Notes: generated by a model from the sequence alone, not told the origin. A stretch of 62,929 nucleotides of DNA, filler included, from Perkinsus chesapeaki ATCC PRA-425 (GCA_013115145.1; 9 parts of 9 records of this genome joined end to end with filler, not necessarily neighbours in it), one strand, 5' to 3'. Shown: positions 1 through 62,929, numbered from the whole stretch's first letter. Program-made: numbers and translations.

Positions 1-192
1 AATGAATGACTCAAATTCTTATGAAGTTGCCGAGTTGTCACTGGGAAGAACTGTTCTTGAGCCACAAGACGCTGCAATTTTTAATTAAATTAGTTTTGTT
101 TCTCCTCCCTGGGAATTGGCAATCTGATTATACGTGTGCACCCTCATGATGCGGCGTAATCGAACGTAATAGCATCGCGTGCGTCAGTCTGT

Positions 193-636
193 GTGCGCGC
201 CCCCGCGGAAGGTCCGTACGACGCGCGACCCAATAGTGGGGGTGACCTGGGTCTCGATGCGCGCCTTCGCTCCATAGATTTAACTCCTGTGCAGGAGTTG
301 ACTCGGAAAACTGGAGCCACACGAAAACCACTAGCAACACTCTCAGTGAAAGCGACTTCCGGAAATCCTTTTACTTGGACTCTTGAGAGCCGGACACCCC
401 AACTCGGATTCGATGTCGAGGTCGAAATTCCCTTCTTGTTCGATTATTTCTACACTACTGTAATGGCCAAGAGCAGCACAAACCCTAGCGGCATTAGGAG
501 TGAGTTGGCGTTTCTAGTTGGCAGCTCCGTGCATGGCAAAAGCAGTACTGCTGCGTATAATGAACTTGAGCTACTCAGAAGTAGTTTTCGGAGTGTGGAA
601 AGACTCCGGAAATCTGCAGTGCTGGGGTTCGGTTAA
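193..636 (+). CDS. Hypothetical ORF (147 aa), no recognised domain
   Basis: Open frame with protein-like composition, but a non-ATG start and no motif recognised. Confidence 0.2.
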   Translation: MRAPAEGPYDARPNSGGDLGLDARLRSIDLTPVQELTRKTGATRKPLATLSVKATSGNPFTWTLESRTPQLGFDVEVEIPFLFDYFYTTVMAKSSTNPSGIRSELAFLVGSSVHGKSSTAAYNELELLRSSFRSVERLRKSAVLGFG

Positions 637-1269
637 ACTGAATACTTCAACGCATTCCTCGGAAAATGTGCTTACTCGGATCGTTAGTCTGAGTCCGAGT
701 TGTCGTGTCTTTGCAAAAACCTCCTACCACAATTCACAATGCGGTGCGAACCACACGGTCACAACTGCGCTCAGCCCAGTTGGCGTCAGCCTGGCTCCAG
801 AGCAAAAACCACCATATAGATGAGAGGATCTATAGTGAGTGCTGGAAGTTCCAGCCTGCAACTCACTACTAACGGACTACGAACCACTGACATATACGGT
901 TCCAGTTCAAACTACAGACAGGAAATAGCAATGTTATGACGAGATAGTATCTCAATATATCAGTATAAAGCAATCCGTCGGATTGTTCTATAGCCCAAGG
1001 GCGGGTGTTGTCGAGTTCGATACAGTTGGGTGGAATATTGTGTATGTGTATCAGAACTGCAGAGGACTAGGCCAGCCTGACGCTAGCCTAGCGCAACTTG
1101 TGTCTATGCTAGGCCAAGTAGTCCCATTTTATTTGGTTCTAGCGTGAAGGATGTGTTCTAGAAGACATTACGTTTCAATTTTTCAATTTATTTCGTGTTG
1201 AGTTTCTCAACTGTTGGTGTGTTGTTCTATCCTTTTCAATTGGGAGTATAGTTTATTCTATAACCAGCT

Positions 1270-2202
1270 CAATGGCAACTCTTCTCCCGCTTCGTAATTG
1301 CGTTCTCAGCCCCCAGGAGCGTTACGACAATGTCGTGATGAGATAATCCTGGCTCTTCTCTCATGGGAGACACAGGCCAAGAATTCAGAAGAGAGCAAGA
1401 GGTATACTTAGAAAGCCTTCGGTGAAGCAGTGCTGGTAATACTCTCAAGTATCGTGGTCTTAATGTTCAGCATTACTCGTAGGTTATGAGGGAGGACAGG
1501 GCTCTGGTGTTGAGGGATTCCTTCAGTGTCTGCCAAATCTGCAATTACATCCGAAACTGGAAGCAACGTGGTCGCCCGTCTCCAGAAGACGTGCGTGCTG
1601 CTGCGGAGAAGGAGCTGCGGGAAATCATGACATCGGGCACAACCACTTCAAGGAGACCTACCACAGTAGTGAGTTATCGATGCTATCGTGCAGAACCTCG
1701 CTTTATTGGCTTGATTGATGGAGCGTAATACGTTCCAATAATACGCTCAACGTATGTAGTGTTGAAGGGCGTTTTGCCGCTGGCGAATAGAGCTGATTTC
1801 ACTGACTCCAGAAGGCACATATCGTGGAATGTCCAAGCTTTCTTGGGCTCTGACAATCTGTGGGCATGGGTCAATAGCTCCAACGTGGGTTCTGCTCGTG
1901 ATTTGTCCGTTCCGTTACGGAACTTTCGGAACTTCCGTAGTCTGAAGAGATCGTGAGAAATTTGAAACGGTAATCTTCGATTGAAACCCCCAGAGAAGAG
2001 TGCGAGAGCAGTCTTGGCGTGCTTCTGTCTACATAATTCCCAGACTCTCAGAGGAGAGTTCGATGAGATTGAAGACAATGAGGGAGAGGACTTGGGAAGA
2101 GTTTGAAGAGGGGGAGATTGAGCCGGCTCAGCCGGCCCGGCTGCTGAAGCACTGGCGGGTATCGAGTGCCGAGATGCTTACGTAGCGGAGTATTTTCTGT
2201 AA
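1270..2202 (+). pseudogene. Degenerate PIF/Harbinger transposase (DDE_Tnp_4 / HARBI1-like)
   Basis: Ordered Harbinger motifs: FIGLIDGA*YVPI (cf. IGAIDGTHIPI), SWNVQAFLGSD...GSARD (cf. SLNVQ..D...PGS.HD), KPPEKSARAVLACFCLHN (cf. P.K...II.AC..LHN) and terminal RDAYVAEYFL*. Contains stops, an internal deletion and frameshifts. The 5' boundary is approximate. Confidence 0.7.
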
Positions 2203-2710
2203 GTGTATGATATGGTACAGTTCATTAAGCCCTTCTAACCTCAAGGGCCCTTAGTGATGTAAATTACACAAATAAGCTGTTTGGGGCGAGCGACAGTCAC
2301 ACAGTGTGACTCACACTTCATTTTACTTGGTACTCGCGCTTTGATTAATGAATAAGTATCTGGGTCGAGTGATCTCGTCGCTTTCGAGAGTGCACCGAGA
2401 CACTCGGCCCATTCGCCGAGGTCGCTACGGCGGCCTCCGGCCCGCGCCCCACCGCCAGGGAGAAAAGGCCGGGTAAGTGCGGTCAACTCGTTGGGCTGGT
2501 TTACTCGGCCGGGACGCCCCGTTGCGCAAGATAAGGGGACAGAAGCTGCGTTGTCTAGCGTGAGTGTTGCAGCACTCGTGCTGGTAGTCTCACCCTCCGA
2601 TACCCAGTTGCAGTAATTATCCCCTTTTATTAATTATGCGCCCCAATATTAAATTACGTGCCCCAGAACGATCAGCTCAACCAACCAATGATTTAGCAAT
2701 CTCACACATG

Positions 2711-5700
2711 TTAAGGTTGCATGATACCGTTCTCCAAATCAGCGAGTGAAATGTTTGCCGACTCGCAGAACTCGGTCAACATTTTCGTGTAATCCTCGTC
2801 GATAGACTGGTCCTCGGACGGGGAAGCAACATCTGCCTTCTCGACTGCACCCTGAAAACCAGCTTATATCGGGAAAAGTTCTCCCTGACGGACGCGCGTA
2901 TTTAGTCCCTCGAAGAGCAGATGTGATCAAAGTCTCCCGAAAGATCGGCTTAAAATCGCTCCGTTTTCGGTACCGTTTCCTGTTGCGGTTTGGAGCCTCT
3001 AAGGCTCGCTTTCCGTTTAGTCGCTAGTTCAAGTCGCATGTACTGCCGATCAAGGATTTCACGGAGGATCTGTAACGATGCGTCAACCATCAGTGTCAGC
3101 AACGATGTTATCCCCGATGTATTATAGCTTGATACCTCCTCCTCTCTCTCGGGACCATCAGTCAGACTCGACGGTAGTTCGAGGATGTGCAAGTGGCCAT
3201 ACTCGTCGCCAACTGCTAGCAACGGCTGTCCCTGAACCAATCAGTCCTCGCACACGGCAAGCAAAATTGAAAAATTGATGGTACAGCATTTATGACGCAC
3301 CTCTGGGGAAAAGGTCATAGTGGTGAGGGCAACTGCTGTTATCGTATGTGACATCATAGGCTTGTGACTCTGATCGGTGAAGTCCCAAACGTCCATTGCA
3401 CCGTCAGCTTTACCCAAATAGATTACCTGAAAGAAGTCCACCTTGAAATCCAAGACTACAGAGATCGGGATGACTGAAGTGGAGAGGAACGCGACTTTGG
3501 AGGTGGAAGGACAGAACTGGAACTTGCGAGACGGGAAGTAAGGTATACAGCACCCCTATCATAGGGGCTCTATGTATCTCAGGTAGCTAGATACCCTCAG
3601 GTTCATGTTCACGTCCTCTCCTTGTAATCCATTGGGTCTTACTCCGGGCCGAGTTGGCGAGAACGATCCGCACGAATAGTAGCTATTCGGGGAGCTGCTG
3701 CGGAAGATTGCTTCGCTCAGTGTCGGTTGCATGAACTCGGCTGGTCGCTCAGATCCGTCCATATCATCTGTCACAGCGGCGTCGTGAGGCCTGGACGCCG
3801 AGGGCTCCGAGGGTCCAATGTACCAGAGGGAGAACTCCCAGTCAGATACCATCAAAAAAAGGTCCTGAGATGAGTATAGTCTACTCAGTAGACTAAAGAC
3901 TAGATGCGCCATGGCGAACGAAACTGCTGGAGAGTATCGAACCAATTTCGTACTTCTGTGTCACAAAGTACCATAAATCCCTCAACTTACGGCGATTGTG
4001 TTAGAGCTAGCTAGTTGCAGGAGGGGACGAAACGTCTTGTTAGCCTCACAGAGGGATTTAACAAAACTATCAAATGAAAATACACCAACACTAACGCAGC
4101 TCACCTACTCGGGCTTCTTATCGCCGCTAGTTCGAGGAGCCCAATCACCGTATATGAGCTCGCCTTCCTCCGTGGTTGCGAAAAAGCTGCTCAGCGATGC
4201 TCCGTCGTGGCCCTGATTACGGACCTTGCTATATTCAACAATAGGGCGGATGACCTCTCTTGGCTGACAGCTCAGGTTCATCGAAAGTATCGGTAGGATA
4301 TGCGTGCAACCCATCTCTGTCCCCGAATCCTGTCTCTGCAATTGGACCCTATGGATCGGCTTCCATACAAAATCATGTTCGCCTGAAGCGTTCTGTGGCG
4401 GGGCTACCTTACTGTGAGGCTACCTCGAACCACAGCGTCTCGTGCACTCTGAAAGTCCCACAATAGGATCTGTCCGTCTCCCGCGATGGTGACGAAAAAC
4501 TTGACCTTCTCGGATGAATCCTCTGACATAACCACGATTATTTCCGCACTCAACATATGCCGGAGATGGGTTTTGAGAAATTACGCTCCTGCAGGTGTCA
4601 GAAGCGTCTGAACCTAAGTGCCCGGGGAATTCATAAATTTCTATAATTATTAACTTAGGGTCACCAGCTACCGGAAAGTAACTACCAGTGGCGCGTTCAC
4701 GCAAAAGTTTGCAGAGATTCCCTGCACTTCGCTTATTTACTCAATGTACCACAAGTAGTGCGCCACATATTATCAGATAATAGGAGGTCTTCGGTTAATA
4801 GGTGGTTCGGTGGTGATAATAGGTTGATCAGAGGAGGTCTTATTTTGTCATGTTTATATTAAATCTTAGAGTGTACATAAACGCTCGGTAGCTCCGCTAC
4901 CGTGGAAGAATGTGAACGTGTTGTTGAGAATTGGCAAGCGCGGTTCACTCGGTTTGCTCAAGGTTCAACCAAGGCGGTTGCAGGGCTAGACTGGTGCCAT
5001 CCAGGCTTACCATTCTCATCCTCGGTATCCGCATTTCCTCTCTTATCGACACAGCTGCCCTTGCGTACAACATCCACCCAATGTGGTAGCCAGGCGATCG
5101 ATGTACAAGCTCGCTTGTGTGATTCATCGATAGTCGATAGAAGCCTATATAGAGGAAGTCAACAGCATCAAAGGCCTTGATCCAAAGCTTGCAAGGCAAC
5201 AGAGGGAAAAGCCAACACGCGGCGGTGAGGGAAGAACAGTGTAAATGGCCGTATCACCATATTACTGTCTACAGCGCTGTGAACTCCACAGTGTGAAGTA
5301 TGATATGATTTTAATCCCATCGCTTAGTCAATCATTAATGTGATTATACAGTGTGATATGCAGCCAATTCGCAATAACGGCGACATCTAGATCTATAAAA
5401 TGCTCTCTCAAGGTGAGAAACATGGCGATGGCACCCAGAGACGCCGCTCACTTGTGATTGATTTGGAGGACGGTCCTGGACTTGGCCACAGACTTCTCCT
5501 TTTCCTTCTTCGTCTCTTTATCCTTTTTCTTTCTCGGGACCTTACCGCGCTTTGCTGAGGTGATACCCAGCTCTTGGTCAGTCAAGCGCCAGAGTGCCAA
5601 CTAAGTTACGCCGAGTTATGCGAGTCAGAAAGCTGAGCGGAGCGGAGCTACCTGACCGGTTACCAGCCCTCCGATCACGAACCGTCTATCCGTTGGGCAA

Positions 5701-7249
5701 AAAGAAAATGTCGAGACTTCATTCGGTGAGTGAAGTGCAGCATGTGGTGAGAGAGAGTCGTGGAAAGACCAGAGCAAAATACAGGAGGGACGCGGCTGAG
5801 AAAACAAGTAACTGTCATCTGTTATATGCGAATGAGCTGTTGTTGTTGTTGCACCACTGCTCTTGTTGTGCATCTAGGCTGATCGAGATATCATTCCTAG
5901 TATACTGTAGTGATACGATATAGCAGCTGCAAAAACGATGCCGTATTATAAAATCTCGTAATACATCCAAGAAGATTTTCTCGTGCCCATTTTGCAGTTG
6001 CAAATGTATTCGCAGATTGTGCCCGCGGGCCCGGTGTTTTTATTCTGCACAGTGGAAGCTTGGAAGCCGGCAATGTTGCTTTCGCAGAGTCAACGCAAGC
6101 AAATTATTACTACGGTAGACGGCCTCCCAAGCGTAGCGAGCAGTCTTAGTGGTATTATAAGTTCTGATTTTACGACTTCAGTCGCCTACCTTTCCAGCAT
6201 TTTGTACTTTCTGTCCAAATGTGAGGTTATGAAGATAGGAGACCGCTACGACATCTGGCTCTCCTGGGACCCAGTTGATACATTCTGCTCGCTTATTACG
6301 AGTATAAGTCACATCGTGGAAGTTGCGGATCTGAACCCACCAGTGCTGCTGCACCAACCTAGCAGCTGCACGCAGAAGCTACCTCAGCGATACCTGTTTC
6401 TGTACCAGATCCCAGGCTAGCGTCCAACTGAGCCGCACGACCATCGTCGACGCCTGTCTCCACAAGTGGATTTCGCAGTAGTATATTTTGCTGTACCCAA
6501 GTTGTCGAAGTCCCGAGCGAAGACATCTATGGTTTCATTTTGCTGAAGTGCTTCCTCTATGGCAATGGCGATTTCTGGTTTCTGCAGGAATTCCGTGAGC
6601 GCGGCCAAGCTGGTTTGACCATCAGCCCGTGGCTCTGCAGCGGACCCTTGAGCTGTGTACTGTAAGCCTATAAAGAGCCGCATATAAGGTTGATGCAGAA
6701 GAGAGAGCCCACCTGCATTCACCAACCCGTAGTGGATCGTCTGCGCCGCCTCACTGTGTGTTTGCGGCGACGCTTGCACCGAATGTTCGATAACGCGTCT
6801 TTGTGCGACGGAAGGATGCTGAGTTATCGAGTCCGCATCTGCATCGGCATCCTTGGACCTAGGCTGCTTTGGTAGCGTGAACTTGAATGACACAGGCTTC
6901 TTCGTATCTTGCACACGACAGCAGCGACTCAAGTCCCCTCCTCCGGCCAGGACCAAGTGACGTCTTACAACTGGAGAAGCGAATCGGGCGTCCGAACTCC
7001 GAGGCATGTCTGGTAGCGATGTAACGAGTGAGCGGTTTATTGTAAGTCAACGTGCGTCCGCGGACTTCAACATCGGTTTCGTGATGAGTCTCGCTATGCC
7101 ATGCTTGAGAGGCGGCAATAGGTATATCTTTGAGGACCTTAAGTGAAGGATTTGGGCCTATGTGTTTATCTGCTCCCCACCTTATCATGGAAAGTTAGCT
7201 CCTTGCGGCCCTTGTTGAGGCGATGCTCAGGAGGAGACCAGGTGGCCAT
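2711..7249 (-). CDS. DNAI3: Axonemal dynein intermediate chain, WDR63/IC140-like (multi-exon)
   Basis: Exon peptides ILLWSFHDSLSPHAALHSPNEVSTFSFCPTDRRFVIGGLVTGQV, EEGELIYGDW, FLMVSDWEFSLW, SFSPTRPGV, DGAMDVWDFTDQSHKP and LLAVGDEYGHLHILELP follow the WDR63 WD40 pattern in order. Probable start MATWSPPEH at 7249; last exon ends ...NGIMQP* at 2711. Confidence 0.85.
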
Positions 7250-7354
7250 GGAGTAAGAGTAAACTATAAAGGGTCCTCTGTCCCAGCGAAACCGATCGCC
7301 GAATTCTCCCAACACACTTGAATGGATGAATTTGTACTGTTGGTTTTATCAGTT

Positions 7355-10300
7355 TCACTTCTCTGCCTTGTAGACAGAGAAAGACCTCGTCACAAAGCGA
7401 CTTCGGGTTTCAGCCAAGATGCTGGAGACCATTACAGTCACACTGGACCAGTGCCACTAGTACTGAATTATACCAGTAACCACAACTACAACCGTAGCGG
7501 TGATGATGATGACACTCAACACGAGACTACCGTACATTTAAATGACATCAGATAAAGTTGGTAACATCAAAGCATGTAACAACATCAACCACACAACTAC
7601 ATGTGCAAAAATCTATCAACAACAAGATATAACTCAGGACAGCTTCCTCCAGGAGCTGCCTTCTCGCGCCGTCCAATGGTTCCCCTTCACACGAGGGGCC
7701 ATACGAGATGTCTGTGTGGAGACTGATGAATCTGGAAATGAACTGAGCACACAATCGGGGACAGCCCGCCCCACCGTTGCTCGAAAATCTCTTGCGGTTG
7801 CGAATAACCTTCCACTCCCCCTCTTCCGAGGTTTGCGAGGCAGAGATGCCGCTGATGCCTTGGTACACCGTGGAGACCGATGTGAACTTCGCTGGATCCG
7901 AGGCTAATATACGATAAGTCTATCAACACTTTGGCCGCGCGGTGGTACAGTAAGCTGCGACGATCCTTTTCATTTCACTGACGTACAAGTCTCCTTTTGG
8001 TTTTTTTAACATCATACTTCTGAGCTTCGCAATGAGAGGGTCTTCCTCATCAGGGAGATTAATGACCTTCAGAAAGCTACCAGTTAATGTGATGGCATCC
8101 TTGCTAACCTTGAACTTTATAAACAACTCGACCAGCTGCACGGCGGTCTCGAGAAGGCCACAGGTCACCGCGCTGCCCAGTAGAGTCTCAACTGTCTGCC
8201 GATTGATGACGTCCACTCTGTTTCGTGGTGCCAAGTTACCTACGAAAGAGCGCTAGCCGCGTGAGAAGTGCCGGAGAAGTCATACGCGTATTGGCGGTGC
8301 TCTTGGGCACCGATGGCTGCGGGTGATCCGGCTGAAGGTTACGCATATGCCGACCGATCATGCTGCCACAAATCCTTAAGGTCACTCCACCATTGCGCTG
8401 CCTAATCTGACAAAGCCCAGCGTTACTCGCCAACATGGAAGATCGTGCGTTACTGCTTGCTGAGCTAGCTGTGTGTAGAGTCTTAGTTCGGGAATGACAC
8501 CATATTCTTCCTCCATCTTAACCTGAACACGCTTAATATATTCATCTTCATAACGATCTTATTCCTAGTCATTTATCTCATACTCTCTTATAATATGCAT
8601 ATTAATAGATGCCGTCACAAAACTCCCGATCGCCTCATCCCCTACATCTAGTAAGTTGAGACACTCTTCGAAGACTGCGTTGTATTTCTCCCTCAGCTCC
8701 TCGGCAGTGCTCTGCGATGGTTGATCTCCTATAGTAGCAAATATGACCTTCATAAGAATACTGAACGTCGCGCTGGAACCGGAGACCTGACAATGCCAGA
8801 TCATGACGACGCAACGACGGAATTCTTCATACCGCTCTTCGTTTCATTTCTGCCAAAATAGCACTCGCGAGCTGCCGTCTCTCCTTGAATGGCGCCAGTG
8901 ATGCCAGGACAGGAGTGCAACAGCCGAGGAGAAGGTTGTTGAAGATTATCTCATCCGGGTCAAACCCAGCGTCCTGCACGAAGGCCTCCGATTGAAATGC
9001 AATGGAGAAACAATCTCACCAGCATCTCCTTCAGCAGACCTAGGCTGACATTGGCTCTCCCGCAATCGCAATTAACTTTGATAAGAATCGAAAACGTTAT
9101 CAAATCAGGTGCCACCCCACAGTTCTTCATCTCATCGTATCTGCATCCATTTCCAATACTGTGTAGCTACTTCCACCTACACGGTCATCGCCGCGTCAAC
9201 TTGGCCGTCTTTTGCATGCCCCTTGATAAGCGTTGTGTACATAACCTATAACTTTGCCTGTCCAAGTGGAAGACTATAGGAGCTCTCACTGTATTCAGCG
9301 CGAAGCCGTCACTCTGATCGGAGCCGCCGATATTCTGCCTTTGGCGCATTTCTTGGAACACTTTCTTGGCGCGTGACATGTCACCGGCATTTATACAGCA
9401 ATCGAGGAATATGCCATACGTGACGACTGTTGGGAAGATCTGAGACCGGACTCGAGAGCTGATCCGAGTCTGAGAGCTTCTCGCTACCTCTTGGGACTTC
9501 ATTTGCTTCATCAGATGGGCGCACTTGATGACATCGCCAATTCGGGCATGCCTGAAAGAAGAGTGAGATACTTATGCGTAGAAGAGTTGCCAACTCCTTA
9601 TTAAAAGGGAGTCTACCGAAAAGTAGCTGTGCGGAGGGGTCGTACTGGTCTCGCCTTTCAGAAGAGGGAAGTGTTATCCACTAACAGTATCCTATCCCTT
9701 TACCCCGCATACTGCCACTATCAAGAGTCTTGATTCAAGACACTATAGATCTTGTTGCACTATAACATAATTTTATATTTACTAAATTGTAGACAGATGT
9801 GTTAAAGCAAAACCGCTTTGGGTTCACAGATTTACGATGCATTCCTGCTTCAAACATGGAGCTCCTCCTCCTCCTCGTCGTCGTCATCGTCGTGGTGGTA
9901 GTGAAGGTCTGCCAGAATGCACCCCGGGCCTTACTAGTGCACCTTCATCTATATACCCAACTCTCAGCTCTCATAACGGTCAGTTCAAATCAAGTTTCAT
10001 GTCGATGTGGGCGGCGGCGATCTCTACGCGAGTTGCTATAGGCTTTAATTCCCTTACGTCGGAAGATCCAATACCAACTTCCTGTACCGCTTCGGATACG
10101 GCGACATTGAAGGTCCAAAAACAAACTAAAGTTTAGTTTGTTTTTGGACCTTCAATGCTTTTATTTAGCATTGCTTTCAATGCATTTTTCAATGGGTTTA
10201 GTTACTAAACCCGTCTAGATATTATTATGACCAATAATATCTTTCCCTCACCGCAATAATTAATTTTTGTCAGTCGCTTGTCTGCTATGGTATATTATCT

Positions 10301-12063
10301 ACTACTAGTGTCCTATCCCTTTAACCTACCTACTGCCACTATAAAGCCATTATAGCCACTGATGGTCCCCTACAGCACGATTCCTTCCCCAATACCCACC
10401 CTTTCATCACAGTGTTGTACGTCACAACATCTGCAGCTCCTCCTCCTCTTCGGTCCTCCTCCTCCCCCCCCTCGCCAATAGGTTTAGCCATCTCATCTAG
10501 TAGTGACTCCGCCATATCAAGTTCCCGTCGATTCACGCACCCGCTGATAACACTGTTGCATCTGCCAACAGGTAGCGATCCTCTCCAGCCAGCTTGACCT
10601 GCCCCCTACGTCACAACGTCAAGCGGCAATCCTGTCTCTCGCATGCTTTGTATGACCCCGACCGCCTTATCAGCTTCTCCGCTATACGCATAGCACTTAA
10701 CCATATTACACAGATCCTACAAGGTAACTGCCGACTCTATCGCTCCTGTCATCACCTTGGGACTCGGACCGTCTACAGTGGACTTAAGCCGGTCGAAATA
10801 CAACTCGCAGATTTCCAAATCTTTCGCTTCAACTGAAAAGCACAATTCTGATAAATATGGATACTTCAGCAAACACCTGCGCAGAGCAATAGGCAACTAT
10901 TAATGGTCTTGTCCAAGACAGGTGACAGCCCTAGCTCCGACTCCAGGAGTTTCCGGTGGATCCACAGACACTGAGGAGGCACATTCGCCATTTCAGGGCT
11001 GGCGGCGAGCACCTTCTTGTAGAGATGCTTTGAGGTGCACATCTTCGTTATGCTGATGAGAGTGTCGATGGGGATATCCAAACCAAGCTGAACGAACAAC
11101 AAACACGATTGAGTGTGGCAGGGAGGTTCGAATATCATCACACAGGGATACTCTATAATGCTTATAAATCTAAATAAGCAAGCGTTAGTGAAACCAAAAT
11201 GACTATGACAGCTAACCACCACTGGATGGCACCATTGGGCCTTCTAGCGGCTCCTCTATACCGTCGTGAGTGATCCACGAAAGTAGCCTATTGCTTACCT
11301 TCACCATATCTCTCAGTACTTCCTCAACTTCAATCCGCTCCTCCCTATTCCCACTAGAATCGGTCATCACTTCGCCCTCTCGAAGAGACCGCGGGCTACT
11401 GCAGACTCTCACAGCCGCCAGGCAGAGTGACGATAACATTTCCGTGATCGACGCTCGGACATCCTCGGCGTTCTGCGAAACCTGAATTGGTAAATTCAAC
11501 CGCCAGACGAAGTGGCTGCAGTTCGCACCTCGCCCAGAAGGTCGCTGAGTTCGCCAGAGGCAATGAGTCGACGGTACATGAAGACCGCCGCATTGAAGCG
11601 GCTCCCTGTGAGCCTTGTTATAGTGGTAACGGTCTCGGTAACCTGGGCAACAGTTCATAACCGGATTTTAGAGCAAGTCCCTACCGATGGGGCATGCTCG
11701 CATTCTAGAACCATGTTATTCGAGCAGGGTTCATGAGACATGGCGTCCAAGGCAGCGGTATTGGGGCCTGAGTGCGCTTGAAATGAGCGAATGAAGGGGT
11801 TAGGACTGCTGACCTGATTTGGTAGGGGCGTAGAGAGTGGTTCGTAAAGAGCTGCTTTGGGAAACAATCAGACAGAGAACTATGGCTGTGCCTATTATGA
11901 GTTCGATCCACATGGATTCTACAACTTCCGCAATAATAAGAGATATTGATTCGCCCAACGAGAAGCGTGGTGAGCTTTCAGCGTCTGACAAGTCGTGGAC
12001 TGCTGCTTCGGTGGCTAGCAGGATCGATAGGATCCAAATGGCTCTGATGTGGCTATGAGGCAT
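7355..12063 (-). CDS. Pentatricopeptide repeat (PPR) protein with N-terminal signal peptide and transmembrane segment (multi-exon)
   Basis: PPR motifs ADVVTYNTVMKGWV, PTVVTYGIFLDCCINAGDMSRAKKVFQEM and ELDMAESLLDEM. N-terminus MPHSHIRAIWILSILLATEA...WIELIIGTAIVLCLIV. A predicted 45-nt intron joins the in-frame ORFs 7923-8234 and 7548-7868. The 3' end is approximate. Confidence 0.75.
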
Positions 12064-12724
12064 GACAGAGAACGAGACAATACTGCAATTAACCTTGAAC
12101 CAGCTCCCGGTGGGGAAGTTGCGCTGATTGGGGTGAGCGCTCGAATATTAGAAAATTAAGGAAGCTCAAGCGTGCAAGATTTAATTTTTTTACAGTGGAA
12201 TCCACTGAAGCGGCTGCCGGGGCCGAACGCACGCACATTTCGGGTTGAACGTCCGCACACGCGTAGGGAAAGGTATACTATGGTTGATCAGCGGGCCTTC
12301 GGCCCGCTATGGTTTTCAAGCTTTCAATTATCCATAATACCTCGCATTGGCCGAATTGGAGAAAAACCCAGAAAACGACCGGGAGTGGGTATCGAACCGG
12401 CGAGTTTGTGCAATTGTGCACGCGTGCAGCGAAACGAGCCATGTTCAGCTTAGTACGCTCTGCCCGGGTTCTTCTGGGAACGATTATGGCGCTTTGTGTG
12501 TGTTCATTCATTCGAATTACGGTGTTTTTAGTTCTTTCACTCTGATGTCCACACTGTCACAGTGCCAGGCACTGTCATCTCCAACGGAACCCTTTTGCAC
12601 GGAATTTCCATGATGGAAAGAATCGAAACAACCGAAGCTACGCTCAGTGTTGGGTATAGATGATACGCTGTTGAGTTGCACTTATTACATGGAAGCCGGG
12701 GCAATCATAGTCATGATGCTGATG

Positions 12725-12799
12725 GATCTAGTAGCGGAGAAGGTTAAAGTGTTCTGTTGTCAAGCGAAAGGTCGTGGGTTCGATGCTTGGTCGGGGACC
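12725..12799 (+). pseudogene. Degenerate tRNA-like sequence (Asp-GTC-like) or tRNA-derived SINE head
   Basis: A-box-like TAGCGGAGAAGG, TT-GTC-AA loop and B-box GGTTCGATGC, but the stems pair poorly. Confidence 0.4.
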
Positions 12800-13770
12800 G
12801 TATGTGTTTTATATTAAGACAACAATAACAACGTAACATCTAATACGTGAATTCAAGCGGTATCAACTGGACACTCAGGTAGCATTAGAGAGTTCATGAG
12901 CTAATCGGAGTAATGAGTAATCGGACTAGAGAAGCGAGGCAGAATTTTGTTCTATTACAAACTGTTCCACGCACCGTGACGCTGTCACGGTGACTGTCAC
13001 AGTACCGCTTCGCGTGGAGCACGATTACTCGGCACCCTGACAACGAGGCGTGGAGCACATCATGTTTTACACTTAATTTGAGTCACGTTTCAGCTATTTG
13101 TCGGTTCGCGTTATGTGTCACAAGTTAGACGACTGAAGCACATGGATCATGTGGCATGATGGCTGGACTCCAGCCGCTAGAGCATGTTGTTAGCTAGATA
13201 CTCATATATTCATTGGAGAATGTACTCAGCATACGTAGCAGACATTATGCTCGGTACGCATGATATAATTGCTATGATATAGGCAACACTATTATATGCG
13301 TAGTCTTCGCTCTGTCACAGAACCTGTGTAACCCTGCAAGTGTTACATCTGCTCGATGAATTCACGGAGTGAGTTCGGCCGTGAGTTCCTTGTGGATGAG
13401 TGGGATGTCTAATTTCCGTCATTTAAAATTCTCGCCGAGGATTCATTGGGACACAAAAATTGTCTAAGTGGGCCTTTGAAACAAGGATGCAAACTAATAA
13501 TATGATCGGTGGATTGAGAACGATAATACCATGAGGGCCCGTAGTGCTGCCGCAGACAAGCTCGCAAGCCTGTGAATAACAACTTGATGTCAGATAAGAC
13601 CACAGTCATCAGGCATCGGCAACCCGAGCTAGTCAAAACTGCAGTGAAATAATTAAGCCTTGATCCCAAAGGGAGACAGGCAAACTCAACCATAAGTGGT
13701 AGCCTACAGCTAAGTTGGTAGCTCGAACTTAGCAGTATTATTGTGTAGGAGAATCTACACGGTCGCTACA

Positions 13771-16700
13771 CTAGTCACCATCGCGCCTTGGCAAATGAGC
13801 TTGTTCTGGCCGACGGCGGCAGCTGAAGCAAAACCATCGCTTTTTGTTTCCAATTTTATCTAGGTGGCCGCCTGGAATCCCAGAGAATGATGCATAAGCT
13901 TCCACGCACTTGGTATGCCACCAGCCGACGTCACAATTGGTGTTACTGCACTCAATCATATCCACTGAAATTGAGTAACCAGAATGACATACACAATAAT
14001 CCTCCTGGCTAGTTCCATCATATTCAGGCCACTTGATACCGTCATAAATATGGGGTACTTGACGTTCCTTTCCGGACGGGAACTCGCCAGGCAAGTCAGT
14101 TCTGGCTCTCTTCCTGCGCAAACCATAGCGGATATCATTGGGAAGAGTTTGCTCGTCCAGCTGGCCATCCCCACGGCGTCGCAGCTGTGAGCGGCTAAAA
14201 TAGCAATTCGCTGTCTCCCATAGTTTTAAAGTGCGCACACACTTTTCCTCGCCTAGCGCATACTTCAGGCACAGAACGTGCGAACACGTTAGACCGAGAG
14301 ACCATTGATGGCAGGTACACCACATACACCTTGCTGTCTCACCCTCATATTGAACAGATGAGATCCGTACCACGGAGTACAACTTTTTTAGTCTATGAGC
14401 CTCTGCCAGATTAGAGTAATCGTGCTTACTCACCGCAGTTATATCGTTTTTCAGGCTACTGCACATTAGTTCATCGAAGGATGCATTCTGGAGAAGTCTA
14501 CTTGAGCGGCCAGCTTTGGCAGCGGAGAAGAGCCACCTGTCGTAGGGGTCCTCGACGCCCAACCTGGGCATTTCACAATAGTTTCCCTTTAGGTAATGAT
14601 CGGCTGCACCCTTCACCAACTTCTCCGTAGTCTCGCCTCTCACGTTGTCCCGCCCGTATTGGGACACCATCGCCCATCGGGCCGCATCCTCGAGCGTGGC
14701 AGTTAGGTCATTCAAGGTGAGCCGTTGCCGATTTGGGATCAACACACCTTTCAGCTCCTTATTCAGCCTTTCCACGGAGTTATTTGTCCGAGGTGCCTCA
14801 GTCTCTCCGCCGTATGTCCCCCAGAAACTGCGCCAATCCGATGGATCGAAATACCCCTTGAAATGTCGGAGGAACTGCTCCAGAGAGCTTCTTTCGGACT
14901 CGGTGAGCCTCGGTGGTCGTTCTGAAATTCAGAACGAATATTCAGAGCCTGAATATACAGGAGTATCCCTTTAGTCCCGAAAAATTTGATTTATTCGAAA
15001 AAGTACATTTTCTCGGGACACCCTGTGGAAAGAAGAGAAACCTATCAGACAGAATGACTCTCGTACATTGACTCGTAGGGATTCGTAGGGACTCTGAGGG
15101 ATTTTCTCGGCATCTGGTGTATCTCGAAGAGTTAGGAGCAACGAAGGTGGATTAATCAATGACTACCAGAATATTATGCATAGAGAGAAGATACCTAGGA
15201 CAGTCATTGATTAATCCACCTCCGTTGCTCCAAACTCCTAAAAAAGCACTAAAAATATGTAACATAATGTTACGCAGTGTGCTGATATAGCCCGTCAGAA
15301 ATATTGCCTACCTGCCGACCATTTCTTCATGAACAGGTCCCTGAGCTCAAGCCATTCTCCGCGACTCCCACTCTCGCCCATCAGGTTCAGGTCTTTTTTC
15401 ACTTCAAGCCAGAGACTTCCGCTTAGGCGACTCTTTCCTTTGGCGACTTTGGCATTCTGCATGACGTGGAAGTAGCAGCTCTTACAGGTAACAGATTCCC
15501 TCCCGTAACAGTCCACCAGGGCCTTATGTATGGCTCCACTACCATCCAAGACTGCTTCCTCAGGAGCCACTGTGCCCAAGCCAGCGGCGTGTGCCGCCTT
15601 GGAAAGCTCGCGGAGGCCATGCTCCAGACAGCTGCTAGACTCTTTATTCATGATGATTAAGGCAACTGGCTGGGCAGTAGAAGTTCTGGGAAGTGAGCAT
15701 ACTACACCCACCGCCAAGTCGGCGTGGGTGATATTAAAAGTTGCATCGAGACCTATCGTGCGACAGTTCTCCAAGTTGCATAACATCCGCGCACTCGTGA
15801 CCACTGCTGAGAACGCCTTCACTCCCCTGCGGTTACCAACAGCTGGACCAGGCTCACACAGTATGTTATCTAGCACAACACATCTGTCAGCAGTCCGGGG
15901 CCCGGACTCCGGGCACGGGTCAGATCATCGGGAGTATGCCTGCCTTCCGAAACTGCGAGCAAGCTGCGGATTGTCTCGGAGATATCGGTTCTCATTTCAG
16001 CCATGCTAATTGCCATCCTCTCGAGTCGGCGACAGAACTCGAAAACGCTCAGACCGGAACTCTTCGACTCTTTGATGGACCTTAGCACCTGCCTGACGGC
16101 CTCATAGTTCTTAAGTCCCTTGTTTGTCAAGAACTCCATCGTGGCCGATGAGTACGATCCTTCCAAGTTCTTGCGGAGACTCCGAGCTTCTAAGTCCTTC
16201 TTCTGCAAGATCGGCTCGCGTTGTAGCCACATGATCCAGTCATCAACGATATCTGGTGGTATGGTTTTGCTCCTACATACCGTGGTTCCAGGGAAATGGG
16301 CATGATCCTTCCATTGAGTCGCAGACGCCTGCACGTCTCTCAAGGCATAAAAATATGTGTAACCCTCGCGCTCCTGAACTCTCACCTCGCGCAGGGGACA
16401 GGTGAAAGCCTCCCACGACCGCCAGTCTGGTTTTCCTCCTTCAGCAGCAGGCTTGCCAGCATTCCTACTTCCGACAGTTCGCTGACACTCCAGATAGCAA
16501 GTTTGTCTTGCCCTCAACCCGTCCAGGCTTGTATGCATGAGGCGGAAGTGGTCATTGTCGGCAAGATATAATGCCACCACTTCACGAAGAGCACCCTCGT
16601 ATGCTGCGTAAGGCTCATCAAGGAACCGGGTTTCCCCCGCAGGAGGATCATCGGGCCTCACAGGAACTTCGAGGCCTTCCGGAGCCACCGAATTGCAGCT

Positions 16701-18036
16701 GGAACCTGAAATATACTTATCTTATATCAGTATGTATGTTCTTCTCACCATTTGTGTGGTCTGAGAGCTCGTCGGGTTCAGCGTAAGGATCTTCCAATAG
16801 AAGCGAAATATCTCCATTAGAATCACTCTGGCTGCATCTAAAAGACACGCTCGGTGACCCCCCATATTCTGTGCGTCGTGATATACAGTCATTTGTGGAG
16901 GGGTGTTTCAAGGGAAGTGTCAGTGGCATAATATGTACCTGTCTGAGTAACTGGTGTGCTCCTCGTGAATCTCTATACTCTCATCTTGATCAGGGCATCC
17001 TTGAGAAGGCCGAATTTCCGGGGCATCCGATGTTCCTGAACGAATGAAGTAAGTGCACCATGTAACAAGCCACGTCCTATTATAGGACTCCTAGATCGTC
17101 ATTTGAGAATGCTACTCAGGAACCGGAAAACTCACCTTGGCCCTCATGGCACTCATTGCCTCTGGAACCATTGCTTGTTGGTCGGAAGCTACCGGAGGCT
17201 GCGTTATCAGCGAGCTCGTCAACGACTTGGTCTAAGCTTTCTTGGTTGAGCTTAGGGAAAGTAAGGTTTAGCTTCTCGTGAAGAAGTTCAAAAAAGCGCA
17301 TTTGCAGTTCTATTGGCATGCTCTCTACTTTCTCAATTAGTTGCGGTCTTGCCGCACAATAATACACGGGGTTAGTGGGGTCACCGGTCATAGAATGCTG
17401 GTTCATCGCATAGTTCTGGGATGCCATCATGATGAATTTAAACTTCCTCAGTTCGTCACCCAAAGCATCGATCCTCTCCGCAAGGTGGGTGATGGTATTA
17501 TCAGAGTTAATTGACTCACCACTGGCCGGCTGGTCTGTTGTGTCTGGACCCCTCGTCGGGGGCACTATAGACAACCAGTTACGCTCTGAACATTGCTTAT
17601 CGAAACGCAGGGCTGCTGCATCCATGGTAAATATAGGCCATACCTTGGAGTTCTCGAGTGTACTCTTCAGGGGGAAGACTTTTATATATTCTGCTCCTGG
17701 CACCCGACTAAGAACAGTATATGCTACGCCCTGTAACCATGGTGCTTCCCAGAACCGAGCAACAACATCGTGGGCCGTCCTAGAATTATACTTGACTGAC
17801 CTTGCTGACAAGTAACCCCAGACACCAGCCAGGGTAGCACCCACAACTTTATGGGCTGTCACTGCATAGCATGCCGTAAGGGGGATCTGGCGACGCTCGA
17901 ACACTATCTTGCCGTCGATTGTCCTGACGATCATCGATTCTCGCTTGACATGGATAGGTTGCTCACAGTTATCGAAGTCCACGATGACAGTGGGGTGATG
18001 GGATTCATCGTTATATATTCTCACCACTGTACCCAT
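13771..18036 (-). mobile_element. Mutator-like (MULE) transposase gene, predicted spliced fusion: Pif1 helicase C-terminal domain - MULE DDE domain - SWIM - PHD finger
   Basis: Pif1 motifs RRQIPLTACYAVTAHKVVGATL and QGVAYTVLSRV. MULE motifs GLDATFN, VLDGSGAIHKAL, CYFHV and RTNNSVERLNKELK. SWIM CTCHQWSLGLTCSH. PHD YCVC...IECSNTNCDVGWWHTKCV...WFCFSC. Predicted introns 17036-17135, 16838-16938, 16706-16748, 15870-15943 (GC-AG) and 14922-15311 keep one frame: 3558 nt = 1186 codons. Confidence 0.8.
15129..15237. repeat. 36-bp inverted repeat (2 mismatches) with 37-nt spacer, inside transposase intron 5
   Basis: gagttaggagcaacgaaggtggattaatcaatgact (15129-15164) versus agtcattgattaatccacctccgttgctccaaactc (15202-15237). 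Confidence 0.85.
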
Positions 18037-18257
18037 CGCAGCGAGTGGATGCGCAACAACATGCGAACGAATGACATGTTGGTTGAAGCACTACCCAGTC
18101 ATGTTTGGTCCCCGCGTATCACATTGATGCATACATGATAGACCGACTCCAGTCTCTCTGGGCCAACCGTCGAGTCCTGTGGCATACCATGTCATCATAA
18201 CGACGTAACGAATACGATACTTGTTTGACAACAACACCACAGCACGTTGTTCGGATC

Positions 18258-18310
18258 TTAGATTAAGAATCTTAATCTAATTTAGATTAATCAATCTTAA
18301 TTTTAGATTG
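18258..18310. repeat. AT-rich palindrome plus degenerate (ttagatt/aatctt) repeats
   Basis: Perfect ttagattaaga-a-tcttaatctaa at 18258-18280, followed by partial copies. Confidence 0.75.
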
Positions 18311-19630
18311 TTAATGCATATCAAAGTACCATAGAGTAGTCGGACTGAATGGAGATGGTTGGAAGGCCAGCTGAAACACGGGGTAGATACGCAGGACATC
18401 ACTCTTAGCAGCGCATCGATCCATTGCACGCGTGCATAGCTTTTGAAATGAGGCAAGATATAGCCGATTATGACAGCGAGCTTCAGGCATGCGGTATGCT
18501 TGCTGCTCAGCGAACATATGTCGCACAGCAGATGGCATGGTGCCAGTCAGCTGGTGTTACAGTTTCACTCCCGTGGACAGGTTTACGCACCAGGTTGTTC
18601 TCGAGCGTCGAATCATCTGTAGCCGAATCGATGGCCCATACCGGTCGATTACCAGCCTAGCGAGTCACTCATAGCAGACCTCCAATAGCATAATGATACT
18701 CCCTGAGTGCTTAATTCTGGCGTACTGCCTCGGTCCTCCTCCTAAAGGCTATGTTCCGGCTCGACAATACCCTTCGCAAACTGTCGCAAACTGTCGCAAA
18801 GTCTTTCGGCAACTACTTTGAAGCGTGCCGTGAATTCCTAGACGGATTATCATGAGTCATGATTCATGACCACGAGTAGAATCTCATCATTGCTTTAAAT
18901 ACCCGCCTCTTGCTTGGAGTTTCAGGGAAGCCGATTACCTTAATCACTCGGGAGGGCTCGGAGGGACTAGCCTATTCACAACGTGGCCTGGAGTCGAGGA
19001 TGAGGTGAGATCATATTCCTGAGATGGACCGCCTTTGCGACGCAAAGTTTGCGCCACACGTTGGACTTGCGCTGCAGAGCTTCTAGGCTAGTATGGCTCA
19101 TGCTATATGAAACTCTAATGCCCAAACGAATCGAGACATTATAACAGCCTGAACGTGCGAACGAGTCCGAGGAAGCTGGGATACTATAATCTCTCTTAAA
19201 ATCTGTAACGAGAGTATTATTTGATAACAAAGGTCGCACTCAAAGACTTAGCCTTCGACGACGCGAGAATCTTACTCAAATTGGTACACAAGCAAAACCC
19301 ACAAGAAAAAGCCCGTCAATGATGACATTCGTTCAAGGGCAAGACTTTATTGCAGAGTCGCGACATTGTTGTGCCAACACAAGCTTTTCAAGTATGTGGC
19401 TTGGACTGTGTACACTAATGCTACGTAGGTAGCTAAGCTAATCCAGAACCAGTTCATTAGATAAGCATGCTTATTGTGCCCAGTTACATAAGATTCCGAG
19501 TGTCAAGGATCTAATCAATAGTCTCATCAGCTTACAACTTATTTGTTAACTTATTATATGTCTTCTTATCTGACTATACTCTACGGGCTTCTGTTGTCAT
19601 GTGTTTATACGTAAGTGATCAGGAAGCCAC

Positions 19631-20335
19631 TTGGGAAATATACCCCGAGAGACTGGCATACAAGCACAGTCAATCTCGAGCTTGAATTCTTGGATGGCGG
19701 TTCTGCTAAATACAAGATCTACTCCCCTCACCATGACATTTTGGACTATTGACTCCTACCGTGTTGTGATGCTCGGCCCTGCTGTATTTGCCGTCAAGGT
19801 CCCCCAATTTCGAGTGAACTATTGGTTGCACGAGCTGCCGGGCAGGTTCGAAGAATGGGGGCTGCGCGTCTTCTTCTATCACCCCTTGCTCGACATGATT
19901 ACCGTAAACGCGGCTGGACGTACCTTCCAGATAGCGCGTGCTTCGGACCCAGTGGAAAAGATCGCAGTCATTGACCCCAAGCAACCGGATGGTACTTATC
20001 AAAGTATCGAAGCCGGGTTGGAAGTGACTATGGAATTCGATTCGGCAAGAAGTCGTGCCATGTACCACTTACTATTACGAGATAAGGAATACGACTTCCC
20101 CTTCGACGTTGACTTTACCATGCTAAGCACCAGCTTGATTCGGGTGTGGGTGCCACAACACCAACTCTATGCCCTCCATGGAAGGTTTCCCGGTTTATCA
20201 CACGATTACTTCTATCTCAATCTCGGCTACGACCCTGTAAACAACGAAATTACATTCCTGCTCGATGAACTGCGCCAGGTAACGCTGAAAAATGTCCAAC
20301 CTATTACTACTACTACTACTGCTAATGAGTGTTAA
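19631..20335 (+). CDS. Hypothetical protein (up to 234 aa), intronless, apparent two-fold internal repeat
   Basis: Long clean ORF; likely start at an internal Met (MAVLL or MTFW). Two similar segments, VKVPQ...FFYHPLLDMITVNAAGRTFQI and VWVPQ...LGYDPVNNEITFLLDELRQVTL. Confidence 0.6.
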   Translation: MGNIPRETGIQAQSISSLNSWMAVLLNTRSTPLTMTFWTIDSYRVVMLGPAVFAVKVPQFRVNYWLHELPGRFEEWGLRVFFYHPLLDMITVNAAGRTFQIARASDPVEKIAVIDPKQPDGTYQSIEAGLEVTMEFDSARSRAMYHLLLRDKEYDFPFDVDFTMLSTSLIRVWVPQHQLYALHGRFPGLSHDYFYLNLGYDPVNNEITFLLDELRQVTLKNVQPITTTTTANEC

Positions 20336-20398
20336 CATGTTAACGCATGTTAAATACCGATGCGGATGGGCGCGGCACGCAGCGCGCTTCCGCGACAC
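20330..20398 (-). mobile_element. Short Ty3/Gypsy pol fragment at contig end
   Basis: Encodes HPHRYLTCVNMLT. A 41-nt stretch matches 62224-62264 (HPYRYLTWVNKLT, just upstream of the integrase H2C2 region) with 5 mismatches. Confidence 0.6.
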
Positions 20399-20498
20399 NN
20401 NNNNNNNNNNNNNNNNNNNNNNNNNNNNNNNNNNNNNNNNNNTTAATTAATTAANNNNNNNNNNNNNNNNNNNNNNNNNNNNNNNNNNNNNNNNNNNN
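20399..20498. other. Artificial contig-joining linker
   Basis: 44 N + TTAATTAATTAA (stops in all six frames) + 44 N. Confidence 0.98.
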
Positions 20499-20620
20499 AT
20501 TTGGCCCAAGAATGTTCGACCAGGATGGAGCGGTTGTGACTTGTAGAAGGCGCTGCACATGCGTGCACTTCAAAGTGAAGGATTCAATCGCTCCAAATCT
20601 TCCTCCTTTTAATCTTCAAA

Positions 20621-21571
20621 ATGAAGGCTTTTGTTTACAATGAGAATGGGGATATTGGGTATTCCAGCGACGGTACGTCTGTTCGACAACCCTCTGTTGA
20701 ACAAGTTCAAGTAAAGGTCTTAGCGGCCAGTATAAACCCAGTTGATCTCGGACTACCACATGCCCCTATTGTTAAGCAAAACGCGAGAAACAGACCGATT
20801 GGTTTTGATTTTGCTGGTGAAGTGACTATCGGTTGTGGTGAGTATAAGAAGGGTGACCTTGTATTTGGTATTGCTCGTCAAGGCTCCTTCTGTGAATATA
20901 CTGTTGCTGATGTTTCACGTATCACTCACATTCCAAAGGGTATGTCACCAGTGGTTGCTGCCTCATTGCCTGTCGCCTCGCTTGCTAGTCTCCAAGCACT
21001 TAATAAAGGCGAGGGCTTAGCTCCTGGAAAGAGCATCTTGATACTTGGTGCAAGTGGCGGAACTGGTGCGAGTGCTGTCCAGATTGCCAAGGCTTATGGT
21101 GCTAAGGTTTATGCGGTCTGCAGTGGAAGGAACGCTGAGTATGTTAAATCACTTGGTGCTGATGTGGTTATGGATTATACCAAAGAAGGTTTCCAGCTCC
21201 CTAATGAGCAATGCCCTCCCAACAGCGTTGATATGGCTCTCGACTGTGTTAAGAATCCCAACTACGAACCGATGGCTCGTAAAACGTTCAAAGAAGGCGG
21301 GAAATATGTAGCTCTTGGCTCTGATAGCCTCACTGACCGTATGGCTTATTTTATGGAACCCTTTTTACCTTTCCCGGTACAAAGGCCGAACTACTGTCAA
21401 GTTCTTGTTCAAGTTAACACTAAGGAGCTTGACGAGCTCAGCGATCTCGTTACCTCCGGTAAATTGAAAATTACCATCGATGAGATGCCTTTCACAGAAG
21501 AGGGTTGCGAATCGGCCGTTCAAGCTATTAAGGGCCGCCGGGCTCGAGGAAAGGTCGTTATTGTTATGTGA
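20621..21571 (+). CDS. MDR-superfamily NADPH:quinone oxidoreductase / zinc-type ADH-like protein (RTN4IP1/QOR-like), intronless, 316 aa
   Basis: VKVLAASINPVD, GFDFAGEV, nucleotide-binding ILILGASGGTG, ADVVMDYT and C-terminal RARGKVVI. Confidence 0.92.
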   Translation: MKAFVYNENGDIGYSSDGTSVRQPSVEQVQVKVLAASINPVDLGLPHAPIVKQNARNRPIGFDFAGEVTIGCGEYKKGDLVFGIARQGSFCEYTVADVSRITHIPKGMSPVVAASLPVASLASLQALNKGEGLAPGKSILILGASGGTGASAVQIAKAYGAKVYAVCSGRNAEYVKSLGADVVMDYTKEGFQLPNEQCPPNSVDMALDCVKNPNYEPMARKTFKEGGKYVALGSDSLTDRMAYFMEPFLPFPVQRPNYCQVLVQVNTKELDELSDLVTSGKLKITIDEMPFTEEGCESAVQAIKGRRARGKVVIVM

Positions 21572-22486
21572 CTCTGTTATCGAACGCGGCAAATAACGCA
21601 CCTGCTTGTCGTTTGTACGGAAGGATTTCGTTTGAACCGGCATTCTAGTAGAAATTCTACTGTAGAGTGATTCTACTATTACTCATCTCGCATTTGTTTT
21701 ATGATAACCCCAAAATGGGATGTTATGTTACAATCGTCTGACTTGAGTTTGTTAATCTATCATTGATTATTTAGGCTCGCCGATGTGGCCAATCCGAAAT
21801 GACACACACGAGGTGGAATCGCAACTATGCAGCAAGTGTGGAAGAACACGAGTTTCACCTGGTTAACGTGAAGAACTGGTTTTCGCGAAAACCGCGAAGT
21901 GTTACAGTGAAAAACCTTTCCGCGTTAAAACCGCGATAACGCGAAAAACACTTCCGCCATAACGCGTTGTAATGCGTTTTTTGCGCAATGCGAAGTCTAA
22001 AACGCGTTTTTTACAACGCCTTAAGTGATATGTTTCTAGTACCCCCAAATACGGCAGAGTGCTATCATAGCACTGCTATGTACAAACTCGAGAATAATAG
22101 TCAACAAGGGTAGGACCTGTAGCCTTTTTTGTGGGATGCAAATACGCTGTGTTTAGTGGTTGATAAGCAAAACTCTCTACTGTACGTTTCGTATTCTGTA
22201 TGGACCCAAGAGGTAGACTTCACGTCAAGCGTGAAGTCCAGGAGGGACATCTCTACACTCCTTTGTTCAATGACCGAGCACATGAGCCGTAGCCAATAAT
22301 TGATCGAGTAGGAAACGCGTATCGAATGGGCCATGGTACCTCCGATTGATCTCCCTAGCTCGGTTCATAGACTATAACGATGCCGAGAATGGGAAGCAGG
22401 ACCGTGTAGTCCCTTCGTATACTTGGTGTGTCACTGTTAGTGTTTGTCAGTTAACTATGTTACGCAACACAATACCGTTCATAAAG

Positions 22487-25400
22487 TTATCTTTGCGCAA
22501 GGCAATCTGCAATCTGACGACCGTAGAGTTCAAACCTCTTCGGCACCGCTAAAGCACATCGAACCGCGTTTAACGCATCACTGCTCGCATCACACTCCAC
22601 GAGCTTGTCGATTTCTCTGTCTGTAAGGATCTTCTGTGGCGGTAAATCTTCATCAATACTGGAAGCTATCTTCCTTCTAGTGGCATCCAACTTCATGTAC
22701 ATCATCCCATGCTTGCCTCCACCGTTGCCCTCCGAGCAAGTTGCGTTCCCGAAAACCCTTGTTAAACAGTTGCCCAGGTCTCCGCTTTTCGGCGACCAAA
22801 TGGTAGAAGGAACCGAGCGTCGACCACGCACTTTAAAGGTGACATAGGAGTACACCGAGTAAGCGGTCGCATTGAACGTCTCCATCAAGCAACCGGCGCG
22901 AAGAAGGCAAACTACAACTACCGCGATGTCTTCCACTCCACAATGCAGAACTTTTCGGCATTTCTCGCTCAGCTTCAACAGTGTCATTTTTTCGTCCTTT
23001 TGCGAGGCTTTCTCTAGCTGGTTGAAAATGACATCGGCGATGGACTTGCCATCCGTCCCCGACTTTGCACGTTTGGCTAGCGGCTCGCCAGAGTTCTCAA
23101 ATTGGCAAACATCACAGTAAGAGTCACAGGACGGAACGACACTGTCTCCCATGTGCGCCGATAGAAACCTTCGTCGACACTCATTGTTAGAGAATGCGTA
23201 CTGAGCTAAAGCGTAGAGCTCAGCCAAAGCGTTAGGCTTCCAGTAGACCATGACACTTTGCCGGCAAACGTCAAACGGTGAGGCCATCAGAATAGAGATT
23301 GCCGGCCGACCGTCACGTCCGCAGCGACCTGATGAAACAATGAAGTGGCTGTGGACTAGATAGGCTCACCGGACTCCTGTTGGTAGTGTTGAAGGGTCGG
23401 TGGTAAGGAGTAGTGGATCACCCACCGAACTCCGTCATGATGGACTCCCATCCCGAATGCAACTGTGGCTACGATTACTTCGCTTTCTCCTACCAACAAC
23501 AATAGCAAAAACGTGTGTAACAAGCCAAAGAGGAAGGGTAGAGGAGCACGAAGCGACAAAGATAATAACAATACCAGTGCTAAGCTTTAACAAAATTCTA
23601 AACGCAAAAATTTTCTGTCTTAGCAAAGACAATATCCAGTCGAGTAGGTGAAGGTCTCTACGATAGTGAGTGCGTGCGAGTGTTCTTATGTCTACCTGAA
23701 ACCCAAGACTTGTGGACAGCTGCTCTGCTGTCAGTGCCAAGATCGCCATGGTACCACACGGAGGGGATGCCGGCCTGTTTTAAGCGAGCGCAAACATCTT
23801 CGGTCTCGCGTCGGCTTAGGCAGTATACAATACCACACCTCGACGTGCTTGATAATCTGAGCATGGCTCGATTCTGTGGAACCTGCTAAACAACTTACTT
23901 CGTCACCGTGTCGATGAGCAACTCCATCGCTTTCTCCTCTACCCTCGGCTTAAGGAGCACTTTGTAGTATATGTTAGGACGATCGCCAGGAGCTCGTTTG
24001 ATACTGGTTCGGCTGCGATCGAGGGCCAGCCGTCCGCAGATATCATCGACAACTTGTGGAGTTGCCGTTGCTGTCGTTGCCACTATAGGGACGCCAGGAA
24101 AATGCTTTCTGAGGTAGCCTGGTCGGAGTCCAGTCTCGGACCTTACCTCAGCATGCCAAGTTTGAGATAGTCTTGTCGGAAATCATGGCCCCACTGCGAT
24201 ATGCAATGCGCCTCATCAACTGCTATAAGACCGATGCCCTTGGATTCGTGGAGGCGACCAAGAAGGTTCATAAATTGAGTACTCTTTGCAATCCGCTCTG
24301 GTGTGACGAACAGTATCTATTTCGTATCAACTATTTTCCAGAGCTCCCTAAGTCTCGACAGAATGACAGAACAAAAACATAATGCGAGCTCGGACGCGGT
24401 TTGTGCATTTTCGAACCAGCCAATTTCCACAGCTCTAATCGGCACGACAGCGATGACTTAAATCTTCAATTGTTCACACGATTATAATGAGTCCCATCCC
24501 AGGGGACTGACTACCCCTGATGGACCTTGTACTCCATCAATCTTACATCGACAGACATATCTTTCAGCTCCTTACGTATAGTAGTCTGCTCTTGTCTAGA
24601 TTTTTGTGAACTCAAAAGTCGAGCCTTCACACCAACAGCAATTAAGGATGCAACCTAAAGCACGTTGCATCTTTATTGGCATCACCGAGTCAAGAAGATG
24701 TTGAAATGTGCCCCTTCAGTCACTGAAAGGGCATTGTTTTCACTGTAGTCACTAAAGTTCAGTGCAAGTCGTATAAAAGTGAGCGAGTGGTGACCACGAT
24801 AACCCTCAGGCATTGATTCTGGGCGCCATGAAATAGCGTAGTTCTCACCTGATCGTGCATGAGCGATAAAAGCGGAGACACGACAACGGTGAGCCTCTTA
24901 GTCGCCGTCGCCTTGGTGCCTGACTTGGTCGATGCTAGTTGATATGAGCCAACTTACCCATTAATATGGCCGGTAATTGATACACCAAACTTTTGCCGCT
25001 TCCAGTAGGGGCGACCATGACGGCATCTGACCCACTCATAATAGCATTAATTACACTCAGTTGATGAGGACGGAACGATGCGATACCAAAGTATCTGAAA
25101 AAGCCACATGTGTCCCCTAAAGTCGGCGAGATTAGGCTTCGAATTGAACTTGAACTTTTAGGCGCCCACCACGTAGTGAGCTTGCAGTGTGTGTGTATTT
25201 TATAGACCAACGGCGAGTAAGGCTTAGTTAGACCAAGCTGGAACTGAGCTTGGAAATCACAACGTTGGCGTATCTACGCACTTCCTTATTTTCCATTTTT
25301 CCGGGGTATTTAACGCTTCCCTTACTAGTACGAATTCGACATTATTAACTTTTTGGCATTCCTTACGGAATTGACACCTGGACGAAAACCAAGTCTGAAG

Positions 25401-25784
25401 CGCGTTTTTGCGTCGAGCCAAATTCGGGGAGAAATTATGGTAGCTCCAGTGTAGCTAATTAAAACTGCATACTCTTCAGCAGCCTCTCGCACCGCATGGT
25501 CCCAGGAGTATCCGGAATCATTCCAGACACACATTGGCGGAGAGGGAGTTGATGAGCAGGAGGAGTTGCGCAGCACTGACAGCTTCGACCGCAGCACCTG
25601 AGGAGGCACTAGGAGTCTCGGGCACACTAATCGATCTGGTGTTGTCTCTCGACATGGCACAGGAGGAGTAGTTTACGTCTCTTCGACACTTCAGTTCTTC
25701 TATCTGTAAATTGATAACCTCCAGCTCGTTCTCAATGTCAGTCACCGAGTCAGCATCCTCGTCCAGCGAGACCACCTCTGACAT
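22487..25784 (-). CDS. recQ: RecQ-family DNA helicase (multi-exon)
   Basis: [36 protein letters not shown] (motifs 0 and I), [62 protein letters not shown] and the Zn-binding [20 protein letters not shown]. Confidence 0.95.
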
Positions 25785-26674
25785 TTACTTTCACACTGCT
25801 AGGGGGAGATGGCGAGCATTCCCAAACATTTCTATTGGATTTGCCGAAAATCATTTTAGCAGTTCCACAGTAATGCTTCCACCGGAGTTCCTCTTTTACT
25901 CGTTAAGTATAGTCGGTTCGAAGCTGCCGCAATGAAAGGCTTGCACTAGTGCCAACACAATTCTAGATAGCACAGAAGCCATCGGAGGCAAGGTTCAGCA
26001 GTAGGAGTATTGCATTGATAAACTCGTCGAGTGCTCTTAGCATAGCTCGTCTCCTCAGTGCCTCTGGAAACAGTATTGTGTTTTGCAAATGCTTCTCCGT
26101 AAATCTTTTCTCCACGGACAGAGGTCCTCTTCCTCTTCACCACATGCTCAGTTCCTCGATCGACTTCTGCGTTACAGTTTAATACGATATCTTCAAGCAC
26201 GTACAAATGTGGCATGCGCATCACATCAGGTAGATTCCAGAATCTTCAAGTATCAACTTACCGCCTGAAAACTCGATCAGAAAATCGATCTCCCATCTGA
26301 AGTTCCACTGTTAGTCTGCCTCAGCTCGACCCAAGTCACATCTCACTGAAACATTTAACAACTCAACAAAAGTAGCAGAGCTGCAAAACACATCTGCCAC
26401 TCATCGTTCGTGTCACGTTATCGCGTTTCGTTCCAACAAGACAAACCCCTCTCGAAGAGAGTCCCTCCGCTGCATGGAAAGTAACTGGCTCGGTTTGTTA
26501 TCAACTTAACGAAAGCCGTGCTGAGGCGGACGTCGCGGTAATTCACAGCAGTATAGCTCTTGTCCTGACCAAGCCCTGGGCGTGTAACTATATCAACACA
26601 ACTCGAATGCCGAGTAGGCCTCGGAAATAAAACTACAACATCGAATACCATAACGTTCACTCCCCATACTATTA

Positions 26675-29600
26675 TCAACGATAGGACCTGACAAACAACA
26701 ACAACAACAACAATCACAAATTGGATCAACCGCCACCACCAACGGAAGGCTCACCTTCTCTCTCTCGAGGAGGATCTGCGTCTTCTTCTGGATCTCTCGC
26801 CCGACCTAGATCTCGACCGAGAGTCTCTGCGGTGCCGACGTCTACTTGATGATTTGTCTTCCTCTCGAGCGGACCTCCTCCTTCTCGAAGACGACCTCCT
26901 GCGCTCGTGGGACCGTGAACGACTCCTTCGACGCGAACGTGACTTGTCCGGAGATGCCATTGAATCATCTAAGTATCAAAAGATATACATGCGTATCGAA
27001 ATTGCTGTCAAGTCCTCAAGGTAAGATACAACAACCGAGACCAGGTTCAGAGGGGATAGACCGCGCAGCAAAGATTGCGATGCATCCATTGAAGATGCCA
27101 TAAACACATACGAAAAGCCTTCCATAAAACCATGTCAAATTCTGAACCAGAATTCAGCACGTGACAATGCTCTGGTTTGGAAAGAGATCAGAACTTGTCA
27201 GCTCTGTCACCACCCACCTCTGGACTGCTGTCGCCTTCTGTCTTTTCTATCTTCATCATCATCAACCTTCTCCATCCCTTCATCATCGCCCTCCTTTCTC
27301 TTCGGGCTTGCTTCCTCCATCTTATCATCATCCTTTCCCTTACCTGCATCCTCTTCCTGCTCACCATCACCAGCTGACGCCACAGTCGCTTCAGTGAACT
27401 CGGCAAAGCTGTACGGAATTGAGGCTATCTTTTGCTCGATCTGACACCACCAGATCTCAACACAAATTCTTCCTGCCACTCAAGAAGACTTTTGTATTCA
27501 TTCGATACTGTTTCGGTCGGAGGTCGCTTCGCTACGCCACAGCGCCCTACAGGCTGTGGAGCAGAGGATAAGACGATCCCGGGGACCTCGAAGATATTTA
27601 AAAATTGTATATTGTCACAGTAAATACCGTCATTAACGGTAAGCATTGCTCACGATAAAGACTAGTCCCAACGAATAAAAGTAAGGTCCAATTCAGCTCC
27701 ATAACTCCAGTCCCCAGCCATGGAGAGACAGAAATGGCGCTGCGAAAAGTTAATGCAGAACCTTCTTAATGCAAGACTAAGACGGCCATGCATCGTATCA
27801 ATTTTATAATAACTAATCCCCTCGCCAATCAACGGTCTTAGCTATGTCACACACTGCTCGCCACGGAGCAGCTGGTCCGTTACTGCGATTTGCTACTAAT
27901 CCAGCGAACGAATAAATTCACTCAATCAAGTTCCCACCAACTTCTCTACAAAATATGCATTTACCAAAATCAATTTCGCCACAAAGCTCCCGTCACCGAG
28001 CGCCTACCTGTTCACGCGTTTGCTCCAGCAACTCCTTACTCTCCGAATTGTGGTGCCTCGGCAGATAGAACACAGACGGCTGGGCGTTCGTGCGGATGAA
28101 GCCTGTCATTTGCCTGGTACACGAGAGCTAGAGGTGTCAGAAAAAGACCACTTACTTGTAGTGAGATTGCAAACGCAGCTTCAACAACTCTATTTTTTTC
28201 GCCTCCATTTCCTTAACCACTTGCTCCTGACAACACTCGCTAATTCCCCACCCGTTCGTCGAATTCCCTACCAGTCTTTCGCGATCTTGACGCCTCCTCT
28301 CCTCCCACTCCAAACGCCTAATTTCTCGTAAATTATTTCTCTGCCTCGCCAGCTTAGCCTCGACCCTTTGAGTACATTCCTCCTGACCTGAACCACAACC
28401 ACCGCTATTGGCTTCTTAAAAGTGAGTTACCAACTTTCCACCAAAGCTACGTGATAATTACGCTACCCCCCCCAGAGCCTTCCTTGCCAACGCTATTGGC
28501 CAATGCACTCGCTTACTTCTACTTTTACATATTCCTACATCTTCTATAACTTTTCCATTTGACCAGGAGCACCTTTCCAAACGACACGAGGAATTCCACG
28601 TCCTAGTTCTCGTATTAATGTTCAGTTCTACTTCTTAATATTTTACTTCTCTACTCCCCTCCAAGTAGCTTATTGCCTTACGTTGAGTCGTCTCCCTTTT
28701 TTTATCCCTCTCCAACCTCTGTTTGGCACTTCCAAGATGACCCAGGAGATTCCCAAACATCCTCCTATTTCGTTTGATACTTTCTTTAATCTAAATAACC
28801 ATAATAATAGCAGCTCTGATGCCGACCAATTATATTAATAAACGATATCCTTTTAATATTCTTCCCCATGCTCGGAAGTATACACTCACCGACCTTCATC
28901 ATGCAATTGTGAGTTTTCCCAGCGAAAAGTTGAGATTTCCGAATATTAAAATAAACCTTGCACTGATTCATTTGTAATAGTGAATATGATACTCTCCAAT
29001 TCACACCGCTAACATATTGAGGGTCGAATGGGATATAGAACTAATAACATTGGTTTAATAATGAAAGATGAAATTGAAAGCATAAAACATATTGAAATGT
29101 TTTGAATTTTTTACTAAGAAATAAAAAACTGAATAATTAATAATAAAGAGTGTTACCCAACCTAACAGCTTCAAGCAGTTACCTATCAACATCTAAACGA
29201 AGCAACTGTCCACCCATTGAGTTCCATTACGCTGAGACTTATCAAAATTAACAACCAAAGCACCCTACATTACACCTCCTAACATCAACCCTATTCCCCG
29301 TCAACCAGCTCCCTCCCATGGTCCTACCTGTGGACTAGCTTCCGAGAACCCTCCCAACTCGCTCTGTATAAACCTCGCCTTGGCTTCCTTCTCCCGCTGC
29401 TCTTCAGGCAATTCCTCTCCCCTAGATCCACCCTGTGTTTGCTGTCGTCCTCCTCTGCCATCTGCCCAACAACTTTCTTGCGCGCCACGAAATTAACCTC
29501 TTACCAGCAGTTTCTCCAGTATCCCCACCTGCCTCATCATCCTGGTCATAATCAACAATCCCGCCGACCTCATTCGCATCGACTGGCGGTGGTTTAGTCT

Positions 29601-30244
29601 CTGCAAGTCGTTCTTGAATCCGAGCGCTAAAATACAGGAAAAATGCCTCTCCCGGGATTCGAACCTTGAACCACTAATACATTGAAAAGCGTTGTCTACG
29701 TACATGTGGCGATGTCCCAAACAAGTCGTAGTGATAATGTAATGTAATGAAACGGTTGGAAGATACCCTCCATCATAGGTTATAAAACCAATCCATATTA
29801 ATAATAGTTCATATAATCTACTTTACACCGTTCGAGCGCCCTTTCAAAATGTAAAATTGAATTCACTAATCTTCAATCAAAGATGTAGTATTAGTACATT
29901 CATATATATAATTTATATCCCTCCTAGACTCCTTCTCGATGGTGGTGGTAGTAAATGGCGGCACTTTTCATTCCACACAGACGACCGAGGCTTCCCATTA
30001 CGACCAAGATGGAAAGTAATGGAAGGTCTTTAGTGACACACTTCGATTCACAGGCCTATATGATCCCCTCCTTTAATCCTCCCTATTACTGTTCTTCCCT
30101 CAACTTGTCCATTTCCCTATTAATATCATGCTCATCCCCTCTTTCCCTGTCATCCTTATTTCTCACCGGACTCGTCGATAAGGAATCCTTTCTAGTGCGA
30201 GATGACGTCCTCCTGCTGCCGGTTGCTGCTGCTGAAGTTGACAT
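26675..30244 (-). CDS. PNN: Pinin/SDK/memA-domain protein with C-terminal RS domain (multi-exon)
   Basis: KRNRRMFGNLLGHL near 28740-28780 and MTGFIRTNAQPSVFYLPRHHNSESKELLEQT near 28020-28110 are pinin signatures. Acidic exon 27218-27420. Phase-1 intron 26969-27217 joins the RS-rich ORF 26755-26968, and a last intron 26688-26754 gives ...RSYR*. The start at 30244 is tentative. Confidence 0.75.
29644..29718 (-). pseudogene. tRNA-like relic (B-box) inside a pinin intron
   Basis: Perfect GGTTCGAATCCC followed by a T-run; no convincing cloverleaf. Confidence 0.3.
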
Positions 30245-30349
30245 TGCCTCAAGGACAAAAGGAGCGCGCCACGAAATTACAGCCCAAAGCTACTGACTGA
30301 CATCCCAAGCGCTCAACGCAACAATCCAAAGCAAGAATCGCTGAGCACG

Positions 30350-31520
30350 TTAGTCTGGCATGCTTTCCATCAAAAGGTCTCGAGTTCGTTCCTCGGCATC
30401 CTTATAACTCTTTCACACCACATAACTTGGCACATGGTTTCATTATGCTTCCTCGAAGATTCCTAAGAATAACCAACTACGGCGAGCTGACTACAAACCA
30501 TAGCGAAGTCTCGATTGCGAATCTTTCTAGCACACATCGAAGGCAAAGAGTAAGAACAACAAACAACCTCGAGCAGCTTCAAAGATCTCCAATGCTTAAA
30601 CATATGTACATATGATCCAAGAATCCAACTGCGCTAGATTCTGGTCATCTGTTCGGCTTGAAATTATTAATGCAGGGGAGTCCCTCGGCCCCCTGGACGT
30701 CTGCCCACCTGGAAATGCACTCCCTAACAAAATGAGCAGCTTTGTGGCCACCATCAATGTCCATTGTAATAGTTGGTGTGTGTCGACACCAATGCATCGA
30801 TTTCATATCCAACCAGGAGGCGTCATGCAACCGATGGTGCTGAGGGACAAATCATACCCTGTCCAGTTGAGGACGATGAGCAACGGAAGGAATGTACCTT
30901 ATCTCTATCTGTATTTCACATTCACAGAATCCTCTATTTCCCAGTCTGGGGGCTCCTACGGTACAAGTCCGTAGACCGCGTTGGGAGCACATTGAGAAAG
31001 AATGCGTCAACACGAACCTTGAAAATTGCACCAAAACATCTTCCTTCAGTCGAGCATGTCTGTCCATGGAGCAAAATATTTACAGCTCGATGGCCAACTA
31101 TGTGAACTACCAAACAGTCGCGCGCATCCCCAAACCAAATATGATACATCCTACTTAGAATGGAAATGTGATAACACATCCATCAGGATCGTATCAGCCT
31201 AATCCACATCCTCGACAATGAAATACACCTGGGCAGCGATTCAGGCCCCGCGGCCGCCCGCCAGCGCTAGCAGCTCCAAGAGACTCGAAAGCCAAGCGTT
31301 AGCACTACCTTCCCCAAAACTCTATTTTCGATCATTACTTCCAAAATCTCACACGAATGTTGTCTATGTAAATCATTAAGAATCTCAATCGTCACCGACG
31401 AGGCAATATTATCCAAATGAATCACTCGAACCGTTCTTCCCCTCTTCCACCCCCTACCTCTGCCTCGCTCCGACAGCCCTCCACGGCTCCTCGAATATCT
31501 CGAAAAAGCGTCTGGTCATG
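30350..31520 (-). CDS. Hypothetical multi-exon gene
   Basis: Several short protein-like exons bounded by GT/AG, ending ...EERTRDLLMESMPD*. No domain recognised; start uncertain. Confidence 0.35.
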
Positions 31521-31682
31521 CAAATGCCAATCAATGCATTGCCGACACTCCGACGAAATAGAAATAACCATCAACGTCTGCAAACTACCGCGCGCCACAA
31601 AATTAATACAAACTAAAACAAAACCACTTCAAACAGAGACAAAGCTCGGGAAAACTAATAAAAAATCGTCAAAGGAAAAAAG

Positions 31683-34600
31683 TCACTCGCCACAAAATTG
31701 CCTCCAGGCTTCAGCGAGTCTCTGTATTCCCAGACGTATCTCTTCCTCCGGATAGAATGCCCATGACAGCCGAATGCAGTCCTGACCGCAACTGCTGTCA
31801 ACTGAGGTACGCACACCTGAGCGATATCGATCATGTGATGATGATGAAAATAATTATCTTACCTGGAAGAAAGCCAACCCCTTTGTCGCGGCAGAACTCG
31901 AGAAAATCTGTAGTGTTCTTGCCATCAGGCATTCTGATAAGGATTAACATTCTCTATGTTGTCTCCACCAAGATTCGAACACACGCCTCTTGCATAAGAG
32001 CACGCCGCTCTACCGCTAGGCCATAACTCCATACTACTTCTTGAACTTCAACCATAGGAAGTAACCGCCCGTAGGGACGTGACAAGTGACATATTCCGAC
32101 ATACACTCCTTTAACGCCGATACCATCTCTCCCAATCGTGACGTATGGATCCTTCGCACGTCATCCTAAACGCAATCAACTGACCACAAAAAAACAAACA
32201 ACAGCAACTCGCCAAATACAATCGCTCGTCGGGGAGAGCGATCACCAGGCTAAGCCGAAACTCCCGCGAGGGAGTGACGAATTGCTCGGCCATAAAACTT
32301 TACGACTCGCAAGATCATCGCGAAACCTAATCGAGCTTATGAGAAGTGATTCTGCTTAGTGGAACCCTGGGAATACCAATGCCGCGTCATCTCGCTAAGG
32401 AGCCTGGAAAAACTTCATTATTTTTTTCAAACACTAAATTCAAAGATCAGCCTCCACCGGGTGGAGTCCACCCAAGGATTTTTCTCACTCGCCACGAAAT
32501 CCCCGAGCTGCCTCGCCTCGCACGTTTATATAGCTTCTTCGCGCCACAGACATTTTCAAATCTTCAAACCTCACTTTCCCGGAAAATTCATCCGAAAAGT
32601 GAACCTCATTATTCTCCTTCTAACTATTACCAAATGCTCCTTTAAATGTCCGTCCATCATCAGCTGTGTCACAGCTTCAACCAAAACCGGAGGAGGGCCA
32701 CCGCCGCTCACTGAAGGTCGAGATACGATTATACCACGCCGCCAAAACTCACACAAAACTCCACTCGGCATTATCTTCGGTATGTTTTCGGGATGAGTAT
32801 GATACCAACCCAGACGGAGTCCCGGTGCCAGTATCTACGGAAAAAACATCCGAAAATTTTCCACGTCACCAAATCAAGCAAAGAAACATTTTAATTAATT
32901 TTTCCGCGGAGGACCGCCTGAAAAATCCGCCCATTTGCTGTATGCTTTCCGGGACATCAGCCTATATAATACTACTAATACATCGATAAGAAACCTAATC
33001 AGGAACAATGTCCATCTCCCGGAGCTCGGCCTCCAGTGGCTCTACTGCTGACTAGGCTGCAAGCTGTCTTTGTTATAATACTAGTTTGGTAGTGTGTGCG
33101 CGATTCAAGTGAGATAAATACAGCATTTATTAATATATATATTAGTCATAATAAGGTCTATAACCTTACATCAATATTATATAGTATTATCAACTATAGT
33201 TTGAGTTGATATATTAGTAATAACATTATACTTCTTTTAATCTATACAACCTATCTCAAGCCCAAGCAACCCCATCAAGATTCCCGAAAAAATCAATTAA
33301 TTTAGCCCTTCCTTCGGCCCGAGTAGTATCACCTTCGAAAACGATCCGCATACAACACACTGCTTCATCCACTCTTCATTTTCACAGGCCACTTGCATCA
33401 GCGATCGAATTGGTGGTGACCTGATTGATTTTATTATTAATATCTTCCCGATGTGATCCCACTTTACGATATTATTAGTAGAGTTAGCGTCGTAATAAAG
33501 AAGACCGTATGGTTCATCAGATATTACCTGACAAAAATCCTCCCACACAAGGTCGAACAGGGAAGGAAAATTGACGAAACTTTTCAGAAGAATCGAAAAA
33601 TCTCTTTACTGAATGACAGGATACTCTGTGGCTCCACCGAGCAAGGGCAACAGATCCTCTACGAGTCGTCGCCTAAATACGTCGGCCGGAGAGAAATTTT
33701 TTCGGAAAATTCCGATATGTTTTTCTGCCAATATTCAGCCGACTAGATTCCCTCTCTTCCTGGCCAACCTACAAAATGATGACCTACTGAAAATTAAATT
33801 GATCAAATCACCTCGAACAAGAAATTAATCTGCTCATCCGATCAAACTACGATTCCAGTAGGCATTAAATCGATCAACCGTTTCACCAAAACCGACCTTA
33901 GTACGAAAAAATTTCTAGCGCGCCTCAATATCCATCACTCCAGTTAAAACACGATCGTCAGTGTTGTAAAACTCTACTGTAACCAGACAGACGAAAGACG
34001 TTAATAAACTAATCGATCCTTAGGAAGCATTCCCACCAGAAAGTCATATTTGGTGGCAAGTTGCATAACTGCCCTCTGCCTCTCAGCACACAATACTGTC
34101 CCCCTTGGATTCTGATGGACTGGAACTAAAAATAAAATATACAACGCTTACCTTAAGCTCGAGGAAAATATAAACCACATTAAGCATTAACGTAAACACA
34201 GCTCACAGACTACTTTTCATTTCCTAACGAGTCAATGGCCCTGCGAGAAAAAGTAAGCGTGAATAATTCAACTTAAATCGCTGCTCTTATCTAACCCAAT
34301 GGAGATTTTCTTGTTCCCCGACTGGCTCGTTTAGTTAAAGCGTTACATCATTGTTATTTAATTAACTAATTTCCACTTGTTATTTTATTAACTACTTTCC
34401 ACTTGTTATTTTATTAACTAATTTCCACTTGTTATTCAATTAACTACTTTCTACTTGTTATTTTATTAACTAATTTCCACTTGTTATTTTATCATCTCCA
34501 GGATCTTCCCCGTTTCTTACTTGTGTAAAAAGCAGATACTTTCTTATCACATTTTTGAACAACTTTTTCCAGCTCCTCCGGAATGACCCCACCATCATCC

Positions 34601-36476
34601 ATTGGCACAGGATAAAGCCTCGCACCTAATCAAAATAATACCAAATTTAGTAATACGAACCTGCATTACGTAATACAGTTTAATAATTAGTTTTAACTTT
34701 AACAAGTATTACTTTCTTATTACTACTACTTCCTAACTTTTCTTTATTACTACTACTAATTAGTATTATTCAATACTCATAATCCTACTCCAAGGCACTA
34801 CTAAGTCTAATAGTATACTCCAACCTAATAGATACCACCCATATGCTTTAAGGTAACATAAATAAAACAACTATCCAATAAAAATATAGTTTATAAAACT
34901 CTCAAGAAAGGCCGTACAGTATATTTATAATAAAACTTAACGGTAATGATATTCCATAACATATCTCTTTAAAAAGATATTTCAAAATATTATTTCATCT
35001 ATCAACGTAGATTTTATTACATTTTTCAAGAATCCCTAAATTCCACCAAAACTCATTTTTGTTGTCTCCCTCGACACTACACGCTTGCTACCCCAAAATG
35101 CACGCTCGTGGTGAACTACACACGCTGGATTGAAGTACTGAAAAACTACACAACATTCTGCTCGATTTCTTCATTGAAGAGTAAACTCTAATTAGCTTGT
35201 AGAGCTCAGGGAGGTAAAGTATCTCTCAACATTGGCCGAGATTCCCTGTCCGTACTCGAGCGCTCCTGGTCGATACGTATCGGCCCTGCCTGGTCGGAAG
35301 CCTTTAATACCCTCACGTATCCACACGCAGTGAAATAACATACACTTTTGGAGCTCAGATATCACCGACCGAAATTTCAAGATTCCTTCTGAAAATTTCC
35401 GGAAAATGATCCCCTAGTTAGCCTACCAAGCCACGACAGCTTACAGGTATTGTAATAACTATAAAAGTACCCCCCCTACTACCTGCCTCCTCGAAGATCT
35501 TCCCCGCCAGAAAATAAGTATTGGCTTCCACCAGGACAACGGAGCCTGCAAAGTGGACAGTGGGAAAGATACTAACCTTGATACCGACCTGGACCTCCGA
35601 CGATTCCCTTGGCAAGTATGCTGAGAGATGCTGAGATACCAGATGATACTGCCAGCTCTTCAGGGTTAACTGGAGTACCGTACTCAGAAGCAAGCATCTG
35701 CTTTCGAGGATAATGATGAATGAGTTATTAATAATATTTAAATTAGCACATTTTATAAGTAATGGAATTCAACATAGCTGATATAAACGTACAGTAGACA
35801 CAATTGAGATTCTTCAGCACTACTAGATCAAGCTTTGAGATGCATAATCGGAGACAGAACTTAGGAGCAGTAAGCACACTCCTGATACTTCTTATAAGAC
35901 ACACAGACTGTTATATCTCATTTATCTTGTTTATTATCTCTATATATGTTATCTCATTTACCCCCATGCCCACCTCTCTCCTCTCTCTACCTTAGCCAGT
36001 TCCCCCCTAAATTGACTCGGTCCCTGTGTAGTAGCATATTGATACATACACCAATCCTTTACAGCTGCTTCACATCCTTTATCAATAGCACCCTTCAACA
36101 GCCTCGTTGGTACTGTACCTGGGCTCGCGATGAAATATATAAGGCTTTTACACTCAGTTATGAGAGCTATTCTATCAACTTGCGTACCCATATAAAAGAC
36201 TCCTACACATAGTTTAGTTTTCATACATAATTCCGGCAAATTTCAAGTCGCCTTTGTCTTCCCTAATCACAGCCGTTCAGATTGTAAATAGTGTTAATCC
36301 GATCCTGATCGATTGGCCATTTCACGCGGGTTCAGGAGACTGTATCTTTCTATACTCATCACTAAGTAGTTACCAATATTTCCAATATTACCTTCAGAGG
36401 GCTGGCCGATGGCGAAATTGATCCGATTTGGGGTCACTTTGGTTTGACAGTACTCGCTGAGCTGTACAGTCGACAT
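31683..36476 (-). CDS. PLP-dependent class I/II aminotransferase (2-aminoadipate transaminase / MocR-type catalytic domain), multi-exon
   Basis: Exons in order: INFAIGQP, YQYATTQGPSQFRGELAK, VVLVEANTYFLAGKIFEEAG, LYPVPMDDGGVIPEELE, PVHQNPRGT, VISDEPYGLLYY, GSFSK (PLP lysine), SGGGPPPVLVEAV and CIRLSWAFYPEEKIRLGIQRLAEAWRQFCGE*. Confidence 0.88.
34351..34492. repeat. Intronic minisatellite, 26-bp unit, about 5.5 copies, alternating variants
   Basis: Unit tttccacttgttattttattaacta(a/c); the last base alternates between a and c. Confidence 0.9.
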
Positions 36477-37131
36477 AAACCTTCGAGCAGCTTTGAACGA
36501 CAGAATGAGGAAAATGGAAGCTGATTGAAGGAAGGAGCGGTATGAAACACAAGGTAATGAGGAAGCAAGGAAAATGTATCGGGGGTACCTGTTAAATCGA
36601 AATTAGTTTGCGGAGAGAGCGGTATTACCGTTTTGGAATTAGAAGCCTCCGCGGAGCTGAAGGACCATATGGATAGTCGATCCAGGTTTTACATTGTAAT
36701 CAGCCAATTTACAATCATCACTCATTTGTTTTCCAGAATAAATCAACCTTATTTGCTCTACCTAAACGTTAACCTATTCTGTATCTTGCACGCATCAACC
36801 TAGGATATTACCTGTATTCCCTCTCGCTCTTGTAAAGCCTCCTTTACATGCCTTACTGTATTTTCCGGCTCGAAATTGAAGTTGCTTTTTCGACCAGTCA
36901 ATGTCTTTATGAAGATTTGCATATTAACAACCACAACAAACCAATACTACTAAACATACATACAACTTACCCGAACAACGCAATCTACAAAAGTGGTAAA
37001 CATGAATCGCTTCGCTCCGCAAAAAGTGAGTTGTAGCGATCGCTTCGCTCCGCTAGGTAGTTTCATATGTTGAAAAGCTTAGGATTACTCTCAGATTAGA
37101 ACAGTTTAGGATTGAATTAGGTTTGATCGGA

Positions 37132-37231
37132 NNNNNNNNNNNNNNNNNNNNNNNNNNNNNNNNNNNNNNNNNNNNTTAATTAATTAANNNNNNNNNNNNN
37201 NNNNNNNNNNNNNNNNNNNNNNNNNNNNNNN
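37132..37231. other. Artificial contig-joining linker
   Basis: 44 N + TTAATTAATTAA + 44 N. Confidence 0.98.
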
Positions 37232-37699
37232 GGTTTGACTGTTGGTAGTTTACCCCTTGAACCAATAGACATACCTCGCGGCTCGAACGTTATGCATTGT
37301 TTTACCGCCTCGCAGATAGGTTAATGATCCCAGGGGGGCGGAAGAAACCGTCAAGTCGCACCAACAGGGTTCGTGAACTACGTAGTCCAGTAGTGCATGA
37401 CGATGCTAACATGCGCGGTCCAGTGGCGCACTACATCATTTGCAGACCCATTTAAAGAAAGCTCAGACCAATCGCCCCGTGTGCCAGCGCACGTTGAGTG
37501 CAGTTTTGGCGGTACGGAAATTCTCTTGCGTAGTTGCAACTGCAACCGTAATTGATGTCATTGTCCGTGAAATTGAAGACAATAAGATGACGATGGTTAC
37601 AAGGCCCTGATGGTCCAAGCTACGAATCGATTCAGGTAGTGCGAGGTTTCTCGCTCTGTATGGTCCGAAATACAATAAATCAGACTGCATAGGAAATAC

Positions 37700-38420
37700 A
37701 GCGTGCCACTTTTGTACTCGCACTCGTAATGTCACGATATAGACGAGCGAAGGACTTGGGAGGTCGATTCCGGGGACGGTGATTTCTACACCTATGTGGA
37801 GCATACTGTCTCTGTCACTGTTGGTGAAGAAGTTATACTGAACACGAAGATTGGACTGGGTATTGATTCCTTCAACATTAGTGGTATAAAATCTCCCCCG
37901 TACGGCCTTCTGGGTCTATCGTAATCTACGTCCCTGAGACCATTCTGGAGCAGCTTCATCTCTTATTCGATCCATACTGATGGAGAAGCATTACACTCCA
38001 ATGGTTTACACTGGGTGATATGCACATACATGGTCCAAAGATGCGCAATCGAACGGCGTACTTGCACGGAAACAAACCGCACCATCACCAGCAATCATTG
38101 ATACTGGTGCGTGGGCCATATGCATGTTGTCTGAGGAGCTCCATTATTAGTCACCAAGGATTATGTTAGCCCGGATTCCAAGTCAAGTGACTATATCGTG
38201 GGCAAGGAGAACGTAAGCTACTTGCCAACTCTTTCATACAGGATCGGAGAATCACCTATGAAAAACGAAAGCCTGTATTTTGCGACTGATACCCGGCTGT
38301 GATGAAAAAGTGATACTAGGCGAGGCGCTTTTCCATGAATATGACGTAGGATTTGATCTGTCAAGTGAAAGGCCATCTTTCTATCTACAAAGAGGCACTA
38401 CAAACACAAGAGGACAGACA
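37700..38420 (+). pseudogene. Degenerate pepsin-like (A1) aspartyl protease
   Basis: YGLLGLS, catalytic-type AIIDTGA near 38093-38113, and C-terminal VILGEALFHEYDVGFDLSSERPSF (cf. ILGD.FL..YY.VFD....RIGF). Multiple stops and frameshifts. Confidence 0.6.
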
Positions 38421-38486
38421 TAGCGTTTATGAGCAATCGATTCGTCGGCCGAAATCCTCGATACCATATTCTGGCATATGAAAATC

Positions 38487-38513
38487 ATGATGATGATGAT
38501 GATGATGATGATG
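38487..38513. repeat. (ATG)n microsatellite
   Basis: Nine tandem ATG units. Confidence 0.9.
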
Positions 38514-38914
38514 AAACCATGATGTTGAGATGTTATTGCATGCCACAGGCGGTCGGTGTTGTACTAAGTAGAAACCTAGTATCTGCTGCTCAGGGTTGAA
38601 AGGCAGGGAGACGTGGAATCTGATCTATTCTACAGAGTGCACTTATCTTCCGCTTGTCACCGATTGCAGTGGACGACTCTACGGTAAAAACGATACTTAA
38701 GTTCCACTTGAGTGACTGTCAGCTGAACACATTGCGGAAGACAACGGGAAATGTTGCAATCTTCTGATTAAACGTCAACAGTCTTCAATCTAACATTCGA
38801 CCGGTGGTGATGCCCAGAATGAGCCTAAGAAGCGCAAGACTGCAGCAGTGAGATAGGAAAAGGACTACTTCGTGACCACCATAATATGAATCGGCTCATC
38901 TTCCCCCATCACGT

Positions 38915-41900
38915 TCAGTTCCTCGTCACGTATACTGTATTCATCATCCCAAAACTGAGTTCTAATTACTTTCCGAAAGACGAACAACTTTGCTCACAGT
39001 TTCACGAAGTAATATCATCGCCTTTAAAGAGAAGTCTGCTCCAATGGGTTCATGAATGATGTTGAAGAGCATGCCTCCTGGATTGAGTGTCTCCTTCACA
39101 TGCATTGCGAACCCTTTGAATACTTCATCTGTGCCCTAAAGCAATCGAATGAAAAAATATTCGTCCACTGCATTGTCAAGGGGCATCCTTACGCTAATGC
39201 CAATCTCTTGAGCCAAACAAACGGTCGATAGGACTTGGCAGTAATCAAATATCATATCGGCAGTTACACCGGGACGGCAGCGGAAAGCCGAAAAGGGAAT
39301 TGGAAGGACCTGAGGGTTGCTAACTCGATGCTGTTCGTCACTCGACTGTGCAGTGCTGGCTGGATACACCTCCTTCTAACAACTGAATAACTCTGAGGAG
39401 TACTCCTCCCCGATACAGAATCCAGAGTGATTCTCAGTGTCAGGAGAAAACCCGCCAGGACTAACCTTTTGAGGAACGTTTGATGGTATGACAGTTTCCT
39501 CGCCAACAACGTGTATCTGTGTCGCCGTGGGATATGTGTTCAACTGTGGGGAACCGCTGAGTTGCTGTTGAACGCTGGAAGTCATACATTAATTATCTTT
39601 TCCATTTCTCTCGTGCAAATCGGCAGGACGGCTGTGAAGTCCGAATGCGGCAGCAGTGATTCCGGGCGCCACTGGCCACTGCATGAGCTGGGGTCTGCGC
39701 GAGAAGTCTTCCTAGAGGGCACCAAGCCTGCCGAATCTAAATGCTCCTCAGCGATTTACCTCATCATAAAAATACGTCCGAATGGAAGCTGTCCAAGAAC
39801 TTTGACCGCCCCTTGAGTCGGGCAAGTGAGCTGTGGTGTCTTCAACTCTATAAGTAGCGAACCATGAGCAGCATGTCTGAACAAGCACTGTCAGATCGGG
39901 AGAGGGAATAGTGAACCTACTCGCGAGAAAAATATATGTAATGCCCATCGACCTTCAGAACACGAAGGACTGATGCTACGAATACTGCCGGTAAACTAGA
40001 GAAATGTTGGTACGCTAGACGAAGCAAGGGGGAATCTTATCAGCACCATTGGAACTTTTCACGGCGTGCCGCCAGCGACGACTGTGATAGGCTGAGGAAG
40101 GTCTCTAAATTGGCCAGATCGAGAACCTAATCGCGACCACTCGAAGATGCGTTTAGATAGACACCTGTGTAAGCTCACCGCATCGTACTGAGCAGATTCG
40201 ATACTGTCAAGAGTAGATAGATCGATGAAACGAGTGTTGGCTAACGGAGACAATGATATCGTATGGCCTGTGTCGAGCTACATCCGTCATCGTAGCAGGG
40301 AAACATGTCCACGAAGGTAGCCTCGATTCCAGCCGGCAGGAAAAAATGTGGACCGATTACCAATACCTGCTGAGAATTGGCAACATTCTTGGAGAAATCC
40401 AGATCACTGTTTTGTCTGCTCCGCCAATGAACTTCAGAGCCTCAGCGAGCGCAGATCCTGCGAGGCCGGCAAATTTTTTCAGAATGAACTGGAAGTTCTT
40501 GCTGGGTGATCTATCGAGCCTGAAATCTTAGTAGGTATTTACGACAATATAAAAAGGTTATATACTGCACTGCAGCCATTGCGAGCTCACCTGAGGGATT
40601 GCCTGCGGTGAAGGTACCATACCTCTTTGGTGATCCAATCAACTTTAGCTTCATATCTTTTGGTCAGATAATAAGCATATATGTCCTTGCTTGTCTTATT
40701 ACCTACAGTCTTGAATGTTCGACAAGAATCCATAGCGTCCCGTTGCGTCCGGGCCGTGGGAAGAAGTTTTCCTCAATTTCTCGTGTGCAAGTCCACTGCC
40801 TAAGGTCATTGAAATTCAGCGAAATAATCAGTTCACGCTATCCTTCAAAGCGCATTGTGGGCTTCACCAAGGTAATCGTCATCTCACTTTTAGCTGGGGT
40901 TGTGCATGTGACATCTATCATAGGGTGCTTAAAGAACGACATGCGTGTCGATGGTTCACCAAACGATAATATCATCATTCGACCACCGCTCTTTAGAACG
41001 CGTATCTAGACATGGTAATAAGTACCACTGTCAACAAACTAACCGCCAGGAAGTCTGGTTGGAAGTGTCATCTTTCTCGACTATGTTATCGATATGTACC
41101 GTCTCCGCGCCACAAATGATACGATTATTATCGTGATCGATAGAAAGATTCAATTCAGGGAGATTCAATAATACACTGAATAGATTCTACGAATATATCC
41201 TTGTCGTCAACAAATTGTCGATCGATCTTCCGGGGGCCCGTAAGTGGCTGCACAGCATAGGTGAGGAATTATACAGAAAGGGCCAACTGGTTCACAACAA
41301 CCGCAGCCACTCACAACAGACTCATAGAGCCAAACGACGGAATTATGAACTCACACATTCGCTTATATATTCGGATATATCTTCATTTCGCATATCGCCG
41401 CACGACATGGCGTCGAGACCTCCCTTGTCGATGATGAAATCAAAGCTTCCGGGACCAAATGGCAGTCTCGTGCCTGCTGCATAGAGCTCAGAGAATTGCG
41501 TCATCACCGACAATTACAGTCGGCTGCAACCCACTGCATCTCTGGGCGTTCTCTGGCATTCTTGAGTCGCATTTGCTCTATTACGCTTCGAGAAATATCA
41601 ACATTTGTGATGCTCCTAAATAAGAACTGTGGACTTTGATATACACCACTACTATACAGAACATTTATCCCAGCTACGGTAATGTAGCTGGTGGAATGTC
41701 AAAGGACCTTGGAAAATGCGGTGTAGTTTCGTGGACTACTAATGGTAGTCTACTATTCGAACACAGGATGCACGAAACGAATGCCATGTACGGTATGAGT
41801 CTTAACGACAACTTGCCTGAAACCACAGTCGTATAATTTCTCTCCGAGCTCGCTGTTGCCACAGGCCGCATGAAGCACTCTCCTTTTGGGCTGCGGCTCA

Positions 41901-42604
41901 GGGGCGTCTAGGAAATCTGTGGAAAAGGTGGAGGCCGGGAACAAGTGGGATAATCACCTATCAAGATGGGACGGAGGACGTCGAACGATTGTAACCAGTC
42001 GAAGTGGTCACCGTATTCTCCCTCGGCGAAAGATCTTTCCCTGAAAGTGTCCAGCCATAGCGTGAACAGTTATAGCGAGCAGTTCGAGGGTCCAAATAGT
42101 CAAGTGTGGCATTATTAGAAGACATGATAAGTATCATTGATAACCATTGTTAACCAAACTGCGGCACAGCTGTTGCACTGATGCCCATCGCCGTTTCATG
42201 TATTGCCTTATACGATGTATGCAGTCTGTTGGGAAGCGGTGGAATCCTCACGCATGTCCTATTTTCTTGTATTCTATCGTACCAGATTGGTGCGAAGATA
42301 ATTCCCGGCACCGACTGGACACGGTAAACTAACACAGACGTCATCATGCGTCCCTGGCCATTACGCATAGACGATACCGATTATTTCAGGTTCCTTTATA
42401 CTGGATGACATCATTGTCAACAGAATGAGCATACCAGTATTCCGGATCTCCAAGGTTGTCTTTTCGTTGAACGAGAAACTTTCGGACCTTACAAGAGGCA
42501 ACTCCGGTAGTTCTCTGACATAAATGATATTGTCTATTATCGTGCTCGAACGGATGTACATTATCTTTCGGCGCATCGCTGTATTCTGCGTTGTTGCTGT
42601 CCAT
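38915..42604 (-). CDS. METTL13/EEF1AKMT4-like SAM-dependent methyltransferase, probably two MTase domains (multi-exon)
   Basis: LGDPEYW, FDWLQSFDVLRPIL, RVLHAACGNSELGEKLYDCGF, SFDFIIDKGGLDAMSCG and RVLKSGGRMMILSFGEP give a Methyltransf_11-type domain. A distal exon VKETLNPGGMLFNII suggests a second MTase domain as in METTL13. Both ends approximate. Confidence 0.65.
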
Positions 42605-42922
42605 CTACCTTGAACGTTACTACAGGTGTTATGCAGGATTCGTAGGATTGTCGGTATAAAACACAATACAACCAAATTACCGACACGTACATACTAAGTA
42701 CCGACATTATACAAATAAGTGTTAGAATAATATTTACCATTCGTTCATATAAACTAGCAGCCAAATTGATACCGTTCATTGCCTTTATTGTTGTCAGACA
42801 GCTGCGCCTCACCAGTTGGCAGTTTTGACTTTCTTGAACTAGCGTAACACAACTCCTGCCCACATGGCTATAACATGAACAATGCTCAGACTAGAAAGTA
42901 GACATGATAAAAATGAACCCTC

Positions 42923-44111
42923 TTATTTGGCGAATGATTTAACCACTGAGGTGTTGATAGCATCGACAAGTATCAGGACGAGCATCGCGTGTGGCGCAAT
43001 TCGTGTGTAGTACGTCGGGAAGCCCGAATAGAACGCTAGTGGGCCCTCCTTACGAAGAACCTGAATTAAAAATACCCCAACCAGGGATCGAACCTGCGAA
43101 GGTGCTTTGTGTTACTGTAGTGAAGCAGTTAACTGTGCCGGTATAGGGCATAGCTCCATTCGCGTCGGGCTTCATCTTTTGAATTCTAGTCTTGACAAAA
43201 TCAAAAGGTAATGACATAACCGACGCCCCAAAGCCCGAACATGCTGAAGCCGTCAAGGTGGCAGCCCATCCCGGGCCCATAACGTGGCTGAAGTACTCTT
43301 TACCCTGAATAAAAATTACCACCGACAAACAGGAATACGTCAAAGTACCTGGTCGAACGTGGCGAGCATTCCGACGTTCAGAGCCATAGCTCTCGTGACA
43401 GTCGGTAGAGACCCCTTCCATAAACCAGTCACACCTTCGCTCTTTACAATTTGTCTCATAGCATCAAAAACACCCTTATAGTTGCGTCGCTCCGCTGGAG
43501 GGAGAGTTGCATCAGCCTGAAAAAAATCATTCAGGCATGCCATCCATAGAAACATTTTACTTGCAGTCGAACAAGCGATAGATCGGCCGGAGTGCCCACA
43601 AACGCACCGACTGCTCCAGCGAACCTGACGGAACTTATCAAAGACACGCGCTCATTCCACGTACAAGCCGGCAACGCTCTTCTTCCAGAACGGGAGAGTC
43701 TTCTCGTCAGGGCTTTGCAGTGACATTGAAGCCAAGCGGAAGAACCCCAACCTGGTGGTTGTATAGGTAAGTTGGCGAAGAATACCGGCGTCGAGGCCCT
43801 AAGGGGAATCACCAACTCATCAAGGAGAACGACCGTTACCTTATATAAACTGAGAAAACCTTCGTCGGCGATGATGCTACGAGCAATAGTGATAGGGCTG
43901 TGTGTAGCTCCAGCCTCGGCTATTTGAATGCGTACCTGATTGCACAGTAATGAGCCGCGACTTCCTTGTGAAGATGGCGAAGTACTTTAACCATATCAAT
44001 TGGTTGAATGACGCAAGTCGCCAGAGATCCGGCCAGTCCACCTGCAACGAATGGCTGTGTAACTTTCAGCCACTGAGGACGGTTGTCTTGGAAACCAGGT
44101 GGGAGGGTCAT
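42923..44111 (-). CDS. Mitochondrial 2-oxoglutarate/malate (dicarboxylate-tricarboxylate) carrier, SLC25 family
   Basis: Three carrier repeats: QPIDMVKV, TPADLSLVRLQADATLPPAERRNYKGVFDA..EGVTGLWKG and LPFDFVKTRIQKMKP. Last exon EGPLAFYSGFPTYYTRIAPHAM...KSFAK*. Confidence 0.93.
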
Positions 44112-44189
44112 GTCAGACTTAAGCAACGGTTACTATTGATTAAGCAACGCTATACGGTAATAATAATGGACAACAAGGCGACTGCGGCG

Positions 44190-47100
44190 TCAGTCTGCGA
44201 ACTGCCTCTTATTTGGACAATGTTGATGGTCATCTTGTGATCGTTTGAGGCCCTTGGGAGCTTCGTCGTCGCCAATAAATGACGGTGGTCTCTCGGGTAA
44301 TAAGCGTATCTTAAGAGGAATGTTAACACGTTACTTAGATATATATTCTTACATCAGTCAACCTCGGATACATCTTCAACGTTTGCAATTGGACTTCAGC
44401 GGTGCCATCAGGACGGACTCCCATAAGGACGCCGACACCGAATGAAGTGCGGACCAAAGGACCCACGCTGTCATGAACAGCAGGGTTCTGGTAACTGACA
44501 ACGACGGCGCTTTTCAAGAGTAAAATGCGCCGATTGATCCAACCTAAGGAGATCTCCTTGTTGCTGTTCCCGCATTAACTTGTTAGTTTCGTATAGGAAG
44601 CCTCTAGCACTACTGTATCGTTCATCATCAGTTGCAGCAAGAGTCATAATAATATACCTTCGTCAACGTGTAACAACGACGACGACAGCAAAGATCCATC
44701 TATCTCGCGTGGATGAAGCGCGCGCCCGAAAACTGGCGAGCGAGATCGTCGGGCTTATGACTGCAGTATTATAGGAGGCTCCACGGTGGGCCCTTATCCA
44801 TCCATCTGAACCGGTGTTCCTCTTCGGGGGAAGACAGGGATAAGTATAGAGATGAATTCAAGCATATGTGACATAAATACTTATTCCTAATGTTCGTGTA
44901 TTTACACATTGCAGCCTGCAATTTGCAGGCTGCACTTGAGCGTTGGTATGTGATGATATGGCAGAGAAATATCGGGAGACATTTCACTTGTGAGCATTCA
45001 CAAGCATTTTGAGTTGTGTCACCAGAAGCTGCAATCGTCTGGCCATAGTATCAGACAATTAGTCGACGTATCGATCGTGATTGTGCGTCACAACTTCTGT
45101 CCCACATCTATAACTGCACGCATGCGTAAATGATCCTTCTAGCTTACAAGCAACTTTCTTCTAACCTACAAGAAATATTTTCTCAAAAAATGATACTCTA
45201 TCATTCTATTATCGATCAAAAACCTGCCACGGTGGCAGTGCCGCAGTACTCGGCATAACCTATATGGGTGAATTCCTTCCAGAGACGGGGTACTGCAGAG
45301 CGAGGTGAGTCACCGCAGTTTAGTCGACTACTAACTCAAGAATCGGAGTATTATAACAACCACGAGGTAAGCAATATAAGATGCAGCGAACGAGAGACGA
45401 TATATTCTTGCACATGAGTGCAAACTTTGCACTGCAAAGAATAATAGATATTTCATTATAACGATCATACGATATTTTCATAATCGATAGTAGTCACATC
45501 TCTCAACTGGTGCAGGTCGATATTTTTAGTCTGCCGGGCCTTGGGGTCCATGGTGTCAGACGACTCTGCAATTAAACGTGGCAAACTAGCGCCGGGCATT
45601 CGTCGGCTTACCGTATTTATAATGTATAATGGAGGATTATACTTATCACAATTAGATGCGAGTCTGATCATCCCCAACTTCCCTCTCCTCATTCTGCCAC
45701 CCTCCTCCAATTCAATATTAACATCGGCGACTGTCGAGGCTTGAGACACGCTACGACTGTGCTTGAGTGTTGGGGGTGGCTGGATGACCTGAAGATTTTT
45801 GGCTATCCATTTCTTCCTGTATGAGGGGCAGTAGCAGGCGAAGCAGAGCTTGAATGTGCTGAAAAAATGAGTCTGAAGCGAGGCGTTTATCTATGGGACT
45901 TACCATACAGTATTCTGTATCCAACACGCACGTGAGGGTACATGGAATAGCGCCGAGGACTAGGCTATAACGTACGCTTGTACCTTACCGGAGCTCGGCG
46001 CACTGATCTTAAAGGAGGAAAAGATTCTTGCGAGTTTCGTGCGGCAGATTTGAGTAGGCTTACTCAGGAAACCCTTTGAGGACGGGGTTGGGGAGGAAAG
46101 TCTCTTGAGGGCTACCAGAAAGATGGCGGCTTTTAACAGGGGGATGATCGTAGCCTCTAAAATTGAAACGGCATGGCACGCCGGCATGCGCATTGCGAAG
46201 GGATGGCGAAGGACCTCAAGTTGTTGCTGTTGGCCAGGTCCTTGGCCCAAGGAAGCAGCAGGGACCGGTTGTATAATCATTAGATGATAGACAAGCGAGA
46301 TTGTCATAGTAGTGTGCGGCATAAGCATGCCACTAATTAAAATAACAGTATAACAGCGAACACAGTGAAATTGCTTATGCAATTATACTGTAATCCCGAA
46401 AGGCACGTGAGTGTGGGTAAGGCGTACTGTACAGCCATAGCCTGTGCAGCGTGCTAGTGCCTCATCGACCTCTTGGAGGGTCTCGACGTGATGCCTACAA
46501 GCCGATGACTCGAGTGATTGGTGGGCCATCTCCGTACGTAGGGCATCTTTTTCCATTAGAAATTCGTGGAAATTTTTTAAAAGGCGTCGGACGCCTTGTG
46601 TGAAAATTAGTCACTGCTAACGATCAAGTTGTGCCTCTCAGGGAGCACTACAGCTTAGAAGAGGCAGTATTGTGTGAGTTATGTTGTGTTCTTGGGACAC
46701 CAGGAAGGCTGGGTACAATCCCTTTACTTATGTAATTCTGCGACGCGGAGGGCTGCTACGTTAACACAGAAAGTTTCTACCATGTCGGCGTGCGATCGGA
46801 AGCTCGAAACGGAAATTGGTGAATTCACCCTCCCCATATGAAATAACGAGAAAGGATTTAATTTCCATCTAAAATGCCGACATGAGCTATAATAGGCGGG
46901 ATCTGTCTCGCTAGGGGCTTGTCACTGCCACAACGAAGATGCAGTTCTGCTGGAGAACAGAGCGACGCGGGATAATGAAGTTCAGTTAAACTGAACATAA
47001 GCGGCAAAATAAAATCTTCTGGCGCAAAACATACTTTCTCCATTACCGTGCGGGAATTTCCCGCCGGAAATTTCCTTGCGTCCCCACAGTGCAGAAACGG

Positions 47101-48622
47101 GGGTCCCGGGAAGCACACTGTACCGCCTAGCCTCAAACAGAGCATTAAGAAGCCTATAGCTATGATCAGGTATCACCGATAAGCCCACAATAGAGAATAT
47201 AATCAGCACTCTAAAAGTAAGGTGCTCAGTAAGGACTGAGCTGAAGTAGTAGTAGGTAGCTGCGGATAGAGGCAACTACTAGACTAGTGGTACTAGTCAA
47301 CAAAAGGGTAGATCACCCTATTGGGCGATAAATGCTCAGTATGAACGATCAAGATTGTGAGCCCGTTCAGCACTTATACGCATCGAGCGGCGCGAAGGCA
47401 CACAACTTCCCATGCAATGGAAAAGTCCTATCTCAAGAAATCCGAAATTCCTCTAGGCAAGCGAGATTTGTATGAGAACCGCGCGCGCTCGGGTCGGGCG
47501 GCCCGACTTCTCGTTCTGGTCGGAATTCTGCCCTCGAAGTTTGCAAGATGCAGAGGTTGGGAGTATGAAACTCACATCCTCTCATCTTCCGTATTCTGCA
47601 ATCGCCTCTAGGCAGACATTTGCATCAGCCAACAAACGTACCCCTGTGCGCCTCATAGTACTGTATGAGGGGCTCATACTATGTGAAGTCTTCTTCCCAA
47701 TCTCCATTCCAGTCGTTCCACAGAAGACTGTCGTTACAAAATTATTAATATCATTGCGCAATTGATCATATTTTGCTTCAAGCGGAGAGCCAACCATATC
47801 TCGAATCGGTAAACTCTACACCATCGTCTGTAATCTATGTATAGTGCACACATCACTATAACAGTTTTGGTGATTTGGATTACAAATTTTGGAACTGGTA
47901 CACATTCCGATACAAGTATTACTGGACTTAAATCAGCACTTAATTTTCTCGAATCGAAAAACCGAGAATTACTTCGCTTTTTCATTCCACGAGCCACGAA
48001 CGGCACGCCCTGGGCAAGATGCCCAAGTCGCTGCCGGGCAGCGGCTGCCCAAAGTTTGAAACCTTCCATAATTTGTGGTCCATAAATGCTCCGGGAGCAT
48101 TGCTCCATGTGTAGCCAAATCGTATATTGAGTGTCAGTGTATTGAGTGACTGGAAAGCATTATTGTGGAGTGTCACGCTTAGCGCCGCTCGTCAGTCGTG
48201 TCTTGATATTTCTCTGCCGTATCACACAGTAGCGCTCAAGTGTACACTGTGTACCCGAATATGATAATCAAGAAACCGAGTCGACGGAGAAGGACTCCTT
48301 GAAGGAGCTCACAGTTGGCGATCATTGTAAGATGGAGATGGACTTTTTTTGGTCCATGAGCATACAAGGAGCATATTAAGCTCTCCGCAGTCTAATAGCA
48401 ATAGTGCATGCTTTTAACAGCAATAGCTCCTTACCGTTACAAATGTAGCTGCTCAGAAAAATACGTTTCTCTTGAAAAACAATTCAGATTGGTCTCGACA
48501 TTGAAGTCCCCTGTCTCAACGATCTGCACGCTTGGTGGAGCATGCAGACTCGCCAGCAGGAGACGAGATTTTTGACTTGGCCTCTCCGTCAAAAAGATTT
48601 TTTTCCAAAGAGTCTTAGACAT
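44190..48622 (-). CDS. Hypothetical multi-exon gene(s), partly coiled-coil
   Basis: Chain of protein-like exons (MSKTLWKKIF..., EKDALRTEMAHQSLE, VRTSFGVGVLMGVRPDGTAEVQL, ...KRQFAD*). May be more than one gene. Confidence 0.4.
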
Positions 48623-49091
48623 TGCAGTCAGATATTATTCTGATGGATTATAAATTATAACTTATAATTTGCATAGATAACGTAGCCTGAGGATTATCGG
48701 AGGCTCCGATTCGGAGTAAGTCTGTCCGTAACCAAAAGTCCCTAATTAGTGGCTCTATCACAGAGCCTCTATGTCGCTGTTGTGTGAATTGTATCATCTT
48801 GTCTCTTTTATGTGCCAAGCGATGTCTCCCTAGCTCGCGCTACCCAATAAATACTATAAAGTTGTATTAAAAATTTTATATATTTGGATACTTCTGATAA
48901 CCTCGCGTTAACTCAGGGAACGGCTACTAGCAGCTCTAACAGCTCTAACTAGTAGCTGCATACTATAGGGTTTTCCGCGACACTGCCGCGAAGACAGGAG
49001 CGAAATTCCCCATAAATCCATTGGAGATGCACCCGTGATATGAGAACCGCTAGTGAAAACCCTATTCCACTTTTCACTTCACCAAAATCGC

Positions 49092-49191
49092 NNNNNNNNN
49101 NNNNNNNNNNNNNNNNNNNNNNNNNNNNNNNNNNNTTAATTAATTAANNNNNNNNNNNNNNNNNNNNNNNNNNNNNNNNNNNNNNNNNNNN
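49092..49191. other. Artificial contig-joining linker
   Basis: 44 N + TTAATTAATTAA + 44 N. Confidence 0.98.
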
Positions 49192-49192
49192 T

Positions 49193-49726
49193 GATTTTCC
49201 CCGAGACGACAACCCCCCCTTCGGCCACATTACTGATAATCAAGATCTTGACATCGAGCCTACTGACGATCCTCCGAAGTCAATCAGCCCAAGACCAAGT
49301 AGACGACATCCAAGAGCAAAAGGAAAAGGTAAAGGCAAGGCTAAGAATCGAAATGATCTTGCACCTACTGACATCAAGATTACAAGGCCACTTCCCACTA
49401 ATCTAACTGATCTTCGAAAACATCTACCACGAGCAAGTCAACTAAGGACTGGTTGTATCCTATCTATCTTCCCCCCTGATGGAAGTGTTATGGTATCTAT
49501 CTCTAGCTCAACATCTAATAGAGGTGTTGGTATTATCGCCTTCTCGGACAAATATGAAGGAAGAGTTTATCTAAGATCTATTAATGATGACCAATCAAGA
49601 CTACGCAAGTGCTTTATATCTGACTTGGTTTATATCTGCGGTTCTACAACTGTTATGACTAGACAACATCGATCCTTTATCACTGAACTACACCTCAGTT
49701 TAGGAATCGATGCGCCCTTTAATTAG
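49193..49726 (+). CDS. 5'-truncated intronless orphan ORF (177 aa visible) on compositionally foreign contig
   Basis: The frame is open from the contig edge (DFPRDDNPPF...RAKGKGKGKAKNRN...) through the listed 78-aa ORF to its stop at 49726. Confidence 0.6.
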   Translation, partial: DFPRDDNPPFGHITDNQDLDIEPTDDPPKSISPRPSRRHPRAKGKGKGKAKNRNDLAPTDIKITRPLPTNLTDLRKHLPRASQLRTGCILSIFPPDGSVMVSISSSTSNRGVGIIAFSDKYEGRVYLRSINDDQSRLRKCFISDLVYICGSTTVMTRQHRSFITELHLSLGIDAPFN

Positions 49727-50217
49727 TGTTATTTTAGCTAATCGATTTATCTAACTCGAGGTTGGTACTATCGATTGGTTGTTATCAAGCATGTTAGCTA
49801 TTTAGCGTGATCGATATTGCTAATTGAAATCTAGAAGTTTTTCTATCTCTATCGATCCCAACATCGCTCTCAGATGGGGTCTATCTATTGATCTACGTAT
49901 ATCCCTATAACATTGTGTACGGCGCCCTATATCGATTGCTTGATCGATTTACGGTTGAACCGCTCTGCGCGTTTCATCGTTGGTGACATCAGTTCTGTAT
50001 CCCTCCTCATCCTTGGCGTGTGCTCATCGTTAGAATGTATCATTATCTAGCTAAGAAGAGATATGTCTACCTCTGGTTTGACGCACGGATTCCTAATATC
50101 TATTATTCGATTAACTAGCTCATATTATCTTCGTGCGTTTATTGGATTATCGCCTCGAATAGTTCTAGCCTATTATTTATTCTTTAAGGTATCAAGCGGT
50201 ATCCCTTACGGTTTATC

Positions 50218-51234
50218 ATGGCTTCCAACAACCCGAGAACTATCATCAATGACGAATCTATCATCTACCCAACCATCAAGACCGACGGTACTCCTGAAGA
50301 TGCTGATCTCATCTTTCATCAATCTGGTTTGGATACCTATCGCTATCTTGTTTGGGGATCTAATGTTGGTACTGAAGATCATGATAAATTGATCCATAGA
50401 GGACCCTTTATCCAACGCTCCCCCCATCCTATGGTTAATCCTTCAATGATTATCGATTCCAAGGCCATCACTGAGATGAACACTCTCCACTGGTGCCCCC
50501 TACTATCTCATCATCTGAAGATATCACGTCCCCTATATCCGTCTAAGATCATCACTGTTAAGAAGTCTATCTGGAATCGTTTCGAGCAAGAAGTGGGATC
50601 TCTTAGTATATCTAAGCCTGGTGCTGTATCACCATATATTTGGAGCTCCTTATCTCCGGTTCTGAGGTATTATATCTTACATGGAGAGACTGATACTATT
50701 CTATCTATGGGTGATCGTATTACGATTGATCTAGTGGAAGAACTCGATCTACTAACGGCTCCCACTATCTCCGATCTAGGTACCTTTGCTCGTTATATAT
50801 CTGTTGTAGCTATTGGTATCGCTAACGGTAATTTTATCTTTGACGATGAACATCATATGGCTATCGGGTTAACACCAATGCATGGATTCGATCTACAACA
50901 AGCTAAATCTACTATCAATGGCTGTATCCCTATACCGAGAGACATCTATGAGTGTGTTATCAAGATTAATTATATATCTAAGATGCTTCTCTTTAATTGC
51001 GTCCTAGGTGAAGATGAAGATGTTGACGTCAAATCTGTTGTTTACAAATCTGGTGGTATCTCAAGAGATCTGATCCTAATGAATGTTGGACACATCAGCC
51101 ATCTTTCTGTATCATCTAATGATCTGGTCACCATCGATCGTCTGATTAATGGTATGTATGCTTATCATAAGGTGGAGACTATCGTTGGTTACAATATCGC
51201 TGCCTTGGAGGCCGATACCGATCTAGAGAGTTAA
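50218..51234 (+). CDS. Intronless orphan protein (338 aa) on compositionally foreign contig
   Basis: Long ORF with strongly biased codons (ATC, TCT, GAT, CTA, GGT); no domain recognised. Confidence 0.75.
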   Translation: MASNNPRTIINDESIIYPTIKTDGTPEDADLIFHQSGLDTYRYLVWGSNVGTEDHDKLIHRGPFIQRSPHPMVNPSMIIDSKAITEMNTLHWCPLLSHHLKISRPLYPSKIITVKKSIWNRFEQEVGSLSISKPGAVSPYIWSSLSPVLRYYILHGETDTILSMGDRITIDLVEELDLLTAPTISDLGTFARYISVVAIGIANGNFIFDDEHHMAIGLTPMHGFDLQQAKSTINGCIPIPRDIYECVIKINYISKMLLFNCVLGEDEDVDVKSVVYKSGGISRDLILMNVGHISHLSVSSNDLVTIDRLINGMYAYHKVETIVGYNIAALEADTDLES

Positions 51235-51258
51235 GTATCTATTTCTAGAATGTAGTGT

Positions 51259-51358
51259 NNNNNNNNNNNNNNNNNNNNNNNNNNNNNNNNNNNNNNNNNN
51301 NNTTAATTAATTAANNNNNNNNNNNNNNNNNNNNNNNNNNNNNNNNNNNNNNNNNNNN
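51259..51358. other. Artificial contig-joining linker
   Basis: 44 N + TTAATTAATTAA + 44 N. Confidence 0.98.
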
Positions 51359-51805
51359 GTTGGAACACTCCGCCGGCTCCGAATTTTGTGGCTCTTTGAG
51401 CTCGTAAATATTCATGCATATAGGAGATGGCTGTGGCAGCCTTAACGGCTGCAGCTTCTACCGTATCCGTGCCCTCGCCAGGTGCCGCTGCCCGGTCCAA
51501 ATTCTCGAGTACGCTAGCACTTGCAGTTTTTCGTCCCATTCTCTGCTGGTGAGAGTTTTGTTAGGCGCTCATTACTACGACTAATATGGGCAGAATCATA
51601 CGCAAATGGATACGATATGATGCATCATCTCGGGAATGGAAGATGAAACATGTCGATGAAGTTTGCATGAAAATTGCACGAAGATTACGTGCCCTGGCCT
51701 GGTGTATCGCACGGCGTTGATGGATGATGGTGCATTATTACTCCATGGTGTAAACTAGAAGCATTCGGCAGACTGTAGATCTATAATGGCCCAGAGTCTT
51801 AACTT

Positions 51806-51910
51806 AACTTCTTCTCTTTCCTTTTTTCCTCTTTCTCTTTCTCCTCTTTTTCTCCTCTTCCTCCCCCCTTCTCTCCTTTTTTCTTTTCCCCCCCTTCCTC
51901 GATTTTTCTT
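51806..51910 (+). repeat. Polypyrimidine tract of about 100 bp immediately upstream of tRNA-Lys
   Basis: Almost pure C/T run ending at the tRNA 5' flank. Confidence 0.85.
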
Positions 51911-51913
51911 GCC

Positions 51914-51986
51914 CCCAGCCTAGCTCAGTCGGTAGAGCGCAAGGCTCTTAACCTTGTGGTCGTGGGTTCGAGCCCCACGGTGGGTG
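51914..51986 (+). tRNA. tRNA-Lys(CTT), acceptor stem imperfect
   Basis: D-arm GCTC/GAGC, anticodon stem CAAGG/CCTTG with CTT at 51947-51949, T-arm GTGGG-TTCGAGC-CCCAC, followed by TTTT. The 5' strand CCCAGCC mispairs with GGTGGGT. Confidence 0.85.
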
Positions 51987-52441
51987 TTTTGCATTTGATT
52001 GATCTTGGTACCTTTTCAACATCACTGCTAGTGGAGCATTCCATCAGCGTCCAACACATTATAGCGATAATCTCAAACAATGCCCATCAAACTTCATAGT
52101 ATCTCTTTCAGGCTTTTATCAACATCAAGTATATGATACCAACGTACGAGTCACGTGTTCTCAATTGACATATCATCACCATCCTTGCATGTGGTGCTGC
52201 TGACATCAGTTGTTGGACTCTGGATTATTATTCCATGCCCTTGTGCACCTTAAGTCGGACTCACTACTCTTCCGCTTTGAGTTCGTCATTAATCAACTGA
52301 GTGCGTACGGGGGACGCCACGGTCGAGAATTCTCCAGTGGTTATACGTAGTTAGGTTAGAGATGCTAGAAGTAGTATTCCTATTCCATTGGGAGGCCAAA
52401 CGCTCACGTGATTGCCAGTAACAAATCGATCTTGCTAGAGA

Positions 52442-52948
52442 ATGCCTCCATTCATGGGTGATGGTCAGCTCCCAAAGAGACGTTGTGAAGGGCAAAACTG
52501 CCATGTCAAAAGCAGCGACTCTGTCGAGATCTTTGAACGTGTGATGATTATGCTTAGAGGCAAGCAACGAGGCAGGGCGCTCTTCCAACTGGAGCTGTTA
52601 TTGGATTTAGATTACGTCGTCACGGCTAGCGAACGAGATAAGAAGGTTATTGACTTCAAAGATCCCGATGAAATTGGTGAAATCATGCGACAGTGCGGTT
52701 GCGAGCTCTCGCTTGCTGACGGTGGGCACATCCGAGTGATAATGCTTGTGAGGTATCGTCGCTTCCCAGGTAAACGAGTCGGAACGGAGGCGATAGTCTC
52801 GGCATGTGGAGCAACACTCAGCTTGTCGGCGCGAACTGGACATCCTCACTTCTTCAACACACTCTTTGGTCGGTCGGATGTATCTGGTAAGCCCCCCGTC
52901 GTCGCAGCGACAGTGCTTCCGTCGTTGGCGACCTGTCACGTACCGTGA
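52442..52948 (+). CDS. Group II PLP-dependent decarboxylase (GAD/CSAD-like), 5' part, truncated by contig end
   Basis: KVIDFKDPDEI and IVSACGATLSLSARTGHPHFFNTLFGRSD match the GAD/CSAD N-terminal motif (TGHP.FFNQL). The ORF probably reads through introns. Confidence 0.8.
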   Translation: MPPFMGDGQLPKRRCEGQNCHVKSSDSVEIFERVMIMLRGKQRGRALFQLELLLDLDYVVTASERDKKVIDFKDPDEIGEIMRQCGCELSLADGGHIRVIMLVRYRRFPGKRVGTEAIVSACGATLSLSARTGHPHFFNTLFGRSDVSGKPPVVAATVLPSLATCHVP

Positions 52949-53005
52949 CGCTGCACGCGTCCCGCAAGTCCGTGAAGATGCAATCTCGCTCGCCCACGGA
53001 AGATA

Positions 53006-53105
53006 NNNNNNNNNNNNNNNNNNNNNNNNNNNNNNNNNNNNNNNNNNNNTTAATTAATTAANNNNNNNNNNNNNNNNNNNNNNNNNNNNNNNNNNNNNNN
53101 NNNNN
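53006..53105. other. Artificial contig-joining linker
   Basis: 44 N + TTAATTAATTAA + 44 N. Confidence 0.98.
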
Positions 53106-54250
53106 CTAAAAATGTGTTCTCGGAACGAGGCATATTTGAGGGAGAACCAACGGGAGAAGTAAATCAGAATTCTGTCAACTCCAACTCTTGCCAATCGAGG
53201 TTCGGTAGGTATTGCTACGGTATTAGAATTGGCTATCAGCAGCTGTAGCGGGTCAGTAAAAGCTGATTTGCATATTCTATTTCGTCCCTAATATGACCAG
53301 CGTGCTCGTTGGCACTCTGGTCATGTTTAGATGAATTCTCCTCGTGTGGATATACTACGAAGAATTGCAGTACAACCGACCCTGCGTTATGAACAACCGC
53401 TCAATACCCGTCTATAACCCAGTCCTCGCCATGTTTCCTGTTCTTCTATCTGGCATGTTGACGAATCTCGGTAGGTCATCGAGCAGGAAAACATCCAAAT
53501 AGGCAATACTTCTCATAACCCACTGCAACTTATTGACTGCTCCCGAGATTAATAATCGGAGCCAAAATCCAAATCGTGACCGACGACCTGTTCCAAAGGC
53601 GCATGTACACCACATTGCGGACTTGACAGAATCCTCCCCGTTTGGTTTTTTATAAGAACCAAACACCACCATTCTAAATTACATACATCTGAGAGTAGTA
53701 TGTAGAACGTTTAATGGACAACTCTGGATGATTAAAATCAATAAATAACAACTCAGGTTTGCTTAATACATTACTGAGGTGTCCCTCTCATCATGCTCAT
53801 CTACATAAAGAAAGTAAGATAATGTTTTTTCATATGAGAAAAGTCAAGCCGTATAAGGTTGGCACTTTTGTGGTGCACAGGGTCGAGCTAACCCTACTTT
53901 CCCAAGCATTTAGTGTCATGTCCGAGTTTTTTGAAATTTTCGAAAAAACCTTTCACATCTTCGGAGGCCAGATACGGGATGTCTTCTTGATCCACACTGC
54001 CAACTGCTGTAGAGTCGGTTTTCGCAGCTTCGCTATTTAGAGATAAACAATAGTCGGATAAGCCCAGATCAACCGCACCTGCGACAACGACAGGTTAATA
54101 GTAAGACACTCCATCCAAGGGTTGGACAATCTCGAGCAAAAGGCTCTGTGGAAGCCTGGAAGGAGAGACGTTCCCAGAGATGCCTTTGCCAAAGAAATTT
54201 CAGGTGCTTACCGTAAAGCACCAAATGAACTTTGGTGGTTATAGGTTGTT

Positions 54251-55481
54251 TCAAAGTAATATATAGGTCACAATCTCGAGTGAATCTGCAGTAGTATCAC
54301 TTGGAAATGATGCTGCATTTAATCAGTCAATTTAGGCTTTAATCAGTTTCAATGCTCAAATTGTGGGATATGTGGAATTTATGGGATAACTCAGTCCAAT
54401 GGGGAATATACGCTACATTTCCTCTTACCTATATTCCGGAACTTCACACCCTCATAAGATTTCATAGCAGCTTCGTTCTCCCAGTCGACTCTCATCCACA
54501 CCCCTAGGGCTCCAGGTGCCTTGGCTTTCACCTACATCACTTTAAACCGTCAGGGTACAGCGGGTGTCCCGATGACCGCAACTGATTCAGTTGAACTGAA
54601 GCAGCCCGGAGGAAGCTAGGTCCAATGCCTCCAACGTCGGACTATTCGTGTGTGGCCATCGTACGTCTGCACGAGATCTAACTAAGCAAATTCAAACAAC
54701 TTTACAGTATTATTACAACGCCTCATGAATTTACTGTCGTGGTGTCCAAGGGGCATCTCGGCAGAAAATCGTGGAATTTCGCCGAAATTTTCTTCTGCTT
54801 CCAAAGAAGTCCCCAGGTCCAGTCGATTGCCCAAAACAGCCTCTTACATATTCAATAACCCAATTAATCATTCTCTTCGCCACTCCCTTGTTTCGCCGAT
54901 CTTTACGGACTTGGATGAAGACGATGTAAATCCATGACCGTTCCTCATCGGCAAATCCAAATTCAATGGATCCGACGACCGTCTAAGAAATGACTGTATG
55001 TGATGATGTTAATTGCCGTTTCTAAAGCATGTGTCGAGATTCTAACCTAAGCTCGGTCCTCTAGAGGTTGATAGCGAACCCTAGATCTAACCTGGAAATA
55101 TCCACGTATGTGATGACGGTCCCAAGTAATTTTTGTTAATAATATCTTTACATTCAATTGATTAATGATTTCCTAGTGAACTGCATGCTCAATGCGTTTC
55201 TCCTGTTTGTTTCAGTCGTTTCAGTTTATAGTCCGACGCCCGTTGTTAGGCTTAGACGCCGTGCTTACCTCACTTTCGTCATCAATTGCCACCACCAAAG
55301 CCGAGTTGGGGTATCCTCGAAATGCTACTTCGTCAACTGGACCGTGCGTTTCTTCAACGAGATCGGTTTTCCAGTGTAAATAGAACTTATCCGAGGGCTT
55401 GGCCAAACGGCAATACATGTTCGGTCGAATTGATCGAGCCATCGATAGCCCGAAGAGTAAACAAGAGAGCGGTATGAACAT
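54251..55481 (-). CDS. GNAT-family acetyltransferase with N-terminal signal peptide (multi-exon)
   Basis: Exons 55481-55269 (MFIPLSCLLFGLSMARS...LVVAIDDESE), 54982-54848 (TVVGSIEF...WIYIVFIQVRKDRRNKGVAKRMINWVIEY, motif A) and 54531-54429 (GVWMRVDWENEAAMKSYEGVKF, motif B), joined by canonical phase-0 introns. The last exon is uncertain. Confidence 0.7.
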
Positions 55482-55608
55482 TAATCTTGCTGAATAATGC
55501 AAGAGTGAAGCTAAGATATTGGCCTTCGCCCGAGCATATAATGAGGCTTTTTAGTCGGAAATGGCTAGTTGAAACTTTCTTATCAAACCTTAGCTCAGAA
55601 GGTCGAGT

Positions 55609-55708
55609 NNNNNNNNNNNNNNNNNNNNNNNNNNNNNNNNNNNNNNNNNNNNTTAATTAATTAANNNNNNNNNNNNNNNNNNNNNNNNNNNNNNNNNNNN
55701 NNNNNNNN
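55609..55708. other. Artificial contig-joining linker
   Basis: 44 N + TTAATTAATTAA + 44 N. Confidence 0.98.
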
Positions 55709-57731
55709 GGCTTCCGCGAAGTGCGATAACGCCTCCCAAGGCACGAGTCGAAGCGTCGGTGAACAATAACATTGTTCCAGCGTAACCGTCGAGCGACCTT
55801 TGAATCGGGCCCACTGAGTGGAAGGCATGAGGGTCTGACAAGATGTCGATGAAGAAGCTAGCGGTGATGTTGACTTCGCTCTTCCTGGGGCAAGCTGCAG
55901 CCGGTCGCCCCAGCTTCCGCATCACCGCCAAGAGGCCGTAGAACGGCTGCAGGTAAGGTTTGAGATACTTACGCAGTGAAGCGTAACGATTTAGCTTCCC
56001 TGCGAGCGACGCTAGCTTCTGCTCAGATATACATTCACTTGATACCAGAGCACGCAGATCTGCAAGAAGCTTCTCAGTTTTGGCGGGGTCGATCTCGAAA
56101 CATGGGCTGTCCCGGATGTCAATTCGGATCCCAACAACCGTTCCTTCGGTGAGGTTGAATCGTAGCTTGTCGCAACTTAACCCCGATCCCAAGAGAAGCC
56201 AAAATACTATTATAACGGTTGCGACCTGGGCATAGATTTCGACCCATATACAGAGAAAGCCGTCATCGACATACATATAGGAGCCGAACGGCTTCGATAT
56301 GGACACCGAAAAGGTGGCTCGCAGTATGAGCTCGAGGCATGATAGGGCTAGGTTGGCATAGCGTACGAACCAGTATGCTGCCCCGCTATGTCCAAAAGAT
56401 AGGACCTTATTCTCGTAAGCGACAGTATTGCCGTCTAGAAAGGTGTGGGTAAAGGAGACGTTCTTTCTCTCGCTGGGATGAATGCCAAGGTGTCGATATG
56501 CGGACTTCAGATCAAATTGTAGGATCCTGTATTTGGCGGTGGATTGGCTGGTGGCGTCTGCCAGTGAACTGATGAGTTGGCGCAGATGAGATACAGATGG
56601 CAACCGGGCAGTGTTAGGTATTGTCGAATGCAAATTGGTGTTGCTCCGTTTAAAGTCCTCAACAATCCTCACACCATTTTCAAAAGACCCTGCCTTCGGC
56701 ACTGCTGCGCGGCGAATAAAAGTACGGGCTTCGTTGTGGAGGTCCGTCTCACCGAGGCGCTGGATGTAGCCTTTGTCCTCCTCGTCCCGTACGATCTTGT
56801 CGGCTTTTTCCCTGACCTCGGGCAACATCATAGACTTGTAATTTGTATGGATCTCCGGGGTTTCAAACTCCTCTTGCTTCTTGGGTTTGAACCGTGGATA
56901 GAGATTTGTGTATGGTATCGCAACATCTATGCCTAGAGGCAGGCCCCGTTGGCATATGATAGGGAACTCGATGTCTTTCAGTTGAAGTCGATCGGCGATG
57001 GTGCCCAGCAGAGAGCAGTATATTGAGTTGCCTGCCTCACGCTCTACTATCGAGGGGCCGAGCTCAACGGCTAGTGAACGCCGGGCGCCTGATGCCGCTG
57101 CTAACGCAAAATTTTCAACGCTATTAGCCTGTTCTTTGGTTGGCTTTCCTTTGATTTTCTCGATGAGCGCGGTGAGGCCAGCTGCAGCTCCCTCGTTGAG
57201 CAATAGTTCGCCCAGGCGCTGGCCAAAACTTGCTTGCTGGTTTGTTAACGGTGGTTCTTCTCCAGGCAATATGCATATACCACCATTTCGGAAGTCGCTG
57301 AACTCTTGTTCGGAATCGAGTTCCAGGCAAGCTGTCGCCGCTGTTAGATAGGATGAAATGTAATCTTCGCATCGGCCAACTCCGGTCTTGTGAAGTCCTA
57401 CCTTGCTTTGTAATACGATGGTATCTAGGGAACTTCGTGTCCAAGGAGTTGCGACGCTCTTACCCCCGGGATTGGGTATGGTTACTCGCTTCGGTGCGTG
57501 CTTAGGCGGATCGAGCTGTTCGGTCGAGGAAAGGTTTTGATCAACTTGCTGCTTGGGGCTTCCTTCCTTGCCATCCTCGCCTGAGGATCCAGTAGCTGTA
57601 TACGACTTAAAGCGCAACAAAAGCCGCACACAAGAAAGAGCGAGAACCTTAGCGGTGATAAAGTGCAGTAGAAGAGAATATAGCATTGCGAGGCAAAGAG
57701 AAGTAGAAGCCATGGCTGCTATAGGGCCCAC
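55709..57731 (-). CDS. DIRS/Ngaro-type reverse transcriptase - RNase H ORF, 3'-truncated
   Basis: RIVEDFKRSNTN, FDLKSAYRHLGIHP, LSFGHSGAAYWF, YVDDGF, LASLAGKLNRY and RNase H LFTDAS. Confidence 0.9.
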
Positions 57732-57777
57732 GGTGCGTCATAATTCTCATTATCACACCGTTAGTGATATTGCTGAT

Positions 57778-59046
57778 TTACTCAACTTTGGTTAGCCTCT
57801 TGGAGTTGCCGGATCTCTCACCTTGGCGTGGCTGGCTCTTATCGTGCCGGTAAATGCAGTTGGCTCCGAAGCGGCATCGCCCGCGAGCGAACTGGCGACA
57901 GGGCTCGTCCACTTGCGGACGATTTCGGGCACGATGGGACTGAGCATTAGAACCGCTGTAGGGTGTGCTTGATCGGCTTTCAGCTTGGCAAGCAGCGAGG
58001 ATATCAGCTTGTCCACAAGCAAGCTTATGGCCGAGTGACACGTTAACGTCGGAGTTGCCACCACGAACGGCTTCCAGACGCATACCCAGGTCAGCGGATT
58101 TGATGGCATGCACCGAAGTCCTTTCACCAAGCTCAAAGAGCCTGGCAAGATAAACCAAGGCTTGAGTAGGTGACATTTTGCCTAACATAGCCGCCGACAG
58201 GCAGAACCTGGTTAAGCATAGGGCAACATGAGCCGCTTCGCAGTTAACCGATGCACGGGGGAGCCGGATGTCTTCAGTGTTGAAGGACTTCATGTTGGGA
58301 TCGATTACTATTCTGCTCCTCTTGGCCGACAAAGGGCCGGGCTCGTCGCACTCAGTGAGTTGGACCAATTCATCCTTCTTAATCTTGCTGAGGACCTGGG
58401 TGTCGACAGTGTAGCGGCCAGGGATGGCCATACCAAATTTAGCTTTAAATTTGGCCTGCAAGTTGCCCACCGAGTCAGAAGGAAGGTCGGAGCCCCCACC
58501 GCCTTCCTCTAATCTTCTTTTGAGAGGCCGTGCTGAGCTGCAGTTGCGCCCGACGGCTTTGAGAAATATGAGATTGGCACGATCTGACAGCAGTGGGGCC
58601 AGCTCCTTGCAACTGCTGTCGTCGAGAAGACCCAGCATAGCCACAGTAGTGATGTTGCGAGAAACCAGGACCTTGGCTACGTCAAGCTGCGCACTCTGGG
58701 GGAGGTTGTCGATAATGAAGTCCGACACCGATGACGGCAGCTCCTGCAGGAAGAGGTCAAGCTCAGCGGAATCCCCGTCAGACTGGACGGAGGAAGCGCC
58801 ATCATCTTTTTGGCTACCGGTGACGCTGCTGTTGTCGCCCTCACGGGAATCACTGGCCGGATCGGCCGGAGTTCCCTTGCTAACCTCATGGGGCTGCTTG
58901 ATTGACTGGACAGCTTTGCCCTTGCTGACCGAAAGCTGGTCGTCGATCGGATCCTCCACTTCGTTGACGCCTTTCTCCTTGCCGGCGGCACTCTTCTTCT
59001 TACTGTTGTCAGCATTTGGCTGCTTGCCGTTTTGCTTGGGTTCCAT
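57778..59046 (-). CDS. Gag-like ORF1 (422 aa) with C-terminal CCCH zinc finger
   Basis: Low-complexity N-terminus and PCRQFARGRCRFGANCIYRHD (C-x7-C-x5-C-x3-H), immediately upstream of the RT ORF. Confidence 0.8.
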   Translation of the reverse strand: MEPKQNGKQPNADNSKKKSAAGKEKGVNEVEDPIDDQLSVSKGKAVQSIKQPHEVSKGTPADPASDSREGDNSSVTGSQKDDGASSVQSDGDSAELDLFLQELPSSVSDFIIDNLPQSAQLDVAKVLVSRNITTVAMLGLLDDSSCKELAPLLSDRANLIFLKAVGRNCSSARPLKRRLEEGGGGSDLPSDSVGNLQAKFKAKFGMAIPGRYTVDTQVLSKIKKDELVQLTECDEPGPLSAKRSRIVIDPNMKSFNTEDIRLPRASVNCEAAHVALCLTRFCLSAAMLGKMSPTQALVYLARLFELGERTSVHAIKSADLGMRLEAVRGGNSDVNVSLGHKLACGQADILAACQAESRSSTPYSGSNAQSHRARNRPQVDEPCRQFARGRCRFGANCIYRHDKSQPRQGERSGNSKRLTKVE

Positions 59047-59935
59047 ATTATAAAGGAGGAGAAGGGGAACACTTCGCTAAGAGGTAAGCGCGCCGCGCTG
59101 TGGTGTGCCACCACCGCCTGCTACCATAACGCATCACAATATCATGAGTTAGGAAAGCGACCTCGCGCAAAACATCAGCAGGCAGAGACGGAAAGGAAGT
59201 CTCTCTGAGGGAACTCTCTGCAAAGGCGGGCGCTCGTTGGGTGCTAACGAGCCCCGTAAAGCGAGCGGCGAGGCAGCGGCGCAGTGCCATAGCCGTGGCT
59301 GGCGGCCAGCGGAGCTTGTTATCGTGGCCCACGACTCGTTGGTTTGCTCGGAACAGCATTACCCTGCTGTGCGGACAGCGAGCTTGCTTCGCAGCTTGGG
59401 GAGTGGGCGTAGCCCGATTCACCGTACATGGGCTAACCCGCGCGGGTTGCAATAGCACCGCAGCTGTGCGGAAGCGCGCGCTGCGCCTTGACACGATGTC
59501 ATCGGGTCGCTAACCCGGCGAACAGGACGCCTAGCGGGTCCAGAAGGCATATGAAAAAAAGGAAAGAGGTGGCCTGTAGTAGGATGATAGGGCAGTAGCT
59601 GAAGTGAAACACGACGGCATGCCCAGCTCAAACCGAGGTGGTAGTGGCATCATGAATCACTGTGCTAGCTGCCCTTGAGCTATTTAAAAAAAAAAAAAGG
59701 GTTATCGTGTCGGCCCGAACATTTGGCGTGAAAGCATGCAGCCGGTGGAAGCTAGGTTGAGTGGCGCAAGTGGCACGCACGCGTTGTGTGATTCCTGAAG
59801 AGTGCGCAGCGACGTGCTTCTCGTTTCCGGTGTTTAACTTGGGATAACGAGTTATCCTGTATTAAGGAGATTTTTCGCTGGTACTGGTACTCAGGGAGTC
59901 ACTATACTTTCAATAGGCATGTCTAGCGCTTCCAT

Positions 59936-60001
59936 GACAGCGTGTCCGAGTGGTTAAGGAGGTGGACTAGAAATCCACTGGGCTCTGCCCGCGCAGGTTC
60001 G
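59936..60001 (+). tRNA. tRNA-Ser(AGA), 3' end cut by contig break
   Basis: GACAGCG-TG-TCCGAGTGGTTAAGGA, anticodon stem GTGGA/TCCAC with AGA at 59969-59971, long variable arm GGGCTCTGCCC, then GCAGGTTCG at the contig end. Confidence 0.9.
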
Positions 60002-60101
60002 NNNNNNNNNNNNNNNNNNNNNNNNNNNNNNNNNNNNNNNNNNNNTTAATTAATTAANNNNNNNNNNNNNNNNNNNNNNNNNNNNNNNNNNNNNNNNNNN
60101 N
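60002..60101. other. Artificial contig-joining linker
   Basis: 44 N + TTAATTAATTAA + 44 N. Confidence 0.98.
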
Positions 60102-61192
60102 CTGCCTGGATTGGTAGAATGGAAATGCTCCAGCCCAATACTCCCTACCTTCGCAGTATGGATGCTAGGGAAAGTAAGCTCGCTATTCATTCTCAGTAAG
60201 CTCGCAGTACTTTAAATCTTTCTAAACTGTGTTTCTGCGACCCCGAAATTCGCATACTGGTATATGCTCCATTCTGTGATACACGGAGTCTTATCTTCCT
60301 GCTACGTTAAGTAGAGATTGCTCGGAACCCTTCTTATACAGTGAATCTGTTTTACTTTTCTTACGCATGTCTTTTGCGTTTAGTCACGGGAAATTGCATC
60401 CAGTAACTATGTGGGCGAAATGGGGGGTTTGGGTATATCGGCTGAGCAGGACTTTGCGTTGCTGTCCGCTCTTGTGGAATGGGGTTACGAAAATCATGCA
60501 TGATGAAAAGATCAAATTTCTGAGGCTCCCGCCGAATGTTTCAACAGCTTCTCGACAACAAGTATGCTAGAGAAACCGCTACAATGAGAAAACTCTGTTC
60601 GCTCAAGCGCCGCACCAACTTCCACCTTGGGAGAATGTGTATACTACGCCATACAGAACACGCCATACAGACGCTCTCAAAAACCTGGCTCGAACGTTAA
60701 CTATTGCCAGGCGATGAACGTATTCTTGCTCACGCAAACATTCACGGTTGAGACTATACATCCACGACAACGTCAACTTGACAGTAACTCTGAGGAATGC
60801 GCGGCACTTGAAGCCCTCGTGATAGTCTCCGAGAACAAATGGAGAATCAGCGTGCGTTTAGAGTCAGTATCAGTTTTACAATTCCCACTATTATCCCGAA
60901 AACTTCCTGCTATCCTGTACTATCTAACAGTACTATCATACTGGAAACGACTATACAGATATTCACGCTAGAGAATACACAACATCTTTGTCCCTCCGAG
61001 CACTTGGCTCAGCAACTGAGCCAAGTAAGCTGAGCCTCAGCTTAAGAATCTTCCTAGCGTGAAGTAGCGTCATAGCTAGTATGAGGTCATAAGGCATTGA
61101 AGAGTTATGAAGAGGTCGTGTTCGAACATGAGCTCAAGTCGCACTTCGTTTTGTTATCGTTCTTTTCAGTTTTATTTGCAATTGTTAATATC

Positions 61193-61425
61193 ATGGCTGA
61201 AAAGCAAAGTCTACCCGTGATTCTTTCAATGGGTGCTTATCCATTCAACATCCTAGAATGGCTTGCTGTCATTGTGATAATGTTGTTGTGTACACCAATC
61301 ATCCTGATTGGCGTGCTCATGACTGGTTTGGTGCATCTGATGCAGCGACCTTTATTCAATATGGGTTATCCTTACAACCTCAAGCCAGTTAGGGCAACTC
61401 GTAAGGAGTATGCTGTTGTAACCGG
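61193..61425 (+). CDS. N-terminus of a membrane-anchored short-chain dehydrogenase/reductase (truncated)
   Basis: Hydrophobic N-terminal segment followed by RKEYAVVTG at the contig end, the start of the SDR TGxxxGIG Rossmann motif. Confidence 0.55.
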
Positions 61426-61525
61426 NNNNNNNNNNNNNNNNNNNNNNNNNNNNNNNNNNNNNNNNNNNNTTAATTAATTAANNNNNNNNNNNNNNNNNNN
61501 NNNNNNNNNNNNNNNNNNNNNNNNN
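61426..61525. other. Artificial contig-joining linker
   Basis: 44 N + TTAATTAATTAA + 44 N. Confidence 0.98.
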
Positions 61526-62929
61526 AATCTCAGTACCGGGGATGATGCGAGAGTTGCGTCTGAAGAGGGCTTTGCTGAGATACCGATCCCACTTGTGCTG
61601 GACGCTGTTGCAGAGGCAAGGAAGTGTCGCCTTGATAGATCTATGGCAGCGTTCCAGTTGGCCATTGCACCAGGGGCAGGACACAGGTACTTTCCATGGG
61701 CGAATGCCAAAGGAAGCGCACCATGATAAGAATGCAGTGCTTGAAAATGCACTTCCATTGTCGGAAGCTATTTCCTTGACCCGGCCGGACACATCTGGAA
61801 CTGTTCTCTAGATGTATTGTAGATCATGTTCTAGTAGAACATGGCGTTCAAGAGCATTGCAGATCTCGTAGGAGGTCGCCTTTTTAAGAGGAATGCCACC
61901 AACGAAACCAGACGTCGCATCAAGCCATGTTAAGACGAAACGATAACCACCATCAGGACCTCTAGTGGGTGGCAAAGGGCCGACCAGGTCGATATAGATG
62001 AGCTCCATAGTATCACGACGGTGACGTAGGGACTGTCCAAGACTCTTGGACCAAGAGTTCTCGAGTTGCGGATAGCACGGGAGAGGAAGCACCGACATGA
62101 TGCTAAGACCTTGGCAGCCTCGACGGAAAGGCCGACGACGTAGAAGACTTCCTTGACAATACTCAGAGTCTGCTGGAGGCCGCAATGCCCATGCTCGGTG
62201 TGGACCCTGGTGACGATATTGAAGGTTAACTTGTTAACCCAGGTTAAATACCGATACGGATGGTCGCGTCGCTCCGCTAGTAATTTGTAGTGCGGAGATG
62301 AAACCGTAAGGCGTTCGGATATTTCCCGCGTTCCGCCTCTCAATGATAAGTTATCATATTTTAGTCGAGGTCTGTGGAGCTTCTTCTTTTTATCCCTAAC
62401 CCACCACTCCCGGGAGCAGGTACCGAAGAGGGTGCAGACACGCACTGTCGGAAATGCCGACTCGGCACACTCCGAGTCTGTGACACATAGTCTGTGTACC
62501 TGAGTCACAGTGACTCAGGCTGAGTGTCTTTCCAAGACACCCAGAAGACATCTCGCATGAAAGTGGCTGGGGTGAACGAAGGCAAGAAAGCATGCTTCTG
62601 CTCAATGTCGTCGCCTTCAGCAGCGAGACCGCAGTTGGTAGCATGACAGAAGTGAACCGTAGGCTTAGGAGAGGAAGTTGTTGGAGTTTCCACTGACCTA
62701 GCTATGGCATCAGCTATGGCAGGAAGACTGCCGTGCTCTGCCCACGTGGTTAGGCGGACACAGCGTTGATAGGTTTGCCATTTAGTGAGATAGCTGCCGA
62801 TGCCGAACTCGGTCTCGACGGAGTGCCAGTGCTTACCAACGTTAGCATTGTCAGTGACAGCCACAACCTTGCCGGAGAGGAGACCTTGGTTGTTGTGGGT
62901 GATGCTGAGTAAGGCAGCGCGTTCGCGCC
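61526..62929 (-). mobile_element. Degenerate Ty3/Gypsy LTR retrotransposon pol (RNase H end - integrase)
   Basis: RH end EHGSLPAIADAIAR, integrase zinc region VHTEHGHCGLQQTL...CRC, LIYIDLVGPLP, FVLTWLDATSGF, IASDNGSAF and NGQLERCHRSIK. Broken by stops and frameshifts. Confidence 0.9.

What the first reader, a model, noticed from the sequence alone, without database searches (positions are those of the whole stretch)
13771..18036. Hidden spliced fusion: Pif1 helicase + Mutator transposase + SWIM + PHD in one protein
Seen: four separate ORFs in the track, plus a 97-nt exon (16939-17035) absent from it, can be joined by five introns with compatible phases. These are 17036-17135 (GTGAGT...TTCAG), 16838-16938, 16706-16748, 15870-15943 (GC-AG) and 14922-15311. 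Together they give 3558 nt, an uninterrupted 1185-aa protein from the ATG at 18036. Domain order is Pif1/SF1B helicase C-terminal half, linker, MULE catalytic core (GLDATFN...LDG...CYFH...TNNSVE), SWIM, PHD. Established: Pif1-like helicases are typical of Helitrons, SWIM is common in MULE transposases, and PHD fingers read histone H3 tails. Inference: this is a cut-and-paste element that has fused a 5'-3' helicase and a chromatin reader to its transposase, perhaps for unwinding, gap repair or chromatin-guided targeting. I do not know of this architecture being described in alveolates. The N-terminal helicase half upstream of 18036 looks decayed in this copy, and I could not find TIRs.
Basis: partly seen in the sequence, partly recalled or inferred. 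Interest (0 to 1): 0.85.

Follow-up and report, generated by a model that had tools for sequence, protein, structure and literature searches.

The report
Helicase-fused Mutator transposon, broken copy
This stretch of the oyster parasite Perkinsus chesapeaki holds a damaged copy of a jumping gene whose cutting enzyme is fused to a Pif1-type DNA-unwinding motor, a combination conserved across three Perkinsus species that I could not find described in the literature.

Summary
The join is not hidden. NCBI model FOL47_009177 (1098 aa) already uses the same first three introns.

The fusion is real as a family trait. In relatives 31-59% identical, from P. olseni, P. marinus and P. chesapeaki, single uninterrupted ORFs run from the helicase C-half through the MULE core. 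A Pif1 N-half with Walker A and B motifs lies just upstream on the same strand.

These genes sit inside true transposons:
- L006: 10.9 kb, terminal inverted repeats (TIRs) 100% identical.
- L001: 15 kb, TIRs 579 bp.
- L007: 7.35 kb, with a perfect 9-bp target-site duplication.

The window copy is defective:
- It has only the 3' end (tip near 12218), and no 5' TIR.
- No helicase N-half is detectable.
- The ATG at 18036 is an internal helicase codon.
- The "GC-AG intron" is spurious. It hides a 14-nt palindromic insertion (15895-15908) that shifts the frame through conserved residues.
- Intron 5 and exon 3 are supported by conserved positions. Introns 1 and 2 rest on prediction only.

The PHD finger is below Pfam's threshold but conserved in a distant paralogue. 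No RNA evidence could be obtained.

The parts
12214..12420 (-). 3' terminal region of the element, homologous to the TIRs of complete relatives. The tip CGGGGCC lies at about 12218.
   Evidence: tblastx and alignment to the L001 and L006 TIRs; sequence read.
12291..12307 (-). Conserved subterminal GC hairpin motif GCGGGCC-GAAG-GCCCGC.
   Evidence: Exact match in the window with 0 expected by chance. The same motif lies in both TIRs of L001 and L006 and in the 5' TIR of L004.
13771..14921 (-). Last exon: transposase C-terminal part with the catalytic E (TNNSVE, 14770-14787), SWIM (14278-14328), PHD-type finger (13819-13998) and the stop codon.
   Evidence: PHD: Pfam E 9e-4 and homology to L007:10966-11205 (E 6.5e-7).
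14922..15311 (-). Intron 5 (GT-AG, 390 nt). Its position is conserved in L001 and L006. It holds a 36-nt-arm inverted repeat at 15129-15237.
15312..15894 (-). MULE catalytic core exon: D in GLDATFN (15733-15753), D in VLDGSGA (15532-15552), CYFH (15466-15477). Family homology in this frame runs upstream to about 15894.
   Evidence: Pfam PF10551 E 7e-8; family alignment; frames.
15895..15908 (-). 14-nt palindromic insertion AGTCCGGGCCCCGG that shifts the reading frame.
   Evidence: All seven relatives encode conserved residues here, and the window encodes them in two frames.
15909..16705 (-). Exon 4: conserved Cys/His-rich N-terminal domain of the transposase (16212-16634) and the region up to the frameshift.
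   Evidence: AlphaFold model pLDDT 89.9 with no PDB fold match.
16706..17135 (-). Acidic linker with predicted introns 1-3 (17135-17036, 16938-16838, 16748-16706) and short exons 2 (17035-16939) and 3 (16837-16749).
   Evidence: Same junctions as the NCBI model. The exon 3 acceptor and G|GTGAG donor, its phase and a DELSD motif are conserved in L005. Introns 1 and 2 have no comparative or RNA support.
17136..18090 (-). Helicase C-terminal half: 2B/SH3-like part, motif V TAHKVVGATL (17830-17859) and motif VI YTVLSRV (17701-17721). A family-specific conserved module follows, down to about 17260.
18091..18093 (-). In-frame TAG just upstream of the last detectable helicase homology. No helicase N-half is detectable beyond it.

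Best explanation
The window carries a defective copy of a Mutator-like (MULE) DNA transposon family found so far only in Perkinsus. Its single large, few-intron gene encodes one protein. The parts run in this order:
- a Pif1-family SF1B helicase;
- a family-specific conserved module and an acidic linker;
- a Cys/His-rich N-terminal transposase domain;
- the MULE DDE core;
- a SWIM finger;
- in the P. chesapeaki lineages, a C-terminal PHD-type finger.

Intact relatives are bounded by long TIRs that share a subterminal GC hairpin motif, and by a 9-bp target-site duplication.

The window copy keeps the 3' end, the transposase and the helicase C-half. It has lost the helicase motor half and the 5' TIR, or they lie beyond the contig. 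It also carries a 14-nt frameshifting insertion, so it is most likely a non-autonomous pseudogene.

Inferred mechanism:
- The DDE part cuts and pastes the element at its TIRs, as shown for the MULE Muta1 (PMC5499845, abstract seen).
- The tethered 5'-3' helicase most likely opens the structured, GC-rich, repeat-laden ends.
- It may also drive long-tract repair synthesis that restores the 7-15 kb element at the donor site. This draws on the known role of Pif1 in break-induced replication, which I cite from my own knowledge.
For: Shown:
1. Co-linearity in one reading frame. L001:9977-12859 is a single 960-aa ORF from the helicase C-half to the MULE core. Single tblastn alignments span the same parts in L003 and L004. 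P0016 has PIF1 and MULE Pfam hits in one model.
2. A helicase N-half lies upstream on the same strand, with PF05970 hits (E 4.7e-21 in L001, 1.5e-14 in L006). Walker A, DE and GDPCQ motifs are visible. The NCBI model P0003 splices the two halves into a contiguous Pif1 sequence.
3. A family-only profile of the C-half hits only Pif1 helicases in the PDB (E 2.7e-11 to 4e-8).
4. Transposon ends. L001 TIRs are 579 nt at 98% identity. L006 TIRs are 112 nt at 100% and 150 nt at 99%. L007 TIRs are about 115 nt with a perfect 9-bp TSD, CCTTCACAC. The hairpin motif is shared by the TIRs and by window 12291-12307.
5. Defects of the window copy: no N-half, a frameshift, and no inverted partner of the 3' end.
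6. The catalytic D, D, E, the CxxH motif and the SWIM residues are conserved across the family.
Against: - There is no transcript evidence for any copy.
- The helicase halves are separated by gaps in every locus, from about 50 nt to 1.4 kb. A complete helicase-transposase polypeptide therefore still depends on predicted splicing.
- The main clade has V in place of the canonical Q in motif V (TAHKxVG). Helicase activity is unproven.
- The 14-nt insertion could not be checked against reads.
- The PHD finger is below Pfam's threshold and was not found in the P. marinus or P. olseni copies.
- The TSD of L006 is offset by 3-4 nt from the perfect arms, and L001 shows no clear TSD.
- The role of the helicase in transposition is pure inference.
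Confidence: 0.8

Rival explanations
1. Chance adjacency. A self-contained MULE transposase gene lies next to an unrelated Pif1 or Helitron fragment, and the spliced join is an artefact of choosing compatible GT..AG pairs.
For: Frame compatibility is worthless here: 26,354 possible intron chains link the two ORFs. There is no RNA support. The helicase part of the window is only a fragment.
Against: The same order and strand occur in at least seven loci of three species at 31-59% identity. Uninterrupted ORFs cross the junction in L001, L003 and L004. No Helitron Rep domain appears in any Pfam scan.
Confidence: 0.03
2. The window gene is intact and makes the reader's 1185-aa protein from the ATG at 18036, using a real GC-AG intron.
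For: The spliced frame is open. Motifs V and VI, the DDE residues, SWIM and PHD are all intact in the retained parts. Automated NCBI annotation also calls a long protein here.
Against: The 'intron' encodes about 20 residues that all seven relatives keep, including a conserved ADxC-containing stretch. The ATG aligns to an internal conserved Met. There is no ATPase half, no 5' TIR, and an in-frame TAG at 18091.
Confidence: 0.07
3. Passenger helicase. The family once captured a host Pif1 gene, as Pack-MULEs capture genes, and the helicase plays no part in transposition.
For: MULEs are known for acquiring host gene fragments (PMC6446971 abstract). The helicase profile matches cellular and bacterial Pif1 rather than the Helitron helicase. 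L007 has 97-98% identical TIRs and a perfect TSD, yet its helicase starts only at motif II, right beside the 5' TIR. So a copy without Walker A has moved, perhaps with help in trans.
Against: The helicase is full length, in frame with the transposase, and keeps Walker A and B, motif III and the motif VI arginine across lineages only 31-59% identical. That pattern is not expected of an unselected passenger.
Confidence: 0.15
4. A domesticated host gene family derived from a MULE, now immobile and serving the cell.
For: The paralogues are deeply diverged and each is in low copy number. The ORFs are conserved between species. Domesticated MULE genes are known in other alveolates (PMC3558436).
Against: TIRs are 97-100% identical and a 9-bp TSD is present. 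The window copy is decayed. Tblastx found no shared sequence in the flanks outside the elements. Many copies lie on short repeat-type contigs.
Confidence: 0.05

Closest known systems
MULE / Mutator superfamily (MuDR, Muta1, TvMULE, Phantom and others)
   Same: Pfam MULE DDE core, CxxH motif, C-terminal SWIM finger, long TIRs and a 9-bp TSD.
   Different: A complete Pif1-family helicase is fused N-terminally to the transposase. The elements are 7-15 kb. The N-terminal Cys/His domain has no WRKY/FAR1 Pfam hit and no Foldseek match in the PDB. The survey of MULE architectures in PMC6446971 never uses the word helicase.
Rehavkus (MULE-related; known from Repbase for arthropods and annelids, per PMC6446971)
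   Same: PHD finger in the transposase, 9-bp TSD, TIRs of tens to hundreds of bp, and a minisatellite before the 3' TIR. L001 has a 42-nt array at 16086-17315 next to its 3' TIR.
   Different: No helicase is reported for Rehavkus, and the hosts differ. No Rehavkus sequence was available, so kinship was not tested. The PHD was found here only in the two P. chesapeaki lineages.
Helitron / Helentron RepHel proteins (e.g. Helraiser, PDB 7LCC)
   Same: A Pif1-family helicase is covalently fused to the enzyme that moves the element.
   Different: The partner here is a DDE transposase, not an HUH Rep. The element has TIRs and a TSD. Helraiser matches only when canonical Pif1 rows are added to the profile (E 1e-7 against 2e-17 for Pif1), and not with the family alone.
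AcademH DNA transposons (recalled from memory, not checked here)
   Same: A eukaryotic cut-and-paste DDE element that also encodes a helicase.
   Different: As I recall, that helicase is superfamily 2, not Pif1/SF1B, and the transposase belongs to another superfamily.
NCBI gene model FOL47_009177 (P0001, 1098 aa; UniRef name 'SWIM-type domain-containing protein')
   Different: It bridges the frameshift with a different pseudo-intron.

Membership tests
MULE (Mutator-like) transposon | MULE-type DDE transposase domain | tested here: met
   PF10551 at 33.3 bits against a 27.6-bit cut-off, E 7e-8, on window 15295-15876. D, D, E and CxxH are conserved in the family alignment.
MULE (Mutator-like) transposon | Terminal inverted repeats bounding the element | tested here: met
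   Met in relatives: L001 579 nt at 98%, L006 112 nt at 100% and 150 nt at 99%, L007 about 115 nt at 97-98%. The window has only the 3' end, near 12218-12420, and no partner.
MULE (Mutator-like) transposon | Target-site duplication of about 8-11 bp | tested here: met
   L007 has a perfect 9-bp TSD, CCTTCACAC, directly abutting both TIRs. L006 has a 12-nt direct repeat offset by 3-4 nt. L001 has none clear. The window cannot be tested because one end is missing.
MULE (Mutator-like) transposon | SWIM zinc finger downstream of the catalytic core (common, not universal) | tested here: inconclusive
   The CxCx8CxH motif is at 14278-14328 and conserved in four family members. Pfam SWIM is sub-threshold (E 0.089 in L006, no hit in the window).
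MULE (Mutator-like) transposon | N-terminal WRKY/GCM1- or FAR1-type DNA-binding domain | tested here: not met
   No Pfam hit. A confident model of the conserved Cys/His domain (pLDDT 89.9) has no PDB fold match (best E 0.1, TM at most 0.33). This domain varies among MULE clades, so the failure does not exclude membership.
Pif1-family SF1B helicase | PIF1 domain with Walker A, Walker B and motif III | tested here: not met
   Not met in the window: no N-half by tblastn or profile search. Met in relatives: PF05970 E 4.7e-21 (L001) and 1.5e-14 (L006), with GxxGxGK[ST], DE and GDxxQ motifs present.
Pif1-family SF1B helicase | C-terminal 2A/2B domains with motifs V and VI | tested here: met
   The family-only profile hits only PDB Pif1 helicases, E 2.7e-11. 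T, H, G of motif V and Y, S, R of motif VI are invariant, the window included. The window alone gives no Pfam or PDB hit.
Pif1-family SF1B helicase | ATP-dependent 5'-3' unwinding activity | not testable with these tools
   This needs a biochemical assay.
Helitron | HUH Rep endonuclease domain N-terminal to the helicase; no TIRs and no TSD | tested here: not met
   No Rep or Helitron_like_N hit in any Pfam scan of family proteins. The elements have TIRs and a TSD.
Rehavkus | PHD finger in the transposase plus a minisatellite before the 3' TIR | tested here: inconclusive
   PHD: PF00628 E 9e-4, below the cut-off, conserved in L007, absent from L001 and L006. The minisatellite is present in L001 and absent from the window. 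No Rehavkus sequences were available for a tree.
PHD finger (histone-tail reader) | C4HC3 zinc-binding pattern and an aromatic cage for methyl-lysine | tested here: inconclusive
   The Cys/His spacing fits a PHD regular expression. A conserved GWWH lies in the position of the cage tryptophan in both the window and L007. Histone binding was not tested.

The most novel reading that the evidence does not exclude
Perkinsus hosts a distinct lineage of Mutator-superfamily transposons in which a Pif1 helicase is an obligatory, covalently attached part of the DDE transposase. Helicase activity would be needed for mobility, for example to open the hairpin-bearing, repeat-rich TIRs or to drive break-induced copying of the 7-15 kb element. 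That would be the first cut-and-paste DDE element with a Helitron-like dependence on an SF1B motor. In some lineages a PHD finger would steer it to marked chromatin.
Probability: 0.4. Interest if true: 0.8.

Novelty: new variant of a known kind. Interest (0 to 1): 0.68.

Why it matters
Fusion of the transposition enzyme to a Pif1-family helicase is otherwise the hallmark of rolling-circle Helitrons. Finding it on a classical TIR/TSD, DDE-type Mutator element would show that transposons of unrelated mechanism recruited the same motor independently. It would also give a tractable system for asking what a helicase adds to cut-and-paste transposition: opening the ends, synapsis of long structured TIRs, or repair-coupled copy restoration. 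The P. marinus copy L006 has 100% identical TIRs and apparently intact ORFs, which makes it a good candidate.

There is a practical side. Public annotations of three Perkinsus genomes split or mis-splice these genes, as in P0003, P0005, P0013 and FOL47_009177. P. marinus is also being developed as a genetic system (PMC8062965), where an endogenous active transposon could be either a tool or a nuisance.

The window copy itself is an ordinary decayed copy. Its value is as the pointer to the family.

Tried and rejected
- **RNA evidence.** The look-up of sequencing runs listed no RNA run holding the stretch. It gave only two tiny same-species runs with a word share of 0.00. The junctions and the 14-nt insertion are therefore unverified by reads.
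- **Direct searches with the window helicase ORF.** Pfam and PDB gave nothing.
- **Word-based protein searches.** The search for homologous proteins on the last exon found nothing, and on P0001 it found only itself. This method is too insensitive at 31-59% identity.
- **Decayed helicase N-half upstream of 18093.** Relaxed tblastn gave colinear, same-frame scraps at 18465-18121. A family HMM found nothing there (E>1), so I rejected the scraps as unsupported.
- **A 5' TIR in the window.** No inverted partner was found. The 21-nt pair 12417-12437/18416-18436 reflects a shared palindrome and was rejected.
- **Fold of the N-terminal transposase domain.** The model is confident, but Foldseek found no significant PDB match.
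- **Literature.** Six full-text searches found no paper describing a Pif1-MULE fusion or Perkinsus MULE elements beyond a count of 21 MULE-domain proteins.
- **ESM Atlas.** The nearest large clusters are plain MULE/SWIM proteins, none with PIF1.
- **Other sequence in the window.** Its flanks, the intron-5 hairpin and its upstream 2.3 kb have no match in the other loci.
Full report
**Observation.** The introns are 100, 101, 43, 74 (GC-AG) and 390 nt, exactly as described. Frame compatibility alone carries no weight. An exhaustive search found 26,354 GT..AG chains of at most three introns that link the ORF ending at 17116 to the ORF starting at 16688.

Pfam recognises only the MULE domain above its cut-off (PF10551, E 7e-8). 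The helicase ORF gives no Pfam or PDB hit on its own. SWIM and PHD are visible as Cys/His patterns. The isolated PHD piece scores PF00628 E 9e-4 over the whole profile, which is below the gathering score.

**What is already on record.** An exhaustive profile-free search with the helicase ORF returned a 100%-identical, 1098-aa protein. It is NCBI's 'hypothetical protein FOL47_009177 [Perkinsus chesapeaki]', on a contig of 20,398 bp.

**The fusion is a conserved family architecture.** The same search found relatives at 31-57% identity, and several carry a MULE domain downstream of the helicase match (P0006, P0013, P0016, P0021).
- Their DNA shows that no splicing is needed to join the parts. L001:9977-12859 (from the P. 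olseni-group assembly GCA_013115135.1) is one 960-aa ORF running from the helicase C-half through the linker and the N-terminal transposase domain to the MULE core.
- Single tblastn alignments cover the same span in L003 (P. chesapeaki) and L004 (P. marinus).
- Just upstream, on the same strand, lie ORFs with PF05970 PIF1 hits (E 4.7e-21 in L001, 1.5e-14 in L006). They carry Walker A (GYAGTGKS, GYPGCGKT), Walker B (DEV) and GDPCQ motifs.
- In P. marinus, NCBI's model P0003 splices the two halves into a contiguous Pif1 sequence.
- A profile built only from family C-halves hits only Pif1 helicases in the PDB: Bacteroides, human, yeast and thermophile enzymes, E 2.7e-11 to 4e-8. The Helitron protein Helraiser does not appear at E 0.01 or better. 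It appears at 1e-7 only when canonical Pif1-like rows are added.
- All protein hits with a source name are from P. marinus, P. olseni or P. chesapeaki. The rest come from unnamed Logan assemblies.

**These genes sit in real transposons.**
- L001 has 579-nt TIRs at 98% identity, enclosing 15,052 bp. A 42-nt minisatellite lies next to the TIRs, and a 3.5-kb array of 32/96-nt repeats lies upstream of the helicase.
- L006 (P. marinus GG673310) has arms of 112 nt at 100% and 150 nt at 99%, enclosing 10.9 kb. A 12-nt direct repeat lies 3-4 nt outside the arms.
- L007 is a distant lineage in the window's own genome. It has TIRs of about 115 nt at 97-98% and a perfect 9-bp TSD, CCTTCACAC, directly abutting both ends.
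- The TIRs of L001, L006 and L004 share a subterminal hairpin motif, GCGGGCC-GRAG-GGCCCGC.

**The window copy has one end.** The window has this motif once, exactly, at 12291-12307. It is in the orientation of a 3' end, with the conserved tip CGGGGCC near 12218. Its inverted partner does not lie in the remaining 2.3 kb of the contig.

**The window copy is defective.**
- Homology to the family begins at about 18069. The region LKxGCRVM that precedes it in all relatives is gone.
- The ATG at 18036 aligns with the conserved internal Met of NGxMGTV, and an in-frame TAG lies at 18091.
- Neither tblastn nor a family HMM detects any helicase N-half. A few colinear scraps found at relaxed settings are not significant.
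- The retained part keeps motifs V and VI. It cannot be an ATPase.

**The 'GC-AG intron' is not an intron.**
- Frame 1 reads ...DDLTRAR and then runs into a stop at 15870.
- Frame 0 reads RTADRCVVLDNILCEPG across the supposed intron and acceptor.
- Relatives read ...DL.RAR.AD.C.VLDNILCEPG continuously.
- The two frames are separated by a 14-nt palindromic insertion, AGTCCGGGCCCCGG, at 15895-15908.

**The other introns.**
- Intron 5 is supported. Its position (KKWSA^ERPP) matches L001 and L006, where it is much shorter.
- Exon 3 is supported. In L005, the closest relative at 56-59%, the acceptor, the G|GTGAG donor, the length class (83 or 86 nt against 89 nt, all 2 mod 3) and a DELSD motif are conserved.
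- Introns 1 and 2 rest only on good-looking sites and an ab initio gene model.

**The C-terminus.** The residues NCBI splices out are conserved in L006. The PHD-type finger is conserved in L007, in an ORF that the annotation missed (tblastn E 6.5e-7). No PHD was found in the P. marinus or P. olseni copies.

**Mechanism.**

Shown:
- a DDE MULE core with conserved D, D, E and CxxH;
- TIRs and a 9-bp TSD, which mean cut-and-paste transposition;
- a Pif1-family helicase with intact ATPase motifs in several lineages, in the same gene.

Inferred:
- The transposase binds the TIRs and excises the element, as shown for the MULE Muta1 (PMC5499845). The conserved subterminal hairpin is a candidate binding site.
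- The tethered 5'-3' helicase either opens the GC-rich, repeat-laden ends or promotes long-tract repair synthesis that restores these unusually long elements at the donor site. Cellular Pif1 does this in break-induced replication (my own knowledge).
- L007 has moved although its helicase starts only at motif II, beside the TIR. The helicase may therefore act in trans or be dispensable. I put about 0.4 on an integral role.

**Comparison with known systems.** By domain, TIRs and TSD this is a MULE.
- It resembles Rehavkus in having a PHD finger, a minisatellite before the 3' TIR and a 9-bp TSD (PMC6446971). That kinship was not testable here.
- It works like a Helitron only in having a Pif1 motor fused to the mobility enzyme. 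It lacks Rep and has TIRs, so it is not a Helitron.
- The conserved Cys/His N-terminal transposase domain models confidently (pLDDT 89.9) but matches no PDB fold.
- I found no paper describing a Pif1-MULE fusion. The nearest large ESM Atlas clusters are plain MULE/SWIM proteins.

**Verdict.** The window copy is an ordinary broken copy. It points to an apparently undescribed helicase-fused variant of Mutator transposons with strong comparative support.

Noticed in passing
window 15892-15914: The frameshifting insertion reads GCCCGG + AGTCCGGGC + CCCGGACT. This is a local 9-mer (GCCCGGACT) partly duplicated, with an inverted copy between the two parts. It looks like the palindromic footprint left when a hairpin-forming transposon with a 9-bp TSD excises, or like a template-switch mutation.
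   Followed up: partly
window 2429-2445 (minus strand): A second near-copy of the TIR hairpin motif (GCGGGCCGGAGGCCGCC, 2 mismatches, 0 expected by chance). It has the same orientation as the 3' end at 12291. Only the motif aligns to the TIRs. It may be a remnant of another element's end.
   Followed up: partly
window 15129-15237: A 36-nt-arm inverted repeat (94% complementary, 37-nt loop) lies inside intron 5. This intron is 390 nt here but only tens of nt in L006. It could be a small hairpin element inserted in the intron. No copy was found in the other loci.
   Followed up: partly
L001:4318-7864 and L001:8944-9383: A 3.5-kb array of 32/96-nt tandem repeats is read in frame directly into the helicase N-half ORF (repeats of about 32 aa). 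A 182-nt-arm inverted repeat sits in the 1.2-kb gap between the two helicase halves.
   Followed up: no
window 16212-16634 (and family alignment A6): The conserved Cys/His-rich N-terminal transposase domain gives a confident AlphaFold model (pLDDT 89.9, pTM 0.82). It has no significant Foldseek match in the PDB, so it may be an undescribed DNA-binding fold.
   Followed up: partly
L007:5558-5699: In this TIR- and TSD-bounded copy the helicase ORF begins at motif II (IIFDEISM), 27 nt after the 5' TIR. It is a deletion derivative that apparently still transposed.
   Followed up: no
window 10105-10157 and 9674-10477: A perfect 26-nt palindrome, and a pair of repeats of about 52 nt spaced 621 nt apart with CCT/CGT-rich tracts. 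These are unrelated to the element.
   Followed up: no
window 18255-18340: An AT-rich palindromic low-complexity stretch (taatctaaattagattaag...) lies just upstream of where helicase homology is lost. It may mark the truncation breakpoint.
   Followed up: no
window 19631-20335 (plus strand): A 234-aa ORF with no Pfam hit, antisense to a 120-aa ORF. Its nature is unknown.
   Followed up: partly
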